The notes under the pieces: generated by a model | Databases searched by the model: none | Told to the model about the DNA's origin: nothing | Seen by the model: the letters and a program-made list of their open reading frames with translations, nothing else | Source of the DNA: Nitrospirota bacterium | GTDB lineage: Bacteria > Nitrospirota > Nitrospiria > 2-01-FULL-66-17 | Length of the DNA: 64,000 nt | Assembly: GCA_049325295.1 (NCBI GenBank) | Contig: JBMOMD010000043.1 | Coordinates: forward strand, 11,578 to 75,577 | Direction of reading: 5' to 3' | Position numbers and translations under genes: made by a program | Shown here: positions 1-64,000 of the stretch, in pieces | How the letters are laid out: each line of letters starts with the position of its first letter | How positions within the stretch are numbered: position 1 is the stretch's first letter

Positions 1-2
1 GC

Positions 3-500
3 GTGTTGTTGGCGTCGCAAGTTCGTCTGAAGGAGGCGGGCGCCCCGTCGGCGCCGACCGTGGTGGACGGCGACGTGATCGTGACCGGGTTTCGGTTGTC
101 CGCGTTGTCCGACGGGGAGGCGGAGTGGGAAGTGTCCGCGGCCAGGGCCCGCCTGTTCGAATCGAAACATCAGGCGGTGCTTGATCGGGTCAGCGGGTCG
201 GTGCGTATGCAGGATGGGGCGATGGCGCAGTTCGAAGGGGCCACGGCGGTGCTCGACACGGCCAGCCGGGATTTTGACCTCGACGGGGGCGAGGGCGAGG
301 CCCTGCTCACGCTGCCCAACGGGTACGTGATCCGCACGAAACGCCTGCGCTGGCTTCAATCGCGCGGTGAATTGACGTCCGTGGACGCGGTGTCCGTGGT
401 CGGTTCCAGGGTGTCGTTTCAGGGCGTGGGGTTGCTGGCGCGGCCCGCGTCTCAAGAATTCACGATTCTCAGCGACGTGCGCGCGGATGTGGTCTCGTAA
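3..500 (+). CDS. lptC: LptC-like LPS export protein (5' partial, cut by the window edge)
   Basis: OstA/LptC-like sequence with no start codon at the window edge. Synteny with lptA-lptB-rpoN directly downstream. Overlaps the next gene by 14 nt. Confidence 0.55.
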   Translation: MLLASQVRLKEAGAPSAPTVVDGDVIVTGFRLSALSDGEAEWEVSAARARLFESKHQAVLDRVSGSVRMQDGAMAQFEGATAVLDTASRDFDLDGGEGEALLTLPNGYVIRTKRLRWLQSRGELTSVDAVSVVGSRVSFQGVGLLARPASQEFTILSDVRADVVS

Positions 501-1068
501 CGGCGTCGTGATGGCCGCGCTGCTCGGCGCGATCGGTTCGATCGTACCGTCATGGGCCGCGGACGTCGCGGGTCCACTCGCGTCGCGACCGCTCGCCATC
601 ACCTCGCGCAGCATGACCGTCAAAAACCTCGATCACCGCGTGATATTCGATAAAGATGTCACGGTTATTAAAGGCGATATGGATTTGCAGGCCGATCGCG
701 TCGAGGTGGTGCTGGCAAAACCCGCTCAGACCGCGGCATCGAATTCATCCGGGAACGGCGCGGGACCGGATATGTTGTCGGAAGGCAACATCGAGCGGAT
801 CGTGGCGGAAGGGCGCGTCAAGGTCGTCCAAGGCAAGAAAACCGCCACCGCGGATCACGCCGTGTATCACCGCGCCGATGAGACGGTGGTGCTGACCGGA
901 CATCCCGAAACGTGGGAAGAGGGGGTTCGCATCCAGGGGTCTAAAATCACGATTCTGCTCAAGGAGCAGCGGAGCATCGTGGACGAAAGTCGCGTCGTGA
1001 TTTACCCGGAAGCCGGCGGCGACTCGACCGCGCCGACCGACGAATCGCGGGGGGATCATGGGAAATGA
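487..1068 (+). CDS. lptA: LPS transport periplasmic protein LptA (OstA N-terminal domain)
   Basis: Signal peptide followed by an LptA/OstA-like domain. Sits between lptC and lptB. Confidence 0.7.
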
Positions 1069-1864
1069 CGTGGGCCGCGCCCCCGCGTCGGTAGCGGCCG
1101 TTCCGTCGGGCGACACGCTGTCGGCGGTGGGACTGGAAAAAACCTTTCGGCGCCGCCGCGTGGTCAAGGGCGTATCCGTCACGATCAGGCCGGGGGAGGT
1201 CGTGGGGCTGTTGGGACCGAACGGCGCGGGCAAAACCACGGTCTTCAACATGATCGTGGGGCTCATCACGCCCGATCGGGGCGACATCGTGTTGAACGGC
1301 CGCTCGATCACCGCGTTGCCCATGCACCAGCGCGCGCGTCTTGGGTTGAGTTACCTGCCGCAGGAAGCCTCGGTGTTCCGCAAACTCACCGTGGCCGAGA
1401 ATATCCTGGCGATCCTGGAAACGCTGCCGATGCGGCGGGAAGAGCAGCGGGCGCGGTTGGAAGAACTGCTCGAAGAGCTGGGGGTGGCGCACCTGGCCGA
1501 GCAAAAGGGGTATACGCTGTCGGGCGGCGAGCGGCGTCGGGTCGAGATCGCCCGGGCGTTGGTTTTGTCGCCGCGGTTCGTGCTGTTGGACGAGCCGTTC
1601 GCCGGGATCGATCCCTTGGCGGTCGCCGACGTGCAAAAGGTCGTGGCGCACTTGCGCGACCGCGGCATCGGCGTGTTGATCACGGATCACAACGTGCGCG
1701 AAACGCTGGAAATCACCCGGCGGGCGTATATTATTAACAGCGGCGAGATTCTCCAGGAGGGCACGCCCGTGGAAATCGCGGAAAGCCCCCGGGTTCGCTC
1801 GCTGTATCTGGGCGAGCATTTCGCCTGGCAACGATCCTCAGCCGGCCAGGAGGCCAATCGGTGA
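1058..1864 (+). CDS. lptB: LPS export ABC transporter ATP-binding protein LptB
   Basis: Walker [10 protein letters not shown] and ABC signature [15 protein letters not shown]. Stop overlaps the rpoN GTG start (GTGA). Confidence 0.9.
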
Positions 1865-3327
1865 GACCGCGTTTGGAGCTGCGGCTCCAACAAAAGCTGG
1901 TCATGACGCCGCAGTTGCAGCAGGCGATCCGCCTGTTGCAGCTTTCCCGATTGGAATTGAGTCAGACCGTCTCGCACGAGCTGATGGAAAATCCGGTGCT
2001 GGAGGACGAGCTGTCGCAGGAAGGGCCCGAGGAGGAGGCCCCGAGCGGGGACGAGTCGCCCGCCGTGAAGACCGAGGCCGACGCCGAGGCGTCCGCGCCG
2101 GAGGCCAAGGAAAGCGCCGAGCTCGATCCGCAGGAGTTCAACTGGGACAGCTATTTCGACCAGGATGACTTCGGCCTGTCCGGAGACGGCGACTACGCCA
2201 GGGCGTCGTCCGAGGACATGCCGTCGTTCGAACAGACGCTCAGCAAGGCCGTGTCGCTGGAAGAGCACTTGTTGTGGCAATTGCGCCTGTCGAGCGTGCC
2301 GGAGGAGGACCGGCGGGTGGCGGAAGCGATCATCGGGAACGTGGACGACGACGGGTACTTGCGGGTCACGCTCGATGAGATCGCGCACAGCCTGAACTGC
2401 CCGGCGGCGACCGTGGAGCGGGCGCTCAAGTTGGTGCAAGGTTTCGACCCGCTCGGCGTGGCCGCGCGCGACCTCCGGGAGTGTTTGTTGATTCAGACTC
2501 GTCAGCTCGGGTTGCACGGCTCGCTCGTGGAATCGATCATCACCCACCACTTGCCGGACCTGGAAAAGAAGCGGTTCGCCGCGATCGCCAAGGCGTTGGG
2601 GGCGACGGCGGAAGAGGTGTTTCACGCCGCCAAGGTGATCGAACACCTGGAACCGAAACCGGGGCGGCCGTTCGCCGTGTCCGACAACGTCTACATCACG
2701 CCGGACGTGTTCGTGGTCAAGATCGAGGGCAAATACGCGGTCCTGCTCAACGACGACGGCATGCCGAAATTGCGGATCAACCAGTATTACCGTCGTCTGC
2801 TCAAGAACAAGACGCCGGGCGTGGACACCACCAAGACGTATCTCGAAGACAAATTGCGGTCCGCGTTGTGGCTGATCCGCAGCATCGAGCAGCGCAACCG
2901 CACGATCGTGCGCGTGGCCGAGAGCATCGTGAAGTTCCAGTACGAGTTCATGGAACAGGGCATCAACTATCTCAAGCCGTTGATCCTCAAGCAGGTCGCG
3001 GAGGACATCGGGATGCACGAGTCCACCATCAGCCGCGTGACCACGAATAAGTACATGTATACGCCGCAGGGGATCTTCGAGCTAAAGTTTTTCTTTAATA
3101 GCGGAATCGCCCGCACCCAGGGCGGCGGCGAGGACTTGTCCTCGGTCACGGTGCGCGAGCGCATCCGGCTGTTGGTGGCGAACGAAGATCCGCGACGCCC
3201 CATGACCGACCACGAGTTGGTGGAACGCTTGTCGGCCGAGCAAATCGCCATTGCCCGGCGGACCGTGGCCAAGTACCGCGGGTGGCTGCGCATACCGCCC
3301 GCGAACAAACGCAAACGCGTATTCTAA
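1861..3327 (+). CDS. rpoN: RNA polymerase sigma-54 factor RpoN
   Basis: Full-length sigma-54 with the C-terminal RpoN box (ARRTVAKYR). Conserved position after lptB. Confidence 0.92.
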
Positions 3328-3516
3328 GGAGCCTGTCCATGAATGGCCATCTGCGGCGTTGTCAGTCGGTCTTGCGTGCTCACGGTTTTCGTAGGGGCGT
3401 ATTGCAATACGCCCCTACAGGCGCGCAAGACCTCCTTCCGCCTTGCGACCCACCTTTAAGAAATGAGGTGGCGGAAGTCCCCGAAGGGGGCATCTGGCCA
3501 TCCCTGAACAGGCTCC
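3328..3516 (+). repeat. Structured inverted-repeat element, copy 1 (189 bp). Carries an extra internal insert with the 28-bp perfect palindrome GTAGGGGCGTATTGCAATACGCCCCTAC.
   Basis: Starts 1 nt after the rpoN stop. Terminal arms GGAGCCTGTCCATGAATGGCCATCTGC and GCATCTGGCCATCCCTGAACAGGCTCC are inverted. Same family as the copies at 6205, 38042 and 45346. Confidence 0.7.
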
Positions 3517-3620
3517 GGTATCACAATACTCGGACACATTATATAAATTAAGATGCCCGGAAGGGATTTCCGGGTGGTTGACGCGAGAGTTTGATAACGG
3601 AAAAAGGAGAGGACGGCGCC

Positions 3621-4136
3621 ATGAAGACGACGGTCACAGGGCGGCACATTGAGATCACCCCGGCGCTGCGCGCCCACGTGGAAGAACGCGTTGAGCATCT
3701 GACGCGGTTTTCCGGAGACGTGGCGGACGCCACGGTCGTGCTCTCGGTCGAGAAGTACCGCCATCAGGCCGAAGTGTCGTTGAACGTCAACGGCGTGTTG
3801 ATCCAGGCCAAGGAAGAAACGTCCGAAATGTACGCGTCGATCGACGAGGCCGTGGCCAAGATCGAGCGCCAACTGAAAAAATACAAGGATCGTCAACACA
3901 CCCGTCGTCAGCGTCCCGCGGCGATCATCGGCGAGACGGAACCCGTCGAGTCCGCGCCGGAACCGCTGGAGCGCGAGCGGCCGAAACTTCGGTCCATGAC
4001 GCCGGAGCAGGCGTCCGCGGCGTTGGACGGTGGGGAGACGCCGGTGCTCGTATTTCGTCACGCGGGCACCAAGGAGACCAACGTGGTGTATCGACGGGCC
4101 GACGGTTCCGTGGCATGGATCGACCCCGCGCCGTAG
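3621..4136 (+). CDS. hpf: Ribosome hibernation promoting factor (long HPF / sigma-54 modulation protein)
   Basis: MKTTVTGRHIEITPALR... is a typical HPF/RaiA N-terminus. RBS AGGAGAGG precedes the ATG at 3621. The longer ORF-track start at 3591 is rejected. Confidence 0.85.
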   Translation: MKTTVTGRHIEITPALRAHVEERVEHLTRFSGDVADATVVLSVEKYRHQAEVSLNVNGVLIQAKEETSEMYASIDEAVAKIERQLKKYKDRQHTRRQRPAAIIGETEPVESAPEPLERERPKLRSMTPEQASAALDGGETPVLVFRHAGTKETNVVYRRADGSVAWIDPAP

Positions 4137-5047
4137 CCGAACCCGACGCGCCCAAGCAGGGGGCTCGGCCGGCGGGCGCGAGCGGTCCCCGCATCGTCAT
4201 CGTCAGCGGGCTGTCGGGCGCGGGCAAGAGCCACGTGCTGCACTGTTTCGAGGACGTGGGGTTCTTTTGCGTCGACAACCTGCCCCCGCCGCTCATCCCC
4301 ACGTTCGTGCATTTGTACACCCACGGCGAACCCAAGAACCACCGCATCGCGCTCGGGATCGACATCCGCGGCCGGGAATTTCTCTCGCAAAGCTTCACCG
4401 CGATCGAGCAGCTCAGGCAGGCGGGGTATCGCGTCGAGATGTTGTTCTTGGACGCGCGCGACGACGTGCTCATCCGCCGGTTCTCGGAGACCCGGCGTCC
4501 GCACCCCTTGGCGCACTCGCGGCCCGTGATCGAGGGCATCACGCAGGAACGGGAAGAGCTCCGCGAGCTCCGCGCCCGCGCCGATCTCATCATCGACACG
4601 TCCGATTATTCGGTCCACCAACTCAAGGCGTTCATCGCGCAGCGCTACGTGGAGCGCCGGCACGGTCTGGCCGTGACCGTCATCTCGTTCGGGTACAAGT
4701 TCGGCGTGCCGCGCGAAGCGGACCTGGTCTTCGACGTGCGGTTCCTCAAAAATCCCAACTTCGTGGAAACGCTCCGGCCGCTGTCGGGACAAGACCACGC
4801 GGTGGCGGACTACGTCATGGGCCAGCCCGAAACCGAGGGGTTCCTCACGCGGCTGGAAGGGTTGCTCGAATATTTGTGGCCGTTGTACGAGGCCGAGGGG
4901 CGCACCTATCTGACCATCGCGTTGGGGTGCACGGGCGGCCGGCACCGCTCGGTCGCGTTGGTGGAACGACTGGCCGCGTTGTTGGGCCAGCGCGGGCTGC
5001 AGCCGACCGTCCAACACCGGGACATCGACCGGCACATCGGGAGCTGA
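4115..5047 (+). CDS. rapZ: RNase adapter protein RapZ (P-loop ATPase, YvcJ/YhbJ family)
   Basis: P-loop GLSGAGKS. Conserved position after rpoN-hpf. The exact start is uncertain; ATG 4115 overlaps the hpf 3' end. Confidence 0.8.
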   Translation: MDRPRAVAEPDAPKQGARPAGASGPRIVIVSGLSGAGKSHVLHCFEDVGFFCVDNLPPPLIPTFVHLYTHGEPKNHRIALGIDIRGREFLSQSFTAIEQLRQAGYRVEMLFLDARDDVLIRRFSETRRPHPLAHSRPVIEGITQEREELRELRARADLIIDTSDYSVHQLKAFIAQRYVERRHGLAVTVISFGYKFGVPREADLVFDVRFLKNPNFVETLRPLSGQDHAVADYVMGQPETEGFLTRLEGLLEYLWPLYEAEGRTYLTIALGCTGGRHRSVALVERLAALLGQRGLQPTVQHRDIDRHIGS

Positions 5048-5055
5048 GGAGCGCG

Positions 5056-5676
5056 ATGGCGTCATATACCGTGGCGATCACGGGGGCGAGCGGGGCGGTG
5101 TACGGCGTGACCCTGCTCGATCGTCTGGCCCAGGCCGGGCACGACGTCGCATTGGTGGTCTCCCCGGACGGCGTGACCGTGATCAAGGAAGAGACCGGGA
5201 TCGACTGGAGCGGCGACGTGTCCCGGGTGCGCCGCGCCATCGACCGGCGTTACCACGGGCGGGTGACGTGGTGGGAGCCGGGGAACTTCTACGCGCCGAT
5301 CGCGAGCGGCTCGCACCTCGGCGACGGCATGATCATCGCGCCCTGCTCCATGAAAACCGCGGCCGCGGTGGCGCACGGGTTGTCCGCGTCGTTGATCGAA
5401 CGGGCCGCGGACGTGACCTTGAAGGAACGGCGCCCGCTGATCGTGGTGCCGCGCGAGACCCCGCTGTCCTCGATTCATCTGGAGAATCTGCTAACCTTAT
5501 CGCGGGCGGGCGCGCACGTGGTCGCGGCGATGCCCGCGTTTTATCACCGCCCCAAGTCCATCGACGACGTGGTGGCGTTCGTGGTCGGGCGGGTGCTCGA
5601 CCACCTCGGAATCGCCCACGATCTGGTGCCGCGCTGGGGCGCGGACCGCACGCAACGGAGGACACGTGAGCGCTGA
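5056..5676 (+). CDS. ubiX: Flavin prenyltransferase UbiX
   Basis: MASYTVAITGASG...IIAPCSMKT...VVPRE matches UbiX/Pad1 motifs. Start placed by arithmetic from the stop. The 548-aa ORF 4030..5676 in the track is an artefactual upstream extension. Confidence 0.85.
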   Translation: MASYTVAITGASGAVYGVTLLDRLAQAGHDVALVVSPDGVTVIKEETGIDWSGDVSRVRRAIDRRYHGRVTWWEPGNFYAPIASGSHLGDGMIIAPCSMKTAAAVAHGLSASLIERAADVTLKERRPLIVVPRETPLSSIHLENLLTLSRAGAHVVAAMPAFYHRPKSIDDVVAFVVGRVLDHLGIAHDLVPRWGADRTQRRTRER

Positions 5677-6202
5677 ACCCGCAAGACCATTGATCCCGGA
5701 GGATCACCCCGATCCCGATGCCGATACCGCGATCGACCCCGAGGTCGAGGCCGCGGTCGCGGCGGAGGCGGCCGGGGACGAAAAGCTGACGCTCGTTCAG
5801 CGGGTCACGAAGATGAACGTGGCCCAGAAGGTCAAATTCGCGTTTCGGGCCGACAAGGAAGGCCGGACCTTGCTGCTCAAGGAATCCAGCCGGCTGGTGG
5901 TGATGGCGGTGCTCAACTCGCCCAAGATCACGGAGCAGGAAATCGAGACGCTGGCCAAATCACGCAACGTGTCGGAGGAAATATTGCGCGCGATCGCGAG
6001 ACGGCGCGATTGGATGTCGAAGTATTCGATCAAGCAAGGTCTCGCGAGCAACCCCAAGACCCCGGTGTCCATCTCGATGAGTCTGCTCCCGACGCTCACC
6101 GCGCGGGACCTGAGCTTTCTCGCCAAGGACAAGGGCGTTCCCGAAGCTATTCGGAATAATGCGGTGCGGCTCGCCAAACAACGCAGCGAACGCGGCGGCT
6201 AG
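5666..6202 (+). CDS. Hypothetical helical protein
   Basis: Overlaps the ubiX 3' end by 11 nt in the same direction (co-transcribed). No recognisable family. Chosen over the antisense ORF 5797..6177 on coding direction. Confidence 0.45.
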   Translation: MSAEPARPLIPEDHPDPDADTAIDPEVEAAVAAEAAGDEKLTLVQRVTKMNVAQKVKFAFRADKEGRTLLLKESSRLVVMAVLNSPKITEQEIETLAKSRNVSEEILRAIARRRDWMSKYSIKQGLASNPKTPVSISMSLLPTLTARDLSFLAKDKGVPEAIRNNAVRLAKQRSERGG

Positions 6203-6204
6203 TT

Positions 6205-6326
6205 CAGGCTGCTGAAAAAGTCCATCTGCTGCGTTGCCGCTGCGCATCCGCTGCTCACGTACGACCCAGTACGCTGCGCTGCGGTGCTCGCGGCTGCCTT
6301 GCATCTGGAGCTTTTTGAGCAGCCTG
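6205..6326 (+). repeat. Structured inverted-repeat element, copy 2 (122 bp)
   Basis: Starts 3 nt after the TAG stop of the 5666..6202 gene. Arms CAGGCTGCTGAAAAAGTCCATCTGC and GCATCTGGAGCTTTTTGAGCAGCCTG. Core shared with copies 3 and 4. Confidence 0.7.
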
Positions 6327-6373
6327 CCGGCTTCGCCGGGATTCAAGAGATCAACTGCGGATTCTTTGCGGCC

Positions 6374-7492
6374 TTACTCCGCGTCGGGTTCCGTTTCGAG
6401 GCGGCAACGCTCACGAATGCTGGACCATTCCTCGGGTAAATCGAAGGCTGTTCTTGGCGGGGCGGCGTGGGCGGAGAGGGCGCGGAGGCGGGTGACGCGT
6501 TCGCCGGTGGCCGGGTGCGTGGAGAGGTACGCGAGCATGCCGGGCATGTCGTGGCCCTCCCGTTCGAGCAGTGCGAAGAACGCGATCATGCCGGCCGGGT
6601 CGATCCCGGCGTCCAGGATCATCCGCATGCCCTCGTCGTCGGCCTCGGTTTCGTGCGCCCGGCTGTAGCGCAACGTGCCGAGGTTGGCCGCGGCGTTCAT
6701 GCCGAACGCGGCGGCGCCGCTCGCGTCGCCGGTGAGCGCGGCGATCACCAGCCCGGTGGAGGCTTGTTGCAGGAGGGCGCGCGTGGAGTGACGCCGGATG
6801 ACGTGCTGCGCTTCATGGGCGAGCACGCCCGCCAGTTCTTCCGGCGTCTCGGTGCGCCGCAACAAGCCCCGAAAGACCACGATCGGGCCGCCCGGCGCCG
6901 CGAACGCGTTGAGTTCGGGAACGTCCAGTACGATCAGGTGAAACGGGTACTCCGCGCCGGAGGATCCCAGCGTGGCGGCGAAGATCTCGTCGATCGCGGT
7001 TTGCAGGGCCGGGTCGTCGCACCGTTCGTCCACGTCGGCAAAATGTTCCAGGACCGCGTCGCCCAACCGCACGTCCCATGACAGGGGAACGTACGGAGTC
7101 ACCGCGCCCACGAGCGCGGGCACGCCGTAATTGATCAGCCCCACGCTCGCGACGATCGCGGCCACCGCGGCCGCCGCGGTCCACGCCATGCGCGATTTGC
7201 GCCGCGACGGGTCGTACGCGGCGGCCCCGAGCCGGGGCGCCTGCCGATAGAGCGCGTCCAACAACGCCCGGTCGTCGATGAGCAGGGCCTCGGCGATGGG
7301 CGCGCCGCGTTCGAAGCGCGCCTGCTCGCCCGCGAAACGCCCCTGCGTGCGCCGGATCTCGTCATACGGCCAGGTCAGGGTGTCGTTTTGCTCGGTGACG
7401 AGCTCGATCCGGTCGGGCAACAGGCGGACGTGCACGCGCCGCCGCTCGGCCGTGCGGCCGTCAAGGTATACGCCGGTCCCGTTGTCCGACAT
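6374..7492 (-). CDS. M48 family zinc metallopeptidase with N-terminal cytoplasmic domain and one TM segment
   Basis: HEAQHVIRRH (HExxH) plus a downstream glutamate-containing helix typical of M48/HtpX-like peptidases. Start MSDNGTG placed at 7492 by frame arithmetic. The upstream part of the 572-aa ORF is rejected. Confidence 0.72.
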   Translation of the reverse strand: MSDNGTGVYLDGRTAERRRVHVRLLPDRIELVTEQNDTLTWPYDEIRRTQGRFAGEQARFERGAPIAEALLIDDRALLDALYRQAPRLGAAAYDPSRRKSRMAWTAAAAVAAIVASVGLINYGVPALVGAVTPYVPLSWDVRLGDAVLEHFADVDERCDDPALQTAIDEIFAATLGSSGAEYPFHLIVLDVPELNAFAAPGGPIVVFRGLLRRTETPEELAGVLAHEAQHVIRRHSTRALLQQASTGLVIAALTGDASGAAAFGMNAAANLGTLRYSRAHETEADDEGMRMILDAGIDPAGMIAFFALLEREGHDMPGMLAYLSTHPATGERVTRLRALSAHAAPPRTAFDLPEEWSSIRERCRLETEPDAE

Positions 7493-7530
7493 GCTCCGTG
7501 CGTCCTCCGCGTCGGGAGGGGGCGTCGCGG

Positions 7531-8784
7531 TTACGCGGCGAATCCGGTGTCCAATTCGAGGAAATCGCCGAGTCCGTCGCCGGTGGCGGTGGCGGTCCGC
7601 GCGTCTTGTTGCACGGATTCCGCGTCCAACGCGCCGATCAGCGACAAGTTCGTGAACTCGAACCGGAGATTGCGCACCGTCACCAACGGCCAGGCCAAAC
7701 CGAACGTCACAACCAACAACACCAGATTCACCAGGTGCAGCCCGAAGAGCCCGCGGCCGGTCATGGTCGAGGCGAATCGCGCGCTTCCGAACGACGTGTG
7801 ACCCCAGTAGTACCGCGTTCGCCGGGCCGAATACCACAGCCAGACCAAACCGAGCGTGGGGACCGTCAACAGCAGCGCGAGCAGATAGGGACCGAACAGA
7901 TCGCGGCCGCGGCCGTCGAAACCGAACGACCGGTCGCCGAACCGCGAGTGGGACACCATGAAGGCGTGACGGTTGGTGGCGAAAAACGGGGAATAGAGAC
8001 CGAGCGTGAGTCCGGTCAGCAGCGCGCCGCCCACGAACAGTTTGACGAATTCGCCCACGTTGCCCTGGAATGAAAAGAGGATGTTCCGCCACGACGTGCG
8101 GCTGAGGCGGTACCGCCGCGAGCCGACCATGGCGACCGGAATGAGCACCAACATCCCGATGTAGCCCACCAGAATCGCGCCGATCATCACCGGCAAGCCG
8201 CCGGGCAGCATGGGCGCCGCGTTGAACAAGGCGCTGAGCGCGCCGAACACGAGGCCGGCCTTCAACGTGCCGACGAGCAGTTCGCGGCCGGTGCCGTGGT
8301 ACGCGAAGCGATCGCCTTCGAACTCGGTTTGGCTCAGCAGATAGGAGCGCACCCGCACCTTGCCCCAGAAATAATAGATGCCGAGGGTCAGGATGGTGAG
8401 CAACACGTTGACGATGTGAATGCCCAACAAGGTGCCCGCGCTGCCGGCGAAGGTCAGACGCCGTTCCGCGTCGGCTCCGGCTTGGGCCGATTCAACCAGT
8501 CGGACGGTTGGTTCGCCGAGCAGGTCCGTGCGCTCGGTCTGGTCGTCGGCGGCCTGACGGATCACGGTCGGCTCCGCGAGCGCCCGCTCCACGTCGGTCG
8601 CATCGGAGGCCGCGGCGTGCGTCACCGGCGGTGGCGCGGGCGGCCGCGCCGCGGCCACCGCGGCGGACGCGGTCGGCCGAAGACATGACGCGTCGGAAAT
8701 TCCGGTGGTTTTGCCGCAGTTCTGACAGGTGGGGGCGGCGAGTTGGATCAAGCCGCATTTTGCACAACGCATCGAGTTGAGCAT
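7531..8784 (-). CDS. DUF898 (YjgN-like) inner membrane protein with N-terminal CxxC...CxxC zinc ribbon
   Basis: Repeated LTLGIYxxW-type TM repeats characteristic of DUF898. N-terminal MRCAKCG...CQNCG. RBS GGAGGGA before the ATG at 8784. The 642-aa ORF start is rejected. Confidence 0.68.
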   Translation of the reverse strand: MLNSMRCAKCGLIQLAAPTCQNCGKTTGISDASCLRPTASAAVAAARPPAPPPVTHAAASDATDVERALAEPTVIRQAADDQTERTDLLGEPTVRLVESAQAGADAERRLTFAGSAGTLLGIHIVNVLLTILTLGIYYFWGKVRVRSYLLSQTEFEGDRFAYHGTGRELLVGTLKAGLVFGALSALFNAAPMLPGGLPVMIGAILVGYIGMLVLIPVAMVGSRRYRLSRTSWRNILFSFQGNVGEFVKLFVGGALLTGLTLGLYSPFFATNRHAFMVSHSRFGDRSFGFDGRGRDLFGPYLLALLLTVPTLGLVWLWYSARRTRYYWGHTSFGSARFASTMTGRGLFGLHLVNLVLLVVTFGLAWPLVTVRNLRFEFTNLSLIGALDAESVQQDARTATATGDGLGDFLELDTGFAA

Positions 8785-8943
8785 CGGGTCCCTCCGTGTG
8801 TGCTCGCCTGATGGAGTGTAGCAGAGGATGCCGAAAACGTATCGGTCGTCCCGCGCCTCGGAGCCCGTCATTTCTTGACATTGTCCCTTGGGCTTTGCTA
8901 CGGTTGGGCCTCTTTTTAACCGCCGGCTGACGCCATTTCTCGC

Positions 8944-9849
8944 GTGAAAACGCTCACATTTCAAGAGATCATCCTGCGCCTGCAACAGTATTGGGGCGAG
9001 CGCGGGTGCCTGATCGCCCAACCGTACGACACGGAGGTCGGGGCCGGCACCTTTCATCCTGCCACGTTCCTCCGCGCGCTCGGTCCCGAGCCGTGGCGCG
9101 TGGCCTACGTGCAGCCCTCGCGGCGTCCCACCGACGGCCGGTACGGAGAAAACCCCAACCGGCTGCAACATTATTATCAGTTCCAGGTCATTCTCAAACC
9201 CGCGCCCGAGGACGTGCAGGCGCAGTACCTGAACAGTCTGGTCGCGTTGGGGTTGAAGGTTTCGGACCACGACGTGCGGTTCGTCCAGGACGACTGGGAG
9301 TCGCCCTCGCTGGGGGCGTGGGGGCTGGGCTGGGAGGTGCGGTTGGACGGGATGGAGATCACCCAGTTTACCTATTTCCAGGAGATCGGCGGGATCGAAC
9401 TCAACTCCATTTCCGCCGAGATCACGTACGGTCTCGAGCGGATAGCCATGTACCTGCAACAGGTGGACAGCGTGTTCGATCTACAATGGACCAAGACGGT
9501 CCGGTACGGCGACGTGCACCACGAGACCGAGGTGCAATTCTCGCAATACAATTTCGACCAGGCGCACGTCCAATCCTTGTTCACGATGTACGACTTGCAC
9601 GAGCAGGAAGCCAAACGCCTGTTGGCCGAGGATTTGGTCCTGCCCGCCTACGACCAGTGTATGAAGACCTCGCACCTGTTCAACGTCTTGGACGCACGAG
9701 GCGCGATCAGCGTGACCGAACGCGCCACCTACATCGCGCGCGTGCGCGGCCTGGCGCGCGCGTGCGCGGAAGGCTGGCTCAAGCAACGGGAAGCCAAGGG
9801 GTTTCCCCTGCTAAAACGCGCTGTCGGCGGCCGTAACGTGAAGCGGTAG
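8944..9849 (+). CDS. glyQ: Glycine--tRNA ligase alpha subunit
   Basis: Strong GlyQ signature ([16 protein letters not shown]...[26 protein letters not shown]). Confidence 0.93.
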
Positions 9850-9850
9850 A

Positions 9851-11944
9851 GTGATGGCGGCGAAACGCGCGTCGGAGACAACGTCGGATCTTGTCTTTGA
9901 GATCGGCACCGAAGAGCTGCCCTGGACCGTGATCCGCGGCACGATCGCGCACTTGGACGGCGCGGCGCGCGCGGCATTCGAGCGGGCTCGACTGTCATCT
10001 CAAGCAGTCCACGTGTATGGCACGCCGCGGCGGTTGGTCCTGATCGCGGAAGGCGTGGCCACGCGGCAGGCCGAGGCGACCACGCAGGTGGTGGGCCCGC
10101 CCGCGAGCGCGGCGTTTGACGCGGACGGCAAGCCCACCAAGGCGGCCGAAGGATTCGCCAAATCGCAGGGCGTGGCGGTCTCGGATCTGACCGTGGTCAC
10201 GACCGAGAAGGGGCGGTACGTGGCGGTGGTGCGGGCGGAAGCGCGACACGCGGCGTCCGCCGTTCTGAAGGACGTGCTGCCGAAGCTGATCGCCGATCTC
10301 TCGTTTCCGCGCGCCATGAAGTGGGAAACCGGCGGCGCGCGGTTCGCCCGGCCGATCCGCTGGATCGTGGCGCTTTTCGGCGGCAAACCCATTGCGATCA
10401 AATACGGAGGGGTCGCGTCGGGTCTCATGACGCGCGGCCACGCGTTGAGCGCGCCCAAGCCGTTTCGCGCGCCCGCGACGTGGGCCGCGTTGTCGCAGAC
10501 GCTGGAGCGCCGGGGCGTGATCGTGGACCACGCGCGGCGGCGCGCGGTGATCGCCGCGCAACTGGCCGCGGTCGCGCGCGAGGCGGGCGGCCGCCTGGTC
10601 GAGGACGACGATTTGTTGGAGCAAGCCGCATTCCTCACCGAATCGCCCTGCGCGATCGCGGGCGCGTTCGACCCCAAGTATCTCGCGCTGCCGCGCGAAG
10701 TGATCGTAACCGTGATGAAGGAACACCAGGGGTATTTTTCGCTGGTGGACCGTAAGGGCGAACCCTTGCCCGGGTTCATCGCGGTGAGCAACGTCAAACC
10801 CGCGGGCCGCGCCGTGGCTTCGATCCGCGCGGGGTACGAACGCGTGATCCGCGCCCGCCTCGACGACGCCAAGTTTTATTTCGACCAGGACCAGAAGGAG
10901 CGTCTGGCCGACCGCGTGGAGCGGCTCAAGGGGGTGGTGTTCCAGGAAAAACTGGGCACGGTTCACGCCAAGGTGGAACGCGTGGTCGCGTTGGCGCGCG
11001 CGTTGGCGCCGCGCTTCGAGGTGGACGCGGGCCAAGCCGAACGCGCGGCATGGTTGTGCAAGGCGGATCTGACCACCGGCATGGTGCGCGAGTTTCCGGA
11101 GTTGCAGGGCATCATGGGGCGCGAGTACGCCAAACGGCAACACGAGCCCCAGGCCGTGGCCGACGCGATCGGCGAGCACTACCGGCCGCGCTTTGCCGGG
11201 GATCGGTTGCCCGCGAATCCCTTGGCTCAACTCGTGGCCGTGGCGGACAAGGTGGACACCATCGTGCGCTGTTTCGGCGCGGGCCTGATTCCCACCGGAT
11301 CGCAGGACCCGTACGCGCTGCGGCGCCAAGCGTTGGGCGTGGCGCAGATTCTGCGCGAGCGGCCGGTGGTCACGCTCTCGGCGTTGATCGCGCACGCGGC
11401 GCAGCCGGGCACGGACCACGGCACGATTCAGGAGTTCTTCTGCCAGCGGATCGAATCGCAGGCCAAGACCGAGGGGTTCCGCGCGGATTTGATCAACGCG
11501 GTGCTGGACGTGCCGTCCGCGGCCGACGCCCCGCACCTGGCGTTCCGCCGGCTGGCCGCGTTCACCGCGTTTTCGCGGCGTCCCGCGTTCGAATCGTTGA
11601 TGACGGTCTGCAAGCGAGTGATGAACATTTTGCCCGAGCAGTGCCCCGCCGCGATCGACCCCGCGCGGTTCACGCACGACGCGGAGCGCCGCCTGCACGC
11701 GGAGACGCAACGGGCCGCGGCCGCGATTCACGCGCACGAAGCCGAAGGTCGGGATGAGGCCGTGTTGGAGACGTTCGAGTCGCTCAAGCCCGCGATCGAC
11801 GGGTTCTTCACCGACGTGATGGTGATGGCCGAGGATCACGCGGTGCGCGACACGCGGCTGGCATTGCTCAAGGCGGTGAACGATTTGCTGGCGCGGTTCG
11901 CGGATTTCCGCGCGGTGGCGACGACGGAAGCGCAGGCACGCTGA
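9851..11944 (+). CDS. glyS: Glycine--tRNA ligase beta subunit
   Basis: GlyS N-terminus (VFEIGTEELP). Directly follows glyQ. ~697 aa. Confidence 0.9.
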   Translation: MMAAKRASETTSDLVFEIGTEELPWTVIRGTIAHLDGAARAAFERARLSSQAVHVYGTPRRLVLIAEGVATRQAEATTQVVGPPASAAFDADGKPTKAAEGFAKSQGVAVSDLTVVTTEKGRYVAVVRAEARHAASAVLKDVLPKLIADLSFPRAMKWETGGARFARPIRWIVALFGGKPIAIKYGGVASGLMTRGHALSAPKPFRAPATWAALSQTLERRGVIVDHARRRAVIAAQLAAVAREAGGRLVEDDDLLEQAAFLTESPCAIAGAFDPKYLALPREVIVTVMKEHQGYFSLVDRKGEPLPGFIAVSNVKPAGRAVASIRAGYERVIRARLDDAKFYFDQDQKERLADRVERLKGVVFQEKLGTVHAKVERVVALARALAPRFEVDAGQAERAAWLCKADLTTGMVREFPELQGIMGREYAKRQHEPQAVADAIGEHYRPRFAGDRLPANPLAQLVAVADKVDTIVRCFGAGLIPTGSQDPYALRRQALGVAQILRERPVVTLSALIAHAAQPGTDHGTIQEFFCQRIESQAKTEGFRADLINAVLDVPSAADAPHLAFRRLAAFTAFSRRPAFESLMTVCKRVMNILPEQCPAAIDPARFTHDAERRLHAETQRAAAAIHAHEAEGRDEAVLETFESLKPAIDGFFTDVMVMAEDHAVRDTRLALLKAVNDLLARFADFRAVATTEAQAR

Positions 11945-12026
11945 GAATTAGGTCAAAGGCTCTCGCAGCCTCGGCGCTGGAACCCGCGCCTATGTTGCGC
12001 TAAGCAAGCTCGGAAGGGAGAATCTG

Positions 12027-14696
12027 ATGGCTCGATCAGCGACGCACAAGTGGGTGTATTACTTCGGGGACGGACGCGCCGAGGGCAAGGCCGGCATGAA
12101 GGACCTGCTCGGGGGCAAAGGCGCCGGCCTCGCGGAGATGACCAACCTCAAGATCCCGGTGCCGCCCGGGTTCACCATCACCACCGAGGCGTGCGTCGAG
12201 TACTTCCGGCTCAAAAAATCGTATCCCAAAGGGATGTGGGACCAGACGCTCGCGGGGCTGAAGAAGGTCGAGCGGTCCATGAAGATGGGGTTCGGCGATC
12301 CCGAGCGGCCGTTGCTCGTCTCGGTCCGGTCCGGGGCCAAGGCGTCGATGCCCGGCATGATGGACACGGTGTTGAACCTCGGTCTGAACGAGCGCACGTT
12401 GCACGGCTTGATCAAAAAGACCGGCAACCCGCGCTTCGGCTACGACGCGTACCGTCGCTTCATTACCATGTTCGGCTCCATCGTGCTGGGCGTGAAGCGC
12501 GAGAAGTTCGAGCGTCTGTTGGAAGACGCCAAGGCCGAGCGCGGGGTGCATCATGACACCGAGCTGGACGAACACGCCTTGCGCCAGGTGGTCCGCGATT
12601 TCCAAAACTTGGTCAAGGCCGAGACCGGCCGGCCGTTTCCGGAAGATCCCATGGAGCAACTCACGCTCGCGATCAAAGCCGTGTTTGATTCGTGGTACGG
12701 CGCGCGCGCGGTCACCTATCGCAAGTTGAACAACATCCCGGAGTCGTGGGGCACGGCCGTGAACGTGGTGGCCATGGTGTTCGGGAACATGGGCGAGACC
12801 AGCGGCACGGGCGTGGCGTTCACGCGCGACCCCTCCACCGGCGAGCGGCGCTTCTTCGGGGAGTGTCTGCTCAACGCGCAGGGCGAAGACGTGGTCGCGG
12901 GCATCCGCACCCCGCTGCCGGTGGAGTCGCTCAAGGACACGATTCCCGCGGCGTATCGCGAGTTGCAGCGCGTGTACAAGTCGCTGGAGAAACACTACCA
13001 CGACATGCTCGACCTGGAGTTCACGATCCAGGAGGGCACGTTGTACATGCTCCAAACCCGCGTGGGCAAACGCACCGCCGCGGCCGCGATCCGCATCGCC
13101 ACCGAGATGGCCAAGGAAAAGCTCATTGACCGCGACACCGCGATCCTGCGCGTGGACCCGGAGCAACTCGACCAGCTCCTGCACCCCACCATCGACCCCT
13201 CTGCCAAGTTGCAGGTCGTGGCCAAGGGCTTACCCGCGTCACCTGGCGCGGCGGGCGGGAAAGTGGTGTTCACGGCCGAAGACGCGGAGCGGTCCGCGGC
13301 CAAGGGCGAAAAAGTGATCTTGGTGCGCGCGGAAACCTCGCCCGAGGACATCGGCGGCATGAACGCGGCCGAGGGCATTCTCACCGCGCGGGGCGGCATG
13401 ACTTCGCACGCCGCGGTGGTGGCGCGCGGCATGGGCAAGTGCTGCGTGGCCGGGTGCAGCGCGGTGAACATCGACGAACACAGCGACTCGTTCTCGGTCA
13501 ACGGCTACGTGGTGCGCCGCGGCGACTGGATCACGCTCAACGGCTCGACCGGCGAAGTCATCCTGGGCGAAGCCCCGCTGATCCGGCCCAAGCTGAGTAA
13601 GGACTTCGAGATCCTCATGGGCTGGGTGGACCAGACCCGGCGCCTGCGCGTGCGCGCCAACGCGGACACGCCCCACGACGCCCGGGTGGCGCGGGGATTC
13701 GGCGCCGAGGGCATCGGCCTGTGCCGGACCGAACACATGTTCTTCGAGGGCGACCGCATCCGCGCGGTGCGCGAAATGATCCTGGCCGACGATCTGGCCG
13801 GGCGGCAACGCGCGCTCGCCAAGTTGCTGCCCATGCAAAAGAGCGACTTTCTCGGCATCTTCAAGGAAATGGCCGGCCTGCCGGTCACCATCCGCCTGCT
13901 CGACCCGCCGCTGCACGAGTTCCTGCCCCAGACCGAGGCGGAACTCGCCTCGCTGGCCACGGACATGCACGTGTCGGTCGATGATCTGCGCGCCAAGAAC
14001 AAGAGCCTGCACGAATTCAACCCTATGCTGGGATGGCGGGGGTGCCGGTTGGGCATCACCTTCCCCGAGATTTACGAAATGCAGGTGCGCGCGATCTTCG
14101 AAGCCGCCTGCGAATTGGCCGGCCAGAAAGTTAAAGTGATTCCCGAAGTTATGATCCCCTTGGTCGCGCACGTGAAGGAATTGGCGCGCATGAAGGAATT
14201 GCTCATTCGCGTGGCCGAGGAAACCATGTCCCGCTACGGCAAGAAAGTGGCCTACACCATCGGCACCATGATCGAACTGCCGCGCGCCGCGCTCGTGGCG
14301 GACGAAATCGCCAAGGAAGCCGAGTTCTTCTCCTTCGGCACCAACGACCTCACCCAAACCACCTTCGGCCTCTCCCGCGACGACGCGGGCAAGTTCCTCC
14401 CGTTCTACGTCGAACAAGGCATCCTGCCCCGCGACCCCTTCGTGGCCATCGACCAGGACGGCGTGGGCGCCCTCATGCGCATGGGCGCAGAAAAAGGCCG
14501 CTCCGTGCGTCCCAAGTTGAAAGTCGGCATCTGCGGCGAACACGGCGGGGAGCCATCCTCCGTGGAGTTCTGCCACCGCATCGGCTTCGACTACGTGAGC
14601 TGCTCACCGTACCGCGTGCCGATCGCAAGACTTGCCGCAGCACAGGCGGCGCTGAAAGACAGCAAGAAGAAACGGGCGGTGTCGGATACGCGATAG
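12027..14696 (+). CDS. ppdK: Pyruvate, phosphate dikinase
   Basis: PEP-utilizing enzyme motifs ([22 protein letters not shown]). 889 aa. RBS GGAAGGGAG. Confidence 0.92.
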
Positions 14697-14697
14697 A

Positions 14698-14716
14698 CCC
14701 CGCGCGCTGCGCGGGG
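14698..14716 (+). terminator. GC hairpin CCCCGCGC-gct-GCGCGGGG directly after the ppdK stop (no U tract)
   Basis: Perfect 8-bp stem with a 3-nt loop, starting 2 nt after the TAG. Confidence 0.4.
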
Positions 14717-14742
14717 AAGACTTCTCATCCGGAGTGGGTGGA

Positions 14743-16080
14743 ATGCTGTCACGGCAGCAGAGTCCACAATCCTCGGGCACGACCTCCTCGCCAAAGCGCG
14801 GCGAGACTCCGAAGTCTCCTGCCTCCACGATCGAGATCAGCCAAGGGCAATCCGGGCGGCTCATCGTGCGCGTGCCGTACACCGCGGAGCGCGTGGCCAA
14901 GATCAAATCTATCACCGGCCGCCAGTGGCATCCGCAGGAAAAGTACTGGTCGGTGCCGCAGTCACCCCAAGCCGTCAACCGTCTGGTGGCTCTCTTTGGC
15001 GGAGAGCGTGTTTCGCTCCTCCCGCCGCTCGACGCGCCACCAATCCAGGATGCCCAGGGGCCGCCCGCGCCACCGGCCTCTCGTCAATCGACGGGAACGA
15101 CCGCCGGGCTTCTCGACGATGTGCGTCGTACGATCCGCAGCCGGCACTACAGCCGACGGACCGAAGAAGCCTATCTGGGCTGGATTCGGCGGTTCCTGCG
15201 GTTTCATGACCAACGTGATCCCGCACAGATGGCTGCCCCGGAGGTATCGCGCTTTCTCAGCACGCTGGCAATCGAGCGCGACGTGTCCGCCTCCACGCAA
15301 AACCAGGCCTTGGCCGCCATCCTCTTCCTGTACAAGGACGTGCTCGACCGCGACCCCGGATGGGTGGAAGGCGTGGTGCGCGCCAAGCGTCCGCAGCGCC
15401 TTCCGGTCGTGCTCTCCAGGCAGGAGGTCCAAGGCCTCTTGTCGGCGCTGCAAGGCGTGCCGTGGATCGCGGGGACCCTGCTCTACGGCGCGGGACTTCG
15501 TCTCATGGAGTGTCTGCGCCTGCGCGTCAAGGACGTGGACTTTGCCCGAGGAGAGATCGTGGTGCGCGAAGGGAAGGGCGGCAAGGACCGGGTCACCATG
15601 CTGCCGTCGGCCGCGGCGCCCAAACTCCGCGCACACCTGGACCGGGTCCGCAAACAGCACACGGCTGACCTGGCCGCAGGCTTCGGCCGGGTCTGGCTGC
15701 CAAACGCCCTAGCCCGCAAGTACCCCAACGCGGACCGCGAGTGGGGGTGGCAGTGGATCTTTCCGGCATCGACCATCTCAGTGGACCCACATAGCGGGGA
15801 GCGACGACGGCACCACCTGCACGAGTCCGTTCCGCAGCGTGCCATCCGCGAGGCCCGGCTCCGTGCTGGGATCACGAGACCCGTCGGTCCTCACACGTTG
15901 CGGCACTGCTTCGCCACGCATCTCCTGGAGTCCGGCCACGACATCCGCACCGTCCAGGAACTTCTCGGCCACAGCGACGTAAGAACCACCATGATCTACA
16001 CCCACGTCCTCAACCGCGGCGGCCTCGGCGTCCAAAGCCCGGCCGACCGGATTCTTGGAGGAGGCAGCGATGAGCGTTAG
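14743..16080 (+). CDS. intI: Integron integrase IntI (tyrosine recombinase with the IntI-specific additional domain) carrying a ~120 aa N-terminal extension
   Basis: [42 protein letters not shown]... matches the IntI-specific insertion. The C-terminal [39 protein letters not shown] is near-identical in pattern to IntI1, as recalled from memory. ATG at 14743 after RBS GGAGTGGGTGGA. Confidence 0.85.
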
Positions 16081-16250
16081 GACGCAGAATTTGTCGTATA
16101 ACATCACTTAACCATCGCTTAATGGAAATCGAGAAAACTGTTGGATTGTTTAATTAATCTGTGGAATAATTCACCATCGTCCTGATCTTGTTAGGACGCA
16201 GTTCTTGCCGTAGTTGCTGAATTCATTAGGACGTCTAATTTTAGTTGGGC
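16076..16250 (+). other. attI-like region. Direct repeats GTTAGGACGCAG (16076-16087, 16190-16201), ATTAGGACGTCT (16225-16236), and core GTTGGGC (16244-16250) at the cassette junction. AT-rich, with a candidate Pc promoter TTGGAT-N17-GAATAAT (16141-16170).
   Basis: GTTRRRY-type integrase-binding half-sites are repeated downstream of the intI stop. Crossover G|TT lies at 16244/16245, where the cassette-1 ORF region begins. Confidence 0.5.
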
Positions 16251-16256
16251 GCCAAT

Positions 16257-17258
16257 ATGACTGAGCGCATCGCTATTGCCGGTGTCTCCGAGCGAGACGT
16301 AGATCTTCTATTGTTGGAGGAGTTTCAGTCTTCCAGCGACTTTCAAGGCTGGTTTGTACGAGAAGCGTTCGGCCCCGACGTTGACTTTGGGCAGTGCACT
16401 GGAGCAAGACGATCAATCACGAACTCTACGGGCGAATCGGATCTCGAGATCTTCTTTGCGAACTCCAAAGGTGAGAAGACCCGGCTCTTGATAGAGAACA
16501 AGGTAAACGCCGGTTTTCAACCACTTCAGGCTGAGCGGTACAAGGAGCGAGGGCTGGGCTACGTTTCTACAGCCCAATGCAACTCCTTTCGAACGGTACT
16601 CATAGCTCCAGCTCGCTACTTCGGTGAATCGGCTTCCCGCAAGGGTTTCGATGGGCGCGTTTCGTATGAGCAGATTCTTCGTTGGTTCGGAGAAGCGGTG
16701 CAACTCGGCGAGAGGCGTCAATACAAAGTCGCATTACTAAGGTCGGCCATTGACAAGGGCACGCTCGGGTACCAACCAGAAGAAGACAAGCCGACAACAG
16801 CGTTTTGGAAGGCGTACTGGCGCTTCGCGCTCGATCGGGCTCCCGAGCTTGAAATGCCGGAGCCCAGTGCAAAACCATCCCGCTCCAGCTTTGTCCATTT
16901 CAGGCCCCGTACTCTGCCGCGCTCGGTAGACATCGTCCACAAGTTCGCATTCGGTCACGTTGATCTGCATTTGCGCGGCATGGGCAAACGTCTTAACGAG
17001 GTGCGCGTTGCCGTGCGACCTTATCTGGCTCCTGCCATGACTGTCGCGGCGGCAGCGAAATCAGCGGCGATACGTATCGAAGTCCCGAAACTACGCGTCA
17101 CGGCGCCATTTGAGGCGCAAACACCAGAGGCAGAACTTGCCCTCGATGCAGCAAAGCGGTTGCACGTATGGTTTATCGACAGCAACGATTTCGCTACGTG
17201 GTTGGTTGGCGCCCAACAATCGGTTGCAGGCGACGCGCCGCGAGCGGCACGTGCCTGA
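16257..17258 (+). CDS. Cassette-encoded PD-(D/E)xK nuclease-superfamily protein of unknown function
   Basis: ~52% GC against a ~67% background. Motif GESDLEIFF...LLIENK (D...ExK) with upstream E/D residues. No RBS, which is common for cassettes. Bounded by GTTGGGC cores. Confidence 0.6.
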   Translation: MTERIAIAGVSERDVDLLLLEEFQSSSDFQGWFVREAFGPDVDFGQCTGARRSITNSTGESDLEIFFANSKGEKTRLLIENKVNAGFQPLQAERYKERGLGYVSTAQCNSFRTVLIAPARYFGESASRKGFDGRVSYEQILRWFGEAVQLGERRQYKVALLRSAIDKGTLGYQPEEDKPTTAFWKAYWRFALDRAPELEMPEPSAKPSRSSFVHFRPRTLPRSVDIVHKFAFGHVDLHLRGMGKRLNEVRVAVRPYLAPAMTVAAAAKSAAIRIEVPKLRVTAPFEAQTPEAELALDAAKRLHVWFIDSNDFATWLVGAQQSVAGDAPRAARA

Positions 17259-17273
17259 ACCGAAGCGTTGGGC
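17211..17273 (+). other. attC recombination site of cassette 1 (63 bp)
   Basis: GCCCAACAATCGGTTGCAGGCGACGCGCCGCGAGCGGCACGTGCCTGAACCGAAGCGTTGGGC. R''=GCCCAAC and R'=GTTGGGC, with imperfectly complementary L arms and bulged bases. Strongly resembles aadA-type attC, recalled from memory. Confidence 0.65.
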
Positions 17274-17290
17274 GCCATAACAGAAGAACC

Positions 17291-17644
17291 ATGAACGTTC
17301 GCATTGCGACAACCGATTCCGAGATTGCCATCTGCTATCCAGTAATGCGGGAGCTTCGTCCGCACATCGCGGAAGAGCGATTTCTCTCCCGGATCCGGAG
17401 TCAAGAAGGTGCAGGCTATCGGCTCGCCTATGTGCAAGAACCAAATGGCGTAGTTGCGGTTGCTGGATTCCGAGTCGGTGAGAATCTGGCTTGGGGGCGT
17501 TTTCTGTACGTCGATGATCTTGTAACCCTTCCCGCACACCGATCAAAGGGCTATGGTGCCAAGTTGCTTTCGTGGCTCAAAGAACAAGCCGCAAAGGAAG
17601 GTTGTGAGTGCTTGGTCCGGGGTCGGACCCGCGCAATGTGTTGA
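17291..17644 (+). pseudogene. GNAT family N-acetyltransferase, 3'-truncated by insertion of the RAYT/IS element
   Basis: GNAT motif A (HRSKGYGAKLL) is present. The protein ends 9 aa after GCECL, with the beta5-beta7 region missing. The sequence diverges exactly where the element's inverted repeat begins (17614). ~53% GC. Confidence 0.55.
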
Positions 17645-18551
17645 AAAGTCATCCGCCTTTGGGCACAATGAGGCCGCTGGAGGTCTTGGATCGCACGTTG
17701 TAGAGCCAAAACTACGCTGCAGGGAGGAAGCGTCATGCCGCGCGCCCATCGCTATTTTCTTCCCCATCACATCTGGCACATCACGCACCGGTGTCATCAA
17801 CGGGCGTTTCTCCTGAAGTTCGCGCGTGACCGCCGGCGCTGGCGGCAGTGGCTGTTTGAGGCCACGAAGCGGTTTCGGCTGTGTGTGCTCAATTACGTCG
17901 TCACGTCCAACCATATTCATCTCTTGGTCCGGGATCAGGGGCGAGGCGAGATCGCGCGCGCGATGCAGCTCATCGCGGGACGCACGGCCCAGGAATACAA
18001 TCAACGCAAAGGGCGACAGGGAGCGTTCTGGGAGGATCGGTATCATGCCACGGCGGTCGACACGGAGAGCTACCTGGCCCGCTGTCTGGTCTACATTGAT
18101 CTGAACATGGTGCGGGCGGGCGCCGTGGCGCACCCGCGTGACTGGGACGCGGGCGGCTATCACGAGCTGCATGCGCCACCCACGCGGTACGCGATCATCG
18201 ATCAGCCGGCGCTCACCGAGTTGCTCGGCCTGAAGAGTCTCCAGCAACTACAGGAGACTCACGCGCTGTGGATCGAGGAGGCGATCCGGGCGGGAGGTGG
18301 ACCACGCGATCCGATGTGGACCGAGAGCGTGGCGGTCGGCCGCGCCGAGTTCGTGCGAGATGTCCAGGTCGAGCTGGGGAGCAAGGCGCGATATCGGGAG
18401 GTCGTGGCCGAAGGACAGGCGCACGTGCTGCGCGAACCGCCGACCCTCTACGGGGCATTTTGACGGGCAAAAGGCCGCGCGAAGGGCTCAACCGTCCGCC
18501 GTGGCGGACCAAAACCTCGAGACATCAATCGATTGCGCTGGTCCGACCCCG
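17614..18551 (+). mobile_element. RAYT / IS200-IS605-like element bounded by 12-bp inverted repeats CGGGGTCGGACC (17618-17629) and GGTCCGACCCCG (18540-18551)
   Basis: Left end GGTCCGGGGTCGGACC is itself a hairpin. A second GTCCGCC-gt-GGCGGAC hairpin sits at 18494-18509. Inserted inside cassette 2. Confidence 0.5.
17735..18463 (+). CDS. Y1 HUH transposase, REP-associated tyrosine transposase (RAYT / IS200-like TnpA), 242 aa
   Basis: HUH motif SNHIHLLV and the catalytic-Y helix VYIDLNMVRAGAV (YIxxNPVRAGLV-like). N-terminus HIWHITHRCHQRAFLL matches the Transposase_17 family. Confidence 0.75.
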   Translation: MPRAHRYFLPHHIWHITHRCHQRAFLLKFARDRRRWRQWLFEATKRFRLCVLNYVVTSNHIHLLVRDQGRGEIARAMQLIAGRTAQEYNQRKGRQGAFWEDRYHATAVDTESYLARCLVYIDLNMVRAGAVAHPRDWDAGGYHELHAPPTRYAIIDQPALTELLGLKSLQQLQETHALWIEEAIRAGGGPRDPMWTESVAVGRAEFVRDVQVELGSKARYREVVAEGQAHVLREPPTLYGAF

Positions 18552-18844
18552 AGCGACACCCCGAGCGACTCCCCCGCTGGCGCAGACCGCCTGGCTGCCC
18601 GTGCTCCGGGCCCTGGGGGCGCGCGCGTGGTTCGGCGAGCAGCTCTACGTCGCGGGCGCGGGCCAGGTGTTCGACGCGCACGGCCGGCTCGTCGATGAGA
18701 GAATCAGAACACTCCTGACCGAGTTCATGGCGGGCTTTACCGCATTCGTGAACGTCAAATGAGTCCTGAGCGACTCGATCGACGGACGTGCCGCGGTGGG
18801 GAAACGGCGCGCGAGGGACCATCACGTTAACCGGGAGGTGAGCC

Positions 18845-19273
18845 ATGCTGTTGGGATTCTTGGATCGCTACCGCGACTACGGACCGCTCTGTCTTCGCAT
18901 CGCACTCGGCCTCGTGATGATGGGGCACGGCAGCCAGAAATTGTTCGGCGCGTTCGGCGGGGGCGGTTTGTCGGGTACCGCGGGGTTCTTTGATCAAATC
19001 GGACTCGCGCCGGGCCTGTTCTGGGCCACGGTGGCGGCGATCGTGGAAACCTTCGGCGGGCTCTTGGTCTTCATCGGATTGCTGACGCGCGTGGCCGGCG
19101 TGTTGATCGCGATCACCATGTTCGTGGCCATGGTGTGGGTCCATCTGCCGAACGGGTTCTTTCTCCAAAATAAGGGGATCGAGTTCACCCTGGTCCTGTT
19201 CAGCATGGCCACGGCGCTGGCGCTGACGGGCCCGGGCGCGGTGTCGGCCGACGCCATGGCCACGAAACGGTGA
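18845..19273 (+). CDS. DoxX family membrane protein
   Basis: DoxX-like TM pattern (GLVMMGHGSQKL...FFDQIGLAPGLFW). RBS GGAGGTGAG. Confidence 0.75.
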   Translation: MLLGFLDRYRDYGPLCLRIALGLVMMGHGSQKLFGAFGGGGLSGTAGFFDQIGLAPGLFWATVAAIVETFGGLLVFIGLLTRVAGVLIAITMFVAMVWVHLPNGFFLQNKGIEFTLVLFSMATALALTGPGAVSADAMATKR

Positions 19274-19297
19274 TTGCTTTCACGAGGGAGGTGATCC

Positions 19298-19666
19298 ATG
19301 AAGGTGATCGAGATCGCGTTTACCGGGTATCCCGTGACCGACCTCAAGCGCGCGCGGAAATTTTATGAGGGCGCGCTGGGCTTGACGGTCGGCAAGATGT
19401 TCGGCGATGAGAACCAGGCGTGGGTGGAATACGACATCGGGCCCGGCACGCTCGCCATCGGCAATATCGCGCCGGAATGGAAACCCTCGCCCAACGGCGG
19501 GTCGATCGGACTGGAAGTGGATGACTTCGAGGGCGCAATCAAACGGCTCAAGCAGCTCGGCGTCACGTTCGCGGTCGAACCCATGGAATCGCCGGTCTGC
19601 CGCATGGCCGTGATCTCGGACCCCGACGGCAACTCGGTGACCATTCACAAGCGCAAGGCCAGATAA
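19298..19666 (+). CDS. VOC (glyoxalase/bleomycin-resistance) family protein
   Basis: Small VOC-fold sequence (YPVTDLKRARKFYEGALGL...). Confidence 0.72.
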   Translation: MKVIEIAFTGYPVTDLKRARKFYEGALGLTVGKMFGDENQAWVEYDIGPGTLAIGNIAPEWKPSPNGGSIGLEVDDFEGAIKRLKQLGVTFAVEPMESPVCRMAVISDPDGNSVTIHKRKAR

Positions 19667-19739
19667 CGCGAGCGAGGGGATGACGGTTCGCGACATGGGG
19701 CAAGGTTCCCTTCCCTCCCGCGTGTTTGGCCTTTGATCA

Positions 19740-20126
19740 ATGCGCGTCGCCTGGGAGGATGCGATCAGACGCGGTGACGTCCGGACCGTTTGCGAGCTCA
19801 TTGCGCGCGGCGTGGACGTCAATGCCCGCGATCGGTACGGACAGACCGGTCTGATGCTGGCCGCGCACGCCGGGCATCGCCGGATCGTGGAAACGCTCAT
19901 CGCGCATCGGGCCGATCCGAACGTCACCGCCAAGTTCGGGTTGAGCGCGTTGATGTTGGCGGTTGTGGCCGGGCATCCGGACATTGCGCGCCTCTTGGCG
20001 AAGGTCGGGGCCGATCTCGCGTTGCGGGGAACCGGGGCTCCTGGCTTCGCCAACAAGACCGCCTATGATTTGGCGGTCGAGCGCGGCATGTCGGAGGTAT
20101 CCGCTGAATTGAAGCCCGAACCGTAA
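19740..20126 (+). CDS. Ankyrin repeat protein
   Basis: ANK repeats (GQTGLMLAAHAGHRRIVETLIAHRADPN...). Confidence 0.7.
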   Translation: MRVAWEDAIRRGDVRTVCELIARGVDVNARDRYGQTGLMLAAHAGHRRIVETLIAHRADPNVTAKFGLSALMLAVVAGHPDIARLLAKVGADLALRGTGAPGFANKTAYDLAVERGMSEVSAELKPEP

Positions 20127-20141
20127 ACCAAGGACGGCGCG

Positions 20142-20744
20142 ATGACGTCAGACTCTGAGCGACGCGCGGAATACGAGCGGTTCAAGCGGATCGACGCGGC
20201 GTTTCGCGCGGGTGATCTGGCCGCGTTGCGGGCCGCGGTCGATGATCCGGCGGCCGTGCCGAACGGACCGATGCCGTTGACCATCGGCTCCTGCCTCGAA
20301 TACGCGATCTACCACAGCCCGTTGCCGTTCATCCGCGCGCTGCTGGAGATCGGCGCGGATTCCAACCCCGCGGACCACGCCGGGTTTCCGCCCTTGATCG
20401 CGGCCTTGTCGTGCGGCCGCGCACAGCCCGGCGCGCCCGGTCGATCGGACGTCATGGAGGTCATGAAACTTTTGCTCGCGTTCAGGTCCGACCCCAACCA
20501 ACGCGGGATCAACGACTATACGCCGCTGCACATGGCGGTCAGCGAGCGGAATCTGCCGGCAATCGAACTCTTATTGGTCTCAGGCGCGGACCCGCGGCTG
20601 CGCACCCGGATCGACGAGCGCGAAACCCCGCGCGAGATGGCGGAGAAAGCCGGATCTCGCGACATCGCTCGGCTGCTTGCGAGTCACGAGGCGGCGCGCC
20701 GGGGTGAACCCGGTCCCGCCGACACGTTCAACGAATCACGTTGA
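20142..20744 (+). CDS. Ankyrin repeat protein
   Basis: ANK repeats (YTPLHMAVSERNLPAIELLLVSGADP). Confidence 0.7.
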   Translation: MTSDSERRAEYERFKRIDAAFRAGDLAALRAAVDDPAAVPNGPMPLTIGSCLEYAIYHSPLPFIRALLEIGADSNPADHAGFPPLIAALSCGRAQPGAPGRSDVMEVMKLLLAFRSDPNQRGINDYTPLHMAVSERNLPAIELLLVSGADPRLRTRIDERETPREMAEKAGSRDIARLLASHEAARRGEPGPADTFNESR

Positions 20745-20792
20745 CCCATCCGGTCGTGTCCGGTTTCGCGGACGCGTTGTGCGGCATCGCAC

Positions 20793-20822
20793 TTTACCTG
20801 TTTGTCGGGCCCGTGGTATAAG
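20793..20822 (+). promoter_or_regulatory. Promoter-like motif TTTACC-N17-GTATAAG(CGCGGCATGC). One of two near-identical copies; the other is at 26677.
   Basis: Shares CGTG(G/T)TATAAGCGCG(G/C)CATGC and a TTTAC(C/T) -35 at identical spacing with 26677-26706. Confidence 0.45.
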
Positions 20823-20857
20823 CGCGGCATGCGCGTCCGTTCCCCCGGAGCAGCGGC

Positions 20858-21307
20858 ATGAGCCTGCGTTGGTTGCGGCGGATCGGCGTTCACCTGGTGA
20901 CGGTGCTCGTTGGTCTCTCGACCGCGGGCGCCGCGGTCGACGCCAAGCTCGGACTGCCGACCCCGATCACGACCGGGCTGGCCGATTACGCGTTCCAGGG
21001 AGCGGACGCGGCGGTCAAGGCGTGGGCCAAAGGCAGCGCGCGGGAGGGGAGTCCTGAAACCTCGATTCAAGTCAACTACTTGAAACACGTTGAAGCGATG
21101 TACGGGAAGTTCCAGAGTTATCATCTCGTCCAAGTGCATGCGCTCTCGCCATTGACCCTCATCGTGTACCTGACCATCAACTACGAGAAGGGACCGTTGT
21201 TTGCCCGGTTCCTGTCCTACCGCATCAGAAACGATTGGGTGCTGCCGGAGTTCAGCTTCGACACCAAACCCGAGGCGATTTTCCCGCCCGAGTTGTTGGC
21301 GGACTGA
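20858..21307 (+). CDS. Hypothetical secreted protein (signal peptide)
   Basis: N-terminal hydrophobic signal sequence. RBS GGAGCAG. No family recognised. Confidence 0.45.
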   Translation: MSLRWLRRIGVHLVTVLVGLSTAGAAVDAKLGLPTPITTGLADYAFQGADAAVKAWAKGSAREGSPETSIQVNYLKHVEAMYGKFQSYHLVQVHALSPLTLIVYLTINYEKGPLFARFLSYRIRNDWVLPEFSFDTKPEAIFPPELLAD

Positions 21308-21346
21308 CGCCGCGCTTCGGCGAGGGAACGGGACACGCGTTCGACG

Positions 21347-21541
21347 ATGACCCTGTCGGCAGACCAGTGGAAAGAGTGGATTGTTGCGGCCGTCGTGATC
21401 ACGGCCGGGGGCGTCGTTCTCGCCGTGGTCGGGTCGTTACGCGGCTACGACGGAATCGCACGAGTCGGAACCGTGACGGCGTTCGGAGGGTTCATTCTGT
21501 TTCTGGTCGCGCGTATCCGGTATTCCCGCTGTCGCCGATGA
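21347..21541 (+). CDS. Small hypothetical 2-TM membrane protein (64 aa)
   Basis: Two hydrophobic helices. Weak evidence only. Confidence 0.3.
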   Translation: MTLSADQWKEWIVAAVVITAGGVVLAVVGSLRGYDGIARVGTVTAFGGFILFLVARIRYSRCRR

Positions 21542-21585
21542 CGCGGTTCCCCACATCCGGTCGGCGCCGGGCGTTCGGAGGATGA

Positions 21586-22002
21586 ATGGCCGGGTGGGAG
21601 CTGTTTCAGCACGGCGCGGACATCGGCGTGCGGGGCATCGGTCGATCCAAGGCCGAAGCCTTTGAACAGGCGGCAATGGCGCTCACCGGCGTGGTGACTG
21701 ATCCGGCGACCGTGGCGCCGAGGGACGTGGTGGAGATCACGCGCCGGGAGGCCGACGAGGAGTTGCTGCTGGTGGACTGGCTCAACGCCCTGGTGTACGA
21801 AATGGCGACGCGCCGGATGCTGTTCAGTCGGTTCGAGATCACCGTGGAGCGCGACACGTTGCGCGCGAAAGCCTGGGGCGAGGCCGTGGACGTGGCCAAA
21901 CACCAGCCGGCCGTCGAGGTCAAAGGCGCCACGTTCACCGAGCTGCGCGTTCGCCGGGATCAGGACGGCGCCTGGACCGCCCAGTGCGTGGTGGACGTGT
22001 AG
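21586..22002 (+). CDS. Archease (RtcB activator)
   Basis: Archease-length protein, N-terminus [17 protein letters not shown], directly upstream of rtcB. RBS GGAGGA. Confidence 0.85.
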
Positions 22003-22009
22003 CCGGTCG

Positions 22010-23452
22010 TTGGAGGCACTGATGGAACTCGCGCAACTGATCCGACAATCCGAGACCGAATGGCGGATCCCGCCGAGCGGGACGATGCGGGTCCCGGTGA
22101 TCATCTACGCGACCGAATCCCTGATGCGGGAGATGGATCAGAAGGTCTACGAACAGGCGGTCAACGTGGCCGCGCTGCCGGGGATTGAAAAGGCGTGTTA
22201 CGTGATGCCCGACGCGCATTGGGGCTACGGCTTTCCGATCGGCGGCGTCGCGGCCTTTGATCCGGATCGCGGGGGCGTCATCTCGGCGGGCGGGGTGGGT
22301 TTTGATATTTCCTGCGGAGTCCGCGCATTGGTGACCGGCATGACGCGGGAGACGATCGCGCCGGAGCGGGAGCGGTTGGCCGAGGCCTTGTACCGCACGG
22401 TGCCGGCCGGCGTGGGCAGCCGGGGCAAGATCCACCTGAGCTCCCACGAGATGGACGAGATGTTGCTGGGCGGCGCCGGTTGGGCGGTGGGGAAAGGGTA
22501 CGGCCGTCCGGAAGATTTGGAGCGAATTGAAGAGCGCGGACGCATGGACGGGGCGCGGCCCGATCAGGTGTCCGAGTTCGCCAAAAAGCGCCAACAAGAC
22601 GAGATGGGCACCCTGGGCTCGGGCAATCACTACTTGGAAGTGCAGGAAGTCCGGGCCGTGTACGACGCGGAATTGGCCGCGGTGTTCGGAATTCGCCAGG
22701 GCGACGTGGTGGTGAGCATCCACTGCGGCTCGCGCGGCCTGGGCCATCAGATCGGGACCGAGTTTTTGAAGAAGATGCTGCCGGCGGCCGCGCAAGCCGG
22801 CATCGAACTCCCGGATCGCGAGCTGGCCTGCGCGCCCATCCGGTCGGACGTGGGGCAAGCATACCTTGGGGCGATGCGCGCGGCCACCAACTGCGCGCTG
22901 GCCAACCGGCAGATCATCACCCACCTGGTGCGCCAGGCGTTCGGCCGGGTGTTCCCTTCCGCGGAGCTTCGATTGCTCTACGACGTGTCCCATAACACCT
23001 GCAAGGTCGAAACACACGTCGTCGACAACCGGCCTAAACGCCTGTTCGTGCACCGCAAGGGCGCGACCCGCGCCTTCGGTCCCGGGCATCCGGACATTCC
23101 GCCAGCGTTGCGCGCGGTGGGACAACCGGTGTTGATCGGCGGCACCATGGGCACGGCGTCGTACGTTCTGGTGGGAACCGGCCAGGGAGAGGAGCGATCC
23201 TTTGGATCGGCCTGCCACGGCGCGGGGCGGAGCATGAGCCGGCACCAAGCCACGAAACAATGGCGGGGACGCGACTTGATCGACGCCTTGGCCGCCAAGG
23301 GCGTGTTGATCCGCAGCCCCTCCTACCGCGGCGTGGCCGAGGAAGCGCCGGGCGCGTATAAAGACGTGGACGCGGTGGTGGACGCCGCGGATGAGGCCGG
23401 ATTGGCTCGAAAGGTGGCCCGGCTCGAGCCGATGATCTGCATCAAAGGATAA
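22010..23452 (+). CDS. rtcB: RNA-splicing ligase RtcB
   Basis: RtcB signature (MPDAHWGYGFPIGGVAAFD...HNHY...). 480 aa. Confidence 0.92.
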   Translation: MEALMELAQLIRQSETEWRIPPSGTMRVPVIIYATESLMREMDQKVYEQAVNVAALPGIEKACYVMPDAHWGYGFPIGGVAAFDPDRGGVISAGGVGFDISCGVRALVTGMTRETIAPERERLAEALYRTVPAGVGSRGKIHLSSHEMDEMLLGGAGWAVGKGYGRPEDLERIEERGRMDGARPDQVSEFAKKRQQDEMGTLGSGNHYLEVQEVRAVYDAELAAVFGIRQGDVVVSIHCGSRGLGHQIGTEFLKKMLPAAAQAGIELPDRELACAPIRSDVGQAYLGAMRAATNCALANRQIITHLVRQAFGRVFPSAELRLLYDVSHNTCKVETHVVDNRPKRLFVHRKGATRAFGPGHPDIPPALRAVGQPVLIGGTMGTASYVLVGTGQGEERSFGSACHGAGRSMSRHQATKQWRGRDLIDALAAKGVLIRSPSYRGVAEEAPGAYKDVDAVVDAADEAGLARKVARLEPMICIKG

Positions 23453-23801
23453 CGTCGCGACGTTCCTCCACGCGCCGCCGCGCCACGCGTCGGTCATCGT
23501 TCATATCACGAACAGCGCCGGCGGCGTTGCCTTGACTTCACGACCGAGGCCGTGTTACCCGACTGTTATCCGGTCGGTCGTTTCGGCCGGCGTGGTCGCG
23601 GGTTCGGAGGAACCGGTTCGTCTCCGCGGGGAGGATCCCAGTCCCCGCAGAGGAGGGTTCCGTGGAGTCAGGTCCGCGCTCCAGAACGAGCGTTTCACCG
23701 TACGGCGCCTTCCACGCGCCGCGCGCGCCTCCTTGCATACCTCATCCCCGTAGTCGCACTTTCCCATTGCTTCTGAAATCTGAAACGAAGGAGGTTTCGC
23801 A

Positions 23802-26018
23802 ATGAACACTCGTCCAACTCGTGACCCGCCGTGGCCGTCGACCCCGTTCGCAAAGGGGACGCTCGCGCTGGGCGGCCTTGTCCTGGTCGCGGTCCTCTCC
23901 GCGGGAATCTCCGCCTTGGCCGCGAACGACGCCGTCGCCACCGGCGTCCAATCCGAACAACTTGTTCCCCCGGCCTGGGTCGGGAATCAGTGGCTGCGTT
24001 ATGATCCTGACGCGCGCATTCAAGAAGAAACCGGATACCGGATTCTCGCGCTGGAGCGCGATCACTCGGAACGACTCGGGCTGTTGGCCAATCGGTGGAG
24101 CGATCTGAGCGCCGACGCGTCCAGCTTCGCGAAGGCCCGCGGCGCGCGCCTGCAGGAAGCGTTGGGACTTTCGATTGCCACGACCGCCCAGCGCCTGTAC
24201 ATCGAGCGGTCGGCGCTCGAGGCGGCCCTTGCCGAGCATCGCGCCACCGTCGCCGCGGTGCTGAGCGGGGGCTGGTTTCAGGAGCGCCTGGGAGCGGCGA
24301 TCGCCCAGACCGCCGCCGCGATCCCGCCGAACGATCCCCGTTTTCTCCCGCGCATCGAGGCCGAGCGCGCGAAGTTGTCCGTGTTCGAGTCCCGCGTGGC
24401 CAATCGGGCCGCGGAACAGATCGGCGTGTTGAACGCGCGGTTGGCGCAAGTTCCCCGCGAGTCGATCACCCGCCTGGCCGACGCGATCGCGGAGGGCCGT
24501 CGAGTGGCGCGTTTTTACGACGCGTCCGTCGAGGCGCAGTTCGCGCGCGACATCAACCAGATTCAAACCGAAATGACGGCGACCAGGGACGCAAGGGATT
24601 ATCAAGCCATCGCGCAAGCGGCCGAAGCCGCGGTGCGGTCGCCCTGGAGCGGTCGCGGATTTCTGGAATTCGGCGCCGCGGCGTTGCTCGGCGCGATCGG
24701 CGCCATGGCCTGGGTCGCCCTCACCACCAAAGCGGATTTCCCCCGCGTGCGCGATCGGATCACGAGGCCGTTGACCGGGAAACCGTCGCGCCTTCCCCGA
24801 TGGAAAGGCCGGGTCGCGAGACCGCGATCCACGGCGCTGTCGATTTGGCCTCGCGAGGTGATCTTCGGCAGCCACTGCACGCGGGACATCGGCGGTTACG
24901 CCGGCGGCGAGCATGCCTCGCACGTCACGATCTTGACGGACCCCGACGTCGCCCGGAGAGGGCTCGTGGACCCGGTGACGGCCTCGCTGGCCGAAGCCGG
25001 GGTTCGATGCGACGTCATGGCGCGGGTCTCGCGCGAAGTGCCCCACGCCGTGGTCGCGGACATCGCGTCCTGGTGCAAGGCCGCGAAAACGGATCTGCTG
25101 GTGGCGGTCGGGGGCGGCAGCGTGATCGACACCGCGAAGGCGGTCGGGATCATCTTGACGAACGGCGGCTCGATCCAGGACTACGAAGGGGTGGACCGCG
25201 TGGGTCTCCCGATCACGACGTTGTACGCGGTGCCGACCACGGCGGGCTGCGGGGCCGAGACCAGTCCGTTCTGCATCGTGCGCGACGCGACCCGGAAACG
25301 GAAGTTCGAGATCTTCAGCCGCGCATTGATCCCCGAGCGGGTCTTTATCGATCCGTTGATGACCCGCACGATGCCGCCGGATCTGACCGCGAGCACCGGC
25401 CTCGACGCCTTGGCCAACGCGGTTGAGGCGTATTTTTCCACGTGGGCGAATCCGCTGAGCGACACGCTCGCGCTGGACGCGATACGGCTCATCGGGGAGA
25501 ACCTGCGCGCGGCCGTGGCCAACGGCCAGAACGTGCACGCCCGCCAACAGATGGCGCTCGCGGCCTTCGAAGCCGGGCAAGCCTCGGTCAACGCGAGGAG
25601 CGGCGCGGTGCACGCCCTCGGGCACTCGTTGTCGGGACAATTTGATCTCCCGGAGCGGATCGGGAACGCGATCCTGCTTCCGCACGTGATGCGGGCCTAT
25701 CTCTACGCGGACGGACGGCGCATGGCCAAGGTCGCCGAAATGTTGGGCGAATCCGTGGCGGGCCTGAACGCGCGCGCGGCGGCCCAGCGCGCGATCGACG
25801 CGGTGACGGTGCTCTTGATGGACGTGGGACTCCCCACCACCCTGGAGCAAGTGGGCGTGGACAAACACGCGATTTCGACGCTGAGCGTGCAGGCGATGGA
25901 GGACCCGTTGCTGCGGGCGAACCCACAGGCGCTCAAACGGGAGGACGTCGAGGCGATCTACGAGGACGCGTTCATCGAATACGCCGAAATCGAGATGGAA
26001 CCCTCGAAGCAAAGTTGA
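23802..26018 (+). CDS. Fusion protein: N-terminal 2-TM / Ala-rich extracytoplasmic-like domain (~340 aa) plus C-terminal iron-containing alcohol dehydrogenase (Fe-ADH family) domain
   Basis: C-terminal half has the Fe-ADH NAD motif GGGSVIDTAKAV and the metal-binding HALGHSL. Two predicted TM helices at aa ~20-42 and ~292-312. Single uninterrupted ORF. RBS AGGAGG. Confidence 0.8.
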   Translation: MNTRPTRDPPWPSTPFAKGTLALGGLVLVAVLSAGISALAANDAVATGVQSEQLVPPAWVGNQWLRYDPDARIQEETGYRILALERDHSERLGLLANRWSDLSADASSFAKARGARLQEALGLSIATTAQRLYIERSALEAALAEHRATVAAVLSGGWFQERLGAAIAQTAAAIPPNDPRFLPRIEAERAKLSVFESRVANRAAEQIGVLNARLAQVPRESITRLADAIAEGRRVARFYDASVEAQFARDINQIQTEMTATRDARDYQAIAQAAEAAVRSPWSGRGFLEFGAAALLGAIGAMAWVALTTKADFPRVRDRITRPLTGKPSRLPRWKGRVARPRSTALSIWPREVIFGSHCTRDIGGYAGGEHASHVTILTDPDVARRGLVDPVTASLAEAGVRCDVMARVSREVPHAVVADIASWCKAAKTDLLVAVGGGSVIDTAKAVGIILTNGGSIQDYEGVDRVGLPITTLYAVPTTAGCGAETSPFCIVRDATRKRKFEIFSRALIPERVFIDPLMTRTMPPDLTASTGLDALANAVEAYFSTWANPLSDTLALDAIRLIGENLRAAVANGQNVHARQQMALAAFEAGQASVNARSGAVHALGHSLSGQFDLPERIGNAILLPHVMRAYLYADGRRMAKVAEMLGESVAGLNARAAAQRAIDAVTVLLMDVGLPTTLEQVGVDKHAISTLSVQAMEDPLLRANPQALKREDVEAIYEDAFIEYAEIEMEPSKQS

Positions 26019-26043
26019 CGTCATTGCGATAATCTGACTCCCC

Positions 26044-26078
26044 AGGCGCCGAAGCGTTGCTTCGGCGCCTGTTGTATT
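26044..26078 (+). terminator. Rho-independent-like terminator AGGCGCCGAAGC-gttg-CTTCGGCGCCT followed by GTTGTATT
   Basis: 11-12 bp perfect stem, 26 nt after the ADH-fusion stop. Confidence 0.6.
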
Positions 26079-26209
26079 CGCCGGGATGTCGATGCGAGTC
26101 GCGCAACGCGCTTTACAACCGTTGACACGTGTTGCGCCCGACCAGCCGCGCGTGCTAGATAGCTGATCACGCGCCGCGGACGTGATCCGGACGCCTTGAT
26201 GGCGCGCTG

Positions 26210-26653
26210 ATGGTGGCTGATGGTGATCGACACGTGAGCGGTTCCAAACCTCGACTGTATCGATACGAACTGCCGGGCAAATGGATTGTGCTGGCCGGAG
26301 CCACGGACCAGGACAACGATTACCTGAGCACGACGGTGGCCGAGCCCGCGGACTGGTGGTTTCACGCCGAGGGCGTGCCGGGCAGCCACGTCATCCTGCG
26401 CGCCAAGCCGGACGAAGAGCCGGGCCGCGAGACGATCGAGCAGGCCGCGGCCGTGGCCGCGTATCACAGCAAGGCGCGCGGCGCGGGCGCGGTGCGGGTC
26501 CACTGCGCGCGGGCGCGACACGTGAGCAAGCCGCGCGGCGCCAAGATCGGCACGGTCCAGGTTTCAAAAGGGACGGTGGTGAAGGTGCGCCCCGACGTGA
26601 GCGCCGCGATCCGCCTGCCCCCTTCGGACGATGCGCCGGACGCCAGCGGTTGA
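26210..26653 (+). CDS. DUF814 (NFACT-R) domain protein
   Basis: WWFHAEGVPGSHVILRA is characteristic of DUF814. The start may be GTG at 26234. Confidence 0.6.
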   Translation: MVADGDRHVSGSKPRLYRYELPGKWIVLAGATDQDNDYLSTTVAEPADWWFHAEGVPGSHVILRAKPDEEPGRETIEQAAAVAAYHSKARGAGAVRVHCARARHVSKPRGAKIGTVQVSKGTVVKVRPDVSAAIRLPPSDDAPDASG

Positions 26654-26676
26654 TGCATCGCGCCTCACGCGAGGAC

Positions 26677-26706
26677 TTTACTGGTTCAATAAGGCCGTGT
26701 TATAAG
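26677..26706 (+). promoter_or_regulatory. Promoter-like motif TTTACT-N17-TTATAAG(CGCGCCATGC), the second of the two near-identical copies
   Basis: Same motif as 20793-20822. Upstream of dCMP deaminase. Confidence 0.45.
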
Positions 26707-26765
26707 CGCGCCATGCCGCGGCACTCCCGGACGACAATCGGTTCGCGCGCTTCCTGGTGAGCTGA

Positions 26766-27311
26766 GTGCTCCTCACGCCGGAAAAGCAGCACTACTACAT
26801 GGGCATCGCGTTCGCGGTCCGCAAACGCGCGAATTGCGTGGGCCGGAAAGTCGGCGCGCTGCTGGTGGTGGAGAACCGCATCATTTCCACCGGCTATAAC
26901 GGCACGCCCGAGGGGCTGACCAACTGCAACGACGGGGGATGCCATCGGTGCGCCAATCGGGAGTCGTACCAGTCCAGCGTGGGGTACGACGTGTGTATCT
27001 GCGTGCACGCGGAGCAGAACACCTTGCTGTCCGCCGCGCGATTCGGGATCGCCGTGTCCGGCGCCGCCACCTTCACCACGCTCAAGCCGTGTTTCGGCTG
27101 CGCCAAGGAACTGTTCCAGGCCAATGTCCGCACGCTCTACTACCTCGAGGACTGGAGCTACCCGGGGCGGGAGCTCCAAGAGCAGTACACCGAGCTGTTG
27201 GGGCGGTTCCAAGTCGTTCACGTTAAAATGGCCGATCCCGAGGCCGAATGGGCCAAGGGCCGCGGGACGACGCCGTCCAGCGTGGATGACCTCGGGCACC
27301 AGCAGTTGTAG
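26766..27311 (+). CDS. dCMP deaminase (ComEB-like cytidine/deoxycytidylate deaminase)
   Basis: Zinc motifs HAEQNTLL and PCFGCAKEL. GTG start. Confidence 0.85.
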   Translation: MLLTPEKQHYYMGIAFAVRKRANCVGRKVGALLVVENRIISTGYNGTPEGLTNCNDGGCHRCANRESYQSSVGYDVCICVHAEQNTLLSAARFGIAVSGAATFTTLKPCFGCAKELFQANVRTLYYLEDWSYPGRELQEQYTELLGRFQVVHVKMADPEAEWAKGRGTTPSSVDDLGHQQL

Positions 27312-27320
27312 TCGGCAGCC

Positions 27321-27350
27321 TTGAAATACCGTGAACGTCGTTTGTAGAAT
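27321..27350 (+). promoter_or_regulatory. Sigma-70-like promoter TTGAAA-N18-TAGAAT (extended -10 TGT)
   Basis: Near-consensus hexamers upstream of the 27410 gene. Confidence 0.5.
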
Positions 27351-27409
27351 TTCGTCGTCCAGTCTAAGCGCGGGTCCGGCTGTCCCACCTTTCAGCGGAG
27401 GGCTCTGCG

Positions 27410-27979
27410 ATGGAAATTCCCACCTCGTTCTGGGTTCCTGGGTTCATGCCGGTGCAGTTCCTATTGGTGTTCGCGGCCGCGTTCGTGTTGTTTATCGCCG
27501 GCCAGTACGTGTTGAAGCAGTGGGGCCGACCCGTCACCGCGTTGTGGCAGGCGGCCTTGATCTGGCTGACCGCGTACGCCATTTTCAAGTGGATCGTCAA
27601 TCCCCCGTTGCCGGCCAGCCTGTTCTACACCTACATGGGCATGGTCACGGTGGCGATCTTTTTCTACGTGTCCGCGACGGAAGAAGCCTGGGCGCAGTGC
27701 CTCGGGACCGTGCGCGCATTCTTCACGGGCGGGACGCGGCGGCACCGGTTGACGCGGGCGGCGGTGTTCACGGCGCTTCCGCTGGTGACCATGTGGAGCG
27801 TGTATTCGGCGGTGGTGCCGTCATACGAGGATCCAGTGGAACTTCGAAACGGCCACTCGGCGCCGCCGCGGACGATCACGGTGCACGGAGTGCGGATTGA
27901 TCTGCAGACGGCCAAGAACCCGTTTCGCGTGGATGAGGGGCTCGGGCCGTCGTCCGGCGGGAGCGAGCCACGGGGTTGA
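27410..27979 (+). CDS. Hypothetical membrane protein (3 TM)
   Basis: Hydrophobic N-terminal half. No family recognised. Confidence 0.5.
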   Translation: MEIPTSFWVPGFMPVQFLLVFAAAFVLFIAGQYVLKQWGRPVTALWQAALIWLTAYAIFKWIVNPPLPASLFYTYMGMVTVAIFFYVSATEEAWAQCLGTVRAFFTGGTRRHRLTRAAVFTALPLVTMWSVYSAVVPSYEDPVELRNGHSAPPRTITVHGVRIDLQTAKNPFRVDEGLGPSSGGSEPRG

Positions 27980-27998
27980 TTTGAGTCTGAAACACGGC

Positions 27999-28030
27999 GG
28001 CCGTCTCTGCGATCAACGTCAGAGACGGCC
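27999..28030. terminator. Hairpin GGCCGTCTCTG-N10-CAGAGACGGCC between convergent genes
   Basis: 11-bp perfect stem 20 nt after the stop at 27979. No clear U tract. Confidence 0.4.
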
Positions 28031-28069
28031 TCTTGATGTGTTGAGCCCTGGAGCGGCTGGTGGACTGAA

Positions 28070-28522
28070 TCAGCCCTCGTAGCCGGATTTGATGTAGTCG
28101 GTCGCGGGCTGGATGACGTGTCGCCAGGCGCGTTCGAGTTCCGCGTTGAACTGGCCGTCGAATTCCGACACCGTCTTGATCAAGCTGTCCGTCCAATGCT
28201 GATACAGGTGCGGCGCGATATCGAGTTTGGTCCGTTTGTGGCTCTCGCGAATGCGCGTGAGGGCTTTTTGGCCGATGGGGTTCTGTTCCGCGAACATGAA
28301 GACGGACATCAGGCCGTGCCGGAGCAACTGGATTTGGGCGTTGAGATCCGTGTGCGCGAAGTGCGGCTTCACGTCCAGATGGCTCGCCATGAAGATCTCG
28401 TAAAACCGATTCAGAAAACCGTTCTTGTTCAGGCATCGCGCGTAACTCGATTCCACGGTGCGAAGGACGTTTGAGTTGATCGTGACCTGCTCGTTCAGTG
28501 TCAACGCGGGTTCGGCAGCCAT
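28070..28522 (-). CDS. Globin-like protein (single-domain bacterial globin fold)
   Basis: Helical pattern with a candidate proximal His (MASHLDVKPHFAH...) and ~150 aa length. RBS GAGGGAGG. Family assignment is tentative. Confidence 0.5.
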   Translation of the reverse strand: MAAEPALTLNEQVTINSNVLRTVESSYARCLNKNGFLNRFYEIFMASHLDVKPHFAHTDLNAQIQLLRHGLMSVFMFAEQNPIGQKALTRIRESHKRTKLDIAPHLYQHWTDSLIKTVSEFDGQFNAELERAWRHVIQPATDYIKSGYEG

Positions 28523-28564
28523 GGTCCTCCCTCGGGTGAGTGGGTTCGTATCGCGCGTAGTACG

Positions 28565-28592
28565 AGTATAGAGGACCTTTGTGTGTTGACAA
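28565..28592 (-). promoter_or_regulatory. Minus-strand promoter TTGTCA-N16-TATACT for the globin-like gene
   Basis: Reverse complement of 28565-28592. Confidence 0.45.
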
Positions 28593-28637
28593 TCGTCGGG
28601 ACGCGTCGGATCGATCCCCTACCGCGTGATTCGAGCG

Positions 28638-28669
28638 ACAAAAAGGCCGCCCACGATCAATGAGCGGCC
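28638..28669 (-). terminator. Minus-strand rho-independent terminator: GGCCGC-N13-GCGGCC stem followed by a T5 run on the minus strand
   Basis: Immediately downstream of the CBS gene stop (28689). Confidence 0.55.
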
Positions 28670-28688
28670 TCGAGAAAACGGCGAGGGG

Positions 28689-29072
28689 TTATTGGACGCC
28701 GGAATAGTAGCGCACGATGTCGGAGATGGAGATGATGCCGACGATGGTTTCGTTCTTGGAGACGGCTAAGTGCCGGATGCCGTGTTCCTTCATGAGTTTG
28801 ACGGCCTCGACGATCGGCTCGTTGTCCTCGATCGACACGATCTTCCGGCTCATCACGGCCTTGACCAGGGTGGTGTTGGGGTCGAGGCCTTTGGCCACCG
28901 CGTTGCGGCTCAGGCCCGATTCCGTGATCACGCCCACGTAGCGCCGGTCGTCATCCACGAACAGCAGACCGATTTTGTATTTCTGAAGGAGCTTGCCGGC
29001 GTCCTTGAGCGTGGCGTCCCACCGCACGCTGCGCACCTCTTCGGTCATGTACTCGGCCACCGTGGCCTCCAT
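28689..29072 (-). CDS. CBS domain pair protein
   Basis: Two CBS motifs. Start MEATVAEYMTEEV placed at 29072 (RBS GGAGCGG). The longer ORF to 29168 is rejected. Confidence 0.72.
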   Translation of the reverse strand: MEATVAEYMTEEVRSVRWDATLKDAGKLLQKYKIGLLFVDDDRRYVGVITESGLSRNAVAKGLDPNTTLVKAVMSRKIVSIEDNEPIVEAVKLMKEHGIRHLAVSKNETIVGIISISDIVRYYSGVQ

Positions 29073-29212
29073 CTTCACCGCTCCCTGTGATCTCATGCCG
29101 CTCCTCGCGCTGGACGTGTTGTTGGCTCTGTGGTGCCGCGATGGTCTCGCGAATGGTAAGTGTACCAAATCGCGCGTCGGGATGGCGGAAGGCGGCGCGG
29201 CATCGCGGCGTC

Positions 29213-29241
29213 ATGACAGGTTCGCCGGGCTTGTGATATAA
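29213..29241 (+). promoter_or_regulatory. Promoter TGACAG-N17-TATAAC (TGn extended -10) for tRNA-Arg
   Basis: -10 ends 25 nt before the tRNA 5' end. Confidence 0.45.
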
Positions 29242-29266
29242 CGGCATCGCTATCCCGAGCGCCCTG

Positions 29267-29343
29267 GCCCCCGTAGCTCAGTTGGATAGAGCAGCGGTTT
29301 CCTAAACCGCGTGTCGGCCGTTCAATTCGGCCCGGGGGCACCA
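29267..29343 (+). tRNA. tRNA-Arg (anticodon CCT), CCA encoded
   Basis: Cloverleaf: acceptor GCCCCCG/CGGGGGC, D-arm GCTC...GAGC, anticodon stem GCGGT/ACCGC with loop TTCCTAA, T-arm GGCCG-TTCAATT-CGGCC. 77 nt. Confidence 0.88.
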
Positions 29344-29459
29344 GGCGATCACGTCGTTCCCGACGCGGCGTGCACACGATTGTGCACCGAGGGGCGCGGA
29401 ATTTTCGGGGCGGATGCGTGGTTCATCTTGCAGGCTTGCCGAGGTCAGGGAGGCACAAG

Positions 29460-29792
29460 ATGAGTCACGCCCAATCCGCGGAGCAACGTCCCAACGTTCG
29501 TTTGCCGTTTTCCGGACCGGCCACCATTCGATTCGGCCCGACGTGCCTGACCGGCACGATTCGCGACATCAGTTTTTCGGGGTGTTTCATCGAGGTGCCG
29601 CCGCGCTTGGACATCGGCACCGCCATGAACATCACGTTTTCGTTGGACGAGGACGACACGCAATTCATCATGACCAACGGCCGGATCGTGCGGCGCGCGC
29701 AACACGGGATCGGCGTGCGGTTCTCGTATATCGACGCGCGTACGCCGCGGGTGATCAAAGACTGGATCGAGGCTCGGCGCCCCGCGCCGTGA
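29460..29792 (+). CDS. PilZ domain protein (putative c-di-GMP receptor)
   Basis: RxxxR (RPNVRLP) and D/NxSxxG (IRDISFSGCF) PilZ motifs. RBS GGAGG before the ATG at 29460. Confidence 0.7.
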   Translation: MSHAQSAEQRPNVRLPFSGPATIRFGPTCLTGTIRDISFSGCFIEVPPRLDIGTAMNITFSLDEDDTQFIMTNGRIVRRAQHGIGVRFSYIDARTPRVIKDWIEARRPAP

Positions 29793-29860
29793 CGGCGATG
29801 CCGGTGCTGGTGGAAAGGCGCCGGGTTCGGTCGTCCGATTCCCGGGGCGTGCTCAGTCCG

Positions 29861-30484
29861 ATGGCGGGGAGCGCGCGAGGGGTTCTTCGCCGCGCGTACA
29901 CCCTATGGGCCCCGTTTTATGACGCGGCGGTGGCCGCGGCGGTGGCCGACAGCCGTCGCACGAGTTTGGCGGCGATGGGCGACGTGTCCGGGCAGCGGAT
30001 TCTGTTGGTCGGCGCGGGCACCGGGCTCGATATCCCGTGGTTGCGGCCCGGCGCCACGTACGTGGGAGTCGACCTGACTCCCGCGATGCTGCGGCGGGCG
30101 CGCGACAAGTCACAGCGCTATGGCGTTCCGACCGCGCTCTCGGTGGGCGACGCGCTGCGGTTACCGTTTCGCGAGGCCACGTTCGATCGCGTGGTGCTCC
30201 ATTTGATTCTGGCGGTGGTGCCGGACGCGGTCGCCGCGCTGCGTGAAACGGCGCGCGTGGTGCGGCCCGGCGGCACGATCCACATCCTCGACAAGTTTCT
30301 CCGACCCGGGCAACGCGCGCCGATCCGCAGATGGCTCAGTCCCGTGCTGGGGCTGTTGGCCACGCGCACCGACGTGGTGTTTGAAGACGTGTTGACCGCC
30401 TGTCCCGGGGTGAGTCTGGTGAGCGACGAACCGGACCTTGCGCGGGGTTGGTTCCGGCGCATCGTGCTCAAACGCCCGCGCTGA
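29861..30484 (+). CDS. Class I SAM-dependent methyltransferase
   Basis: Motif I ILLVGAGTGLD. Start could alternatively be ATG 29799. Confidence 0.72.
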   Translation: MAGSARGVLRRAYTLWAPFYDAAVAAAVADSRRTSLAAMGDVSGQRILLVGAGTGLDIPWLRPGATYVGVDLTPAMLRRARDKSQRYGVPTALSVGDALRLPFREATFDRVVLHLILAVVPDAVAALRETARVVRPGGTIHILDKFLRPGQRAPIRRWLSPVLGLLATRTDVVFEDVLTACPGVSLVSDEPDLARGWFRRIVLKRPR

Positions 30485-30510
30485 CGGCCCCGGCCCGAGC
30501 TGGCAACCCG

Positions 30511-31677
30511 CTAGCGCGCCCGCAACGCGTCCACGATCCGAAGCCGCCCGGCCCGCATCGCGGGGAGCACCCCGCCCAGGAATCCCATCAACAGCGCGAA
30601 CGCCAGCGACTGCGCGACCACCATCGGGGACAACGCGAATCCGAACGCGATTTCCGTGAACGTCGAAAAGTTCACGGCGGAGATGTGCACGAAGCTGAGG
30701 AACCAAGCCGCGCCGAGTCCCGCCGCGCCGCCGAGCAGCGAGAGAGCGAGGGCCTCGACCACGAACGCCGACCAGACGGCGCCGCGACCGAACCCCAGCG
30801 CGCGCAGGGTCCCGATTTCCGACGTGCGATTGGACACCGCGGCGTACATGGTGATCATCGCGCCGATCATGGCGCCCAGGCTGAAGATCGCGGTGACCAG
30901 CAGCCCCAGGACGCGAATGAAATTCGCGAGCACCTCGGACTGCGCCGCGTAATAGGCGCTCTCGCGCGTCACGTCCACGGTCAGGCGGGGGTCCGCCTCC
31001 AGGCGGGTCTTGAGCGCGTTGAAGGCCCGATCATCGGACACGCGCGCGAGCACGGACGAAAAAATGGTCCGACGAAACGCCTGCATCATCTGATCCGCGT
31101 CGACCCAGATTTCCGAATCGAATCCGGTCCCGCCCGCGTCGAACACACCCACCACGGTCCAGTCCCGCAGCGCGAACCGCAAGGTTTCGCCCAACCCCGC
31201 GCCTTGAAACCGCGAGGCGATCGCGCGGCCCACGATGATTTCCGACGACCCCGGTCGCCACATGCGTCCTTCGACGAGCGTGACCTGCGGTCGCAACGCC
31301 ATGGTCACGGCCGAGGCGCCGCGAATTTGGACGTTCGAGGGTTTTCCGGTGCCGCGTTTGGGCAGGTTGATGATGGAGACGGTTTCAGCTCCGGCGAGGG
31401 CCGCGCCGTCCGCGCCGCGCGCGATCTCGTCCGCGGCGAGCATGATCTGGGCCTGGTCCCGGGCGATGAAACTCTGGGTTTCCGCGGTGGCCGAGCGTCG
31501 CGTGATCAACGCGTTGTCCGGCGAGCCGGTGCTCACCATGGTGCGCTCCAATCCGTGCGCCAACATCAACACCGCGGCGAACACGAACACCACCAACGCC
31601 ATGCCCGCGGCGGTCATCGCCGTGGTCAATCGACGCGATCGCAGGTTGTGCAGGCTGTAACGGAGGGGAACGGCCAT
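30511..31677 (-). CDS. ABC transporter permease (FtsX/MacB-type, 4 TM plus periplasmic domain)
   Basis: Typical N-terminus YSLHNLRSRRLTTAMT and FtsX C-terminal domain. Start placed by arithmetic. The track's 736-aa ORF is a fusion artefact. Confidence 0.8.
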   Translation of the reverse strand: MAVPLRYSLHNLRSRRLTTAMTAAGMALVVFVFAAVLMLAHGLERTMVSTGSPDNALITRRSATAETQSFIARDQAQIMLAADEIARGADGAALAGAETVSIINLPKRGTGKPSNVQIRGASAVTMALRPQVTLVEGRMWRPGSSEIIVGRAIASRFQGAGLGETLRFALRDWTVVGVFDAGGTGFDSEIWVDADQMMQAFRRTIFSSVLARVSDDRAFNALKTRLEADPRLTVDVTRESAYYAAQSEVLANFIRVLGLLVTAIFSLGAMIGAMITMYAAVSNRTSEIGTLRALGFGRGAVWSAFVVEALALSLLGGAAGLGAAWFLSFVHISAVNFSTFTEIAFGFALSPMVVAQSLAFALLMGFLGGVLPAMRAGRLRIVDALRAR

Positions 31678-31679
31678 GG

Positions 31680-32843
31680 TTACCCGATATGCCGGAGACC
31701 GTTGGCGATGGTCGTGCGCGCCACGAACCACGAGGGGATGGCCGCGGCGGCCACGGCCGCCGTCAGGTCCAATCCCGTCGCGAGCGCGAGCGTCACGTTC
31801 GAGACTTCGAACACCGGAAAAAACGGGCCGACTGCGGCGCCGAACGCGCGGGCCAACGGAAACACCGCGGCCACGCCCAGCAAACCGCCCGCCGCCGCGA
31901 GCAAGACGGACTCGCCGTAAATCAACCACGCGAGACGGGACGGGGAAAAGCCCAGCGTCTTCATCACCGCGTATTCCGTGACGCGCTCGCGCACCGACAT
32001 GGACATGGTGTTCGCCAACACGATCAGGATCAATCCCACGATCACGATCGAGATCGCCTGGACCGCGAGCAGGATGGCCTCGGTCATGGAGACAAACCCC
32101 ATTTGGAACTCGCGTTCGGTTTCCGTGAGCGTCTCCGCCAACGAATTCGCGAACAGGGCGTCCACGGCGCGGCTGACCTCGGCGGGGTCGCGGCCGCGGT
32201 CGATCGTGAACATGTAGAACCCGACGTGTCCCGCCGCGTCCGGCAACGTCTGCCGGATGTTCTGCTCCAGGGTGTCCCAATGGAAGAACATCTGCGTTTC
32301 GTCCGCGGTCTTGACCCGGGGATCCGCGGTGTAGATCCCCCGAACCACGAAGTCCCAGTCCCCCGGATAAAACGTGCCGCGCAGGCGCACGATGTCCCCG
32401 AGTTTCCACCCGTACCGATCCGCGAGTTTGCGGCCCACCACCGCGGCGTTGCGTTCGGCCATGAACGCGTCCATCTGGTCGGGCGGGACCTGGTATTCGG
32501 CGAACACGCGAAACCAGGTATCCGCGTCCACGCCGAACTGGGCGAAGAAATTCTTCTCGTCGATGTAGACGCCGCCGAACCAGTTCGCGTACGTGACGTT
32601 CGAAATGCCCGGCACCTGCGCGATGCGGTCGCGGTAGGCCAGGGGAAGGGGAAAGGCGAGCGAGACCGCGTTGCGGGAGACCAGCCGGTTTTGTTGCGAG
32701 GCGTTCACGCCCGCGTACCACGCGTCCACCACGGTGCGGAGCATGGCAAACGCGAGCACGGCGATCGCCAGCCCCACCACCGTGAGCAACGTGCGGAGTT
32801 TGTGGCGGAACGCGTTGGCGACGATCAATCGGATCAGCGGCAC
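31680..32843 (-). CDS. ABC transporter permease (FtsX/MacB-type)
   Basis: Paralog of the previous gene (ANAFRHKLRTLLTVVGLAIAV...). Confidence 0.8.
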   Translation of the reverse strand: MPLIRLIVANAFRHKLRTLLTVVGLAIAVLAFAMLRTVVDAWYAGVNASQQNRLVSRNAVSLAFPLPLAYRDRIAQVPGISNVTYANWFGGVYIDEKNFFAQFGVDADTWFRVFAEYQVPPDQMDAFMAERNAAVVGRKLADRYGWKLGDIVRLRGTFYPGDWDFVVRGIYTADPRVKTADETQMFFHWDTLEQNIRQTLPDAAGHVGFYMFTIDRGRDPAEVSRAVDALFANSLAETLTETEREFQMGFVSMTEAILLAVQAISIVIVGLILIVLANTMSMSVRERVTEYAVMKTLGFSPSRLAWLIYGESVLLAAAGGLLGVAAVFPLARAFGAAVGPFFPVFEVSNVTLALATGLDLTAAVAAAAIPSWFVARTTIANGLRHIG

Positions 32844-32867
32844 GTCAGGGTTCTCGAGCGTCGGCGA

Positions 32868-34121
32868 TCATGACTCGGGACGGCGCACGACCACGCGCGC
32901 GCCGTCCGCCAGTTGTTCGGGCGGGTTGAGCACCACGCGGTCGCCGGACGCCACGGCGCCCCGCACCTCGACCAGTCCGTTGCCGGACGGCCCGGTTTCC
33001 ACGGTCGTGCGCACCGCGCGGTTGTCGCGGACCAGGAACACGGTCTTGCGCCCGTCCTGTTCCGTGATCGCGTCCGGCGGCACGCCGATTCGCGGCGCAT
33101 CCGACGGCGGAGCGGTCGGCGCGTCGGACAGGAACGCGACTTTGACGCTCATTTCCGGCAACACGCGATCGTCAAGGCGTTCGAAGCGGATTTTGGTCAG
33201 CACCGTGGCCTTGGCGCGATCCGCGGTAGGCACGATGGTCTCCACCACGCCGCGGTAGCGGTGTTGCGGGTAGGCATCGAGCGTGATCTCGCAGGGCGAA
33301 CCCAGTCGGACTTGGTCCAGGTGGCGCTCGGAGACGTCGGCCTCGACCATCAGCGAGCGCATGTCCGCGATCCGCACCACCGCGGCGCGCGCGGTGGCCG
33401 ACGACCCGAACGGCGCCACGATCTCGCCCACGTCCGCGTTTTTGGTCAACACGGTGCCGTCGAACGGCGCGCGAATCACGGTGTTGTCGCGCTCCACCAC
33501 CGCGGCGCGCACCGCGGCCTCGGCGGCTTGGACCTGCGCCTCGGCCGAGACCACGCCGGCCCGCGCCGTGGCGTGGCGGGCGGAGGCCGCGTCGAACTCC
33601 GCCTGGGAGATCAATTCGACCTCTCGCAAGCCGCGCTTGCGCTCAAAATCCAGACGCGCTTCGTCGGCGACGGCCCGCGCCTGCGCCGTGGCCGCTTGAG
33701 CCGCGGCGACGCTCGCCTGGGCTTGATGCAGCCGCGCGGTGACGTCCGCGCTCTCGATCAGCGCCAACACTTGTCCGGCGGTCACGCGATCGCCGGGTCC
33801 CACGCGCAGCGCCACGAGCCGGCCGGTGGCTTTGGAGGCCACGTCGGCCTGACGCTGCGCCACCACGTACCCGCTCGCGTGCAGCAGGGGCGCGGCATTG
33901 GTCGCGCCGAGAGTCGTTGCGGTGCCGATGTCCACCGGGATGGGCGACGTGCTCCACGAATACGCGGCCCACGCGCCGACCACCGCGACCGCCACCGCGA
34001 TGCCCCATCCAAAAAACGGGCGTCCCGCCCGCCGCGCCCCTCGCTCGGACGGGCGGTTGATGCGTAGCGCCGAAAGATCAACGGGGCCGCTGTCGGAAGT
34101 GTGTTCTGAATCGGATGACAT
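32868..34121 (-). CDS. HlyD/MacA family periplasmic adaptor (efflux membrane fusion protein)
   Basis: N-terminal TM, coiled-coil region, lipoyl/beta-barrel motifs. Confidence 0.8.
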   Translation of the reverse strand: MSSDSEHTSDSGPVDLSALRINRPSERGARRAGRPFFGWGIAVAVAVVGAWAAYSWSTSPIPVDIGTATTLGATNAAPLLHASGYVVAQRQADVASKATGRLVALRVGPGDRVTAGQVLALIESADVTARLHQAQASVAAAQAATAQARAVADEARLDFERKRGLREVELISQAEFDAASARHATARAGVVSAEAQVQAAEAAVRAAVVERDNTVIRAPFDGTVLTKNADVGEIVAPFGSSATARAAVVRIADMRSLMVEADVSERHLDQVRLGSPCEITLDAYPQHRYRGVVETIVPTADRAKATVLTKIRFERLDDRVLPEMSVKVAFLSDAPTAPPSDAPRIGVPPDAITEQDGRKTVFLVRDNRAVRTTVETGPSGNGLVEVRGAVASGDRVVLNPPEQLADGARVVVRRPES

Positions 34122-34177
34122 GCCGGGCGATTATACCGACTCGGCGGTGCGATGGGGAAGGGGGGATTGTCGCCCGG

Positions 34178-36292
34178 TCAGGCGGCTCTGCGCGACGAAT
34201 CGGTGAGGGCGTCCAGGTCGTCCGGCGGCGGGAGCAGGGGCTCCGGTTTGCCGAGGAAAACTCCCTGAACCAGATAGAGCCCCATCGACTTGACGACTTC
34301 GAGTTCCCCGGCGGTCTCGATGCCTTCAACGATGATGCCGTCGGTTGAACAGTTGCGGAGTCCCACCAACAGGTTCTCCAGAATGCGACGGAACTTCGGC
34401 GAGGTCACGGCCTCGCGCATGGTGGATCGGTCCAATTTGATGTAGTCGGGGATCAGTTGCGCGATGAAGGGGAGGGAGAGAAACCCGGCGCCGAAATCGT
34501 CGATGGCGAATTTGAATCCCGCGTCCCGCCATCGGCGCGTGACCGCGAGATAGTGTTCGATGTGGTGAATCGCTTCCGACTCGGAGATTTCCAGGACGAC
34601 TTCCATGTCCGGCGGTTTGCTCAACCCGCCCAACGCCGCCAACATGTCGAAATCAACATTGACGAACAGCCGCTTGAGCGGGATGCGCGCGGCGGTGCGG
34701 AGTTGCACGTTGAGGCAGAGGCACTTGAACGCGGTGAGCCGGTCGATGGCCGCGTACTTCCGAAAGAGGGCCTCGACGCTCAACCGGCCCTGAGGCTCCC
34801 GCACCAAGGCTTCGTACCCGCGCACTTCACCCAGCCGGGCATCCAGGATCGGCTGGAAGACCACCGCGATCTGACGTTCGTCGAGGGCGTGGTCCTCGTC
34901 TCCGATACGGATCTTTTCTCCGCTTTTTTTGGCGATGTAGAGGGCCCGGTCCGCGAGGCGGAGCAGCCCTTCGATGGTATCTCCGTGCTCCGGGTACAAC
35001 GCGACCCCGATGCTGACATCCAGGTCCGGATAGTCCAGCGCGTCTCGGAGTTTCAGGACCCCGTTACGGACGCGCTCCGCGGCGGTTCGTACGCCGTCAC
35101 GACTGGTCTCGAACACGGTGACCACGAACTCGTCGCCTCCCCACCGGTACACCGCGTCGGACCCGCGCGTGGAGGCCTTGAGATTTTTGGCCACGCGGGT
35201 CAGCAGGTGGTCACCGGCGGGATGGCCGCGCGAATCGTTGTACTTCTTAAAGCCGTCGAGGTCGCACAACATGACCGCAAAGTTCTGATTGGCGGGGTCG
35301 GTTCGGGCAAGATCCGCCTCGACGCGCGCGTGGAAGTGTCGACGATTGAACAGCCCGGTGAGCACGTCGTGACTGGCCTGGACTTCCAGTTCAACGGCTT
35401 GCCGCGCCAGGACTCCTTGGGCTTCCTGTTTTTGGGCGATCTCCGCCTCCAGGGCCTGGTTGAGGGCTTTGGTCCGTTGCTCGGACAAGGTCAGATCCCG
35501 GATGGCGTTACGAAATACCTCGATGGCCTTGGTCATTTCTCCGACCTCATCGGCCCGGTTGAGCCGCGGAATGGGCGCGGTCCAGTCACCGGTTGCCAGG
35601 CGGCCCATGACCCTGATGTTGGCCACAAGATCCCGCGCCACAAAGTGCCCGATGGCGAACGCGAGCAAGACCATACTCAGAATGGCGGCGAGCATGATCA
35701 CGGTAAAACGAGCCAACCAGACGTCGAGCTGCGACCACAACAGATCGAATGACGCATGGTGAGTCCCGCGGATGTGATCGAGCGCGAGCATAAACCTGGC
35801 ATTGACCGGGACATACGCCGCGTTCGCCTTGGTCAGGGACGCCTGGGCTAAGGCGAGATCGACCGTGGTCATCTCGACCGCGGTGATCGATGCCTGAAGG
35901 TAGGCCTCCAGTTCATGGCCGAGGACATCGAGGACGATTTGCGTGCCTTGGTCGGTCGATGCGTCCGCCCGGATTTCGTTTAAGCGCGGCAACGACGCGT
36001 GGATCTCCTCCAAGAGGCGCTTGCCGCGATCATAGAGGGCCGGCTTGTCTTGAATCGTGGCTGCGTTCGCCAGCAGATTGAACACCTGGACATGGTTTGA
36101 GGACACGCTGAAATAGATGCCTTCCACGGCTTCTTCAAGGATGGTATACCTGTGAAGGCTGTCGGTAATCCGCTCCTTGTAGGCGCGAAACGCGGCGATC
36201 ACCATGATCGACGCGACGGCCAAAACTCCCGCCACCACGATGGGAGCGACCAAGAACTTGGTCCGGATCCCAAGGTTTCGAAACAGGTTCAT
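34178..36292 (-). CDS. Membrane sensor diguanylate cyclase/phosphodiesterase (periplasmic sensor-HAMP-GGDEF-EAL)
   Basis: GGDEF (RWGGDEFVV) and EAL (EISESEAI) motifs. Two TM segments flank a ~280 aa periplasmic region. Confidence 0.85.
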   Translation of the reverse strand: MNLFRNLGIRTKFLVAPIVVAGVLAVASIMVIAAFRAYKERITDSLHRYTILEEAVEGIYFSVSSNHVQVFNLLANAATIQDKPALYDRGKRLLEEIHASLPRLNEIRADASTDQGTQIVLDVLGHELEAYLQASITAVEMTTVDLALAQASLTKANAAYVPVNARFMLALDHIRGTHHASFDLLWSQLDVWLARFTVIMLAAILSMVLLAFAIGHFVARDLVANIRVMGRLATGDWTAPIPRLNRADEVGEMTKAIEVFRNAIRDLTLSEQRTKALNQALEAEIAQKQEAQGVLARQAVELEVQASHDVLTGLFNRRHFHARVEADLARTDPANQNFAVMLCDLDGFKKYNDSRGHPAGDHLLTRVAKNLKASTRGSDAVYRWGGDEFVVTVFETSRDGVRTAAERVRNGVLKLRDALDYPDLDVSIGVALYPEHGDTIEGLLRLADRALYIAKKSGEKIRIGDEDHALDERQIAVVFQPILDARLGEVRGYEALVREPQGRLSVEALFRKYAAIDRLTAFKCLCLNVQLRTAARIPLKRLFVNVDFDMLAALGGLSKPPDMEVVLEISESEAIHHIEHYLAVTRRWRDAGFKFAIDDFGAGFLSLPFIAQLIPDYIKLDRSTMREAVTSPKFRRILENLLVGLRNCSTDGIIVEGIETAGELEVVKSMGLYLVQGVFLGKPEPLLPPPDDLDALTDSSRRAA

Positions 36293-36361
36293 GACGTAAA
36301 TCTCGCGCGCGCGGTCGTTCGCAAGACGCCGTGATGATTCCGCCTCCCGATGCGCGAGAGC

Positions 36362-37009
36362 CTACCGTTCACGCGGCAGCTCCGCCCATTGCTCCGGCAA
36401 GACCTTTGCGACGAACGAAAAACCCGCGGCATCGTCGGGTCGAACCACGATCGCAACACCCTCCGGGTCCGGCCAGATCCCGGCGGCTTCCTGCAGGTTC
36501 GCGGTGTGGGAGACGAGCACGGTATTGGTTCCCGGCGGAGGGGGCTCGCCGAGTCGCTTGCGCAGCGCCTCCGCGGACCGTGCCGTTTCGGAACGTGATT
36601 GGCTGATGGCCGATCTCAGATCGTCGGAAACCGACACGTCGCCGAACGCCAATCGACCGGTCTCAATACAGCGACAGTACGGACTGCTCTCGACCCGGGC
36701 GACCGGAATTCCGAGCGCCTTGAACGCCCGGCCGATGGCGTGCGCCTGGTCCCGGCCCTTGTCGGACAGGTTTCGCTGTTCGGCGCAATTCTCCAAATTC
36801 TCGCGGTCGCTGTCGCCGCGGGAGTGGTCCGTGGCCGCATGGCGCAGATAAATCACGTGCCCTCCGTTACGCAGCGCCCGAACCAGCTCGGCTCCGTGCA
36901 GTCCGGTCTGCTCAAGGCCTGAGGGCTCGGCCGCTTCGACAGGCGCGGCCACGACCGCCAGCGAGACGGCCAACCACGCGACGATTACGTAGCGTGCGCG
37001 CATATTCAT
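36362..37009 (-). CDS. Histidine phosphatase family protein (secreted)
   Basis: RHA catalytic motif VIYLRHAATDHSRGD with a signal peptide. The start is uncertain (37009 or 37036). The track start at 37084 would run into the C/G palindrome. Confidence 0.6.
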   Translation of the reverse strand: MNMRARYVIVAWLAVSLAVVAAPVEAAEPSGLEQTGLHGAELVRALRNGGHVIYLRHAATDHSRGDSDRENLENCAEQRNLSDKGRDQAHAIGRAFKALGIPVARVESSPYCRCIETGRLAFGDVSVSDDLRSAISQSRSETARSAEALRKRLGEPPPPGTNTVLVSHTANLQEAAGIWPDPEGVAIVVRPDDAAGFSFVAKVLPEQWAELPRER

Positions 37010-37072
37010 CCCGAGCCAAGTTACTAAGGAGTCCATAAGTTTGGCGACGGGATGCATCCCTGCGCCCGCCTG

Positions 37073-37117
37073 AAATCCCCCCATCCCCCTTTGGCAAAGG
37101 GGGGCACGGGGGGATTT
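37073..37117. repeat. Nested palindrome built from C6/G6 and C5/G5 homopolymer runs: AAATCCCCCC-at-CCCCCTTTG-g-CAAAGGGGG-gcac-GGGGGGATTT
   Basis: 10-bp outer and 9-bp inner stems. Lies in the divergent region between the phosphatase and pyrR. Confidence 0.6.
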
Positions 37118-37328
37118 GCCTTGCGCGCCAGAACGAGTGTGGTCTTCATTCCGGACTCCGTAGTATGTGCCGAGTACTCATTCGTGGTGCATCCCTGCAG
37201 TCGGATCGAAGTGTCGCCCCTGCCGATGCGGAGGTCTCACGTGGGCCCCGGAAAAGATACACGATTTTCGCGCCCCGTCATTGTTACCGGCGCCAGAGTT
37301 GCTGGCCGATCAATCCGGTCGGGGACGC

Positions 37329-37358
37329 TTGACACGGATCGGCCGGTTCGCGTACAGT
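37329..37358 (+). promoter_or_regulatory. pyr operon promoter TTGACA-N18-TACAGT
   Basis: Consensus -35 and a good -10, 108 nt upstream of pyrR. The leader contains GAGGCTAGAAAGGA (37386-37399), which weakly resembles a PyrR-binding loop. Confidence 0.55.
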
Positions 37359-37393
37359 CCGCTTGCCTTTAATGGCTAGCCCCGCGAGGCTAG

Positions 37394-38041
<648 letters not shown>

Positions 38042-38166
38042 GAGCCCGTTCGGGAAAGGGCCATCTGCGGCGTTGGCGCTGCGCTTCCGCTCCTCACGTA
38101 CGCACTCCGTACGCTCCGGTGCGGTTCTCGCGCCGCCTTGCATCTGGACCTTTCCTGAACGGGCTC
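38042..38166 (+). repeat. Structured inverted-repeat element, copy 3 (125 bp), located between pyrR and pyrB
   Basis: Starts 1 nt after the pyrR TGA. Arms GAGCCCGTTCGGGAAAGGGCCATCTGC and GCATCTGGACCTTTCCTGAACGGGCTC. Confidence 0.7.
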
Positions 38167-38192
38167 CGTCGTATGGTCAGGTGGAAAGGCTC

Positions 38193-39143
38193 ATGAACCT
38201 CAGGCGCAAGGATTTGATCGCGATCAGGGACTTGGACGTGGAGGAATTGCGCCTGCTGCTGGAGACCGCGGACTCGTTCAAGGAGGTGGCCGGGCGCGAG
38301 ATCAAGAAGGTGCCCACGCTGCGCGGACGCACCGTGGTGAACCTGTTTTTCGAGCCCAGCACGCGCACCCGCTCCTCGTTCGAACTGGCGGGCAAGCGCT
38401 TGTCCGCGGACGTGATCAACATCTCGCCCTCGTCGAGCAGCGTGGTCAAGGGTGAAACCTTGTTGGACACCGCGAAGAATCTGGAAGCCATGGGCACGGA
38501 CGTGATCGTGGTGCGGCACGGCGAGTCCGGCGCGGCCGCCTTGTTGGCGCGGCACCTGCGCTGTTCCGTGATCAACGCCGGAGACGGGGCGCACGAACAC
38601 CCCACGCAGGCGCTGCTGGACGCCTCGACCATTCTGGAGCGCAAGGGACGGATCGAGGGCTTGACCGTGACCATCGTGGGTGACGTGCGGCACAGCCGGG
38701 TGGCGCGCTCGAACCTCTGGGCCCTGACCAAACTGGGCGCGCGCGTTCGACTGGCCGGGCCGCCCACCATGGTGCCGGCGGAGTTGAGGGATTTCGGAGC
38801 GGAGATCCATCATTCGCTCGATTCGGCGTTGGAGGGCGCGGACGTGGTGATGGCGTTGCGATTGCAGTTGGAGCGCCAAGGCGCGGGGTTTTTTCCGTCG
38901 CTGCGCGAGTACAGCCGGTTGTGGGGCATCACGCGGGACCGGTTGCAGCGCGCCAAGCCCGACGCATTGGTGATGCACCCCGGCCCGGTGAACCGTGGCG
39001 TAGAACTCGCGCCCGACGTGGCGGACGGATTGTCCTCGGTGATTCTGGGGCAAGTCGCCAACGGGATCGCGGTGCGGATGGCGGCCTTGTATCTGTTGAC
39101 CGGGGGTAAATCGGACTCGGTCGCCGTGGCGGCCAACCAATGA
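38193..39143 (+). CDS. pyrB: Aspartate carbamoyltransferase catalytic subunit
   Basis: STRTR and HPxQ motifs. Start [11 protein letters not shown] placed at 38193. The upstream extension in the track is rejected because it runs through the repeat. Confidence 0.9.
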
Positions 39144-40441
39144 CGCGCCAGACCGAGAATCGCCCGCTCTTGATCCGGGGCGGGCGGGTGATCGACCCGG
39201 CGAGCAAGCTCGACGCCGTCTGCGATATCGAAATCGTCGACGGCAAGATCGAGGCCTGCGGGACCGGGCTCAAACCCTCGCCGAAAACCGACTCGTTCAA
39301 CGCCACCGGGCTGGTGGTGTGTCCGGGGTTGATCGATCTGCACACGCACGTGCGGGAGCCGGGGTACGAGTACAAGGAAACCATCAAGACCGCGACCGCG
39401 GCCGCGGCGGCCGGCGGGTTCACCACGGTGTTCGCCATGCCCAACACCAACCCGATCAACGACACCCGCGCGGTCACGGAACTGGTGCTCGACGCGGCGC
39501 GGCGCGAAGGCTCGGTGAACGTAAAGCCGGTGGGCGCGATCACCAAAGGCTCCAAAGGCGAGGAGTTGGCCGAGATCGGCGAACTGGTGGAGGCGGGCTG
39601 CCTCGCGATCTCGGACGACGGCAAGCCCGTCACGAGCAGCCTGCTGATGCGCCGCGCCTTGGAATACGCGCTGGCGTTCAACGTGCCGGTGATCGACCAC
39701 TGCGAAGACCTCTGCCTGTCCTCCGGCGGGGTCATGCACGAAGGCAAGGTCTCGACCATGCTGGGGCTCAAGGGCGTGCCGGCCGCGGCCGAAACCGTGA
39801 TGGTCGCGCGCGATCTGGCGTTGGCCGAGTTGACCGGCGGGCGGCTGCACCTGGCGCACATGAGTTGCGCCGCGTCGGTGCGCATGATCCGCGAGGCCAA
39901 GACCCGTGGGGTGCGCGTGACCGCCGAAGCCTGCCCGCACCACTTCTCGTTGACCGACGAAGCCGTGATCGGCTTCCAGGCCGACGCCAAGATGAACCCG
40001 CCGCTGCGCACCCGGGAGGACGTGCTGGCCGTGATCGAAGGGTTGGCGGACGGCACCATCGACGCGATCGCCACGGACCACGCGCCTCACGCGCCGGAGG
40101 AAAAGTCCTGGCCCATCGCGGAGGCGCCGTTCGGCGTGGTCGGCTTGGAAACCGCGCTGCCGCTGTCCTTGGCGCTCACCGCGGACAACCGCCTCTCGTT
40201 ACCGCAGGTCATCGCGTTGTTGACCGCCAAACCCGCCACGGTCATGGGCATTGATCGGGGAAGTCTGCGCGTGGGGGCGGTCGCGGATGTGACCATCTTC
40301 GATCCGGCCGCGGAGTGGGTGGTAGATCCGGCCGCGTTTCGTTCCAAGAGCCGCAACACCCCGTTTGCCGGATGGAAGGTGCGCGGACGCGTGATCAAAA
40401 CCATTGTCGGCGGGAAGGTGGTGTATGACGCGAACGCCTAA
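39140..40441 (+). CDS. pyrC: Dihydroorotase (multifunctional-complex type)
   Basis: [10 protein letters not shown] metal motif. ATGA overlap with the pyrB stop. Confidence 0.88.
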
Positions 40442-41564
40442 ACGCCCAGCGATCCTCGCGTTGGCGGACGGGACCGTGTTTCGCGGAACCGCGTTCGGCG
40501 CGGACGGGGAGTCGGTGGGCGAGGTGGTGTTCAACACCAGCCTGTCGGGGTACCAGGAGATCCTGACGGACCCATCGTACCGCGGCCAGATCGTGGTCAT
40601 GACCGCCCCGCAGATCGGCAACTACGGCGTCAACCCCGAAGACGTGGAATCCGGGCGGGTGTGGGTCGAGGGTTTCGTGGTCAAGGAATGCTCGCCGATG
40701 TCGAGCAGTTGGCGGGCGCGCCAAAACCTCCATGACTACTTGAAGGACGCGGGCGTGGTCGGGATCGAAGGCATCGACACCCGCGCGTTGACCAAACACC
40801 TCCGCGACACCGGCGCGCAAGAGGGCGTGTTGTCCACGGTCGATGTGGACGAGAAGCGGTTGGTGGCCAAAGCCAAGGCGTCGCCGGGACTGGTGGGCCG
40901 TGATCTGGTGCGGGACGTGACCTGCGGGAAACCGTATTCATGGACGGAGGGGGTATGGAAAGCCCCTTCTGATCCCTCCCTCCTTGCGGGGGAGGGCAGG
41001 GTGGGGGGGACGCGCGTGACCGTGTACGACTTCGGCGTGAAACGCAACATCCTGAGAAGTCTGGTCTCCGCCGGGTGTCGAGTCACCGTGGTTCCAGCCT
41101 CCACGCCGGCAGCGGACGTGTTGGCGTCGAAACCCGACGGGGTCGTGTTGTCCAATGGTCCTGGTGATCCCGCCGCGGTCACCTACGCGGTGGAGGCCGC
41201 GCGGGCCTTGGTCGGACGCGTGCCCGTGTTCGGCATCTGTCTCGGGCACCAGATCCTCGGCCTCGCCATGGGCGGAACCACGTCGAAATTGAAATTCGGC
41301 CACCACGGCGGGAACCAGCCCGTGCTCGATCTCGCGTCGAACCAGGTCACGATCACGTCGCAGAACCACGGCTTTACCGTGGATCTGGAATCGCTCAAAG
41401 GCGAGGTGGAAGCCACGCACGTGAATCTGAACGATCGCACCGTGGAAGGGTTGCGGCACAAGACCCTGCCGATCTTCTCGGTGCAGTATCATCCCGAGGC
41501 CTCGCCGGGGCCGCACGACGCGGGATATTTGTTTCAGCGGTTCATCGACGTGATCAATCGGTAG
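40425..41564 (+). CDS. carA: Carbamoyl-phosphate synthase small subunit
   Basis: GATase catalytic region GICLGHQ. Start ATG 40425. Confidence 0.9.
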
Positions 41565-41567
41565 CGT

Positions 41568-44855
<3,288 letters not shown>

Positions 44856-44865
44856 GGAAACGACG

Positions 44866-45342
44866 ATGGCGAAAATTCCGATGACCCCCCGCGGGTACCA
44901 GAAGCTCAAGGACGAATTGGATCGACTCAAACGCGTGGAGCGCCCGAAGAACATCCAGGATATCGCGGAAGCCAGGGCGCACGGCGACCTGAGCGAGAAC
45001 GCGGAGTATGCGGCAGCCAAAGAACGCCAGTCCTTTATCGAGGGACGAATGCGGGAAATCGAGACGCAGATCGCGGACGCCGAGGTGATCGACAATACCA
45101 ACATGTCCGCGGAGAAAGTGGTGTTCGGCGCCACCGTGGTCATGGAAGACACGGAGTCCGGCGACAAGAAACAAGTCACGATCGTGGGGCAACACGAGAT
45201 CGACCTGAAAGACGGACGCATCTCGGCCCACTCGCCGGTCGGCAAGGCGCTCATCGGGCACCGCGTGGGTGATCTCGTCACGATCGTCGCGCCCGCCAAG
45301 ACGGCCGAATATCAGGTGCTTGAAATCCGGTTCGATCCCTAA
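44866..45342 (+). CDS. greA: Transcription elongation factor GreA
   Basis: GreA N-terminal coiled coil (ARAHGDLSENAEY) and FKBP-like C-terminus. Confidence 0.9.
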   Translation: MAKIPMTPRGYQKLKDELDRLKRVERPKNIQDIAEARAHGDLSENAEYAAAKERQSFIEGRMREIETQIADAEVIDNTNMSAEKVVFGATVVMEDTESGDKKQVTIVGQHEIDLKDGRISAHSPVGKALIGHRVGDLVTIVAPAKTAEYQVLEIRFDP

Positions 45343-45345
45343 CGA

Positions 45346-45469
45346 GGAGCCTGTCCATGAGCGGCCATCTGCAGCGTTGTCGCTGCGCTTCCGGTCCTCA
45401 CGTACGACCCAGTACGCTCCGGTCCGGTGCTCGCTCCGCCTTGCATCTGACCGCTCCTGAACAGGCTCC
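45346..45469 (+). repeat. Structured inverted-repeat element, copy 4 (124 bp)
   Basis: Starts 4 nt after the greA TAA. Arms GGAGCCTGTCCATGAGCGGCCATCTGC and GCATCTGACCGCTCCTGAACAGGCTCC. Confidence 0.7.
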
Positions 45470-45744
45470 ACACTGGGTTACTCCTCTCGGCTCCTAGAGC
45501 GTGGATTGGTCTCGGTTCCGTCTCGGGTTGCACCTCGCGCTGGGCTCGCGGCGCTTCGGCGTGAACGGCCGTCTGCGCGAGCCGTTCGATTCGCTCATGA
45601 TCAGACCCTTGTTCGGTTTTGGATGGAGCCTGCTCTTGCGGCCGTGGGCGTGGCCCGCGGCGTGGCGCGTCATTCGTTGGCGGATGGACACCGCGGGCTG
45701 GACGTGAGGTCCCGAATCCGGATGGCCGAGCCGTCGTCACGCCC

Positions 45745-46683
45745 ATGAGCGATGCGTCCCCAAGCCTGACCGTGAATCTCGGCGACGGGCTCGTCCTCAA
45801 GAACCCCATCATCGCCTCGTCGGGCACCTTCGGGTATGGGGAAGAGTACGCCGGGGTGCTGGACTTGAACCGTTTGGGCGCCATCGCGGTGAAGGGGTTA
45901 TCCGTGGAGCCGAGAACGGGGAACCCTGCGCCTCGACTCGTGGAGACGCCGTCCGGGTTGCTCAATGCGATCGGTCTGGCGAACGTGGGGCTCGAAGCCT
46001 TTCTCTCGGAGAAGCTGCCGTTTCTGCGGCGTTTCGACGTCAAGGTGATCGTGAACATTTTCGGCGGAACTCTTGAGGAATTCGAGTATTTGACGGATCG
46101 GTTGTCCGACGCTCCGGGCGTGCACGCGCTCGAGGTCAATGTCTCGTGCCCCAACGTCAAACAAGGCGGCATGAGCTTCGGGCAATCGGTGACGGGTGTG
46201 TTCGAGGTGGTGCGCGCGGTGCGCCGAAAGACCCGGTTGCCGATGATCGTGAAACTCTCCCCGAACGTGACCGACGTGACGGAAATCGCCAGGGCCGCGC
46301 ACGCGGCTGGCGCGAGCGCGATCTCGTTGATCAACACGGTGTTGGGCATGGCGATCGACGTGGAAACGCGGCGTCCCAAACTCGCGTCGTGGACCGGAGG
46401 CTTGTCGGGGCCCGCGATCCGTCCGATCGCGGTGCGAATGGTCTGGGAAACGTCCCGGGCGGTGCCGATTCCGATCATCGGGATCGGGGGCGTGACGTGC
46501 GGGGAGGACGCGGTGGAGTTTCTGCTCGCCGGCGCATCGGCCGTGGCCGTGGGGACCGCGAACTTCATGAACCCACGGTCCACGGTCGAAATCTTGGACG
46601 GCCTCACCCGGTACATGGCCCGCCACGGCATCAGCGACGTCCGGAATCTGGTCGGCGCGATCGACGTCACCGGGCGGGAGTAA
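45745..46683 (+). CDS. pyrD: Dihydroorotate dehydrogenase (class 1B-type catalytic subunit)
   Basis: PIIASSGTFGYG and SCPNV motifs. Start ATG 45745. The upstream extension in the track is rejected. Confidence 0.88.
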   Translation: MSDASPSLTVNLGDGLVLKNPIIASSGTFGYGEEYAGVLDLNRLGAIAVKGLSVEPRTGNPAPRLVETPSGLLNAIGLANVGLEAFLSEKLPFLRRFDVKVIVNIFGGTLEEFEYLTDRLSDAPGVHALEVNVSCPNVKQGGMSFGQSVTGVFEVVRAVRRKTRLPMIVKLSPNVTDVTEIARAAHAAGASAISLINTVLGMAIDVETRRPKLASWTGGLSGPAIRPIAVRMVWETSRAVPIPIIGIGGVTCGEDAVEFLLAGASAVAVGTANFMNPRSTVEILDGLTRYMARHGISDVRNLVGAIDVTGRE

Positions 46684-46684
46684 T

Positions 46685-47476
46685 GTGGCGATCGTCACCC
46701 TGACCACGGATTTCGGTCTACGCGATCCGTGGGTGGGAAGCCTCAAGGGTGCGTTGCTCTCCATCGCGACGAACCTGACGCTCGTCGATTTGACCCACGA
46801 CGTTCCGCGGCACAACGTCGCGGCCGCGTCGTACGTCGTGGCCGCCGCCTCCCGGCATTTTCCCGCCGGGACGATTCACCTGGTCGTCGTGGACCCCGGG
46901 GTTGGTGGGGCGCGGCGCCCGTTGGCGTGCGCGGCGGGCGGGGCGATGTTCGTGGGACCGGACAACGGGGTGTTCGACCGCGTGCTGGGCCGCGACCCCG
47001 ATGCGCGCTGCGTGGAGATCACCGACCCGCGCGTCATGCGACGCGTGCCGTCCGACAGTCCGACGTTTCAGGGACGCGACGTGTTCGCGCCGGTCGCGGC
47101 GTGTCTGGCGTTAGGAACTCGCCTGGACGATTTGGGACCGGCTGTTGATGATCCGATTCGCCTGTCGGCCCCCGATGTTCGTCGCAACGGATCCACCTGG
47201 ATCGGCGAAGTCGTCTGGGTCGATCGGTTCGGAAACCTCATCAGCAACATCGAGGTTCCCAGCGGAGTGTCGGCGGCAAACGTCCGAGTGGGGGCGAGCG
47301 ATCTTCCGGTGGTCGCGTGTTACTCGGACGGGCCGACCGGCGAGGCCGCGGCGCTGATCAACAGCGATCGGCTGATCGAGGTGTTCGTCAATCGCGGGGA
47401 CGCGTCGGAGACGCTGAAGGCCGGAACCGGCGCGCCGGTGTTCGCCGCGATCGTCGGGAAACCCGGTCAGACCTGA
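46685..47476 (+). CDS. SAM hydroxide adenosyltransferase / DUF62 family protein
   Basis: N-terminal LTTDFGLRDPWVGSLKG pattern typical of the DUF62/SAM hydrolase family. Confidence 0.72.
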   Translation: MAIVTLTTDFGLRDPWVGSLKGALLSIATNLTLVDLTHDVPRHNVAAASYVVAAASRHFPAGTIHLVVVDPGVGGARRPLACAAGGAMFVGPDNGVFDRVLGRDPDARCVEITDPRVMRRVPSDSPTFQGRDVFAPVAACLALGTRLDDLGPAVDDPIRLSAPDVRRNGSTWIGEVVWVDRFGNLISNIEVPSGVSAANVRVGASDLPVVACYSDGPTGEAAALINSDRLIEVFVNRGDASETLKAGTGAPVFAAIVGKPGQT

Positions 47477-48855
47477 ACGACTTCGATGCCGCCTCGATGC
47501 GCGCGAGAGGGGGTGCGAACCAGCACGTAGCGGTCCCCGGGCGCGAGGAGCCCCGAAGCGATCGCGAGTTCGACTCCGTGACGTACTCCGTCCGGCTCGC
47601 GTTCCGCCGAATACAGCACCGGCGTGATGCCCCATCCCACCGCCAATCGGGCCGCGACGCGGCGGTCGGGCGTCAACGCGATGACGGGTTGCGCCGGACG
47701 GTGGGCCGCGATCTGGATCGGCTCGGTTCCATCGTCGGCCGGCACCAGGATCGCCGCCGCGCTGATTTCGGCCGCGAGGGTGCAGGCCGCGTGCGACACG
47801 GCTTCCACCGGATTGTCGGCCCGTCGGTGTAAGAAACGCGCCCGGTCGATTTCTCGTTCCGCGCGTTCGGCGATGCGTGCCATCGTTTTGACCGCTTCGA
47901 CCGGGTAGCTCCCGATCGCGGTCTCCTCCGACAGCATCAACGCGTCGGTACCGTCCAGCACGGCCGTGGCCACGTCGGTCGCTTCGGCCCGGGTAGGGCG
48001 GAGCGAGGTCATCATGGATTCGAGCATCTGCGTGGCCGTGATCACGGGGACGCCGTGATTCAAGCCGCTTGCGATCACCGCTTTTTGATGGAAGGGGACG
48101 TCTTCCAAAGCGGTTTCAACGCCAAGGTCTCCGCGAGCGACCATCAACCCGTCCGAGGCATCCGCGATCTCGTCGAGCGCGGCCATCGCCTCGCGCTGTT
48201 CGATTTTCGCCATCACCGGAATCCGCGCGTTCGATCGCTCCATCCACGCCTTGGCGGTTTGCACGTCCTGGGCCTGCCGCACGAACGAGAGCGCGACCCA
48301 GTCGAGCCGGTGTTTCACGGCAAAGCTCAAATCTTCCCGATCCTTGGGAGTAAATGCCTCAATCCCGAGGCTGCGACCCGGGATGTTGATCCCCTTGTGT
48401 GCGCTCAACAAACCGCCGACCAGCACGCGGGTCGTCACCGCGTCGGGGGCGACGCGGTCGACGACAAGCTCGATGGTTCCATCGCTGAGAAGAATGGTGT
48501 CTCCCGGCTTGACCGCCTCCGTGAATCCCGGAAACCCGACGGACACGGCCCGCCAGTCTCCCGGGACTTCGTTGACGGTCAACGTGAACGGATCCCCGGC
48601 CCGAAGCATCACGGACTCCCGGCTCAACAAACCGGTGCGAAGTTTCGGTCCGGCCAGGTCGCCCATGACCGAGACGGTCCGGCCGAGCGCGTCGGCGGTG
48701 GCGCGGATGCGGGCGATCCGGTCGGCCTGTTCGCGCCCCGCCCCGTGAGAAAAATTGACGCGCGCCACGTCCATTCCGGCGAGAATCATCGCGCGGAGGA
48801 TATCGGGGTTGTCGCTGGCTGGTCCGATGGTACAGACGATCTTGGTTCGTCGCAC
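47467..48855 (-). CDS. pyk: Pyruvate kinase
   Basis: MRRTKIVCTIGPAS...NFSHG signature. Confidence 0.9.
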   Translation of the reverse strand: MRRTKIVCTIGPASDNPDILRAMILAGMDVARVNFSHGAGREQADRIARIRATADALGRTVSVMGDLAGPKLRTGLLSRESVMLRAGDPFTLTVNEVPGDWRAVSVGFPGFTEAVKPGDTILLSDGTIELVVDRVAPDAVTTRVLVGGLLSAHKGINIPGRSLGIEAFTPKDREDLSFAVKHRLDWVALSFVRQAQDVQTAKAWMERSNARIPVMAKIEQREAMAALDEIADASDGLMVARGDLGVETALEDVPFHQKAVIASGLNHGVPVITATQMLESMMTSLRPTRAEATDVATAVLDGTDALMLSEETAIGSYPVEAVKTMARIAERAEREIDRARFLHRRADNPVEAVSHAACTLAAEISAAAILVPADDGTEPIQIAAHRPAQPVIALTPDRRVAARLAVGWGITPVLYSAEREPDGVRHGVELAIASGLLAPGDRYVLVRTPSRAHRGGIEVVQV

Positions 48856-48976
48856 GGAAGTCCTTTTCGGTGTATCAAGCCGTTGCGACGATTATAGCGG
48901 ACGGAGGTTGGTTCGATCCAATACGGCCTGCGTCGGCTGAGGCTGTAAACCATGAAAACCATGTCGGCATGGTTCG

Positions 48977-49005
48977 TTGAACCTCAGGGAAGCCTGTGCT
49001 AGAAT
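48977..49005 (+). promoter_or_regulatory. Promoter TTGAAC-N17-TAGAAT (TGn extended -10)
   Basis: ~70 nt upstream of the ATG at 49076. An adjacent AACCATG-tcgg-CATGGTT palindrome overlaps the -35 region. Confidence 0.5.
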
Positions 49006-49075
49006 GCCGGGCCCGTTCACGGAGAAGGGCGGTCAGGTTCAGGTTCGCGGAATGACATCAAGACCGGAGGTATTC

Positions 49076-49453
49076 ATGGCAAAGCTGTCGGATGAGTCCA
49101 AGAAGAAGATCTCGGATTCGGTGAAGAAGTCGTGGGCCTTGCGACGCGCGCGGATGGCCAAGAAAGCGAAGGCCGTTCGGCGGTTATCGGCTGACGCGAA
49201 GCGGCGAATCTCGGAAGCGGTGAAACGTTCCTGGGCCTCTCGTCGCGCCGGCCGCGCCGCGTCATCGGCCGCCAAAGGCGGGGGCGTTTCGGCCTCGTCG
49301 GGGGTCTTGGCGTCGATCCGGCAAGCCTCGCGGTCGCTGCGCTCGCTCACGCTCGACGATCTTCGGCCGTTGGCGGGGCGGAAAGACGCGGCCGCCCACT
49401 TGGATGAGCTTGCCGGTCTGGTCTCTGACCTGCGACGGTTGATCGCGCGGTAA
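49076..49453 (+). CDS. Hypothetical basic protein with an internal tandem repeat (ISxxVKxSWAxRRA x2)
   Basis: RBS GGAGGT. Lys/Arg-rich. The upstream part of ORF 48977.. is rejected. Confidence 0.45.
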   Translation: MAKLSDESKKKISDSVKKSWALRRARMAKKAKAVRRLSADAKRRISEAVKRSWASRRAGRAASSAAKGGGVSASSGVLASIRQASRSLRSLTLDDLRPLAGRKDAAAHLDELAGLVSDLRRLIAR

Positions 49454-49751
49454 CCGTCAGGCTCCGCCAATTTTGTTCATTCGGTCGATCCGCCCGGTCT
49501 GTGCACGCGCACGGCCGGGCGGATGAGCTTTCCGGGCCGATACGCAGCCCGCCGAGGAATAAGTCGTCGCATCGGACGGTTGTACCCCACAGGAGGTTCG
49601 ATGCGCGATGAACCGACTGCTGCGATGGTGGGGCCGATCAGTCATTCAACTGAAAGTGTATTGGCTGTCGCTCGCCGAACAACGGTTGGAACGTCGCATT
49701 CTTGAGGAAAAAAAGCGGTATCCCTCCGGTTCTCCCTCGTCGGGAGAGTAA

Positions 49752-50234
49752 TTACCGCGCGGCGGTCGCGTCCGCGGGACCTTGCGTCGCCCACTGATCC
49801 CAGTCTGAACAATACGCCGGCGGGGCGAGCACCATGAGGATGTCTCCGTCCAGGAACCGCCAGTCCGGAGTAAACGGGTGGAGCGACTGCTCGCGCCGCA
49901 CCGCCACGCAGACCCCGGTGGGCGTTTCCATCGGTAGTGGGCGGTCGATCCATGGAGATCCTTGCGTGATCGCCACGTCGTGGATTTGCCAGCGTCCGTT
50001 CCCGACGATCTGGGAGAGTCGCCGCGCGGACATGGCCTCGCGCACGTCCCATGACGAGTTCGCCAGGCCGCGCGCGTGCTGATGGCGCAGCGCTTCATGA
50101 CCGCGGATCGCCCTCAGCCCGGCGTCGAGGTGCGGGGTTCGTTGTACCGAGATCCCGTCGACCAAGAGGGTGTACCCCTCGCGGCCCAATTCTCGGTACA
50201 GGTTGTCCACGCGTTCAGCCGAGATCGACGCCAT
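49752..50234 (-). CDS. Hypothetical protein, possibly an NYN/LabA-like nuclease domain (LLVDG ... DGD motifs)
   Basis: The ORF extends to 50366, but those first 44 codons lie in the AT-rich island and look non-native, so start M45 is preferred. Domain call is weak. Confidence 0.35.
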   Translation of the reverse strand: MASISAERVDNLYRELGREGYTLLVDGISVQRTPHLDAGLRAIRGHEALRHQHARGLANSSWDVREAMSARRLSQIVGNGRWQIHDVAITQGSPWIDRPLPMETPTGVCVAVRREQSLHPFTPDWRFLDGDILMVLAPPAYCSDWDQWATQGPADATAAR

Positions 50235-50333
50235 ACGTCGGTGCCGAAGTTGTGATCGGACCTGGGAAGCCGCATCCGCGACGTCCCAGAAGAAATCTCG
50301 GCAGGCTTGTCCAGCAATTGCGAGATCTCCAGC

Positions 50334-50446
50334 AATATCTGATGACAGTTTCTTAATATTTATCATTTATCTATATATATTTATATAATTATTCAGTTTT
50401 ACTTTATATGTGTCCGATAAGAGCTATTCTGTTAAATAATTAGGGC
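50334..50446. other. AT-rich island (~80% AT over ~113 bp) with reiterated ATTTAT/TATATA words
   Basis: Abrupt composition drop between the DUF4388 gene end and the next gene. Confidence 0.8.
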
Positions 50447-51640
50447 TCACCTGGTAGGACCGCTCGCCGTGACTTTCCCTGAAATCGGGTCATACGACCA
50501 CGGTTTCCCCCAAGGATCTTTGAGCGGCCACATCGATGCGCCGTACTCCGCCAACGGATCAAATACGGAGATGGGAGCCCGGCCGTGTTCAACGCTCCAG
50601 ACGTCCACCAGATCCCCCAACCCCTTGATGTGGTGACCGAGCATCATGACCCGCAGCGCGCGGACCTCCGCGTGGACCCCTTCGACGATCGCGGACCTCA
50701 TGCCCCACAGCGCCCACGTCGGAACCGCGATCAACGACGTCAGCAACGCCAAGTTTGCGATCCATCCCAACGCCACGGCGGCATGTCGCAACAACTCGGA
50801 GGGCACGCGTTCGGCGGCCACCACGGCGGACGGAGCCGGCGCATTCAGGGGAACAATGAGGCCGGCGCTTAGGAGGTTCGCCAACGCCTTACACACCTCG
50901 AATTCGCCGATCTGAAGCAATTCGATCAGTCGGGACACATCGTGCGAGCCGTTCAACGCGTGATAGACGGCGATCTCGTTCGCGGAGAATCGTCCTTCGG
51001 GCTCGTCCTGGCCGAGATCGGCGAATGGATCCGCCTCCGCCTCGTTGACCGCCGCCGCAACCGGAGTTTCCGGTTGGACAGCCTGTTCAATTTCTCCCCG
51101 TTTTTCCGGCACCTGGGCGAAGATGACTTTCAGCGAGGGGATCTTCTTCTCGATCGGCGGCCATTCATCGAGCCGCCGAACCCCCTCCATCAAGATGTGT
51201 TCGGTGCTGATCGGGTCAATATACTGTTTCGGGTACTGCACGTCGCGCTGTTCGAACGAGTAGCGTCCGTCCTTCCAGCGGAACAAGCGGTAGACCGTTT
51301 CCAAAATCTGAAGCCGCAACGCTTTTTTAAGGTCCGCTTCGCTGACGGCGTTCTGGGAAACAAGAATCTGTCCGAGATAGTCTCCGGTGTCCTGCTGCGT
51401 CTTCAGCGCCTTCTCGAGTTGTGGCGGAGAGATCCGCTTGGCGCGAACCAGCACTTCGCCGATGCGTTCGATCCCCTCGGCGTTGTCCATCTGCGCCGAT
51501 ACCACCATCCCCTTCACGAAACCGACGCTGGCTCGTCGCGCCCCGTCGAGAACGGACATCACGCCGCTCTTCTGTTGGACGTAGATGAGCTGGAAAATGT
51601 CCGACAGCCCGAAATCTTTAATGGCGCCTTCGAGCGACAT
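50447..51640 (-). CDS. DUF4388 domain plus GspE-N/MshEN-like domain protein with a C-terminal TM segment (candidate c-di-GMP binding)
   Basis: N-terminal LSDIFQLI...KSG pattern (DUF4388). Two repeats of the LGxxLVxxxxISxxQLxxAL MshEN-like motif. Confidence 0.6.
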   Translation of the reverse strand: MSLEGAIKDFGLSDIFQLIYVQQKSGVMSVLDGARRASVGFVKGMVVSAQMDNAEGIERIGEVLVRAKRISPPQLEKALKTQQDTGDYLGQILVSQNAVSEADLKKALRLQILETVYRLFRWKDGRYSFEQRDVQYPKQYIDPISTEHILMEGVRRLDEWPPIEKKIPSLKVIFAQVPEKRGEIEQAVQPETPVAAAVNEAEADPFADLGQDEPEGRFSANEIAVYHALNGSHDVSRLIELLQIGEFEVCKALANLLSAGLIVPLNAPAPSAVVAAERVPSELLRHAAVALGWIANLALLTSLIAVPTWALWGMRSAIVEGVHAEVRALRVMMLGHHIKGLGDLVDVWSVEHGRAPISVFDPLAEYGASMWPLKDPWGKPWSYDPISGKVTASGPTR

Positions 51641-51644
51641 GCCG

Positions 51645-53510
51645 CTACCGACGGTCGGGCAGCAACGACGAGCCTGCCGCCGACCAGCGCAAGGTCAACA
51701 GATGATACACGGCTATGAACCCCATCAAACAGATGCCGGCGGCGATGGGGCCCCAGGTGACGTACCACGGTGGCGGCACGAGTCTCGCCCCCACCGTATT
51801 CCACCCCACCTCCCGCAAGACGCCGACCCAGATGAGCCACGACCCCGCGAACGCCAACAGAGCGCCCCACACCGGATGCCCGATCGAGGCGTGTCCGGCT
51901 CCGGGAATCACCGCCAAGCAGGCCGCGAACCGACGGCGCGTCTCCCACCGGCGTAATGCCTGCGGGAGCGTGGACCGGGGCGTCACCTTGACGCCCTTGG
52001 CGTAGGATTTCCAGCACGTCGAGCACAACTTGAGGTCGAGAAAGTACCGCTGGCAGCGTCTGCAGACCGACGCTCCGCACGTTTCGCAGGGCGAGGCGGG
52101 TTGATTCGGAAACCACCGTCCCAACAGCCAACAGCCCACGAACAGGGTGAACACCCCGATGGCGACCGGCGTCGAGACGTGACGGCCCACCTCGGACAGC
52201 GCCGTCTGAATCTCCGGAGACGACGGCTGGGTGTGGAGCGCGTCTTTGAGGAGCTCGAAATGCGCCAACGGATAGTCGGCCACGGCGAGCGCGTCGTTGC
52301 GTTGAGCGCGCTCGCCGTACCAGTCGAGCAATCCGGCGTCGATGGCGCGGGCTTTCTGGTACTGCGCCTCGCCGTCCTCGAAGCGGAGGTCGGCTCGGTA
52401 CACTTGGCTCAGGTTATAGAGCACCGGAACCGAATTCGGGACCACCGCCCGCGCCTGTTCATAGAGGGATGCCGACTTCTTGTACTCCCCTCGACGGAAG
52501 AGGAGGTTGCCGTAGTCGGTCAGGAGGCGCGGGTCGTTCGGCCAGCGAATCAGCGCTTCTTCGAACAATGTGGCCGCCTCGTCCGGTCGCCCGGACATGG
52601 CGAGGGCCGAAGCGCGCGCCGCCGCGCCTCGCGCGGAATCGACGATCTCGGCGTCATCCAGCGCCCGAGACGGATCGCGTCCTTCCGCGACCTCGACCAC
52701 CAAGCGGAACTCGGTACTCTGATCAGCGGTCAATAACGGCATGGCGCGAGGAATAATCAGCGCCGCCGCCACCCCGACACCGGCCAGCGCCGTCAGCACG
52801 GCGCGTTCCCGTCTGGAGAGAAACCACCACAACACGACGCCGGGAACAAGAACGAACCACGCGCCCCACCGCACGGCGACGAGGGGCAGGACGACGACCC
52901 ACGCCGCCAAGAGCCCCGCCGTCGGCCTGAACAGTCGGTTTCCGCTCCATTCAACCAACAAATGCCCCAACAGCGGAACCACCCGCATCATGAACACCGC
53001 CATGACCAGGACCGCCGCCGACAACAAGGCGAGAACGGCCGCGGCCAACCATCGGTCGATCCGATAGAGCAGCGACCAAAAATCTTGGAAGGACGCTTTG
53101 AAGGCGGCGATCCATTCTTTGACGCCGGCTACGGCGTTGGGGTTCGGTCCCGAGAAATACACGTTTGCTTGCCACGCGTGCGGCGCCCAGAGTTTCGGAG
53201 ACAGGGCCGACGCGATGCGCGCGAGGTAGAGCGCGGCATCGGTTTCTCCCCGTTTGAGCAGGGCTTCCGCGTCGCGGAGGATGACGTAACTGAGTGATGG
53301 AAACTGATCGACGGTGCTCGCGCGCGCGGCATCGGACACGGCCCGCGCGGCGACCACGACGTCGCTGGAATCGGTCGCCGACGCGACCACGGCGCGGTAG
53401 GCATCCCAAGCGCCCAGGAGTTCAGGTGGGGGGGCGGCGAGGCCTCGGGATGGGGCCGCGCACGCCGCCAACAGCGCGAAGACGAAGACCGCGAGCGTTC
53501 TGGCCGTCAT
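51645..53510 (-). CDS. Polytopic membrane protein with TPR repeats and a CxxC-N12-CxxC zinc ribbon
   Basis: Signal/TM N-terminus. TPR-like AxxLxxxG repeats. CETCGASVCRRCQRYFLDLKLCSTC. ATGA overlap with the plsY stop. The track's upstream 198 codons are rejected. Confidence 0.6.
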   Translation of the reverse strand: MTARTLAVFVFALLAACAAPSRGLAAPPPELLGAWDAYRAVVASATDSSDVVVAARAVSDAARASTVDQFPSLSYVILRDAEALLKRGETDAALYLARIASALSPKLWAPHAWQANVYFSGPNPNAVAGVKEWIAAFKASFQDFWSLLYRIDRWLAAAVLALLSAAVLVMAVFMMRVVPLLGHLLVEWSGNRLFRPTAGLLAAWVVVLPLVAVRWGAWFVLVPGVVLWWFLSRRERAVLTALAGVGVAAALIIPRAMPLLTADQSTEFRLVVEVAEGRDPSRALDDAEIVDSARGAAARASALAMSGRPDEAATLFEEALIRWPNDPRLLTDYGNLLFRRGEYKKSASLYEQARAVVPNSVPVLYNLSQVYRADLRFEDGEAQYQKARAIDAGLLDWYGERAQRNDALAVADYPLAHFELLKDALHTQPSSPEIQTALSEVGRHVSTPVAIGVFTLFVGCWLLGRWFPNQPASPCETCGASVCRRCQRYFLDLKLCSTCWKSYAKGVKVTPRSTLPQALRRWETRRRFAACLAVIPGAGHASIGHPVWGALLAFAGSWLIWVGVLREVGWNTVGARLVPPPWYVTWGPIAAGICLMGFIAVYHLLTLRWSAAGSSLLPDRR

Positions 53511-54124
53511 CCCGCGCGACGCCCGATCGGCGATTCGGTTCCGCGCAGCAGGCGCCGGATATTGTCGTAATGACGAATGAGGATCGCCGCGGCGACGATC
53601 ACCGCGAAGACGTGAATCGACGGCCGTCCCGTCAGAAAAACGGCGATCGGCAGCGCGACGGCCGCCGTGATGCTGGCCAGCGACACATATCGGAATACCG
53701 CCAAGATGCCGCTCCACACCGCGAGAACCCCCAACGCGATCACCGGCGACAACGCCGCCAAGGCGCCGATGCCGGTGGCGACGCCCTTGCCGCCCCGAAA
53801 TCCCGTCCACACCGGAAACGTGTGTCCCAGCACCACCGCAATCCCGGAAATTTGCGCCCACAGTCCCGTGTGATCCGCAGTCAGGCTGAGGGCCGTCCAC
53901 ACCGCGACGAACCCTTTGCCGGCATCCAGTAGAAACGTCGCGGCCGCGGGACCTTTGCCCGCGACCCGCAATACGTTGGTGCTCCCGATGTTTCCGCTTC
54001 CCTTCGTCCTGGGATCGGCGGCGCCGACCCAGCGAGCGACCAACACGCCGAAAGGAATCGTGCCAAGCATATACGCGAACAACGTAATCGCCAAGCCGCT
54101 CCACGGGAATGCGCCCGACGTCAT
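53507..54124 (-). CDS. plsY: Glycerol-3-phosphate acyltransferase PlsY
   Basis: GSGNIGSTNVLR motif. ATGA overlap with pgsA. Confidence 0.85.
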   Translation of the reverse strand: MTSGAFPWSGLAITLFAYMLGTIPFGVLVARWVGAADPRTKGSGNIGSTNVLRVAGKGPAAATFLLDAGKGFVAVWTALSLTADHTGLWAQISGIAVVLGHTFPVWTGFRGGKGVATGIGALAALSPVIALGVLAVWSGILAVFRYVSLASITAAVALPIAVFLTGRPSIHVFAVIVAAAILIRHYDNIRRLLRGTESPIGRRAG

Positions 54125-54690
54125 GGCGTGGACGCCGATCCGATCGTACGACGATACGTGGCGGCGTACTGCCAGCCGGAGACGAGCGCCAGCGCCGTGG
54201 CCGCGACGAGCAGGCCGAGTCCGACGGGATGCGCCCACGCGGGTAAGGCCGGCTCCAAAATCAACACGATCACCGCGGCCGTTTGCGCCGCCATTTTCCA
54301 CTTGCCGAGCCGATCGGCCGCGATAATGTGCCCGTCGATCGCCGCCACGGCCCGCAACGCGGTGATGGCGAACTCCCGCGCGAGCAGAATGATGACCAAC
54401 CATCCCGGGGCTCGCTGGGCCTCCACCAACACCACCAACGCGGCCAGCACAAGCACCTTGTCCGCGATCGGGTCCAGCAATTTGCCCAAATCGGTAATTT
54501 GTTGACGTCGCCGAGCCACATAGCCGTCCAGCCAATCGGTCACGGACGCCACCGCGAACACCGCCGCGGACAACACGGCGATGAACGGAGACGGTTCGAT
54601 GAGGAACAAGGCGACGAACACGGGGATCAACCCGATGCGAGACAGCGTCAGGAGGTTGGGGAGATTGAGGGACTGTCCGCGGCGATTCAT
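54121..54690 (-). CDS. pgsA: CDP-diacylglycerol--glycerol-3-phosphate 3-phosphatidyltransferase
   Basis: CDP-alcohol phosphatidyltransferase motif DxxDGxxAR...G...DxxxD (DWLDGYVARRR...DPIADK). Confidence 0.8.
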   Translation of the reverse strand: MNRRGQSLNLPNLLTLSRIGLIPVFVALFLIEPSPFIAVLSAAVFAVASVTDWLDGYVARRRQQITDLGKLLDPIADKVLVLAALVVLVEAQRAPGWLVIILLAREFAITALRAVAAIDGHIIAADRLGKWKMAAQTAAVIVLILEPALPAWAHPVGLGLLVAATALALVSGWQYAATYRRTIGSASTP

Positions 54691-55652
54691 GCGCGGAGCG
54701 TACCGGCGGACGTCCGGCTCGCCAGGGGCCGTTCCTCGGCGCGCGGCGATGAGGCATCGGGACGCCGTTTCCAGCGCCGATGAAACCAAATCCATTGATC
54801 GGGGTGCGCGCGGATGTGCCGCTCGATCATCCGCGTCAAGCGCGCGGTGTTCTCGACCACGTCGCGCTCGGGATCGCCGGTTCGGATCAAGTCGATCGGT
54901 CCCTCCAGCAGCACCCGGTGTCGTGAAGCGCCTTCCCGGAGCAGGAAGCCGCAGATGACCCGCGCGTCCGTGCGAAGAGCCAACGCCGCGGCCCCGACCG
55001 GGGTATGCGCGAGGCGTCCGAAAAACGGCACGAACGCGCCGTCGACGTCGGTATCTTGGTCGATCAACATGCCCAACACGGCGTTGCGGCGAAGGGAGGA
55101 CAGCAGTTGGCGCGCCGCCGAGGGGCTTCCGCGACGAATGGTTTCGACGCCGTGCACGGCTCGCGCCGCCACCAGACGTCGGTCGAGTCGCTCATCGTAC
55201 GCCGGCGTGGCCACCACCGACGCGTCGTATCCGCGACGCGCCACCAGCGCGGCAAGGAGTTCCCAATTGCCGATATGGCCGGTGACGAAGATGACGCCCT
55301 GTCCCGCGGCCAACGCCGTTTGGAGCCGGTCCTCGCCGTCGAACTCGCACCACCGTTCCACCCGCGTGCGCGGACGACGCGAGAACATGAGGACTTCCAT
55401 CGCCGCTCGTCCCAGATTGGCCAATGAAACCCGGCCGACGCGGACCCGCTCCGCGTCGGTCAGCTCGGGCAAGGAAGCCGCCAGATTTTGGATCGCGAGC
55501 CGACGCGCCGACGGCAGCGCGTACCACGCCAGCGTGCCGAGTCCCCCGCCGATGGCGACGCCCATCCGCCACGGAATGAGCGAGGCGGTCGCGGAGACGG
55601 CGTCGAGCGCGACCACGATGAGGCCTCTGATCAGCCGTTGGCCCGCTCTCAC
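54687..55652 (-). CDS. lpxL: Lipid A biosynthesis (Kdo)2-lipid IVA acyltransferase (LpxL/HtrB family)
   Basis: HtrB-family HIGNWE catalytic motif. GTG start in GTGA overlap with the kdsC stop. Confidence 0.75.
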   Translation of the reverse strand: MRAGQRLIRGLIVVALDAVSATASLIPWRMGVAIGGGLGTLAWYALPSARRLAIQNLAASLPELTDAERVRVGRVSLANLGRAAMEVLMFSRRPRTRVERWCEFDGEDRLQTALAAGQGVIFVTGHIGNWELLAALVARRGYDASVVATPAYDERLDRRLVAARAVHGVETIRRGSPSAARQLLSSLRRNAVLGMLIDQDTDVDGAFVPFFGRLAHTPVGAAALALRTDARVICGFLLREGASRHRVLLEGPIDLIRTGDPERDVVENTARLTRMIERHIRAHPDQWIWFHRRWKRRPDASSPRAEERPLASRTSAGTLRA

Positions 55653-56164
55653 GGCGCCTTCACCCGGCGGGCGCGGAGCAGCAGGTCGCAGACCTCGCGC
55701 ACCGCGCCGTCCCCGCCCCTTCGCGTGGTGACGTAGTGGGCCGATCGTTTGGCCGCGTCGTGTGCGTTCCGAACGGACAACGCCAACCCCGCGCGCCGGA
55801 GAATCGGCGCGTCCGGCGCGTCGTCTCCCATGTAGGCGATTTGTCGGTCGGTGAGGCCGCGGCGCGCCAGCAGCGCCTCGTAGACGATCAACTTGTCGGC
55901 CGCGCCCTGATGCACTTCCGCGAGTCCGAGTTCCTGGGCCCGACGATCCACGATCGCGGAACGCCGACCGCTCAAGATCCCGACTTCGATACCGGCCGCC
56001 GCGAGTTGTTTGATGCCGTGACCGTCGTGGATGTGAAAGGACTTGATTTCCTGTCCGTCGCTCGTGAAGGTCACGAGCCCGTCGGTCAAGACGCCGTCCA
56101 CGTCCAGGAGGAGAAAGCGGACGGCCTTGGCTCTGGCGGAGAGTCGGCGCGACCAGGCGCTCAT
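55649..56164 (-). CDS. kdsC: 3-deoxy-D-manno-octulosonate 8-phosphate phosphatase (HAD)
   Basis: HAD motif I LLDVDGVLTDG. Start placed by arithmetic. The track's upstream extension is rejected. Confidence 0.8.
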   Translation of the reverse strand: MSAWSRRLSARAKAVRFLLLDVDGVLTDGLVTFTSDGQEIKSFHIHDGHGIKQLAAAGIEVGILSGRRSAIVDRRAQELGLAEVHQGAADKLIVYEALLARRGLTDRQIAYMGDDAPDAPILRRAGLALSVRNAHDAAKRSAHYVTTRRGGDGAVREVCDLLLRARRVKAP

Positions 56165-56172
56165 CGCGGTGC

Positions 56173-57131
56173 TCAGGCGATGCCGGCTTTCAAGAGATCG
56201 TGCAGATGCACCACGCCCTCGACCCGTTGGTCCGCGGCCGAGACCACGAGCGAGGTGATGGCGTGGCGTTCCATGACCGCGAGCGCTTCGGCCGCCAACG
56301 CCGCGGCGTGAATGGTCTTGGGATGAACCGTCATCACGTCGCGCGCTCGGCGTTGCAGAATGTCGTGGTCGTCCTTTCCCAGTACGCGCCGGATGTCCCC
56401 GTCGGTCACCACCCCCAGCAATCGACCGTTTGAATCGAGCACCGTGGTCATGCCGAGTTTCTTGGACCCGATCTCGTAGATCACGTCGCGAAGCACGGCA
56501 TCGGGCGCCACGCGGGGAATCAGGGCGTCGCGGTGCATGAGCTGCTCGACCGTCAACAATAGCCGCCGTCCCAAGGCGCCGCCGGGGTGGTACCGCGCGA
56601 AATCGTCCGGTTGGACGCCGCGGTGTTCCAACAGCGCCATGGCCAGCGCGTCGCCGAGCGCCAAGGCCGCCGTGGTGCTCGACGTGGGCGCGAGCGACAG
56701 CGGGCACGCCTCTTCCGCCACGCTCACGTCCAAGACTACGTCACTGGCCTCGGCCAACGACGAGCGCGGCTTGCCGGTCAGACTGATCAGCGCGAGGTTC
56801 ATGCGTTTGATCGCGGGCAAGATGGCCAGGAGTTCTTCGGTCTCTCCGCTGTTGGAAAGCGCGATCACCACGTCGCCGCGGGTCACCATGCCGAGATCGC
56901 CGTGAATCCCTTCCGCGGGATGGAGGAACGCGGCGGGCACGCCGATGCTCGCGAGCGTGGCCGCGAGCTTTCGACCGATGTGACCGGATTTGCCCATGCC
57001 GGTGACGATGACCCGGCCGTGGCAGTCGTTGATCACGTGCACCGCGCGTTCGAACCGCTCGTCGAGCCGGTCCATCAACGCCAGAATCGCTTTGGCTTCG
57101 ATTTCGAGGACCTGCCGGCCTCTGGCGAGAA

Positions 57132-57135
<4 letters not shown>
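56173..57135 (-). CDS. kdsD: Arabinose-5-phosphate isomerase (SIS plus CBS pair)
   Basis: SIS motif [13 protein letters not shown] and tandem CBS domains. ATGA overlap with kdsA. Confidence 0.88.
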
Positions 57136-60356
<3,221 letters not shown>

Positions 60357-60360
<4 letters not shown>

Positions 60361-61361
60361 CCCACGCCTCCGGCCAGATATTCGTCGAGCTGTCTGTTCA
60401 GCGCGTCCGGGGTGACCGCCGCGGTGCCGACCACGCCCACCACGTACCCGGCCGCGCAATTGGCGAGCCGCGCCGCGTCGGCCAACGGCGCGCCGATGGA
60501 GCGCGCGGCCGCCAGCGCGGCGATCACGGTGTCGCCCGCGCCGGTCACGTCGAACACTTGTTTGGCGACGGTGGGGATGTGCGTGACGCCGCCGTCCCGT
60601 TCGAACAAGGACATGCCCTGTTCGCCGCGCGTGACCAGCACCGCGGCCGCGCCGAGGCGTTCCAATAAAACGCGTCCGGCGTGCGCCAGCGTCGAGGCGT
60701 CCACGATGTCCACCCCGCTGGCCTGCGACGCTTCCAGGTGGTTCGGGGTGACGACGTGAACGCCGGAATAACAGGCCATGTTCGAGACTTTGGGATCGAC
60801 CAGGATCTCGACGCCTCGCCGAGTGGCCGCGGTCCGCACGCGATCCATCAACTCGGAGGAGACCACTCCCTTGGCGTAGTCCGAGACCACCAGGCAGTTG
60901 GCCCCGTCCAGACGAGCCTCCACCGCGTCGATCAACGCGTCGCGCGTTTTGACGAGCAAGGGCGCGCGCCGCTCTCGATCCACGCGCACGACTTGTTGTT
61001 GGTGGGCGATGACGCGGGTCTTTTGCGAGGTGGGCCGTCCGCTCTCGGCCAGCACGCCGTTCACCGAGGCGCCCCGGGCGCGCAACAGATCGAGCAAGGA
61101 GGCCCCCGGCGCGTCGTCTCCGACCACGCCGCACAGCGAAACCGTCGCGCCCAGCGACAACAGATTGAGGAACACGTTGCCGGCGCCGCCGAGCAGGACC
61201 GACTCCGACGTGACTTCGACCACCGGCACCGGAGCTTCCGGAGAAATCCGCGAGACGCGGCCCCAGATAAAGCGGTCCAGCATCAGGTCGCCCAGAACGA
61301 CCACGCGAGCCTGAGACAACCTCGAGGCCAAGTCTCGCAAACGCGTCGAGTCCACCGTCAC
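60357..61361 (-). CDS. D-glycero-beta-D-manno-heptose-7-phosphate kinase (HldE domain I / RfaE kinase, PfkB family), monofunctional
   Basis: PfkB/ribokinase motifs (GGAGNV..., DVTGAGDT). 334 aa with no adenylyltransferase domain. Confidence 0.8.
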
Positions 61362-61437
61362 GTCCAGTCGCTCCCCTGTTTGATCACGGCGGCAAGGGTC
61401 GATATCACGCTGCGACCGCAGCGTACCATACTTCGGA

Positions 61438-62043
61438 TCACTGAATCACCCGTCCGATACGGGACCACCGCACCCACGTGTCGGCACCGTCCCACGACCA
61501 ATAAATCAGGAACGCCTTGCCCCGAATCTTGTTGAGCTTCACGAACCCCCAAAAACGGCTGTCCAGGCTATGATCGCGGTTATCGCCCATCACGAAATAC
61601 GACCCCGGCGGAACCGTAACCGGACCGAAAAAATCGCGACGCTCCTGGCGGAGCTCGGGATCGGCGTGTTGGATGTGTGTGGTATCGGCCAACTTGCCGT
61701 TGACGTACACCGCTTTGTTACGGACCTCGACGATGTCTCCGGGTTCCCCGACCACACGCTTGATGAAGTCTTTGCTCTCGTCCTCCGGGTATTTGAACAC
61801 CACAATGTCCCCGTGGGTCGGCGTGGACACCGGAAACAGGATTTGATCGGTGAACGGCAGCTTGATCCCGTACACGAACTTGTTGACCAGAATGTGGTCG
61901 CCGATCGACAACGTGGGGATCATGGACCCGGAAGGAATCTTGAACGCCTGGACCACGAACGTCCGGATCGTCAGGGCGAGCAGGATCGCCAGAGCGAACG
62001 CTTCCGCGTACTCGCGGATGACGGATTTGTTCCGCGTCGCCAT
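61438..62043 (-). CDS. lepB: Signal peptidase I
   Basis: SGSMIPTL (Ser) and GDNRDHSLDSR (Lys box region) motifs. Start MATRNK placed at 62043. Confidence 0.85.
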   Translation of the reverse strand: MATRNKSVIREYAEAFALAILLALTIRTFVVQAFKIPSGSMIPTLSIGDHILVNKFVYGIKLPFTDQILFPVSTPTHGDIVVFKYPEDESKDFIKRVVGEPGDIVEVRNKAVYVNGKLADTTHIQHADPELRQERRDFFGPVTVPPGSYFVMGDNRDHSLDSRFWGFVKLNKIRGKAFLIYWSWDGADTWVRWSRIGRVIQ

Positions 62044-62051
62044 GCCCCGAA

Positions 62052-63848
62052 TCAGTCGGTCACTTTCAGGAGCGCCAGGAAGGCTTCCTGAGGGATCTCG
62101 ACCCGGCCGACCTGCTTCATGCGTTTCTTGCCTTCCTTCTGTTTTTCCCATAATTTCCGTTTGCGGCTGATGTCGCCTCCATAACATTTCGCGGTCACGT
62201 TCTTCTTGAGCGCGCCGACCGTCTCGCGTGCGATCACGCGGCTGCCGATCGCGGCCTGAATCGCAATTTCAAACATCTGCCGCGGAATAAATTCCCGCAT
62301 CTTCTCCACCAGTTGGCGTCCTCGGGACGTGGCCTTGCTGCGGTGCGCGATGCAGGACAGGGCGTCCACCGTTTCTCCGTTCAATAAGATGTCCAGTTTG
62401 ATCAGATCGCTCGGTTCGTACCCGGTGACTTCGTAATCGAACGAGGCGTACCCACGGCTGATCGACTTGAGGCGGTCGTAGAAATCGAGAATCACTTCAT
62501 TGAGCGGCAGCCGATAGGTCAACATTAGGCGTTTGACGTCGAGGTACTTCATATCCAATTGCGTGCCGCGGCGCTCCTCGCAAAGCCGCAACAACGCGCC
62601 CAGATACTCCTCAGGCGTAATAATGGTCGCGCGGATCATCGGCTCTTCGAACGTGGCGATCTTCTGCACGTCCGGAAGCTTGGCCGGATTCTCGATGTGC
62701 AGGACCTCGCCCTTGAGAGTCGTCACCCGGTACACCACGGTGGGGGCAGTGCTGATCAACGCGAGGTGATACTCCCGTTCCAAACGCTCGCGGATGATCT
62801 CCATGTGCAGCAGGCCCAAGAATCCGCAGCGGAATCCGAATCCCAGTGCCAGCGAGGTTTCCGGCTCGAATGAAAACGATGAGTCGTTGAGCCGCAGCTT
62901 TTCCAGCGCGTCCCGCAGCGCCTCAAAGTCCGCACTGTCGACGCTGTAGAGCCCGCAGAACACCATGGGTTTGACGTCGGCGTACCCCGGGCACGGCTCG
63001 ATGGTCGGACGCGCCGCATCGGTCACCGTGTCGCCGATCTTGGTGTCCGCCACGTTCTTGATCCCGGCGACGATATACCCCACGTCACCCGCGGCTAACT
63101 CGTCGGTCGGTAGCCGCTTGGGCGTGAAGACGCCGACCGAGTCCACGATGTGGGCCTTGCCCGCGGCCATAAGGAGAATCTTGGTGCCGGCCCGGACGCG
63201 GCCGTCCATGACGCGCGCAAGGATGATTGCTCCTTGATAGTTGTCGAACCACGAATCCACGATCAGCGCTTTGAGCGGCGCCGCGGCATCGCCGCGCGGC
63301 GGCGGGATACGCCGTACGATCGTCTCCAGAATCTCCGAGATTCCAATGCCTTCTTTGGCGCTGGCCAAGATGGCTTCGGACGCATCGATGGCCAACACGT
63401 CTTCGATCTCCCGTTTCACCTTGTCCACGTCGGCGCTGGGTAAGTCGATCTTGTTGATCACGGGAATGATGGCGAGATTGCTGGCAAACGCGAGCTGCGC
63501 GTTGGCGATGGTTTGCGCTTCAACACCCTGGGTCGCGTCCACGATCAGGAGCGCGCCTTCGCAGGCGGCCAGGCTCCGCGAGACCTCATACGTGAAGTCC
63601 ACGTGCCCGGGAGTATCGATCAGGTTGAAGTCGTACGTTCGCCCGTCCGCGGCGCGGTATTGCAGGCGAACCGCGTGCGCTTTGATGGTGATTCCCCGCT
63701 CGCGCTCCAGGTCCATGTCATCCAAAACCTGTTCGCGCAATTCGCGGGCAGTCAGCGCTCCGGTTTGTTCGAGGAGCCGGTCCGCGAGCGTTGATTTCCC
63801 ATGATCGATATGGGCAATGATCGAAAAATTTCTGGTGGTTTCAAGCAA
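62052..63848 (-). CDS. lepA: Elongation factor 4 (LepA)
   Basis: [14 protein letters not shown] GTPase motif. 598 aa. TTG start. Confidence 0.93.
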
Positions 63849-63883
63849 CGGGATTCTGCGCGGCCGGATGAAAAAATCACCAG

Positions 63884-63912
63884 ATTATAGGAAGTTCAAT
63901 GCTCAAAGTCAA
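63884..63912 (-). promoter_or_regulatory. Consensus sigma-70 promoter TTGACT-N17-TATAAT on the minus strand, with an upstream T8 tract, for lepA
   Basis: Reverse complement of 63884-63912. TSS predicted ~30 nt upstream of the lepA start. Confidence 0.6.
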
Positions 63913-64000
63913 AAAAAACGGCCTCTCACGCGGAGCGTCTTGACAGCTATTGTTCGTCAGATATGCTGGATCTCACGCTGCGAGGGAGACGGATGAGCCC

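What the first reader, a model, noticed from the sequence alone, without database searches (positions are those of the whole stretch)
16076..16250. attI-like region with repeated GTTAGGACGCAG sites downstream of intI, and a candidate cassette promoter
There are three GTTRRRY-type sites: GTTAGGA at 16076 and 16190, and ATTAGGA at 16225. The GTTGGGC crossover core lies at 16244, exactly where the first cassette starts. This is the expected architecture of an attI with direct-repeat IntI binding sites. A TTGGAT-N17-GAATAAT element at 16141-16170 could serve as the cassette promoter Pc. Here Pc would lie outside intI, unlike class 1 integrons.
Basis: partly seen in the sequence, partly recalled or inferred. 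Interest (0 to 1): 0.5.

Follow-up and report, generated by a model that had tools for sequence, protein, structure and literature searches.

The report
Integron attachment site downstream of integrase
This 175-base stretch is the docking site (attI) where a chromosomal integron of a Nitrospirota bacterium inserts captured gene cassettes. It is a conserved but previously undescribed version of a known kind of site, and the proposed cassette promoter in it remains unproven.

Summary
TTAGGACG occurs three times in 64 kb, all on the + strand at 16077, 16191 and 16226, and GTTGGGC sits at 16244.

The attI reading is strongly supported:
- intI (14734-16080) is a bona fide integron integrase, transcribed towards the cassettes. 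This is a "reverse" integron.
- Cassette 1 (16245-17267) ends in a 63-nt attC whose R' box is the same GTTGGGC.
- In 11 related lineages (IntI 69-83% identical) the region from the intI stop to ...TAGTT is conserved. Identity falls to random level straight after GTT.
- Two contigs are 100% identical over intI plus attI and diverge exactly there.
- The three boxes are islands of conservation at fixed distances from the crossover (167-169, 54 and 19 nt).
- The last box abuts an L box, giving the 7-5-7 L/spacer/R geometry of attI1.

IntI binding to the boxes is inferred, not shown.

The promoter is weak evidence. The tool scan does not call it, and 29% of shuffles score as well. Its TGnAATnnT element is seen in only five lineages. 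Read-through from intI is an equally good source of cassette transcription.

Verdict: a new member of a known kind.

In passing: this IntI clade carries an N-terminal HARP-like domain that I did not find described.

The parts
14734..16080 (+). intI, integron integrase (448-aa ORF from GTG; the likely start is ATG 14743). It is transcribed towards attI and the cassettes, so this is the reverse orientation. Residues ~31-98 (nt ~14824-15027) form an extra N-terminal HARP-like domain.
   Evidence: TIGR02249 integron integrase, 474.5 bits against a cut-off of 265, full-length match. Pfam SAM_4 and Phage_integrase. The N-domain is conserved in the homologues.
16076..16102 (+). Site A, the distal accessory site. 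The GTTAGGACGCAG box plus an inverted ...TATAAC arm make a 27-nt imperfect dyad that overlaps the intI stop codon TAG (16078-16080).
   Evidence: Mean pairwise identity 0.76 across 11 lineages, against 0.37-0.40 for the flanking spacers. It lies 167-169 nt from the R box in every lineage. The outer GTTA/TAAC pairs are invariant. In L165/L166 the site is a perfect palindrome.
16141..16170 (+). AT-rich block with a promoter-like element: TGGATT/TTGGAT, a 17-18 nt spacer, then TG-n-AATAAT (extended -10 at 16162-16170). This is the candidate Pc; a TSS would fall near 16177.
   Evidence: Score 9 in my scan (3/6 + 5/6 + TG), but 587 of 2000 shuffles do as well. The tool scan does not call it. TGnAAT(A/T)(A/C)T is readable in the A1 rows of window, L161, L001, L163 and L166, though the scan ranked it best only for window, L161 and L001. 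It is absent from the L167 subclade. A near-consensus promoter sits at the analogous place in L089/L013.
16190..16217 (+). Site B, the second accessory site: GTTAGGACGCAG-TTC-TTGCCGTAGTTGC.
   Evidence: Mean identity 0.70. Its start lies exactly 54 nt from the R box in all 11 lineages.
16225..16239 (+). Site C dyad, ATTAGGAC/GTCTAAT. It combines the third direct box (16225-16231) with the L box CGTCTAA (16232-16238), which is inverted relative to the R box.
   Evidence: This is the most conserved block (identity 0.92). The dyad is 97.6% paired, with an A:T to C:G swap at one pair. It lies 19 nt from the R box in all lineages.
16239..16243 (+). 5-nt spacer (TTTTA) between the L and R boxes.
   Evidence: It is TTTTA, TTATA or TTGTA in all relatives. 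L(7)-spacer(5)-R(7) has the same geometry as attI1, CCCTAAA-ACAAA-GTTRRRY. The attI1 L-box sequence is from PMC4792948; the full string is from my own knowledge.
16244..16250 (+). R box GTTGGGC. The crossover lies between G16244 and T16245, which is the boundary between the integron platform and cassette 1.
   Evidence: Conservation ends right after GTT: identity is 0.91 before and 0.28 after. L161 and L162 are identical for 1490 nt and differ from the first base after GTT. The same GTTGGGCGCCA is present at the attC R' box at 17267.
16245..17267 (+). Cassette 1 (1023 bp). Its ORF (16257-17258) encodes a PD-(D/E)XK-family protein.
   Evidence: Pfam PDDEXK_4, E 3.9e-5. The cassette is bounded by the attI R box and the attC.
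17211..17273 (+). attC of cassette 1, 63 nt: R'' GCCCAAC ... R' GTTGGGC.
   Evidence: The terminal boxes are complementary at 7/7, and the sequence folds as a hairpin of -40.5/-45.7 kcal/mol (inverted repeat I3). A very similar attC occurs in relative L170 at 5637-5693.
17268..17644 (+). Cassette 2. A GNAT acetyltransferase ORF (17291-17644) that looks truncated at its 3' end. No attC follows it.
   Evidence: Pfam Acetyltransf_1 matches profile positions 20-96 of 116 only. No further attC-like inverted repeat was found up to 27.9 kb.

Best explanation
The region 16076-16250 is the attI recombination site of a sedentary chromosomal integron of reverse type (intI, then attI, then cassettes, all on one strand) in a Nitrospirota genome.

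Incoming circular cassettes recombine through their folded attC with the R box GTTGGGC. Strand exchange occurs between G16244 and T16245.

The R box is paired with an inverted L box (CGTCTAA, 16232-16238) across a 5-bp spacer. This forms the core ('simple') site that would be bound by two IntI monomers.

Three GTTAGGA-type boxes lie in direct orientation to the R box, starting 19, 54 and 168 nt upstream of it. They most likely act as accessory IntI-binding sites, like DR1 and DR2 of attI1, and help to assemble or orient the synaptic complex.

The AT-rich block between the distal and proximal boxes may carry a cassette promoter with an extended -10, or it may serve an architectural role.

Shown here: the identity of intI, the crossover position, the cassette and attC boundaries, and the conservation and fixed spacing of the boxes. 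Inferred: IntI binding to the boxes, their accessory role, and promoter activity.
For: - intI is a full-length TIGR02249 integron integrase.
- The attC at 17211-17273 shares GTTGGGC(GCCA) with the 16244 junction.
- Alignment A1 covers 12 loci from 11 lineages. It is conserved from the intI stop to ...AATT(T/A)TAGTT and at random level afterwards.
- L161 and L162 are 100% identical over 1490 nt of intI plus attI. They then differ at 6 of the next 14 positions, beginning right after GTT. This means different first cassettes at one and the same attI.
- Relatives carry arrays of attC sites downstream of intI on the same strand.
- Sites A, B and C+L show identities of 0.76, 0.70 and 0.92, against 0.37-0.40 for the spacers. 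Their spacing is invariant at 167-169, 54 and 19 nt.
- The same 168 / 55-57 / 19 layout is seen in Nitrospinota loci L089 and L013, whose IntI is only about 66% identical.
- TTAGGACG is found three times in 64 kb, all of them here.
- Precedent: attI1 has L and R boxes plus two upstream direct repeats (PMC4792948). Reverse integrons and attIs immediately downstream of intI have been described (PMC6557892, PMC3607928, PMC9668308).
Against: - There is no biochemical evidence that IntI binds any box.
- GTTAGGA breaks the Y at position 7 of GTTRRRY.
- Site A's dyad is degenerate in the window and does not fold there, so its exact recognition mode is unclear.
- The L161/L162 divergence can be followed for only 14 nt, because L161 ends there.
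- For the promoter: the -35 is poor, the tool scan does not call it, it is not better than 29% of shuffles, and it is absent from the L167-L172 subclade.
- The integron holds only one complete cassette, and the array is truncated, so current activity in this genome is not shown.
Confidence: 0.8

Rival explanations
1. The AT-rich block (16141-16170) is not a promoter. Cassettes would be transcribed by read-through from intI and the upstream PPDK gene, which are on the same strand. The block would instead be an architectural element (intrinsic bend or IHF-like site) that lets distal site A loop onto the proximal sites. A second promoter-like match inside the conserved C/L/R core (TTGCCG-17-AATTAT/TATAGT in relatives) could also do the job.
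For: - intI and the cassettes are co-directional, with only about 175 nt and no terminator-like site called between them.
- PPDK ends about 37 nt before the intI ORF.
- The window promoter score is matched by 29% of shuffles.
- The block is not conserved in the L167-L172 subclade, which keeps sites A, B and C.
- The A-to-B distance is fixed while the sequence between them drifts, as expected for a spacer that has to loop.
Against: - TGnAAT(A/T)(A/C)T is kept in five lineages while the neighbouring bases vary.
- More distant reverse integrons have good sigma-70 matches at the same relative position. L089/L013 have TTGATA-17-TAGAAT+TG, matched by 0 of 2000 shuffles. L083 has TTGACT-17-GACAAT.
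- The match to the IHF consensus is only partial, judged by eye and not scored.
Confidence: 0.4
2. The conserved boxes are not IntI sites. They would bind another host or integron-encoded factor, or act at the RNA level. For example, site A could be a 3'-end hairpin that stabilises or terminates the intI mRNA.
For: - Site A straddles the intI stop codon.
- It is a perfect 12-bp-stem palindrome in L165/L166 (-16.3 kcal/mol, z = -10).
- Some compensatory changes occur in the dyad.
Against: - In the window, site A does not fold as the dyad.
- Only the outer GTTA/TAAC positions are invariant, while the inner pairs are mostly unpaired. That points to sequence-level rather than structure-level conservation.
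- The boxes resemble the R box and the R'/R'' boxes of the clade's own attC sites (GTTAGGC/GCCTAAC).
- No T-tract follows site A.
- Rfam finds nothing.
Confidence: 0.12
3. The true crossover is at one of the GTTAGGA boxes (for example 16190). The segment or segments up to 16244 would then be fixed ORF-less cassettes, for instance a promoter cassette whose attC runs from the right arm of site A to box B.
For: - The A-right arm and box B are complementary 7-mers in L166 (GCCTAAC...GTTAGGC), about 100 nt apart, which is an attC-like length.
- In the window, an inverted CGTCCTGA lies just upstream of box B.
Against: - The segment shows no attC-like hairpin. Fold z-scores lie between -2.6 and +1.1 across the 11 lineages, and only L161 and L166 reach about -2.
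- The inverted CGTCCTGA is not conserved in any relative.
- The whole 175 nt travels with intI in every lineage, while everything after 16246 varies.
Confidence: 0.03

Closest known systems
attI1 of class 1 integrons (L/R core site plus direct repeats DR1 and DR2)
   Same: - The R box is a GTT-core where the cassette joins.
- An inverted L box lies 5 bp upstream (7-5-7 geometry).
- Further R-box-like boxes lie in direct orientation upstream, presumably as extra integrase-binding sites.
- It sits next to its cognate intI.
   Different: - It lies after the 3' end of intI instead of upstream of its 5' end.
- It spans about 175 bp rather than about 65 bp.
- It has three accessory boxes, at -19, -54 and -168, and the first abuts the L box.
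- Each box is part of a dyad.
- The distal box overlaps the intI stop codon.
- There is no sequence similarity beyond GTT.
- Binding has not been tested.
Reverse ('unusual', inverted-integrase) integrons, e.g. Treponema denticola (Coleman 2004; PMC3607928, PMC6557892), and the putative archaeal attIs immediately downstream of intI (PMC9668308)
   Same: - intI is transcribed towards attI and the cassettes.
- attI lies between the intI 3' end and the first cassette.
- Pc is necessarily outside intI.
   Different: - In the Treponema paper read here (PMC3607928), only an R-box match was proposed for attI, and attI was otherwise set aside as poorly conserved.
- Here a full conserved architecture with fixed spacing is defined across Nitrospirota, Nitrospinota and related lineages.
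- The integrase also carries an extra N-terminal HARP-like domain.
Vibrio cholerae superintegron attIA and Pc
   Same: It is a sedentary chromosomal integron whose cassette mRNA is reported to start 65 bp upstream of attI (PMC3948777 abstract).
   Different: - It has the divergent orientation.
- Its Pc was mapped experimentally, whereas here it is only a weak consensus match.

Membership tests
Integron attI site | Lies next to a gene for a genuine integron integrase (IntI-specific extra domain) | tested here: met
   TIGR02249, 474.5 bits against a cut-off of 265, covering positions 1-315 of 315. The [20 protein letters not shown] patch is present.
Integron attI site | Ends in a GTT-core R box (GTTRRRY) at the junction with the first cassette, matching the attC R' boxes | tested here: met
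   GTTGGGC at 16244-16250. An identical GTTGGGCGCCA is at the attC R' box at 17267.
Integron attI site | Marks the boundary between the conserved platform and the variable cassettes in related integrons | tested here: met
   Identity is 0.91 up to GTT and 0.28 afterwards across 11 lineages. L161 and L162 are identical for 1490 nt, then diverge.
Integron attI site | The first cassette is closed downstream by a folded attC site | tested here: met
   63-nt attC at 17211-17273, with 7/7 complementary terminal boxes and a strong hairpin.
Integron attI site | An inverted L box partners the R box (core site) | tested here: met
   CGTCTAA (CGTCGAA in relatives) lies 5 nt upstream of the R box. It is in the most conserved block, at 0.92 identity.
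Integron attI site | IntI binds the L, R and accessory boxes and catalyses attI x attC recombination there | not testable with these tools
   The evidence is indirect only: different first cassettes at an identical attI, and array differences between L172 and L173.
Reverse (inverted-integrase) integron | intI is on the same strand as the cassette ORFs and the attC top strands, with attI downstream of the intI 3' end | tested here: met
   intI, the cassette ORFs and the attC (R'' then R') are all on the + strand. The same holds in the relatives.
Cassette promoter Pc (sigma-70 type) | -35 and -10 hexamers close to consensus, correctly spaced and facing the cassettes | tested here: inconclusive
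   3/6 + 5/6 + TG, facing the cassettes. The tool scan does not call it, and 29% of shuffles do as well.
Cassette promoter Pc (sigma-70 type) | Conserved in related integrons | tested here: inconclusive
   An extended -10 is readable in the A1 rows of 5 of 11 lineages and is absent from the L167 subclade. The scan ranks it best in only three of them. Analogous strong promoters occur in L089/L013 and L083.
Cassette promoter Pc (sigma-70 type) | A mapped transcription start | not testable with these tools
   No transcript data are available.
HARP domain (PF07443), for the N-terminal domain of IntI | Sequence match to the HARP family | tested here: inconclusive
   - Pfam HARP gives E 0.0017 and 18.3 bits, below the cut-off of 25.
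- phmmer links the domain (E 2.8e-11) to SNF2 helicase P0221, whose own HARP match passes the cut-off. Identity to both of that protein's HARP repeats is 35-38%.
- The top PDB sequence hit is SMARCAL1 HARP 4o66, E 0.099.
HARP domain (PF07443), for the N-terminal domain of IntI | HARP/SRD fold | tested here: met

The most novel reading that the evidence does not exclude
This clade of reverse integrons may use a mechanistically extended recombination system. Its integrase carries an N-terminal HARP domain, a type of structure-specific DNA-binding module that recognises fork and ss/ds-junction DNA in annealing helicases. It acts on a long, dyad-rich attI whose boxes sit at fixed spacing. The HARP domain could target the integrase to folded attC hairpins, or to the replication forks needed to resolve the atypical Holliday junction. 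That coupling of integron recombination to DNA structure is not described for IntI1 or VchIntIA.
Probability: 0.3. Interest if true: 0.7.

Novelty: new member of a known kind. Interest (0 to 1): 0.4.

Why it matters
attI sequences are known for only a few integron classes. [quoted passage not shown]

This report gives a precisely delimited attI family for environmental reverse integrons (Nitrospirota, Nitrospinota and relatives). It includes:
- a mapped crossover;
- a core site;
- three accessory boxes at invariant spacing.

That provides a searchable signature for annotating first cassettes. It also gives a concrete substrate for biochemical work on non-clinical integrases. The HARP-like domain on the same integrases adds a testable lead on how these enzymes find structured DNA.

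Tried and rejected
1. Core site at box B. I considered the inverted CGTCCTGA (16178-16185) plus box B as an L/R core at 16190. The inverted arm is absent from every relative.
2. A-right arm to box B as an attC or ORF-less cassette. There is no hairpin potential: z lies between -2.6 and +1.1, and only L161 and L166 reach about -2.
3. Site A as a conserved hairpin. It is strong in L166 and moderate in L167 but absent in the window. Only the outer four pairs are invariant.
4. Known RNA families. There were no Rfam hits at E <= 1 in 15800-17800.
5. The tool promoter scan did not report the proposed Pc. The only + strand call lies upstream of the IS200-like transposase gene, at 17641-17669.
6. An 11-codon ORF in attI (16122-16157), reminiscent of ORF-11 of attI1, is not conserved in the relatives.
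7. My simple attC regex gave false positives inside coding regions, for example 11225-11338 in the window and the PPDK genes of L161, L163 and L166. I therefore did not use it for a quantitative orientation census.
8. Sequences of the archaeal attIs (PMC9668308, fig. S2) are held only as images, so I could not compare them.
9. The idea that the HARP domain binds boxes A and B is weakened. L089 and L013 keep the same box layout, yet their IntI gave no hit to the N-domain profile.

Full report
**What is in the sequence**

- GTTAGGACGCAG lies at 16076-16087 and again, exactly, at 16190-16201.
- ATTAGGACG lies at 16225, and GTTGGGC at 16244-16250.
- TTGGAT lies at 16141-16146 and GAATAAT at 16164-16170.

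The shared 8-mer TTAGGACG occurs three times in the 64-kb window. All three copies are on the + strand within 157 nt, against 0.70 expected for the whole window. The A and B copies are alike over 23 nt.

Two refinements are needed. GTTAGGA is not a strict GTTRRRY match, because its last base is A. Each box is also the left half of an imperfect dyad.

**Context**

- The ORF at 14734-16080 on the + strand is a full-length integron integrase. It scores 474.5 bits on TIGR02249 against a cut-off of 265 and has the SAM_4 and Phage_integrase domains.
- Its stop codon TAG (16078-16080) lies inside the first box.
- The gene is 100% identical to an NCBI protein from a Nitrospirota MAG (P0002).
- A 63-nt attC site lies at 17211-17273 (GCCCAAC...GTTGGGC). 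Its terminal boxes are complementary at 7/7 and it forms a strong hairpin.
- Cassette 1 is therefore 16245-17267. It carries a PD-(D/E)XK-family ORF.
- The junctions at 16244 and 17267 share GTTGGGCGCCA.
- intI, the cassette ORFs and the attC top strand are all on the + strand. This is a 'reverse' or 'unusual' integron of the kind first described in Treponema denticola (PMC6557892, PMC3607928).

**Comparative test**

I fetched loci that encode relatives of the integrase. Eleven distinct lineages have IntI 69-83% identical to the window's. All are of the reverse type, and several lie downstream of a pyruvate phosphate dikinase (PPDK) gene, as in the window. They carry a homologous region after intI (alignment A1; nhmmer).

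Mean pairwise identity along the region:

| Block | Identity |
|---|---|
| Site A | 0.76 |
| Spacers between sites | 0.37-0.40 |
| AT-rich block | 0.56 |
| Site B | 0.70 |
| Site C with the L box | 0.92 |
| Spacer plus GTT | 0.91 |
| 40 nt after GTT | 0.28 |

The distances from the starts of boxes A, B and C to the R box are 167-169, 54 and 19 nt in every lineage.

Two contigs from different samples, L161 and L162, encode the identical integrase. They are 100% identical for 1490 nt, through intI and attI. They then differ at 6 of the next 14 positions, beginning at the first base after GTT. L161 ends there, so the comparison is short.

The relatives carry arrays of attC sites downstream of intI. 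One of these attCs is very like the window's. L172 and L173 share their first cassettes and then diverge.

These results fix the crossover at G16244|T16245. They show that the whole 175-nt region belongs to the integron platform.

**Anatomy**

- Immediately upstream of the R box is a 5-nt spacer (TTTTA). Upstream of that is CGTCTAA (CGTCGAA in most relatives), which is inverted relative to the R box.
- This gives the same 7-5-7 L/spacer/R arrangement as attI1. The attI1 L box is CCCTAAA (PMC4792948).
- Box C (ATTAGGA) abuts the L box. Together they form a dyad that is 97.6% 'paired' across lineages, with one A:T to C:G swap.
- Site A is GTTAGG-N-CTAAC/ATAAC. It is a perfect 12+3+12 palindrome in L165/L166 (-16.3 kcal/mol) but degenerate in the window, where it does not fold.
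- What is conserved at site A is therefore sequence at the outer positions rather than a hairpin.
- The same distal / promoter-like / proximal layout, with distances of 168, 55-57 and 19 nt, occurs in the Nitrospinota loci L089 and L013 (IntI about 66% identical).
- Looser versions of the layout occur in L019, L083, L081 and L084.

**Mechanism**

The best-supported reading has three parts:
- a core L/R site where IntI exchanges strands with a folded attC;
- three upstream R-box-like accessory boxes in direct orientation, analogous to the two direct repeats of attI1;
- a fixed-length, sequence-variable spacer between the distal and proximal boxes.

Binding and function of the boxes are inferred. 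They were not tested here.

**Promoter**

- With -10 = AATAAT (16165-16170), a TG at -15/-14 and a 3/6 -35, the element scores 9 in my scan. However, 29% of shuffles of this 37%-GC segment do as well.
- The tool's own scan does not report it.
- TGnAAT(A/T)(A/C)T can be read in the A1 rows of the five closest lineages and is absent from the L167-L172 subclade. My scan ranked it best in only three of the five.
- L089 and L013 have a near-consensus TTGATA-17-TAGAAT+TG at the equivalent place, matched by 0 of 2000 shuffles. L083 has TTGACT-17-GACAAT.
- A promoter in this position is therefore plausible, but it is unproven for the window.
- Read-through from intI and PPDK, which are on the same strand, is an equally good source of cassette transcripts.

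**Rejected alternatives**

- A crossover at box B, or an ORF-less cassette between A and B, is rejected. The segment has no attC-like fold, the inverted arm next to B is not conserved, and the segment always travels with intI.
- No known RNA family matches the region.

**Comparison with what is known**

- Reverse integrons are known. Putative attIs immediately downstream of intI have been noted in archaea (PMC9668308).
- attI1 has accessory direct repeats.
- attI is said to be unknown for most integrons (PMC4889954).
- This is therefore a new, well-delimited member of a known kind of site, not a new kind of element.

**Seen in passing: an N-terminal HARP-like domain on the integrase**

The integrase and many homologues (about 400-480 aa) have a conserved N-terminal domain of about 65 aa, followed by a variable linker. 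The NCBI annotation of 319 aa omits it.

The evidence that the domain is HARP-like:
- It gives a sub-threshold Pfam HARP match (E 0.0017).
- It is modelled confidently (pLDDT 84.7).
- Its top PDB sequence hit is SMARCAL1 HARP.
- An exhaustive phmmer search found 904 cluster representatives.
- These include an SNF2 helicase whose own HARP domains pass Pfam's threshold and are 35-38% identical to the IntI domain.
- They also include tyrosine recombinases with three or four tandem copies of the domain.

A literature search found no paper that links integron integrases with HARP.

L089 and L013 keep the box layout, although their IntI gave no hit to the N-domain profile. The boxes are therefore probably read by the recombinase core, and the HARP-like domain would have another role.

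Noticed in passing
window 14824-15027 (IntI residues ~31-98): The integron integrase has a conserved N-terminal HARP-like domain of about 65 aa ahead of a variable linker. Evidence:
- Pfam HARP, E 0.0017, below the cut-off.
- 35-38% identity to both HARP repeats of a bacterial SNF2 helicase (P0221).
- 904 cluster representatives carry the domain.

No paper linking it to integron integrases was found.
   Followed up: partly
proteins P0143, P0171, P0229, P0168, P0175, P0212: Other tyrosine recombinases (SAM_4 + Phage_integrase, 583-789 aa) carry three or four tandem copies of the same HARP-like domain at their N-termini. The fusion is therefore broader than integron integrases.
   Followed up: partly
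window 14734-15120: The public annotation of this gene (P0002, 319 aa) starts after the N-terminal domain. Homologues show that the longer ORF is real; the likely start is ATG 14743, as in P0001.
   Followed up: partly
window 17291-17644 and 17614-18463: The second cassette (GNAT acetyltransferase) is cut short: Pfam matches profile positions 20-96 of 116 and no attC follows. Next come a palindrome, GGTCCGGGGTCGGACC (17614-17629), a promoter-like site at 17641-17669, and an IS200-like Y1 transposase gene (17735-18463). The cassette array seems to have been truncated by an insertion or rearrangement.
   Followed up: partly
window 12027-14696; loci L161, L165, L166: A pyruvate phosphate dikinase gene lies immediately upstream of intI, on the same strand, in the window and in its closest relatives. 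This points to a vertically inherited, sedentary chromosomal integron at a fixed locus. The gap between the PPDK stop and the intI ORF is only about 37 nt.
   Followed up: partly
window 16122-16157: An 11-codon ORF (MEIEKTVGLFN) lies inside attI, reminiscent of ORF-11 of attI1. It is not conserved in the relatives and is probably chance.
   Followed up: yes
L089 about 5040-5070, L013 (equivalent position), L083 (between intI stop and attI core): More distant reverse integrons have near-consensus sigma-70 promoters between the distal and proximal attI boxes, facing the cassettes. L089/L013 have TTGATA-17-TAGAAT with TG, and L083 has TTGACT-17-GACAAT.
   Followed up: partly
L172 vs L173 (offset about 3161 from the intI start); L170 5637-5693: Contigs with the identical integrase share their first three cassettes and then diverge, which indicates cassette turnover within a population. 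An attC in L170 is nearly the same type as the window's attC, suggesting a shared cassette pool.
   Followed up: no
window 11225-11338 and 50951-51079: These are attC-like RYYYAAC...GTTRRRY inverted-repeat matches far from the integron. The first lies upstream of intI, and an analogous match fell inside the PPDK genes of L161, L163 and L166. They are probably false positives of the simple pattern.
   Followed up: no

What the first reader, a model, noticed from the sequence alone, without database searches (positions are those of the whole stretch)
16257..17258. First cassette encodes an uncharacterised PD-(D/E)xK nuclease-fold protein, a candidate single-gene defence or DNA-processing function
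It is a 333-aa protein with an N-terminal PD-(D/E)xK-like core (E13, D16, D63 in GESDLEIFF, E81-x-K83 in LLIENK) followed by a ~250 aa domain of unknown function. It has no RBS, is low-GC, and is bounded by integron cores. Integron cassettes are known reservoirs of phage-defence and toxin genes. I cannot assign this protein to a named family.
Basis: partly seen in the sequence, partly recalled or inferred. Interest (0 to 1): 0.65.

Follow-up and report, generated by a model that had tools for sequence, protein, structure and literature searches.

The report
Mobile integron cassette encoding two-domain nuclease
The first and only intact cassette of a chromosomal integron encodes an uncharacterised two-domain enzyme, a DNA-cutting (restriction-enzyme-like) domain joined to a basic chaperone-shaped domain; its family moves between distant bacteria and archaea and often sits among anti-virus genes, so it is a reasonable but untested candidate defence gene.

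Summary
ORF 16257-17258 (+) encodes 333 aa at 53% GC in a 65% GC genome. It is a true integron cassette. It lies next to an integron integrase (TIGR02249, 474 bits). It ends in a 63-nt attC hairpin (-35 kcal/mol, z -8). Its similarity to a second metagenomic copy starts and stops exactly at the two GTTGGGC cores.

Residues 1-170 are a PD-(D/E)xK nuclease of Pfam family PDDEXK_4. D62, E80-x-K82, E12/D14/D16 and Q91-xxx-Y95 are invariant in 74 homologues. The fold resembles the FokI, BspD6I, NucS, Hna and Cap4 cleavage domains.

The family is rare and sporadic across many bacterial phyla and archaea. It occurs on plasmids, an ICE, a Tn3 transposon and integrons, and in none of 50,697 phages. It has no conserved partner gene and no methyltransferase. 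Ten of 15 annotated non-cassette contexts hold restriction or defence genes.

Best reading: a stand-alone, mobile defence-type endonuclease of an undescribed architecture. Function is untested. Interest is moderate.

The parts
14734..16080 (+). Integron integrase gene intI, on the same strand as the cassette. The IntI-homologous part is aa 126-440. The first ~125 aa are an N-terminal extension, if the GTG at 14734 is the true start.
   Evidence: NCBIfam TIGR02249 integron integrase, 474.5 bits (cut-off 265), covering 1-315/315 of the model. Pfam Phage_integrase 4e-35 and Phage_int_SAM_4 2.6e-28.
16076..16250 (+). attI region. It is AT-rich and carries GTTAGGACGCAG at 16076-16087 (overlapping the intI stop codon) and at 16190-16201, and ATTAGGACGTC at 16225-16235. 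These are putative integrase-binding repeats. The crossover core GTTGGGC lies at 16244-16250.
   Evidence: Read directly from the sequence. Core listed. Similarity to the second cassette copy (L088) begins at this core. The binding role of the repeats is inferred.
16245..17267 (+). The gene cassette as a mobile unit, 1023 bp, running from the TT of the attI-side core to the G of the attC R' core.
   Evidence: DNA similarity between the window and L088 (90% nt within the ORF) starts and stops at these cores, and the flanks are unrelated.
16257..17258 (+). ORF of 333 aa, the two-domain nuclease.
   Evidence: dN/dS = 0.14 against the L088 copy. 268 homologues found, the listed top hits aligning over almost the whole length.
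16257..16766 (+). N-terminal PD-(D/E)xK nuclease domain, aa 1-170. Invariant residues are E12 R13 D14 D16 (helix 1), G59 E60 D62 (start of strand 2), E80 N81 K82 (end of strand 3) and Q88 Q91 Y95 (following helix).
16767..16787 (+). Linker, aa 171-177 (G171 Y172 Q173 ... D177). It is conserved in sequence but predicted with low confidence.
   Evidence: pLDDT below 50 at residues 172-175. At least 97% conservation.
16788..17228 (+). C-terminal domain, aa 178-324, with topology alpha-beta-beta-beta-alpha-beta-beta-alpha-alpha: the type III secretion chaperone/YbjN-like fold. It is basic. Conserved polar residues are K206, H228, K229, D236, K268, S269 and R273.
17211..17273 (+). attC recombination site of the cassette, from R'' GCCCAAC at 17211-17217 to R' GTTGGGC at 17267-17273. 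It overlaps the last ~16 codons and the stop codon.
   Evidence: Inverted repeat I9. Pattern plus arm-pairing scan. Bottom-strand hairpin of -35.3 kcal/mol, z = -8.2, with bulges; the top strand folds at -32.1.
17291..17644 (+). Neighbouring feature, not part of the cassette: a 3'-truncated GNAT acetyltransferase ORF of 117 aa. It is the remnant of a second cassette and no attC follows it.
   Evidence: Pfam Acetyltransf_1 6e-10. No second attC found. The reading frame runs into the left inverted repeat of the RAYT element.

Best explanation
The cassette encodes a self-contained, horizontally mobile DNA endonuclease that most likely acts against incoming foreign DNA, as a restriction-like single-gene defence.

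The N-terminal domain is a small FokI/Mrr/NucS-type PD-(D/E)xK cleavage module with a complete metal-binding and catalytic set: D62 and E80-x-K82, supported by E12/D14/D16 and Q91-xxx-Y95. Modules of this kind have little specificity of their own and normally cut only when paired.

The basic C-terminal domain has the fold of dimeric peptide-binding chaperones. I propose that it supplies what the cleavage module lacks. It would pair two molecules, and it would bind the target, most simply DNA carrying a feature that host DNA lacks. This would explain why no methyltransferase is needed.

Shown here: the gene is intact and under purifying selection; it is a real integron cassette; the two folds; the invariant catalytic residues; the mobility; the lack of a partner gene; and the genomic company it keeps.

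Inferred: nuclease activity, the DNA substrate, dimerisation, the role of the C-terminal domain, and the defence phenotype.
For: - Functional gene: dN/dS is 0.14 between two cassette copies.
- Stand-alone: an all-against-all comparison of neighbours in 77 loci finds no shared partner. No Pfam family occurs in more than 3 of each 132-gene half of the 264 adjacent genes. The cassette has room for one ORF only.
- Mobile and accessory: it is an integron cassette in the window, in L088 and in L048. It is ICE cargo beside an EcoRI-type methylase and a GmrSD/HNH gene, and a Tn3 passenger. It occurs on 12 plasmids and in at least 100 of 185,579 species genomes across many phyla and archaea. Its GC is 12 points below the host's.
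- Host side: there are no hits in 50,697 phage genomes.
- Company: restriction or defence genes lie within 8-10 kb in L001, L002, L003, L005, L089, L091, L092, L095, L096 and L097. They include BrxL, a FokI domain, TIR, Mrr_cat/AspBHI, GmrSD-HNH, AbiEi, NERD, AAA_15/21+HNH, ScoMcrA-SBD-HNH and PIN-TPR.
- C-terminal domain binds something acidic: family median pI is 9.0, against 5.5 for the nuclease domain. H228-K229, S269 and R273 are invariant or nearly so and lie on strands.
- Modularity: haloarchaeal relatives keep the nuclease module but carry a different C-terminal half. Rare variants add an N-terminal extension with weak winged-helix similarity.
- Prior: about 18% of the V. cholerae integron cassettes of unknown function that were tested are anti-phage, and several of those are single-gene nuclease fusions (10.1101/2024.07.02.601686).
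Against: - There is no experimental evidence of any kind.
- No known defence family matches. PADLOC gives only a ~45-residue, E~2e-3 hit to the untested candidate PDC-S26. NCBIfam and PHROGs give nothing.
- The context sample is small, not random and generously scored. Two contexts are plainly housekeeping (L004, L006). The 264 adjacent genes in 77 genomes are a mix with many ordinary metabolic genes. No background rate was computed.
- Inter-domain geometry is uncertain (pTM 0.59).
Confidence: 0.4

Rival explanations
1. Trigger-activated (abortive-infection type) nuclease. The C-terminal chaperone-fold domain binds a phage or plasmid protein, as type III secretion chaperones bind effectors, PsiB binds RecA and DR1245 binds the SSB-like DdrB. 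This binding releases or pairs the nuclease domains, which then degrade DNA indiscriminately.
For: The C-terminal fold matches peptide- and protein-binding chaperones, PsiB and DR1245. The peptide-binding chaperone role of this fold class is described in conflict systems (PMC9503650). There is no methyltransferase or partner, so self-protection must come from regulation. The linker is conserved but flexible. The gene is tolerated in the first, best-expressed cassette position in two integrons.
Against: The domain is basic (median pI 9.0). From general knowledge, classical chaperones of this fold are acidic. Its conserved surface residues are polar or basic rather than hydrophobic. No trigger is known.
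Confidence: 0.2
2. A structure-specific DNA repair or recombination nuclease (NucS/EndoMS-, Hjc- or VRR-NUC-like) that is simply an accessory housekeeping enzyme with no role in conflict.
For: NucS/EndoMS, Hjc and VRR-NUC are among the structural neighbours. Some loci sit among ordinary genes. One plasmid copy lies between ssb and radC. Fold relatives PsiB and DR1245 bind RecA and DdrB.
Against: The distribution is very sparse and patchy, with relatives confirmed in only about 100 of 185,579 species genomes by a pattern-based scan. The gene is carried on integrons, ICE, Tn3 and plasmids, and has atypical GC. It shows no conserved synteny with any repair gene.
Confidence: 0.15
3. A function that serves the mobile element rather than the host. 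Examples are help with establishment after transfer (leading-region function), exclusion of competing elements, or an addiction-type nuclease.
For: On the Roseicitreum plasmid the gene sits in a ParB - ssb - X - DUF932 - radC block, typical of regions that enter first during conjugation. The C-terminal fold is shared with the leading-region protein PsiB. The gene is also cargo of an ICE and of Tn3.
Against: Only one of about 18 annotated contexts looks like this. There is no linked antidote gene. Many copies are chromosomal and away from any visible element.
Confidence: 0.1
4. An orphan or classical Type II restriction endonuclease whose methyltransferase lies elsewhere.
For: The restriction-endonuclease fold. 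One locus has an EcoRI-type methylase two genes away.
Against: DNA methyltransferase families were seen in only about 4 of 264 adjacent genes. This is a minimum, because only the 25 most frequent families of each half were listed. The window cassette contains none. An unprotected Type II enzyme in the first cassette position would be lethal (inference).
Confidence: 0.03

Closest known systems
Pfam PF14281 (PDDEXK_4), a PD-(D/E)xK family of unknown function defined by Steczkiewicz et al. 2012 (PMC3424549)
   Same: The N-terminal domain matches above the curated cut-off, as do 66 of 74 family members. It carries the same D...ExK core.
   Different: Pfam covers only residues ~58-149. The family is listed with function 'Unknown'. 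The C-terminal domain is not part of it.
PADLOC candidate single-gene system PDC-S26
   Same: 54 of 74 family members give weak hits (best 2e-6) over the nuclease core motif.
   Different: The match covers only ~45 residues of ~400-residue profiles, and E is ~2e-3 for the window protein. The family is not a member. From my knowledge, PDC-S26 is itself a prediction and has not been validated.
Cleavage domains of Type IIS and Type IV restriction enzymes and related defence nucleases (FokI, N.BspD6I/R.BspD6I, MspJI, AspBHI, Hna, Cap4, Can2, Shedu SduA)
   Different: Sequence identity is 8-14%. None carries a type III secretion chaperone/YbjN-fold domain. Here there is no recognisable DNA-reader domain (SRA, EVE, winged helix) and no nucleotide-sensor domain (SAVED/CARF).
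Type III secretion chaperone / YbjN superfamily ('TY-chaperones': CesT, SycN, SicP, SpcU, AmyR/YbjN, DUF2170, DR1245, PsiB)
   Different: No sequence or profile similarity to any Pfam family of this superfamily. The domain is basic rather than acidic (the acidity of classical chaperones is general knowledge). It is fused to a nuclease instead of standing alone.
Single-gene nuclease-fusion defence cassettes of the Vibrio cholerae chromosomal integron (Epona, Divona, Damona; Darracq et al., 10.1101/2024.07.02.601686)
   Same: Integron cassettes that encode one protein combining a restriction-type nuclease domain with an unrelated second domain.
   Different: The domains differ (Mrr_cat+holin, DUF4365+Mrr+crr6, DUF6602). 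Those systems have phage phenotypes; this one has none measured.

Membership tests
Integron gene cassette | An attC site at the 3' end with inverse core RYYYAAC and core GTTRRRY, imperfect inverted repeats, and a bottom-strand hairpin with bulged bases | tested here: met
   The attC spans 17211-17273 (GCCCAAC ... GTTGGGC). Arms of 25 nt are 76% complementary. The hairpin folds at -35.3 kcal/mol, z -8.2, with two single-base bulges.
Integron gene cassette | Insertion at attI next to an integron integrase | tested here: met
   TIGR02249 integron integrase, 474.5 bits, ends at 16080. The core GTTGGGC lies at 16244. The integrase is co-directional with the cassette, as in the 'inverted integrase' group (PMC3575428).
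Integron gene cassette | A discrete mobile unit: the same cassette occurs in a different context and similarity breaks at the cores | tested here: met
   Similarity between the window and L088 starts at GTTGGGCG and ends at GTTGGGCG/GTTAGGCG, and the flanks are unrelated.
PD-(D/E)xK nuclease superfamily / Pfam PDDEXK_4 | Profile match above the curated threshold | tested here: met
   24.1 bits against a cut-off of 22.3. 66 of 74 homologues match, best E 7.8e-8.
PD-(D/E)xK nuclease superfamily / Pfam PDDEXK_4 | Catalytic D ... (D/E)-x-K on strands 2 and 3 of an alpha-beta-beta-beta-alpha-beta core | tested here: met
PD-(D/E)xK nuclease superfamily / Pfam PDDEXK_4 | Metal-dependent phosphodiesterase activity | not testable with these tools
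   Needs biochemistry.
PADLOC PDC-S26 or any known defence system in PADLOC-DB v2 | Significant full-length match to the system's protein model | tested here: not met
   Only residues 49-97 match, at E 0.0018. No other PADLOC family matches.
Type II restriction-modification endonuclease | A linked cognate DNA methyltransferase | tested here: not met
   The cassette contains none. DNA methyltransferase families were seen in about 4 of 264 adjacent genes across 77 loci.
Type IV (modification-dependent) restriction enzyme | A stand-alone nuclease without a methyltransferase | tested here: met
   No conserved partner gene.
Type IV (modification-dependent) restriction enzyme | A recognised modified-DNA reader domain and modification-dependent cleavage | tested here: inconclusive
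Type III secretion chaperone / YbjN superfamily | A five-stranded meander sheet with helices packed on one face | tested here: met
Type III secretion chaperone / YbjN superfamily | Sequence-profile membership in a family of the superfamily (CesT, YbjN, DUF2170, etc.) | tested here: not met
   No Pfam match in the C-terminal half for any of the 74 members. A PDB profile search found nothing.
Type III secretion chaperone / YbjN superfamily | Homodimer that binds an extended partner peptide | not testable with these tools
   No multimer prediction or binding assay is available.
Defence-island gene (guilt by association) | Most family members lie near known defence genes, more often than background | tested here: inconclusive
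   10 of 15 annotated non-cassette contexts have restriction or defence genes within 8-10 kb. The sample is small and no background was computed. Adjacent genes in the 77 genome loci are heterogeneous.
Toxin of a toxin-antitoxin pair | An adjacent small antidote gene | tested here: not met
   The cassette holds one ORF. No conserved neighbour was found.

The most novel reading that the evidence does not exclude
The basic chaperone-fold C-terminal domain is a new kind of specificity or sensor module. It would act either as a reader of a foreign DNA feature or as a trap for a phage or plasmid protein such as an SSB or RecA-like factor. It would switch on a FokI-type cleavage domain within a single polypeptide. 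This would define a new single-gene immune family spread across bacteria and archaea and traded as integron cassettes.
Probability: 0.3. Interest if true: 0.65.

Novelty: new variant of a known kind. Interest (0 to 1): 0.42.

Why it matters
Three 2025 studies showed that integron cassettes are a reservoir of compact anti-phage genes, but almost all of the tested cassettes come from Vibrio and clinical integrons. This cassette comes from a high-GC environmental genome with a co-directional integrase. The family was independently captured as the first cassette of another such integron, in an Aminicenantes genome.

If it defends, three things follow. It would add a family present in many phyla and in archaea. 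It would show that a chaperone-type fold can serve as the control domain of a nuclease. It would also provide a small (1 kb), partner-free nuclease scaffold.

If it does not defend, it is one more uncharacterised PD-(D/E)xK protein, and the finding is routine.

Tried and rejected
- Sequence searches of the protein and of the family profile against PDB chains gave only chance hits (IRF, malectin).
- Foldseek against PDB gave nothing at E <= 1e-3. The afdb50 library was not available.
- NCBIfam and PHROGs gave no hit.
- I looked for a conserved partner gene by all-against-all BLAST of neighbours in 77 loci. There is none. The commonest neighbour family is tyrosine recombinases, in 7 loci.
- I tested whether homologues are generally integron cassettes. 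Only L048 and L050, 2 of 78 genome loci, have an attC right after the gene by my strict scan. The Marinobacter and Vibrio sonorensis loci show no attC-like repeats. Cassette status is therefore occasional and not typical of the family.
- I looked for further attC sites in the window and found none. The array has one intact cassette plus a truncated GNAT.
- A sigma-70 promoter scan of the attI region found nothing upstream of the ORF.
- N-terminal extensions of rare longer variants gave no Pfam family. One gave a weak AsnC-type HTH similarity and one gave nothing.
- The Y1 transposase genes downstream of the two cassette copies are not related to each other.
- Full-text literature searches for PDDEXK_4/PF14281 and for YbjN together with nuclease and anti-phage found no description of this architecture.

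Full report
**1. The observation**

An ORF runs from ATG 16257 to TGA 17258 on the + strand and encodes 333 aa. A longer TTG start at 16245 lies inside the recombination core, and homologues do not support it. The 1-kb bin containing the ORF has 53% GC, against 62-69% for the surrounding 30 kb. There is no purine-rich Shine-Dalgarno run before the ATG.

In an alignment of 74 homologues (43-90% identical to the window protein) the invariant columns include:
- E12, R13, D14, D16
- G59, E60, D62
- E80, N81, K82
- Q88, Q91, A92, Y95

**2. It is a genuine integron cassette**

The gene immediately upstream (14734-16080, same strand) is an integron integrase. It scores 474.5 bits on NCBIfam TIGR02249 (cut-off 265) over the whole model.

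The 165-bp AT-rich spacer carries GTTAGGACGCAG twice (16076, 16190) and ATTAGGACGTC once (16225), then the core GTTGGGC at 16244.

At the 3' end of the ORF, GCCCAAC (17211) and GTTGGGC (17267) bound a 63-nt imperfect palindrome (I9). Its bottom strand folds into a bulged hairpin of -35.3 kcal/mol, with z = -8.2 against shuffles. The top strand folds at -32.1 kcal/mol.

The strongest evidence comes from a metagenomic contig (L088) that carries a 90%-identical copy of the gene. DNA similarity between the two begins exactly at the first core and ends exactly at the attC core, and both flanks are unrelated. Between the two copies dN/dS is 0.14, so the gene is maintained by selection.

The integrase is co-directional with the cassette. 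This arrangement is known from the 'inverted integrase' group of integrons (PMC3575428).

No second attC exists in the window. The next ORF is a GNAT acetyltransferase, 17291-17644. It is cut short where a REP-associated tyrosine transposase gene with 27-nt inverted repeats begins (I1, 77, 85). The finding's cassette is therefore the first and only intact one.

**3. Anatomy of the protein**

AlphaFold2 with the family alignment gives a model with mean pLDDT 90.8 but pTM 0.59. That means two confident domains whose mutual orientation is uncertain.

- the Fbxo7 FP domain (7.4)
- SycN, SicP, SpcU, STM2138, ExsC
- PsiB (6.2; 14% identity)
- AmyR/YbjN (6.2)
- DR1245 and DUF1054
- the T4 MotA DNA-binding domain (5.5)

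Classical chaperones of this fold are small, acidic dimers (general knowledge). This domain is basic instead. The family median pI is 9.0, and 73% of members exceed pI 8. The nuclease domain has a median pI of 5.5. The conserved C-terminal residues are polar or basic and mostly lie on or beside the strands: K206, H228, K229, D236, K268, S269, R273. The seven-residue linker (GYQ...D) is conserved but poorly predicted.

**4. The family**

The word-indexed search found 268 homologues. The 120 listed are mostly 310-345 aa and are named 'hypothetical' wherever a source gives a name.

An exhaustive phmmer search with the C-terminal domain alone found 577 cluster representatives at E <= 1e-3. Nearly all carry the domain at about residues 170-310 of a ~320-aa protein, so the two domains travel together. 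Exceptions:
- a fragment with two tandem C-terminal domains (P0121)
- a few proteins with 130-250-aa N-terminal extensions (P0128, P0237, P0246), one of which has weak AsnC-type helix-turn-helix similarity
- haloarchaeal proteins that share only the nuclease module (hhalign probability 99.9% over residues 3-169) and have an unrelated C-terminal half

A pattern scan of one genome per species (185,579 species) confirmed 100 loci, which is a lower bound. They include Planctomycetota, Lysobacterales, Acidobacteriota, Cyanobacteria, Campylobacterota, Bacteroidota, Spirochaetes, Patescibacteria, Bacillota, Alphaproteobacteria, ANME-1/Methanophagales, Methanosarcinales and haloarchaea. The family is therefore rare, patchy and horizontally transferred.

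tblastn finds it on 12 plasmids, five of them conjugative. PGAP calls some of these copies 'PD-(D/E)XK nuclease family protein'. It is found in none of 50,697 phage genomes.

**5. Genomic company**

An all-against-all comparison of predicted neighbours in 77 non-redundant loci found no partner gene. The most frequent neighbour family is tyrosine recombinases, in 7 loci. Pfam scans of the 264 genes flanking the homologue (two on each side, run as two halves of 132) found no family in more than three members of either half. The list mixes housekeeping enzymes with ResIII, EcoRI-type and N6/N4 methylases, McrBC, Fic, UvrD/PDDEXK_1, integrases and a phage terminase.

Eighteen contexts have good annotation.
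- Three are integron cassettes:
  - the window
  - L088
  - L048, an Aminicenantes genome where the gene is again the first cassette after a co-directional integrase, with its own attC hairpin at z = -8.8
- Ten hold restriction or defence genes within 8-10 kb:
  - Marinobacter: Mrr_cat, IS21
  - Cognatilysobacter: AspBHI-like
  - a Thioalkalivibrio ICE: EcoRI methylase and GmrSD-HNH directly upstream
  - a metagenomic island with BrxL, a FokI domain, another PDDEXK_4, TIR-TPR and GIY-YIG
  - a Vibrio plasmid: Fic, HNH
  - an Aminobacter plasmid: ATPase + exonuclease, WYL, RecB-like
  - a Bradyrhizobium plasmid: AbiEi, TIR
  - three metagenomic contigs with PIN-TPR-GreABC; with NERD, HNH_2 and AAA_15/21+HNH_5; and with SNF2, HNH_2 and ScoMcrA-SBD-HNH
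- One copy is a Tn3 passenger.
- One lies in a ParB-ssb-X-DUF932-radC block on a plasmid.
- One lies in an unclear variable region.
- Two lie among housekeeping genes.

This is suggestive.

**6. How it most likely works**

*Shown.* The gene is intact, selected and mobile. It encodes a complete PD-(D/E)xK active site on a small cleavage-type domain, fused to a basic chaperone-fold domain. It has no methyltransferase, antidote or other partner.

*Inferred.* The protein cuts DNA. The cleavage module needs to be paired and directed, and the C-terminal domain does both.

Because self-DNA is not protected by methylation, cutting must depend on something foreign. The simplest reading, given the basic charge and polar conserved patch, is direct recognition of a DNA feature that the host lacks, which is restriction-like, Type IV logic (confidence 0.4). 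The main alternative is that the domain uses the peptide-binding habit of its fold to sense a phage or plasmid protein and then releases the nuclease, which is abortive-infection logic (0.2). It is notable that two proteins of this fold bind DNA-metabolism proteins: PsiB binds RecA, and DR1245 binds DdrB.

Less likely readings are:
- an accessory repair or recombination nuclease (0.15)
- a function serving the carrier element (0.1)
- an orphan Type II enzyme (0.03)

The gene sits in the first, normally best-expressed cassette position in two unrelated integrons. This argues that the nuclease is not indiscriminately toxic (inference).

**7. Comparison with what is known**

The N-terminal domain is a member of Pfam PDDEXK_4, a family still listed with unknown function (PMC3424549).

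The protein is not a member of any PADLOC system. The weak hits to the candidate PDC-S26 cover about 45 residues of the catalytic core only.

In domain logic it resembles Type IIS/IV restriction enzymes and single-gene nuclease defences such as Shedu. It also resembles the nuclease-fusion cassettes found to be anti-phage in the V. cholerae integron (10.1101/2024.07.02.601686). It shares no specificity domain with any of them.

I found no description of a nuclease fused to a chaperone-fold domain in the searchable literature. That search does not cover subscription journals or supplements.

**8. Verdict**

It is a new domain combination within a familiar kind of gene: a mobile stand-alone restriction-type nuclease and candidate defence. 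Nothing about it is established functionally. Many such candidates exist, so interest is moderate (0.42). It would rise if a phenotype and a role for the C-terminal domain were shown.

Noticed in passing
window 14734-16080: The integron integrase is on the same strand as the cassette ('inverted integrase' arrangement). If the GTG at 14734 is the start, it has a ~125-aa N-terminal extension with a weak HARP-like Pfam hit (E 0.027). The first GTTAGGACGCAG repeat overlaps its stop codon.
   Followed up: partly
window 17618-18551: A REP-associated tyrosine transposase-like gene lies at 17735-18463 (NCBIfam REP_Tyr_transpos 69 bits, below the cut-off of 80). It is flanked by 27-nt inverted repeats, 85% complementary, at 17618-17644 and 18525-18551. 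The left repeat coincides with the premature end of the GNAT ORF 17291-17644, so the element or a rearrangement appears to have truncated the second cassette and removed its attC.
   Followed up: partly
L088 1769-2110 and window 17735-18463: Both known copies of this cassette are followed within a few hundred bases by a Y1 (IS200/RAYT-type) transposase gene. The two transposases are essentially unrelated (21% identity over 53 aa). This may be coincidence, or single-strand transposons may favour attC hairpins.
   Followed up: partly
L048 2900-4320 (Aminicenantes MAG): An independent, low-GC integron has the same layout: a co-directional integrase ending at 3033, GTTAGAT at 3253, a 37%-identical family member at 3271-4191 as the first cassette, and a 131-nt attC at 4186-4316 (hairpin z -8.8).
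   Followed up: yes
L017 489-1031, L053 1681-2241, L060 10912-11499, L018 10929-11504: In 4 of 77 loci from very distant taxa (two ANME-type archaea, a Bacteroidota and a Campylobacterota) a second small protein lies directly beside the family member on the same strand. The four are 40-47% identical to one another and carry a 'WDAYDL ... KIEVKS' motif that looks like another D...ExK nuclease core. They lie upstream in the archaea and downstream in the bacteria. No Pfam family matches.
   Followed up: partly
L081, L084, L087 (haloarchaea), gene at ~10000-10950: These proteins share only the N-terminal nuclease module (residues 3-169, hhalign probability 99.9%). Their ~160-aa C-terminal halves are unrelated in sequence and have no Pfam match, which suggests the specificity domain is swapped.
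   Followed up: partly
P0121, P0128, P0237, P0246 (metagenomic proteins): These are rare architectural variants. P0121 is a fragment with two tandem copies of the C-terminal domain. The others are full-length proteins with 130-250-aa N-terminal extensions. P0128's extension has weak AsnC-type helix-turn-helix similarity (E 0.003 to PDB 4czd).
   Followed up: partly
L094 1564-2355 and L096 8175-9485: DUF6946 (PF22187) proteins lie close to two family members. In L096 the protein is fused to an HD_4 domain and lies immediately downstream. One family member also gave a weak DUF6946 hit (E 0.051). This may indicate a remote relationship or a recurrent association.
   Followed up: no
L090 (Roseicitreum plasmid pRA04) 1-14698: A family member sits between ssb and a DUF932 gene, in a ParB - ssb - X - DUF932 - radC block that resembles the early-entering region of conjugative elements. 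The C-terminal fold is shared with the leading-region protein PsiB.
   Followed up: no

Follow-up and report, generated by a model that had tools for sequence, protein, structure and literature searches.

The window, that is, the whole stretch of 64,000 nt analyzed here, contains a complete set of integron components located directly downstream of the ppdK gene, namely an integrase gene (intI), a candidate attI site, and one attC site. The intI gene (14743..16080, + strand) encodes a protein of 445 aa, a length that is also given by the Logan gene call. The protein matches the integron integrase family TIGR02249 with a score of 474.5 bits (cut-off 265). Its ORF is intact, the IntI-specific insertion is kept, and all residues aligned to R, K, H, R, H, and Y of IntI1, which we take to be the catalytic residues, are conserved. 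The attC site is located 1,131 bp downstream of intI on the same strand; the presence of an integron integrase, proposed in a preliminary description of this DNA, was confirmed by the TIGR02249 match. No LexA box was found near intI, and matches to it in the window occurred at chance level.

The designation of this integrase as IntI1-like was not supported. Its identity with IntI1 is 54% over 318 aa in a gapless alignment, its score with the IntI1 equivalog NF011946 (PRK15417) is 361 bits, which is under the NCBI cut-off of 435, and, unlike that of class 1, its gene is co-oriented with the cassettes. The window integron is not a class 1 integron. In class 1 integrons, intI is divergent from the array and attI1 is located between them, whereas both intI and the cassettes of the window lie on the + strand, and the window attI differs from attI1 and is located downstream of the intI stop codon. 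In addition, IntI1 lacks the N-terminal extension of approximately 120 aa that is present in the window integrase. The Tn402-type context of class 1 was not found around the integron, which is flanked by the housekeeping genes glyS and ppdK and by a unit of a REP-associated tyrosine transposase (RAYT).

The candidate attI (16076..16250, + strand) was recognized by direct repeats, L and R boxes, and conservation in relatives. It contains direct repeats D1-D3 (GTTAGGACGCAG..., 16076-16098 and 16190-16212), the L box GTCTAAT (16233-16239), and the R box GTTGGGC (16244-16250), with a putative crossover point at G16244/T16245. The two boxes are separated by a 4-bp spacer, which matches the distance of 4–5 bp given for attI sites (PMC12614218). 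In two related loci, L086 and L087, whose IntI proteins are 83% identical to that of the window, attI is conserved to ...GTCTAATTTTAGTT (GTT crossover) and the sequences diverge immediately beyond this point, where different first cassettes are found. The synteny of ppdK and intI is also present in L086.

Cassette 1 (16245..17267, + strand, 1,023 bp) is bounded by an 11-nt junction repeat, GTTGGGCGCCA, found at 16244 and 17267 with a spacing of 1,023 bp, and the start of the cassette is complementary to positions 17206-17217, in the R'' region, at 12 of 12 bases. The cassette contains an ORF of 333 aa (16257-17258, + strand) with weak similarity to PD-(D/E)XK proteins (PF14281, 24.1 bits); a comparison of its product with PADLOC gave only weak PDC-S26 matches (E about 0.002). 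The stop codon of this ORF lies inside attC, and the next ORF begins 18 bp past it. Cassette 1 is not preceded by any recognizable sigma-70-type promoter. The GC content falls from approximately 65% to 45–59% across attI and the cassettes, with an AT-rich dip (45% GC) at attI. In a soil metagenome locus, L083, a homologue of the cassette 1 gene (59% identical) is followed by a homologous attC, which suggests that the gene and its attC travel together.

The attC of cassette 1 (17211..17273, + strand, 63 bp; GCCCAACAATCGGTTGCAGGCGACGCGCCGCGAGCGGCACGTGCCTGAACCGAAGCGTTGGGC) was identified by its fold, a covariance-model match, and alignment. Its R'' core, GCCCAAC (17211-17217), and R' core, GTTGGGC (17267-17273), fit the RYYYAAC and GTTRRRY consensus sequences, and their sequences are exactly as previously described, with complementarity at 7 of 7 positions. 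Together with the flanks, the R''/R' helix reaches 11 bp (17207-17217 with 17267-17277). The R'' core is followed by a 5-nt spacer (17218-17222), L'' GTT (17223-17225), a bulged G of the top strand (17226), a stem (17227-17231), a second bulged G (17232), a further stem segment (17233-17240), a loop (17241-17244), the opposite arm of the stem (17245-17257), L' AAC (17258-17260), and a 6-nt spacer (17261-17266) before R'. The imperfect L arms with bulges and the GC-rich center noted earlier correspond to an asymmetric L box, extrahelical bases, and a GC-rich stem. The bulges were positioned by an alignment-anchored walk along the stem, since parsing based on the minimum free energy (MFE) was unreliable and produced spurious spacer pairs.

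The − strand of attC with its flanks is predicted to fold into a single hairpin of -35.3 kcal/mol (z = -7.7), and none of 200 dinucleotide shuffles was as stable. The + strand gives -32.1 kcal/mol. In the comparison with other attCs, the bottom strand is more stable than the top strand by 2.9 kcal/mol; the mean difference (bottom minus top) is -2.08 in the comparator attCs described below and -2.12 in published attCs (PMC5027507). Two single-base bulges are present, both in the 3' arm of the − strand; this agrees with a recombinogenic bottom strand and cassette genes on the + strand. The expectation of a folded bottom strand with extrahelical bases was borne out, the bulges being confined to one arm. 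The central spacers have canonical lengths (5 and 6 nt); within them TCG and CGA can pair, so that the spacer is predicted to be almost fully paired and only a 2x1 internal loop stays open. The top strand is purine-rich (GC skew +0.05, AT skew +0.26), the reverse of the tendency reported in attCs of mobile integrons (PMC5027507). The earlier characterization as a textbook attC is correct as to attC, but was not supported as to textbook, given the C-N5-C bulges, the predicted pairing of most of the central spacer, and the purine skew of the top strand.

Strict and relaxed scans with a regular expression plus folding detected only about 20 attCs in 80 integrase loci and were too insensitive; they were replaced with a test of the IntegronFinder type, an attC covariance model (R1) constructed from 12 attCs of other integrons, with the window attC left out. 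According to this model, 17211-17273 is a full-length match with 43.1 bits on the + strand (E = 4.5e-9) and 20.9 bits on the − strand, and the next-best match in the 64-kb window has 12.4 bits (E = 0.48). In the 80 loci, the model found 139 matches, 112 of them upstream of intI on the opposite strand and 27 downstream of it on the same strand. There were no exceptions to these two arrangements, which indicates that the model is specific. The L boxes covary across the model matches (90.5% of cells paired), and none of 500 shuffles reached the observed score. Matches were present in 41 loci, and 10 of these have the co-oriented layout seen in the window. A strict core-site and fold scan of the 64 kb detected no second site of this kind, and the Rfam search of the window at the gathering threshold found a single tRNA, with no family matching attC.

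Cassette 2 is represented by its 5' part only (17268..17618, + strand). It contains an ORF of a GNAT acetyltransferase that starts at 17291 and is cut near codon 109; the Pfam Acetyltransf_1 match ends at profile position 96 of 116 (protein residue 108), and the reading frame enters an inverted repeat of an inserted element. This element is a RAYT/IS200-like unit (17619..18550, + strand) with a tnpA-like ORF (17735-18463, + strand) that matches NF047646 REP_Tyr_transpos (E = 3e-19) and PF01797 (Y1_Tnp). The unit is bordered by inverted repeats of 19 nt (17619-17637 and 18532-18550), the only such pair in the window. The rest of the GNAT gene is absent beyond the RAYT unit, where a 69-aa frame (18553-18762) has no Pfam match. 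With the filters off, the covariance model found no attC besides 17211-17273 in the region 14000-24000; since cassette 2 is truncated by the RAYT unit, this site is the only attC, and there is no array within the window to confirm it. The small + strand genes beyond the RAYT unit, encoding DoxX, glyoxalase, and ankyrin proteins, were considered as further cassettes and rejected on the basis of their host-like GC content, short intergenic gaps of 15–73 bp, and lack of model matches even with the filters off.

The preliminary description also placed the site close to the attC of the aadA1 cassette and quoted a sequence for the latter. This sequence agrees with the actual aadA1 attC apart from the first two bases; in plasmid R100 the site reads GTCTAAC.... 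The claim of near-collinearity was supported, as the geometry of the boxes is the same in both sites (R'' of 7 nt, spacer of 5, GTT, bulge, stem, AAC, spacer of 6, R' of 7). The aadA1 attC, from the class 1 integron In2 of plasmid R100, also shares with the window site a second bulge, a GC stem, and a loop of 3–4 nt. The two sequences are identical at 43 of 64 alignment positions (67%), which exceeds the identity of shuffles in which the cores were held fixed (z = 5.7). The strong resemblance to aadA-type sites, however, was not upheld: among 139 environmental attCs, 8 are closer to the window attC than aadA1, which ranks only ninth, and a related integron contains a 78% match. The best of the 139 reach 75–76% (76%, or 50/66, for the attC of locus L059), whereas the median identity of the short members is 60.5%.

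Several differences between the two sites were also found. The aadA1 attC is 60 nt long, compared with 63 nt in the window; its bulges are T-N6-G rather than C-N5-C; its central spacer is unpaired, whereas that of the window site is predicted to be mostly paired; and its purine skew is opposite. The integron that carries it is of class 1 and mobile, and its intI1 is divergently oriented. The window attC has neither the sequence closeness nor the T-N6-G pattern of an aadA1-type attC subfamily, and it has no special relation to the clinical aadA1 site. IntI1 recognizes structure, and for this reason recombination of the window attC by IntI1 would be plausible in general, but similarity to the aadA1 sequence gives no ground for expecting it. 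IntI1 works best on T-N6-G or T-N6-C bulges and tolerates changes in their spacing poorly (PMC3053210).

As a separate observation, an attC very similar to that of aadA1 (55 of 60 positions) was found in a Nitrospira-related chromosomal integron (L088:13183-13242), and an aadA1-type attC with 50 of 60 positions identical to aadA1 is present at L030:19132-19191. The former bears on the origin of the recombination sites of clinical cassettes.

The C-N5-C bulges of the bottom strand of the window attC occur in none of the 139 comparators, in which T-N6-G is the commonest pattern (22/139). An alternative, T-N6-C-like register of the window site is less stable than the minimum-energy fold by only 2 kcal/mol. 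The attC at L091:5638-5695 (JGI 3300045502), found in an integron whose IntI is likewise extended and approximately 70% identical, is identical to the window attC at 50 of 64 positions (78%), and its first 26 nt differ at two positions only. Both sites contain a top-strand G bulge after GGTT and a spacer predicted to pair (CGGTT with AACCG), and both are located downstream of a co-oriented intI. The L091 sites are T-N6-C, whereas the window site differs from them by a base in the 3' arm that moves its minimum-energy register to C-N5-C. The attC of L083 is identical to the window attC at 46 of 64 positions, and its core is mutated (GCT in place of GTT). The comparison shows that attCs of this clade of integrons repeatedly have a bottom-strand C bulge and a spacer predicted to pair.

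Taken together, the 63-bp element is very probably an attC (59-base element). It would end the first cassette of an integron of the sedentary chromosomal type, the host being an uncultured Nitrospirota bacterium. Co-orientation of intI and the cassettes corresponds to the "inverted integrase" layout. The "inverted integrase group" of the Boucher classification (cited in PMC3575428) has intI and cassettes on one strand and attI past the 3' end of intI, as in the window. Integrons of this group are likewise chromosomal and located beside housekeeping genes, whereas the window array is down to one complete cassette, and its integrase, which retains 54% identity with IntI1 without gaps, has an extra N-terminal domain.

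By analogy with the established integron pathway, the − strand, when single-stranded, would form a hairpin in which the R box consists of R' paired with R'' and the L box of GTT paired with AAC. The − strand alone has a G-T wobble and two bulged cytosines, which would mark it as the strand to be bound by the integrase. IntI would then cleave the bottom-strand 5'-AAC-3' between A and C, which corresponds to G17267/T17268 of the top strand, and strand exchange with attI (G16244/T16245) would insert or remove the cassette, the recombination intermediate being resolved by replication. The expected junction of the circular cassette is …GAAGCG/TTGGGCGCCAATATG…. Since the next cassette is truncated and a second attC is absent, only attI x attC exchange would now be open to cassette 1. 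We infer that the site and the integrase are still active.

The opposite reading, that the site is a relic in which the structure is still recognizable while recombination has ceased and the chromosome in effect retains the cassette permanently, appears rather unlikely. It is suggested by the position of the site as the sole attC before a cassette truncated by the RAYT unit, by the atypical C-N5-C bulges and the predicted pairing of the central spacer, and by the GCT core of the homologous L083 attC, which shows decay in the lineage. On the other hand, the R''/R' pairing is perfect and extends to 11–12 bp, AAC and GTT are intact, the T-N6-C-like register is only 2 kcal/mol away, and the integrase has an intact ORF with the residues aligned to the catalytic ones of IntI1 conserved. 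Moreover, the first cassette found at this attI varies among close relatives, which indicates that the system was recently active in this lineage.

Two further explanations of the hairpin were considered. A strong GC-rich hairpin that covers the end of the PD-(D/E)XK-like gene, including its stop codon, could be a transcription terminator or an mRNA-stabilizing structure with no part in recombination, but it is not followed by a T-run and is absent from the results of the terminator scan, and the RYYYAAC/GTTRRRY cores, the asymmetric L box, the strand-specific score of the attC model, the adjoining intI and attI, and the junction repeat common to attI make this highly improbable. Membership in a dispersed REP/MITE-type palindrome family might be suspected because a RAYT, an enzyme family acting on REP elements, is encoded 450 bp away, and hairpins arising by chance are many in high-GC DNA; nevertheless, a search of both strands of the 64 kb showed the element to be single-copy, its sequence is unrelated to that of the repeats around the RAYT unit, all 200 shuffles folded less well, and the covariance model matches it with E = 4.5e-9, so that either origin is extremely improbable.

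Taken by itself, the attC is of modest interest, being one more cassette site of an environmental chromosomal integron. The locus documents a complete integron in Nitrospirota; in a 2022 census of complete genomes, this phylum had two attC clusters only and no complete integrons (PMC9024848).

The most interesting lead lies outside the attC question and concerns the N-terminal extension of the integrase (14743-15108, + strand, approximately 120 aa), which appears to include a conserved HARP-like domain fused to the integrase. The match of the extension with the HARP domain PF07443 is sub-threshold (17.7 bits, cut-off 25; E = 0.0026), and weak matches with PF07443, all below the gathering threshold, were found in 16 of 64 homologues. 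A phmmer comparison of the domain with PDB sequences gave no match. The AlphaFold2 model has a core at aa 30-93 (pLDDT 82–90) with the topology beta-beta-alpha-beta-beta-alpha-beta; the HARP fold was considered as described in PMC4666394. Residues W62, W69, P72, and L84 are invariant in the alignment of at least 63 protein clusters. The NCBI gene call for the same protein is 319 aa long and leaves the domain out, and no paper on such a HARP-integrase fusion was found in the literature searched. In SMARCAL1 and T4 UvsW, the HARP/UvsW-N fold recognizes forked DNA or single-strand/double-strand junctions. Since the substrate of integron recombination is a folded single strand, and its product has to be resolved by replication, such a domain could act at forks or hairpins. 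It can tentatively be proposed that there is an integrase clade, possibly spanning Nitrospirota, Elusimicrobiota, Armatimonadota, and others, in which all members have a conserved HARP/UvsW-N-like domain of approximately 65 aa that could bring the integrase to replication forks or aid the capture of attC hairpins. The attC subfamily seen with these integrases, distinguished by a C bulge of the bottom strand, a spacer predicted to pair, and co-orientation of the array with intI, might be co-adapted to the domain.

A covariance model of attC sites was trained on 11 short attCs from 80 comparator loci, which carry relatives of the neighbouring integrase and come from GTDB representative genomes, together with the attC of aadA1 from the class 1 integron of plasmid R100; the window site was excluded. 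The model matched the 63-nt palindrome at 17211-17273 over its full length on the + strand (43.1 bits, E 4.5e-9) and the same interval on the - strand (20.9 bits, E 0.0028). The best match elsewhere in the window was on the - strand (12.4 bits, E 0.48), and switching the filters off for 14000-24000 left the result unchanged. In the 80 loci, the model detects 139 sites, and without exception they fall into two classes: 112 in 31 loci are upstream of intI and opposite to it in strand, and 27 in 10 loci are downstream and share its strand. In addition, covariation of the L-box pairs is strong (one of them is seen as A-U 53, C-G 47 and G-C 29 times), with a score reached by none of 500 shuffles. 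Because the sites show these two arrangements only and the L-box covaries, the model acts as an attC detector. A scan of the 64 kb for core pairs and folds found no second RYYYAAC...GTTRRRY pair with a good fold.

The sequence of 17211-17273 given in the preliminary description is exact, and R'' GCCCAAC and R' GTTGGGC are complementary throughout. Once flanks are counted, the R''/R' helix comprises 11 bp (17207-17217 with 17267-17277). The top strand of the attC reads R'' GCCCAAC, spacer AATCG, L'' GTT, a bulged G, CAGGC, a second bulged G and ACGCGCCG in its 5' half, followed by the loop CGAG, CGGCACGT, GCCTG, L' AAC, spacer CGAAGC and R' GTTGGGC. With flanks, the bottom (-) strand folds into a single hairpin of -35.3 kcal/mol, a value attained by 0 of 200 dinucleotide shuffles (mean -16.8 kcal/mol; z = -7.7), and the + strand fold is -32.1 kcal/mol. 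The bulged bases described for the L arms were borne out as two single-base bulges, both of which fall on the 5' arm in the top strand and on the 3' arm in the - strand. Bulges are canonically on this side when a site is recombined via the - strand and its cassette gene reads +. When the 63-nt site is folded without flanks, the bottom strand exceeds the top in stability by 2.9 kcal/mol, to which a G-T wobble contributes in part. The mean strand difference has the same direction in the 139 comparator attCs (2.08 kcal/mol) and in published mobile-integron attCs (2.12 kcal/mol; PMC5027507).

As for the proposed aadA-type resemblance, the aadA1 attC cited for it is a real sequence with its first two bases wrong, as judged from the R100 copy. 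The boxes are indeed collinear, and 43 of 64 positions (67%) are identical (z = 5.7 against core-fixed shuffles), but this likeness is not special, since aadA1 ranks only 9 against the 139 comparators. The top three of these (L059, L057 and L017) show 75–76% identity to the window attC, the median for short comparator sites is 60.5%, and the site of a related integron, L091:5638-5695, is identical at 50 of 64 positions (78%). True aadA1-type sites were found at L088:13183-13242 and L030:19132-19191, with 55 and 50 of 60 positions identical to aadA1, respectively. The L088 locus (GCA_040981135.1) carries a protein named “integron integrase [Nitrospira tepida]”, and its attC, which belongs to a co-oriented chromosomal integron, comes after a 124-aa ORF for which no Pfam domain is on record. 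Reportedly, Ghaly et al. placed the aadA1a attC in a Xanthomonadales type in 2021. The window attC is a further attC of an already known kind and has no special tie to aadA1.

The site is also not quite “textbook”. Its bottom-strand bulges follow a C-N5-C pattern; the central spacer, “unpaired” in canon, is mostly paired in the predicted fold, as it is in the L091 sites; and purines are enriched on the top strand (GC skew +0.05, AT skew +0.26), whereas the purine skew of mobile-integron attCs lies on the opposite, bottom strand (PMC5027507). The bottom-strand loop is CTCG; a GAA loop is usual in mobile-integron attCs. None of the 139 comparators shares the C-N5-C pattern, and ~16% of them have a C at the L-box bulge. 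The bulges of aadA1 are T-N6-G, which is also the commonest comparator pattern (22/139). The L091:5638 site reads T-N6-C; its 5' arm differs from that of the window attC at two of the first 26 nt, and the shift of the best register in the predicted fold comes from a single differing base in the 3' arm. For the window attC, an alternative T-N6-C-like register that contains a C-A mismatch costs only 2 kcal/mol relative to the minimum. Since IntI1, according to Larouche and Roy, reaches its highest efficiency on attCs with T-N6-G or T-N6-C, has its optimum at a spacing of six bases and tolerates others poorly (PMC3053210), recombination of the window attC by IntI1 is possible, though its likeness to aadA1 does not imply it.

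The genes glyS, ppdK and intI (14743-16080, 445 aa) follow in this order, each on the + strand. The integrase, described as IntI1-like, reaches 474.5 bits with the model TIGR02249 “integron integrase” (cut-off 265) and 361 with the NCBI IntI1-type equivalog, under its cut-off of 435. It shows 54% identity with R100 IntI1 over 318 residues without gaps and keeps the integron-specific insertion and all residues that align with the catalytic R, K, H, R, H and Y of IntI1. Two 23-nt direct repeats starting with GTTAGGACGCAG are located at 16076, overlapping the intI stop codon, and at 16190; beyond them, a 4-bp spacer separates an L box (GTCTAAT) from an R box (GTTGGGC, 16244-16250). The layout of 16076-16250, a candidate attI, agrees with attI as described in the literature, where two inverted binding boxes lie 4–5 bp apart (PMC12614218). 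The boundaries of cassette 1 are marked by two copies of the 11-mer GTTGGGCGCCA, at 16244 and 17267, which are spaced by exactly 1,023 bp. At the attI junction, the initial 12 nt are the perfect complement of 17206-17217, as expected if a circular cassette, whose own first bases close its attC, had been inserted there. Over the attI and cassettes, GC content drops from ~65% to 45–59%. The locus is a complete chromosomal integron with the integrase co-oriented with its cassettes, a same-strand layout known since Boucher's classification as the “inverted integrase group” (PMC3575428). For the phylum Nitrospira, IntegronFinder 2.0 recorded two attC clusters only and 0 complete integrons in complete genomes (PMC9024848). 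Between the ppdK stop and the intI start, a GC hairpin without a T-run (CCCCGCGCGCTGCGCGGGG, 14699-14717) may act as a terminator or have a regulatory role; a LexA box was not found near intI.

Window positions 14363-17539 recur with 100% identity on a Logan contig from SRR32167792, and an NCBI protein named “MAG: integron integrase [Nitrospirota bacterium]”, encoded on a contig of 230 kb, is 100% identical to the integrase core. The conserved N-terminal domain is missing from the NCBI gene call (319 aa); that of Logan has 445 aa. The ~120 extra residues (14743-15108; structured core of ~65 aa at about 14830-15021) are kept in three Elusimicrobia homologues, and such an extension is present in dozens of homologues of 400–445 aa, including those of Nitrospira tepida and an Armatimonadota MAG. 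Residues W62, W69, P72 and L84 are invariant in an alignment of 63 extended homologues. The Pfam HARP match to this domain is sub-threshold (E = 0.0026), and weak HARP matches in 16 of 64 members make it the sole recurrent non-integrase family. In the AlphaFold2 model, five strands and two helices make up a confident core (pLDDT 82–90), in agreement with the published HARP fold (PMC4666394), which tentatively suggests a HARP-like fold; a role in recombination is speculation. A literature search found no paper on an integrase fused to such a domain. In the integrons with extended integrases (L088, L089, L091 and L010), the attCs are co-oriented in all cases.

Evidence of cassette mobility was obtained from related loci. 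Two JGI contigs, L086 and L087, encode integrases with 83% identity, and L086 shares the ppdK-intI synteny. Aligned to window 16040-16330, their attI is kept up to ...GACGTCTAATTTTAGTT and immediately diverges into three different sequences, with junction cores GTTGGGC, GTTCGGC and GTTAGGC; conservation up to GTT followed by divergence indicates three different first cassettes at one conserved attI crossover. In the soil metagenome Ga0066709 (L083:1041-2055), a gene homologous to that of cassette 1 (59% amino acid identity) is directly followed by a homologous attC (46/64 identical, 25.4 bits), indicating that gene and attC travel together. The R' core of this attC is GCTAGGT, the conserved GTT being mutated to GCT, so some copies decay. 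No integrase was found in the 1 kb upstream of the homologue, which is preceded by GTCTAATCCTTAGTTAGGC, resembling the L-box/R-box junction of the window attI. The cassette 1 protein itself (ORF 16257-17258) shows a marginal match to the PD-(D/E)XK nuclease family PF14281 (24.1 bits) and weak matches to the candidate defence family PDC-S26 (E ~0.002).

Cassette 2 starts at 17268 and contains a GNAT acetyltransferase ORF from 17291, whose Pfam match ends at profile position 96 of 116. Its frame enters a 19-nt inverted repeat from 17619, with truncation near codon 109. This repeat and its partner (18532-18550) flank the gene of a REP-associated tyrosine transposase (RAYT, IS200-like) in the unit 17619-18550, which truncates the GNAT cassette and ends the array. 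Neither the rest of the GNAT gene (protein-family search past the RAYT unit) nor its attC (attC model, filters off) is present; therefore, the window attC is the only one here, and cassette 1 is left with attI x attC exchange only. Further downstream, a tRNA gene at 29267-29340 is the only match in the window at the Rfam gathering threshold.

Follow-up and report, generated by a model that had tools for sequence, protein, structure and literature searches.

A probable TIRtron abutting fragments of an integron GNAT cassette and a reductase gene in a Nitrospirota bacterium

The integron and its truncated cassette

The window (the whole 64-kb stretch of DNA that was analyzed) contains an integron and, directly after its truncated second cassette, an element of about 0.93 kb (~17611/17618 to 18551) that encodes an intact Y1 HUH protein of 242 amino acids between inverted repeats. 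The features of this region are:

14734-16080, + strand: integron integrase IntI (TIGR02249, 474.5 bits against a cut-off of 265, over residues 126-440; Pfam Phage_integrase and SAM_4)
16081-16244, + strand: attI region with repeated GTTAGGACGCAG-like boxes, read directly
16245-17267, + strand: cassette 1, complete, with its own attC and with GTT crossover sites at both bounds
17211-17273, + strand: attC, with R'' GCCCAAC and R' GTTGGGC (pattern-plus-fold scan; inverted repeat search)
17268-17608, + strand: cassette 2, a GNAT acetyltransferase cassette of which only the 5' part is present, with codons 1-106 of ~156 (Pfam; protein and DNA homology)
17609-17619, + strand: junction bases TGCTTGGTCCG (alignment with the relative L002, to which the blastn match begins at 17611)
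17618-17644, + strand: left terminal inverted repeat, with the core GGGTCGGACC at 17620-17629 (inverted repeat search; kept in 48 loci)
17735-18463, + strand: TIRYT/RAYT-like Y1 HUH protein, 242 amino acids, intact (Pfam, NCBIfam, predicted structure, and conserved residues)
18444-18486, + strand: imperfect palindrome over the stop codon (fold z -2.7; family pattern CTTA..TTTT..AAAA..TAAG)
18525-18551, + strand: right terminal inverted repeat, with the core GGTCCGACCC at 18540-18549 (inverted repeat search; kept in 48 loci)
18546-18569, + strand: 12-nt tandem duplication, two copies of ACCCCGAGCGAC, straddling the right edge of the element (direct repeat search)
18553-18762, + strand: 3' remnant of a gene for an NAD(P)H-dependent FMN reductase, which runs from the GATPG motif onward and has ~69 codons (homolog names; DNA homology)

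IntI has about 125 extra residues at its N-terminus and is encoded in the same orientation as the cassettes. Its best relative in metagenomes is only 73% identical. The attI crossover, G|TTGGGCGCC, was read directly at 16244/16245, and the GTTGGGCGCC junction of attI is seen again at the attC crossover (17267/17268). The open reading frame of cassette 1 is PD-(D/E)XK-like and probably spans 16255-17258 (Pfam PDDEXK_4, 24.1 bits).

The GNAT cassette begins with G|TTGGGCGCC at 17267/17268, which is a GTT crossover beside the attC of cassette 1; intI and attI stand at the head of this array. The same crossover junction lies 5' of intact homologous GNAT cassettes at two other loci (L006 and L007). 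The Pfam match to Acetyltransf_1 covers model positions 18-96 of 116, and the protein is 93% identical to a GNAT protein of 156 amino acids (P0121). Close homologs (77-93% identical) are 137-184 amino acids long, mostly ~156. Judged from these sequences, the truncation is genuine, as the open reading frame is shorter than those of its family; the possibility that this is a family with a short C-terminus, which a preliminary description of the locus had raised against its own reading, can be set aside. The open reading frame (17291-17644) ends with 11 foreign codons, which lie in the element. The truncation does lie at the edge of the element, but DNA identity to the intact cassettes (L006, L007, and L008) stops at 17608, six bases before the position (17614) given in that description. 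About 48 codons are missing, and the protein, which lacks everything from beta5 onward, is probably non-functional.

In the intact GNAT homologs, attC overlaps the 3' end of the open reading frame. The preliminary description reported that the rest of this gene and its attC were not found downstream, and we found neither anywhere in the window (tblastn, blastn, and attC pattern scan). The attC at 17211-17273 is the only canonical attC in the window on either strand, by the pattern-plus-fold scan. Since no attC lies 3' of the GNAT cassette, this cassette is a remnant. Cassette 1 is the only complete cassette that the integron retains. We also considered whether the element itself is an integron cassette, and rejected this: no attC follows it, and the intergenic gaps downstream are too short.

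On its other side, the element directly adjoins the 3' remnant of an unrelated gene. Homologs of this remnant are named as FMN reductases, two of them contain PF03358, and there is a weak match to residues 146-177 of 193 of 1RTT. DNA homology to another locus (L091) begins exactly at 18553. Both junctions are therefore tight, with homology to the GNAT cassette up to 17608 and homology to the reductase gene from 18553.

The ends of the element

The two terminal repeats are 27 nt long and match at 23 of 27 positions (85% complementary). When the 150-nt flanks were shuffled 300 times, no inverted repeat exceeded 20/27 matches, and an exact 12-mer inverted repeat was seen in 0/300. The sequence features given in the preliminary description, which included the 242-amino-acid Y1 open reading frame, are all in place: CGGGGTCGGACC lies at 17618-17629, and its reverse complement lies at 18540-18551. 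The 12-bp inverted repeats described there are present, but that length falls short of the full 27 nt. Besides these two ends, the window has no exact copies of the 12-mer, and it contains no second Y1 gene and no solo copies of the repeat. A scan of the window with Rfam found only one tRNA.

The left end can fold as a 16-nt hairpin, GGTCCGGGGTCGGACC at 17614-17629, which folds better than shuffled sequences (z -2.7). The junction bases TGCTTGGTCCG make up its outer arm. They are partly shared with L002, and on reading the sequence they look like the inner portion of a right end, TGCGCTGGTCCG. Near the right end, GTCCGCC..GGCGGAC is present at 18494-18509, with a region that is no more stable than shuffles (z -0.5). 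The GTCCG...CGGAC hairpin sequences of the preliminary description are present at both ends, but neither is kept beyond the closest relatives; they belong to this lineage rather than to the family as a whole. Besides the palindrome over the stop codon, relatives have a similar palindrome of ~40 nt just 5' of the ATG; covariation was counted for that one alone and was modest.

It had also been proposed that the RAYT is relevant to the origin of a palindromic repeat family elsewhere in the window. We rejected this link. The hairpin repeat with four copies (at 3327, 6222, 38041, and 45345) has no 8-mer in common with the repeats of the element, and the latter occur nowhere else in the window.

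The Y1 HUH protein

The 242-amino-acid protein matches Y1_Tnp from Pfam (48.3 bits; the cut-off is 23). Its HUH motif is H60-I-H62, within SNHIHLLV, and Tyr120 lies within YIDLNMVRAG. The HUH and Tyr residues are invariant in 30 homologs, as is Met125 in the tyrosine motif YIDLNM (Y-x3-N-M). The best NCBIfam model is REP_Tyr_transpos, at 69.3 bits, which is under its cut-off of 80.

Searching the PDB by sequence, with either phmmer and the protein itself or a profile of 30 sequences, gave no match to a Y1 protein. When we compared predicted folds, the best match of the modeled structure was 4ER8 (TnpA-REP; E 6.4e-6; TM 0.68 on the target), and the TnpA proteins of IS608 and ISDra2 came next. 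The link to 4ER8 comes from this fold comparison only. Beyond the Y1 core, the protein has a C-terminal extension of ~100 residues. The C-terminal 107 residues have no match to Bac_DnaA_C, HTH_23, or HTH_28 in Pfam, even at E <= 10.

Conservation across the family

We examined the best 80 genome loci with related elements, which come from Gammaproteobacteria, Nitrospirota, Desulfobacterota, Binatia, Bacteroidota, Planctomycetota, and others. In most of these loci, GGTCGGACC precedes the ATG by about 114 nt, and its complement follows the stop codon by about 85 nt. The GGGTCGGACC core is at these distances, with its complement 3' of the stop, in 48 loci from many phyla. The family repeats are terminal inverted repeats of ~26 nt in which the GGGTCGGACC core is invariant and keeps a fixed distance from the open reading frame.

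DNA homology to three relatives (L002, L004, and L005) spans 17611/17620-18549 and then stops. Two other relatives are uninformative about the right boundary: the match to L001 (17620-18513) is short of the right end, and the contig of L003 lies inside the element. At the loci with enough flank (L001 and L004/L005), the flanks are unrelated. In a consensus built from 96 ends, conservation does not extend past position -3, and no target motif is conserved outside these ends.

Several features of the family hint at mobility: some copies are nested, there are MITE-like derivatives, contigs tend to break at the elements, and the ends carry tandem duplications. Nested and tandem copies are found at L043, L045, and L087. 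Solo ends, along with MITE-like units of 240-340 bp that are bounded by inverted end motifs, are found at L022, L078, and L057, and about a quarter of the loci have solo copies of the end motif near the gene. About 25 of the 80 genome loci are at contig ends, and many metagenome contigs are of the size of the element. Short tandem duplications (with a period of at least 8) abut 18% of family ends and 0.7% of control windows; the repeated unit often takes in the last bases of the repeat. At L064, we found a second case of a gene fragment that abuts the left end. No genome appears twice among the best 80 genome loci, with nearby second copies in some, and the search of plasmids found no close relatives of the element. 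Both observations are as compatible with a domesticated, largely immobile gene as with a mobile one.

Relationship to known TIRtrons

TIRYT genes and TIRtrons were described in 2013 by Di Nocera, De Gregorio, and Rocco (PMC3733652). In that paper, TIRYT genes lie between long inverted repeats whose distance from the gene is fixed, and the motif GGGGWSAS is reported in "some" of the repeats, which indicates that this motif is not obligatory. The element has in common with TIRtrons a RAYT-like Y1 gene, long inverted repeats, a near-fixed distance to the open reading frame, and a GGGG-rich start of the repeat. Also, solo, dimeric, or clustered repeats are described there as moderately abundant in some genomes and absent from others, and the family of our element behaves likewise. 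The core of the element and its family, GGGGTCGG(ACC), differs from the reported GGGGWSAS motif (PMC3733652) at one position: it fits at 7/8, with G for the expected A. The passages on TIRYTs and TIRtrons consulted in the 2013 paper do not mention end duplications, nested copies, or an integron cassette interrupted by such an element.

TIRYTs were reclassified in 2018 by Quentin, Siguier, Chandler, and Fichant (PMC6006769). Their TnpA-Y1 subclass 2.1 has a median length of 238 amino acids, lacks REPs, and is equated with Bertels group 1. The protein of the element resembles this subclass in its length (242 versus 238), in its N-H-u-H and W-E motifs, and in its C-terminal extension; the absence of REP hairpins nearby, the low copy number, and the wide but patchy taxonomic spread are shared as well. 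It differs from class 2 in that the Y-x3-N-P motif is YIDLNM, with an invariant Met instead of Pro, and from subclass 2.1 in that its C-terminus lacks similarity to Bac_DnaA_C, HTH_23, and HTH_28 (PMC6006769). The element probably corresponds to subclass 2.1. Membership in subgroup 2.1.1, for which a "conserved C-term extension" is all that is described (PMC6006769), is possible.

The element is a discrete unit with definite boundaries, is conserved in unrelated contexts, has intact catalytic motifs, and is flanked by fragments of two unrelated genes. It is a further example of a known arrangement (TIRtron/TIRYT) and is not a new system. We are fairly confident that ~17611/17618-18551 is a TIRtron, with one TIRYT gene within inverted repeats of ~26 nt, and that a history of transposition and deletion explains its surroundings.

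In the history that we favor, the ~930-bp unit would have arrived by transposition, into either the GNAT or the reductase gene. The protein presumably nicks and rejoins DNA at the edges of the repeats through a 5'-phosphotyrosine link, by analogy to E. coli TnpA-REP and IS608 TnpA, which reportedly act this way. Because the rest of the GNAT cassette is missing, a further deletion or rearrangement is needed, as the preliminary description had also suggested. At least one later event adjacent to an end, either a deletion or recombination with a second copy, may have removed the distal part of the GNAT gene along with its attC, whatever cassettes came after it, and the reductase gene's 5' part. 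We found no empty site or intact allele; exact-protein look-ups returned only the same strain (L092, which is 100% identical and whose contig ends inside the gene).

Alternative explanations

It is unlikely, in our view, that the gene is instead a domesticated single-copy RAYT that lies between two inverted REP or REPIN hairpins and disperses REPs, with the GNAT truncation being unrelated. TnpA-REP is the best structural match and REP_Tyr_transpos is the best NCBIfam model, but the score is under the cut-off for that model. Like E. coli TnpA-REP (4ER8) and the REPtrons, the element has an HUH motif with a single Tyr and a gene between inverted copies of the presumed substrate. However, its repeats are not GTAG-tagged hairpins, the protein has no match to TnpA-REP at the sequence level, and it has the additional C-terminal region. 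The left end can fold as GGTCCGGGGTCGGACC, but this is true for the lineage in the window and not for the family, whose repeat consensus is not self-complementary and has neither a GTAG nor a CGTC tag. Also, RNAalifold found no conserved stem in the repeat regions (39 left and 39 right ends, aligned). A domesticated RAYT would account for the solo end motifs near a quarter of the genes, for the lack of genomes that recur among the best 80 loci, and for the lack of plasmid matches. But the 64-kb window has no extra copies of the repeat, and it is the whole 930-bp unit, rather than a short repeat alone, that is found in new contexts and in nested copies, with gene fragments abutting the repeat edges on both flanks. 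The preliminary description had offered a REP-RAYT-REP configuration or an atypical insertion sequence. A RAYT-like Y1 gene between inverted repeats is indeed what we see, but as the repeats are not REP hairpins, the REP-RAYT-REP configuration does not apply.

We find it highly improbable that the element is a classical IS200/IS605 insertion sequence whose inverted repeat is a coincidence of subterminal hairpins. The match to Y1_Tnp, the 40-nt imperfect palindromes by the ATG and over the stop codon (which are reminiscent of the hairpins at the ends of IS200), and the IS-like metagenome contigs of element size would all fit, and IS608 and ISDra2 have in common with the element the Y1 HUH fold and imperfect palindromes near both ends of the open reading frame. 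But the protein scores 28.1 bits against the NCBIfam model for IS200 (NF033573), whose cut-off is 55. At 242 amino acids, it is ~90 residues longer than the ~152 of IS200/IS605 proteins, and no tnpB lies beside the gene. Its tyrosine motif is Y-x3-N, while that of subclass 1.1 is Y-x3-Q (PMC6006769). The terminal inverted repeats are real and are conserved, including the core. The preliminary description had named, as a result that would count against it, a 12-mer found only here together with canonical IS200 ends that lack inverted repeats. In the window, the 12-mer is found only at the two ends of the element, but these ends do have inverted repeats.

We give next to no weight to an ordinary illegitimate deletion in the cassette array that ended by chance at a TIRYT gene which was already resident and did not move. 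In its favor, integron arrays readily suffer deletions, we recovered no empty site, and the lack of TIRYTs in 80 other integron loci gives no sign of integron targeting, but both junctions are 0-3 nt from the outer edge of intact ends, which would rarely happen twice at random, the end duplications and nested copies in the family imply that the ends are active in recombination, and L064 is another case of a gene fragment at the left end.

Implications for TIRtron activity

The locus is a clean example of an intact TIRtron with both of its exact ends abutting fragments of unrelated genes; for one of these, the integron cassette, intact versions are known. Such an arrangement speaks for recombinational activity of the unit as a whole, or at least of its ends, and against a merely domesticated gene. 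For the host genome, this matters little in practice: the GNAT cassette is probably dead, and the integron is down to one complete cassette.

More tentatively, and while leaning somewhat against it, we suggest that GGGTCGGACC-type TIRtrons may be autonomous, currently active transposons with double-strand-style inverted repeats, at whose outer edge the Y1 enzyme would act. The end duplications, the nested fragments with the left end plus the 5' part of the gene, and the truncations adjacent to the ends would be the footprint of this activity. In the searchable literature, we found no experimental study of TIRYT/TIRtron elements and no reported demonstration of TIRYT transposition. If the suggestion is true, these loci would be the first genomic evidence for it, and the cleavage site would be located. 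The 10-nt core that is invariant across phyla, the end duplications, and the nested copies are starting points for biochemistry.

TIRtrons near other elements

TIRtrons do not appear to target integrons specifically: we rejected this idea after finding a TIRYT or the 9-mer core in 0/80 unrelated integron loci (0 occurrences of the 9-mer in 414 kb). Among ~80 TIRtron loci, attC-like sites flank the one at L064, a more distant site of this kind occurs at L035, and L077 contains a partial match to IntI. L064 also has a canonical GGGGTCAG-type TIRYT that adjoins the window-type element. The two proteins are 31% identical over the Y1 core, and the neighboring TIRYT has a C-terminal HTH with a match to HTH_23.

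An integron cassette cut off at a Y1 HUH element

The element that we studied is a ~930-bp unit (~17611/17618-18551), with a Y1 HUH gene between terminal inverted repeats. It follows the second cassette of an integron:

14734-16080, + strand: integron integrase IntI (TIGR02249, 474.5 bits versus a cut-off of 265, over residues 126-440)
Downstream of intI: attI-like region with repeated GTTAGGACGCAG boxes; crossover G|TTGGGCGCC at 16244/16245
16245-17267: cassette 1, a PD-(D/E)XK-like ORF; its 3' end is an attC
17211-17273: attC (R'' GCCCAAC ... R' GTTGGGC)
From 17268: cassette 2, with the junction TTGGGCGCC again and the GNAT ORF from 17291

The attC at 17211-17273 is the only canonical attC site in the window. 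The G+C content of the integron and cassette part is 0.53-0.58, versus ~0.65 in the remaining window. This lower G+C, the layout of an array headed by intI and attI, and the TTGGGCGCC junction after the attC show that the preliminary description was right to call the GNAT gene a cassette. In the intI-attI region (14734-16245), intI is co-oriented with the cassettes, and attI lies downstream of intI, which is the “inverted” layout. As called, IntI has ~125 N-terminal residues beyond the TIGR02249 model. At least part of this extension is real, since a 73% identical relative (L093) matches from residue 27.

The GNAT gene is truncated, as had been claimed. Its closest homologues (77-93% identical) are 137-184 amino acids long, mostly ~156, and protein similarity in the window ends after residue 106 (KEGCE). 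Three intact cassettes (L006, L007, and L008) match the window's DNA collinearly from the crossover of the preceding attC to 17608, and beyond that the sequences are unrelated. In the intact cassettes, the ORF goes on for ~140 nt, and an attC overlaps its 3' end. When aligned to YncA (3DR6), the window's GNAT is without the last ~50 residues of the fold, from beta5 onward. Neither the missing C-terminus nor the cassette's attC was found anywhere in the 64-kb window.

A discrete unit with terminal inverted repeats

The 12-mer CGGGGTCGGACC at 17618-17629 and its reverse complement at 18540-18551 are the sole exact copies in the window. These inverted repeats around the transposase were described as 12 bp, and they are longer: they reach 27 nt (17618-17644 versus 18525-18551), with 23/27 matches. 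When we shuffled the two 150-nt flanks 300 times, the best inverted repeat had 20/27 matches, and an exact 12-mer never arose. The earlier observation as a whole (a truncated GNAT, inverted repeats, and a Y1 transposase) is confirmed in the window.

The closest DNA relatives are L002 (91% identical) and L004/L005 (77%), whose alignments cover window 17611/17620-18549 and no further. L001 (91% identical) aligns with 17620-18513; because the alignment stops there, its right end appears to have diverged. L003 (92% identical) is an 802-nt contig entirely within the element. Where the flanks are long enough, they are unrelated: L001 has a HigB/HTH pair there, and L004 has a DUF433 gene. (L002 and L003 have hardly any flanking DNA.)

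We also scanned one genome per species and kept the best 80 loci (52-80% protein identity). These are from Gammaproteobacteria, Nitrospirota, several delta-proteobacterial lineages, Binatia, Bacteroidota, Planctomycetota, and Zetaproteobacteria. Most have GGTCGGACC ~114 nt upstream of the ATG and GGTCCGACC ~85 nt downstream of the stop codon. Comparison of 96 ends gives the consensus (c)(g)GGGTCGGACCa.g.tAAct..tTGAttt. Past position -3, the information content is zero, so no target motif is conserved outside these ends. The 9-mer core does not occur in 414 kb of unrelated integron loci. Together, the boundaries in the relatives, the end consensus, and the absence of the 9-mer from those loci indicate that the element is a discrete ~930-bp unit with ~26-nt terminal inverted repeats.

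The element is best read as a TIRtron

The ORF between the repeats is intact and encodes 242 amino acids with Pfam's Y1_Tnp domain. It scores below the cut-offs of two NCBIfam models, REP_Tyr_transpos (69.3 bits; cut-off 80) and transpos_IS200 (28.1 bits; cut-off 55). The HUH motif SNHIHLLV and the tyrosine motif YIDLNMVRAG are invariant in 30 homologues. The AlphaFold model, which is of moderate confidence only (mean pLDDT 68.6), has a beta-alpha-beta-beta-alpha-beta-alpha core. Its best fold match in PDB is TnpA-REP from E. coli (4ER8; E = 6.4e-6, TM 0.68 on the target), followed by the IS608, IS200, and ISDra2 transposases; by sequence alone, no Y1 protein in PDB was matched. There are >8000 related proteins in the databases, and many come from contigs that are just 0.9-1.5 kb long.

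Di Nocera et al. 2013 (PMC3733652) describe RAYT-like genes with long terminal inverted repeats on both sides in place of REPs; they call the protein TIRYT and the unit TIRtron. There, the repeats are about equally distant from the coding sequence and have the motif GGGGWSAS in common, and repeat families are moderately abundant in some genomes (as singles, dimers, or clusters) and absent in others. According to Quentin et al. 2018 (PMC6006769), TIRYTs are “probably” subclass 2.1 of TnpA-Y1, whose members have a median length of 238 amino acids, have no nearby REP, and average 1.9 divergent copies per genome.

The window's element has the TIRtron architecture, but its core GGGGTCGG matches GGGGWSAS at 7/8 positions. 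Its tyrosine motif ends in N-M, whereas in Table 1 of PMC6006769 every RAYT-like (class 2) protein has Y-x3-N-P. The methionine of Y-I-D-L-N-M is invariant across the window's protein (17735-18463) and the 30 homologues (alignment A5). Also, the C-terminal 107 residues have no similarity to HTH-type Pfams. In L064, a canonical TIRYT with a weak match to HTH_23 and repeats GGGGTCAGGTC is directly beside a window-type element, with whose protein it shares 31% identity in the Y1 core. Given this low identity and the differences in the core, the tyrosine motif, and the C-terminus, the window's element belongs to the known TIRtron kind but is possibly a distinct subgroup. The earlier interpretation, that a RAYT-like Y1 element truncated the GNAT cassette, stands in part: the element is best read as a TIRtron, which is a known but little-studied kind of Y1 HUH element, and not as a REPtron (a RAYT with REP hairpins) or an IS200.

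Hairpins and palindromes

Both ends were said to contain GTCCG...CGGAC hairpins. The left one (GGTCCG-GGGT-CGGACC) is indeed more stable than shuffles (z = -2.7), but the right-hand GTCCGCC..GGCGGAC region is not (z = -0.5). Both are common only to the closest relatives, and no stem is conserved in the repeat regions when 39 left ends and 39 right ends are aligned.

Instead of end hairpins, a 40-nt imperfect palindrome (CTTAG..TTTT..AAAA..CTAAG) is found family-wide at two sites: just 5' of the ATG, with the ribosome-binding site inside its 3' arm, and over the stop codon. Among the copies upstream of the ATG, support from covariation is modest: 70.5% of cells pair, versus 67.1% in shuffles and 52-57% in slid controls, and the covariation score is 0.215 versus 0.166 (reached by 0/500 shuffles). 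In the window, the stop-codon copy has z = -2.7 and the ATG copy has z = -0.5. The palindromes could be DNA hairpins that are recognised by the Y1 enzyme. Alternatively, by analogy with IS200, they could be RNA structures that control expression of the Y1 gene.

The RAYT was also proposed as relevant to the origin of a palindromic repeat family elsewhere in the window. This ~125-nt repeat has four copies (3327-3440, 6222-6330, 38041-38170, and 45345-45470), and the two that we folded form a strong long hairpin (z = -7.3 at 38041 and -3.9 at 45345). Because it shares no 8-mer with the element's inverted repeats, the Y1 gene does not explain it. The repeat is REPIN/MITE-like and has no match in Rfam, and no cognate transposase was seen in the window.

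Presumed insertion history

Another gene fragment directly follows the right repeat:

18553-18762: 3' remnant of an NAD(P)H-dependent FMN reductase gene (last ~69 residues, from the GATPG motif)

The remnant's homologues are named FMN reductase, and two contain PF03358; the match to 1RTT is weak (residues 146-177 of 193). DNA homology with L091 starts exactly at 18553. In L091 (5960-6220), the homologous gene is likewise only a 3' fragment, with a 72-aa ORF that starts at GATPG; in-frame similarity continues for ~40 nt further upstream and is then cut by the preceding gene. All 12 of the fragment's database relatives are short (45-102 amino acids), which might be either a coincidence of short contigs or recurrent truncation.

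Within 0-3 nt of its ends, the intact element meets a 5' gene fragment on the left and a 3' fragment of a different gene on the right. A single simple insertion cannot give both gene fragments, so at least one extra event must have ended exactly at one end of the element. This was either a deletion beside the element or a recombination event between two of its copies. The 11 bases that separate GNAT from the left repeat (TGCTTGGTCCG) look like the inner part of a right end (TGCGCTGGTCCG) and also occur in part in L002, so they may be what is left of a second end. A search for an empty site recovered only a locus from the same strain, and the nearest intI relative is 73% identical; either GNAT or the reductase could have been hit first. 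The same-strain locus (L092, equivalent to window 17770-22740) is from an independent assembly (SRR32167792) and is 100% identical. Its contig breaks off 35 nt into the Y1 gene, perhaps because the element is repeated or polymorphic and interrupted the assembly.

Mobility of the family

The window's element meets two gene fragments exactly at its ends, and this gives good circumstantial evidence for activity of such units, or at least of their ends. Also, a ~90% DNA-identical unit is found in unrelated contexts. Some copies are nested or adjoining: L043 (1189-1845) has the left end with codons 1-104, then the left end with codons 1-35, and then a full element; in L045 (2455-2802), a fragment precedes a full copy; L087 (3001-4584) has two adjoining full copies; and Thioalkalivibrio loci have multiple 117-nt left ends, with three extra within 6.7 kb in L057 (1891-4944). 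L022 and L078 contain MITE-like units of 240-340 bp between inverted end motifs, and ~25/80 loci stop at a contig end beside the element. We view these recurrent contexts, nested copies, MITE-like units, and contig ends, together with the gene fragment at a left end in L064 (below), as evidence for mobility. On the other hand, none of the best 80 genome loci came from the same genome twice (some hold nearby copies or fragments), and a search of plasmids found no close relative; these are evidence for domestication. Both readings of the family are compatible with the data.

In L064 (1433-4021), attC-like sites enclose a tandem pair of different TIRtrons: one with the canonical GGGGTCAG-type TIRYT (285 amino acids, with an HTH_23-like tail) and one of the window's type, whose left end abuts a 28-codon N-terminal fragment of an ApbA-like ORF. 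Different Y1 subfamilies also adjoin in L063, L080, L031, and L055. Besides the attC-like sites that flank the L064 pair, there are weaker signs of integrons within a few kb in L035 and L077. Targeting of integrons by TIRtrons is unsupported: 0/80 integron loci carry one.

Tandem duplications at the ends

Across the family, there are short tandem duplications, with a period of 6-20 nt, directly at the outer repeat edges, and the duplicated unit often takes in the last few repeat bases. The window has one at the element's right end:

18546-18569: 12-nt tandem duplication (ACCCCGAGCGAC x2)

Duplications with a period of at least 8 were found at 17/95 ends, versus 16/2268 windows taken at random from these loci (Fisher p = 3e-16). 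Other examples include L026, L029, L058, L063, L064, L067, L075, L078, and L088. The passages on TIRYTs and TIRtrons in PMC3733652 and PMC6006769 do not describe them. We conjecture that nicking or slippage at the ends may have left them as a mutational footprint. The duplications and the nested copies might be signatures of ongoing transposition by TIRYTs. L001 and L002 have a common left flank, and a different sequence is duplicated there in each.

Follow-up and report, generated by a model that had tools for sequence, protein, structure and literature searches.

The DNA analysed here is a 64-kb stretch (hereafter, the window) from an uncultured Nitrospirota lineage. Within it, an envelope-lipid row of genes encoding a TPR protein, PlsY, a CDP-alcohol phosphatidyltransferase, a lipid A acyltransferase, a KdsC-like hydrolase and a SIS/CBS protein is closed by a DUF4388/PatA_N gene (50447-51640, minus strand; Pfam PF14332, E=1.8e-32). 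The gene that follows encodes a 204-aa protein (49752-50366, minus strand). Between the DUF4388 stop codon (TGA, 50449-50447) and the first codons of the 204-aa ORF lies DNA of extreme base composition, flanked by genes that all run on the minus strand. The initial annotation had described a 113-bp AT-rich island of ~20% GC in a 67% GC genome, located directly past the DUF4388 stop and ahead of the next minus-strand gene. The ORF coordinates bear out this placement and the island is real, with measured values of 22.1% GC for 50334-50446 and 64.8% for the window.

Composition and conservation of the AT-rich island

The island contains the lowest GC content in the 64 kb at window sizes of 40, 60, 80 and 113 bp. 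The mean GC content of 113-bp windows is 64.8% (sd 5.7%), and the best one (50331-50443) has 21.2%; inside the island, GC drops to only 5% over a core of 40 bp (50353-50392). The runner-up 113-bp window, at 16086-16198, has 35.4% GC; together with 63806-63918 (41%), it makes up the next lowest stretches, which are far milder than the island, and the 16-17 kb region overall falls to 53%. Reading from the DUF4388 stop toward the 204-aa gene, the island consists of 9 bp past the stop codon (50438-50446, 44% GC), a conserved 28-bp block that we identify below as a very probable dif site (50410-50437, plus strand, 36% GC), a 43-bp spacer that runs from this block to the start codon (50367-50409, minus strand, 9% GC), and the first 11 codons of the 204-aa ORF (50334-50366, minus strand, 21% GC; ATG at 50366-50364). 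AT richness thus peaks in the spacer, the AT core of the island, and not in the 28-bp block.

The junction was compared across nine species, namely that of the window and eight more (L002, L003/L004, L005, L006, L007/L008, L009, L012, and L024), and the succession of DUF4388 gene, spacer and 204-aa gene is kept in all nine. Gene order is likewise the same in 9/9 species (TPR gene, DUF4388 gene, 28-bp site, 204-aa gene), followed by pyruvate kinase where the contig reaches that far. At the same junction, the eight other species have a spacer of 42-44 bp with 18-30% GC. Because an independent Logan assembly (L001) carries an identical locus and the eight other species keep a comparable spacer, the island is not an assembly artefact. 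The earlier view that it is non-random and functionally constrained is upheld. The ATTTAT and TATATA words pointed out in the same annotation are present in the window, but they are peculiar to this species among the nine compared. When the locus was searched for by protein, genome contigs yielded nothing and metagenome contigs yielded one locus only.

Several other features surround the island. Residues 59-111 of the DUF4388/PatA_N protein contain an MshE-type cyclic-di-GMP-binding motif (NCBIfam NF053729, E=5.6e-16), which suggests that the envelope gene cluster ends with a putative c-di-GMP receptor. The TPR-protein ORF (51645-54104, minus strand) is 819 aa long when read from a GTG, while gene callers on the identical contig report 621 aa (L001 696-2561); the upstream 198 codons, which overlap the plsY-like gene, are probably untranslated. 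A small, very basic protein with a repeated S-x-x-x-K-[KR]-x-W-A-x-R-R-A motif and a weak NUMOD3-like match is encoded at 48977-49453 on the plus strand; a strong GGAGG stands ahead of its gene, which is syntenic, with lengths of 125-158 aa, in all related contigs that are long enough. A perfect 10-bp GC-rich hairpin (ATCCGCCCGG-N17-CCGGGCGGAT, 49488-49524), located between the plus-strand basic-protein gene and the stretch that follows the minus-strand 204-aa gene, is probably a terminator. Finally, a 47-aa ORF without a family match (L001 4455-4598, minus strand, corresponding to approximately 49608-49751 on the plus strand of the window) lies on the strand opposite to the 204-aa gene, directly against its 3′ end, and is called in four species (L001, L005, L009, and L024).

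A putative dif site and its replication-terminus signature

On the plus strand, positions 50410-50437 read GTGTCCGATAA-GAGCTA-TTCTGTTAAAT, which corresponds to the 11-6-11 layout of a 28-bp chromosomal dif site, with a XerC-type arm (50410-50420), a central hexamer (50421-50426), and a XerD-type arm (50427-50437). The dif site predicted for Koribacter versatilis, ATGTCCGATAACAGATATTATGTTAACT (Kono et al. 2011, PMC3025954, suppl. file 2), agrees with the window site at 23/28 positions (10/11 in the XerC arm, 9/11 in the XerD arm). For Thermodesulfovibrio yellowstonii, a Nitrospirae entry whose predicted dif is ATGTCTGATAATGTATATTATGTTAAAT (Kono et al. 2011, PMC3025954), the agreement is 21/28 (XerC arm 9/11, XerD arm 10/11). 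Published dif sites include those of B. subtilis (ACTTCCTAGAATATATATTATGTAAACT) and E. coli (GGTGCGCATAATGTATATTATGTTAAAT), and the E. coli XerD arm is matched at 10 of its 11 positions. A weight matrix built from nine published dif sequences only was used to score both strands of the window; 50410-50437 scored 22.9 bits and the next best site 5.5. The maximum over 200 shuffled windows was 15.0 bits, and shuffling the AT island 5000 times never reached 22.9 bits. The 28-bp block is single copy in the 64-kb window even when 3 mismatches are allowed, and single copy in each related locus with up to 7 mismatches.

The hallmarks of dif given by Carnoy & Roten 2009 (PMC2731167) are a position near the cumulative-skew peak, in non-coding DNA of low G+C content, and two inverted repeats that flank a variable hexamer and of which the XerC arm is the less conserved. 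The window site shares these properties. It is intergenic (between 50366 and 50447), has 36% GC as compared to 64.8% for the window, lies at a skew peak (see below), and has repeats around a hexamer. Kono et al. (PMC3025954) also ascribe to these authors the criterion of a single occurrence per chromosome; within the 64 kb available, the site occurs once. Read on the gene strand, the block follows the pattern ATTT[A/T]ACAGAA-TA[G/T][C/A][T/C]C-TTA[T/C]C[G/A]GAC.. in all nine species, with mean pairwise identities of 0.95 in the XerD arm, 0.84 in the centre, and 0.78 in the XerC arm. The better conservation of the XerD arm is as Carnoy & Roten 2009 (PMC2731167) give for dif. Identity in the flanks is ~0.40, which is near random.

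The window site also differs from other chromosomal dif sites in some respects. The hexamer varies between species, as it does for dif in general, but the three variants found among the nine species (TAGCTC, TATCTC and TATACC on the gene strand; GAGCTA, GAGATA and GGTATA on the plus strand) all depart from the usual TGTATA. Palindromy of the inner arms is weaker than in E. coli (GATAA...TTCTG as compared to CATAA...TTATG) because TTC replaces TTA as the inner triplet of the XerD arm, a replacement that is also seen in the A. capsulatum prediction. Placement is unusual as well, in that the block begins 0-24 bp past the DUF4388 stop and is separated by a fixed 42-44 bp from the start codon of the 204-aa gene; in L007/L008, the DUF4388 stop (TAA) even lies inside the block and overlaps the outer XerD arm by 6 nt. 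In the window, the stop is 9 bp from the XerD arm. The dif-like sites difSL and difH, which are used by XerS and XerH, are also located at the terminus and are usually linked to the recombinase gene (Carnoy & Roten 2009, PMC2731167). In contrast, the genes adjacent to the window site do not encode tyrosine recombinases, and its arms resemble classical XerC and XerD arms. Those ORFs of the window that were scanned include no gene for a Xer or other tyrosine recombinase or for FtsK, a point against the dif reading.

A degenerate DNA pattern was scanned against the genomes of 185,579 species and gave 13 matches, where chance would give about 17. Of these, one from Nitrospirota (L012, which is syntenic) and four from Acidobacteria are the only ones to extend into the outer XerD arm. 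These five loci, L012 and the Terriglobales L010, L015, L019, and L020, share T[A/T]ACAGAATATCTCTTATC[G/A]GACATT, well beyond the pattern itself. The Terriglobales copies read ATGTC[C/T]GATAAGAGATATTCTGT[A/T][A/T]A and are located at L010 5819-5844 (minus strand), L015 7958-7983 (minus), L019 2636-2661 (plus; a closed 4.18-Mb chromosome), and L020 1828-1853 (minus). Each genome has one copy, the intergenic contexts are unrelated and partly convergent, and the L020 block faces the 3′ end of a gene. One copy per genome in unrelated contexts fits a site that occurs once per chromosome rather than a gene-specific operator, a sharply delimited 28-mer shared between phyla regardless of the neighbouring genes is how a dif site would appear, and the four blocks are probably the dif sites of these genomes. 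Local skew at the Acidobacterial sites gives no clear signal either way, which is expected since Kono et al. (PMC3025954) list low skew indices for this phylum. Similar blocks, GT[A/T]ACAGAATA.CTCTTAAC.GACA, were seen in two Candidatus Poribacteria MAGs (L013 795-820 and L016 300-325, both plus strand), directly followed by short tandem repeats (CAACCGA x4 in L013 and AACTGATAACCAATAAC in L016); these could be a divergent dif or chance matches. The remaining matches look like chance, and the only match in a viral contig falls in an apparent coding sequence and probably arose by chance too.

The surrounding base composition has the polarity of a replication terminus. Cumulative G-C on the plus strand climbs over the first 50 kb and then drops, with a maximum at 50172, only 238 bp from the dif site, this being a local peak within the 64-kb window and not one of the whole chromosome. 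GC skew changes from +0.044 left of dif to -0.038 right of it, an excursion as large as this was found in 0/5000 permutations of 1-kb blocks, and the positive-to-negative switch at dif is also present in L002, L003, L007, and L012. Gene orientation converges on the site, with 71% of coding bases on the plus strand to the left and ~82% on the minus strand to the right (from a crude gene map), and local skew is partly confounded by it. However, plus-strand skew computed from minus-strand genes alone still shifts from +0.001±0.012 on the left to -0.044±0.013 on the right, so the change is not merely a gene-strand effect. The FtsK-orienting motif GGGNAGGG was found 8 times pointing toward and 2 times pointing away in the left arm and not at all in the right arm, numbers too sparse to count. 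A skew maximum combined with converging genes indicates terminus polarity, the opposite of an origin. The GC-skew check that had been called for as a replication origin signal was decisive, but its maximum at 50172 marks a terminus and not an origin. Taken together, these observations argue that 50410-50437 is very probably the dif site of the chromosome, situated at its replication terminus. Elements of this type are well known, and this one comes from an uncultured Nitrospirota lineage. Xer binding and recombination at the site are predicted from its sequence.

The 204-aa gene and its start region

The 204-aa protein is restricted to a single clade, and its family comprises 9 clusters among 5.8 billion proteins, all from these Nitrospirota. 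The gene adjoins dif in every contig read, and no homologue away from dif was found in the database of 5.8 billion proteins. The protein has a helical N-terminal half and a weakly TrkA_C-like C-terminal half (Pfam TrkA_C, E=0.0019, below the curated cut-off), and its AlphaFold2 model has a mean pLDDT of 48. Seven homologues with 60-68% identity are all exactly 204 aa long, and an alignment of six homologues gives the N-terminal consensus MIxIAKLxSDIAGDxAIAGQSCREFFWD. Over the first 60 nt, identity among the nine species is 79% at codon positions 1+2 as compared to 51% at position 3. The initial annotation had held that the first 44 codons of this ORF fall inside the island and are probably not coding. 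Only the first 11 lie there, and the conserved N-terminus and the coding pattern of substitutions in nine species refute the notion that these codons are non-coding. The gene is also annotated too short at its 5′ end by NCBI in the genome of the window (160 aa from Met45, P0001), where the start may have been moved on account of the AT-rich first codons. In the related MAG L012 (5716-6336, minus strand), the product annotated by NCBI is 99 aa (P0009) and homologues indicate 204-206 aa.

Length and base composition of the spacer are both conserved across the nine species (42-44 bp, 9-30% GC). Its sequence is hardly so, with an identity of 0.40-0.42 as compared to 0.35 expected from composition. 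The sense strand contains 49% A, 30% T, 14% C, and 8% G, and A is at least as frequent as T in all nine species (pooled p=5e-5). This strand asymmetry argues that selection acts on the RNA and not on properties of the double helix such as curvature, melting or nucleoid-protein binding. The AT bias extends through the first dozen or so codons of the 204-aa gene. No Shine-Dalgarno motif precedes its ATG; many genes of the clade also lack an obvious one, while some neighbours have a clear GGAGG. In the operon upstream of dif, start codons lie only a few bases from the stop of the gene before, whereas the dif insert places the ATG of the 204-aa gene 64-83 nt from the stop that precedes it. The predicted folding energy from -30 to +30 has a mean of -4.6 kcal/mol in the nine species (range -7.4 to -2.2), as compared to -18.7 (range -29.4 to -8.0) for 29 neighbouring genes on these contigs, a difference that is an automatic consequence of AT richness.

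Structured RNA was also searched for at the island. Rfam gave no match at the gathering threshold for the window and six loci, and only chance-level matches (E>1) at a relaxed threshold for 49400-50700; conserved pairing potential was likewise absent, and a structured RNA is excluded on these grounds. A full-text literature search with the motif strings returned no papers.

The spacer and first codons most likely form an unstructured translation start region that operates without a Shine-Dalgarno sequence. They resemble the A/U-rich, SD-independent starts of leaders that depend on ribosomal protein S1 in being A-rich and G-poor, in lacking a Shine-Dalgarno motif, in being predicted to be unstructured, and in using AT-rich synonymous codons over the first dozen or so codons in a GC-rich genome. 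They are unusual in reaching 9% GC in a 65% GC genome and in their fixed distance to dif. A promoter within the 43 bp is possible. The window contains one weak minus-strand candidate, CGGACA-17-AATAAT (50416 to 50388), which overlaps the XerC arm. AT-rich hexamers occur in every species, but no promoter-like hexamers are conserved in position across the nine.

Competing readings and a model of the locus

Combining both parts, the island is in all likelihood a composite of a dif site at the terminus and the A/T-rich start region of the next gene. The strongest competing reading takes the whole island as an AT-rich, curved or UP-element sigma-70 promoter, in which the block would supply the -35 element and a gene-specific operator. 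The sequence TTAACA/TTTACA in the block does resemble a -35 hexamer, the window contains the minus-strand candidate described above, and -10-like hexamers located 7-14 nt ahead of the ATG in several species would yield a leaderless or short-leader mRNA. However, the candidate -10 hexamers vary in both sequence and position across the nine species, and the supposed spacer within the block is as conserved as the supposed hexamers. The block also recurs in Acidobacteria between unrelated and partly convergent genes, in one case (L020) facing the 3′ end of a gene, it matches published dif sites, and it sits at a skew switch. Its recurrence in unrelated contexts of another phylum excludes a gene-specific operator or an alternative-sigma promoter. 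We regard a promoter in place of dif as unlikely, while a promoter inside the 43-bp spacer is compatible with the dif explanation. Consensus sequences for other sigma factors and regulators were compared with the block by eye, and none (sigma-54, sigma-28, ECF, LexA, Fur, IHF, CtrA, or DnaA box) fitted it across species.

The AT spacer might instead be a nucleation or bending site for a nucleoid protein (H-NS, IHF or Fis-like) or an accessory sequence for Xer recombination, as found in the plasmid sites cer (ColE1) and psi (pSC101). Nucleoid-associated proteins do favour AT-rich DNA, and the spacer lies on the XerC-arm side of the Xer core, as do the accessory sequences of cer and psi. These accessory sequences span about 150-200 bp and contain specific sites for ArgR/PepA or ArcA, and chromosomal dif requires FtsK and not accessory sequences. 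The flank here is just 42-44 bp long (43 bp in the window) without conserved sequence, its AT bias runs straight on into the first codons of the 204-aa gene, its sense-strand asymmetry (A > T, C > G) points to selection at the RNA level, and the replicon is a chromosome with housekeeping genes. The Acidobacterial dif sites have no such extreme AT flank, which indicates that the spacer is not a general accessory of dif. A nucleoid-protein or accessory role for the spacer consequently appears very unlikely.

The initial annotation had also suggested a scar of foreign DNA, which could take the form of an attachment site left by an integrative mobile element exploiting Xer (IMEX), the end of a prophage, or a solo IS inverted repeat. 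Beyond the AT richness of the island in a GC-rich genome, this idea can draw on the fact that dif is an integration site for IMEX elements, which leave dif-like repeats behind. It is left unsupported by the syntenic locus, with the same gene order in nine species, by the lack of a second dif-like site in the window (the next best scoring 5.5 bits) or of an inverted partner with up to 7 mismatches in any locus, and by the chance-like nature of the only viral-contig match, and we consider it highly improbable. Owing to a resemblance of the block to the Tn5 mosaic end (TCTCTTAT...ACAT), an IS end and a sequencing adapter were also considered; both were rejected, the site being internal, syntenic in independent assemblies, and without an inverted partner. 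The DNA unwinding element or replication origin that had been proposed on the strength of extreme local AT content, here beside a switch in strand composition, is rejected as next to impossible, given that cumulative G-C is at a maximum and not a minimum, that genes converge on the site, that DnaA-box-like 9-mers (≤1 mismatch) number 2 in the window (17173 and 59822) as compared to 3.3 expected, with none within 9 kb of the island, and that neither dnaA nor dnaN was found among the ORFs scanned.

With dif and a start region as the preferred reading, the locus would work as follows. XerC would bind one 11-bp arm and XerD the other, with strand exchange taking place in the 6-bp centre. At cell division, FtsK-activated XerCD recombination between two dif copies would resolve a dimeric chromosome into monomers. 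The site would occupy the terminus, where the G excess of the leading strand and the orientation of genes switch sign, and there it appears wedged into a row of minus-strand genes, between the DUF4388 gene at the end of the envelope-lipid cluster and the clade-specific 204-aa gene. Because dif separates the 204-aa gene from the preceding stop, ribosomes would have to load de novo. An A/U-rich, G-poor stretch of mRNA would keep the start codon open in unstructured RNA and thereby let them do so in an otherwise 65% GC, highly structured transcriptome. We give this start-region mechanism about an even chance of being correct. Alternatively or in addition, a promoter within the same 43 bp may produce a leaderless or short-leader transcript. 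It is also conceivable, though very unlikely, that dif is functionally coupled to its neighbour, a coiled-coil/TrkA_C-like gene found only beside dif and at a fixed 42-44 bp from the XerC arm, with XerCD/FtsK occupancy gating read-through into or initiation of the 204-aa gene, or with the protein acting as a terminus- or Xer-associated factor. If true, such gating would tie expression of the 204-aa gene to dimer resolution and division.

The main uses of the result are as a genome landmark and for the correction of annotation. Two database annotations of the 204-aa gene, at 160 aa and 99 aa, are corrected to 204-206 aa. As a by-product, putative dif sequences are obtained for Terriglobales genomes. 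The locus also illustrates that DNA of extreme AT content in a GC-rich genome need not be a single element and can combine a recombination site with the region where translation of a gene starts. For this uncultured Nitrospirota lineage, the predicted dif would pin the replication terminus and the dimer-resolution site at single-base resolution, a landmark that may help to orient or close MAG scaffolds, define replichores, and spot mobile elements that exploit Xer.
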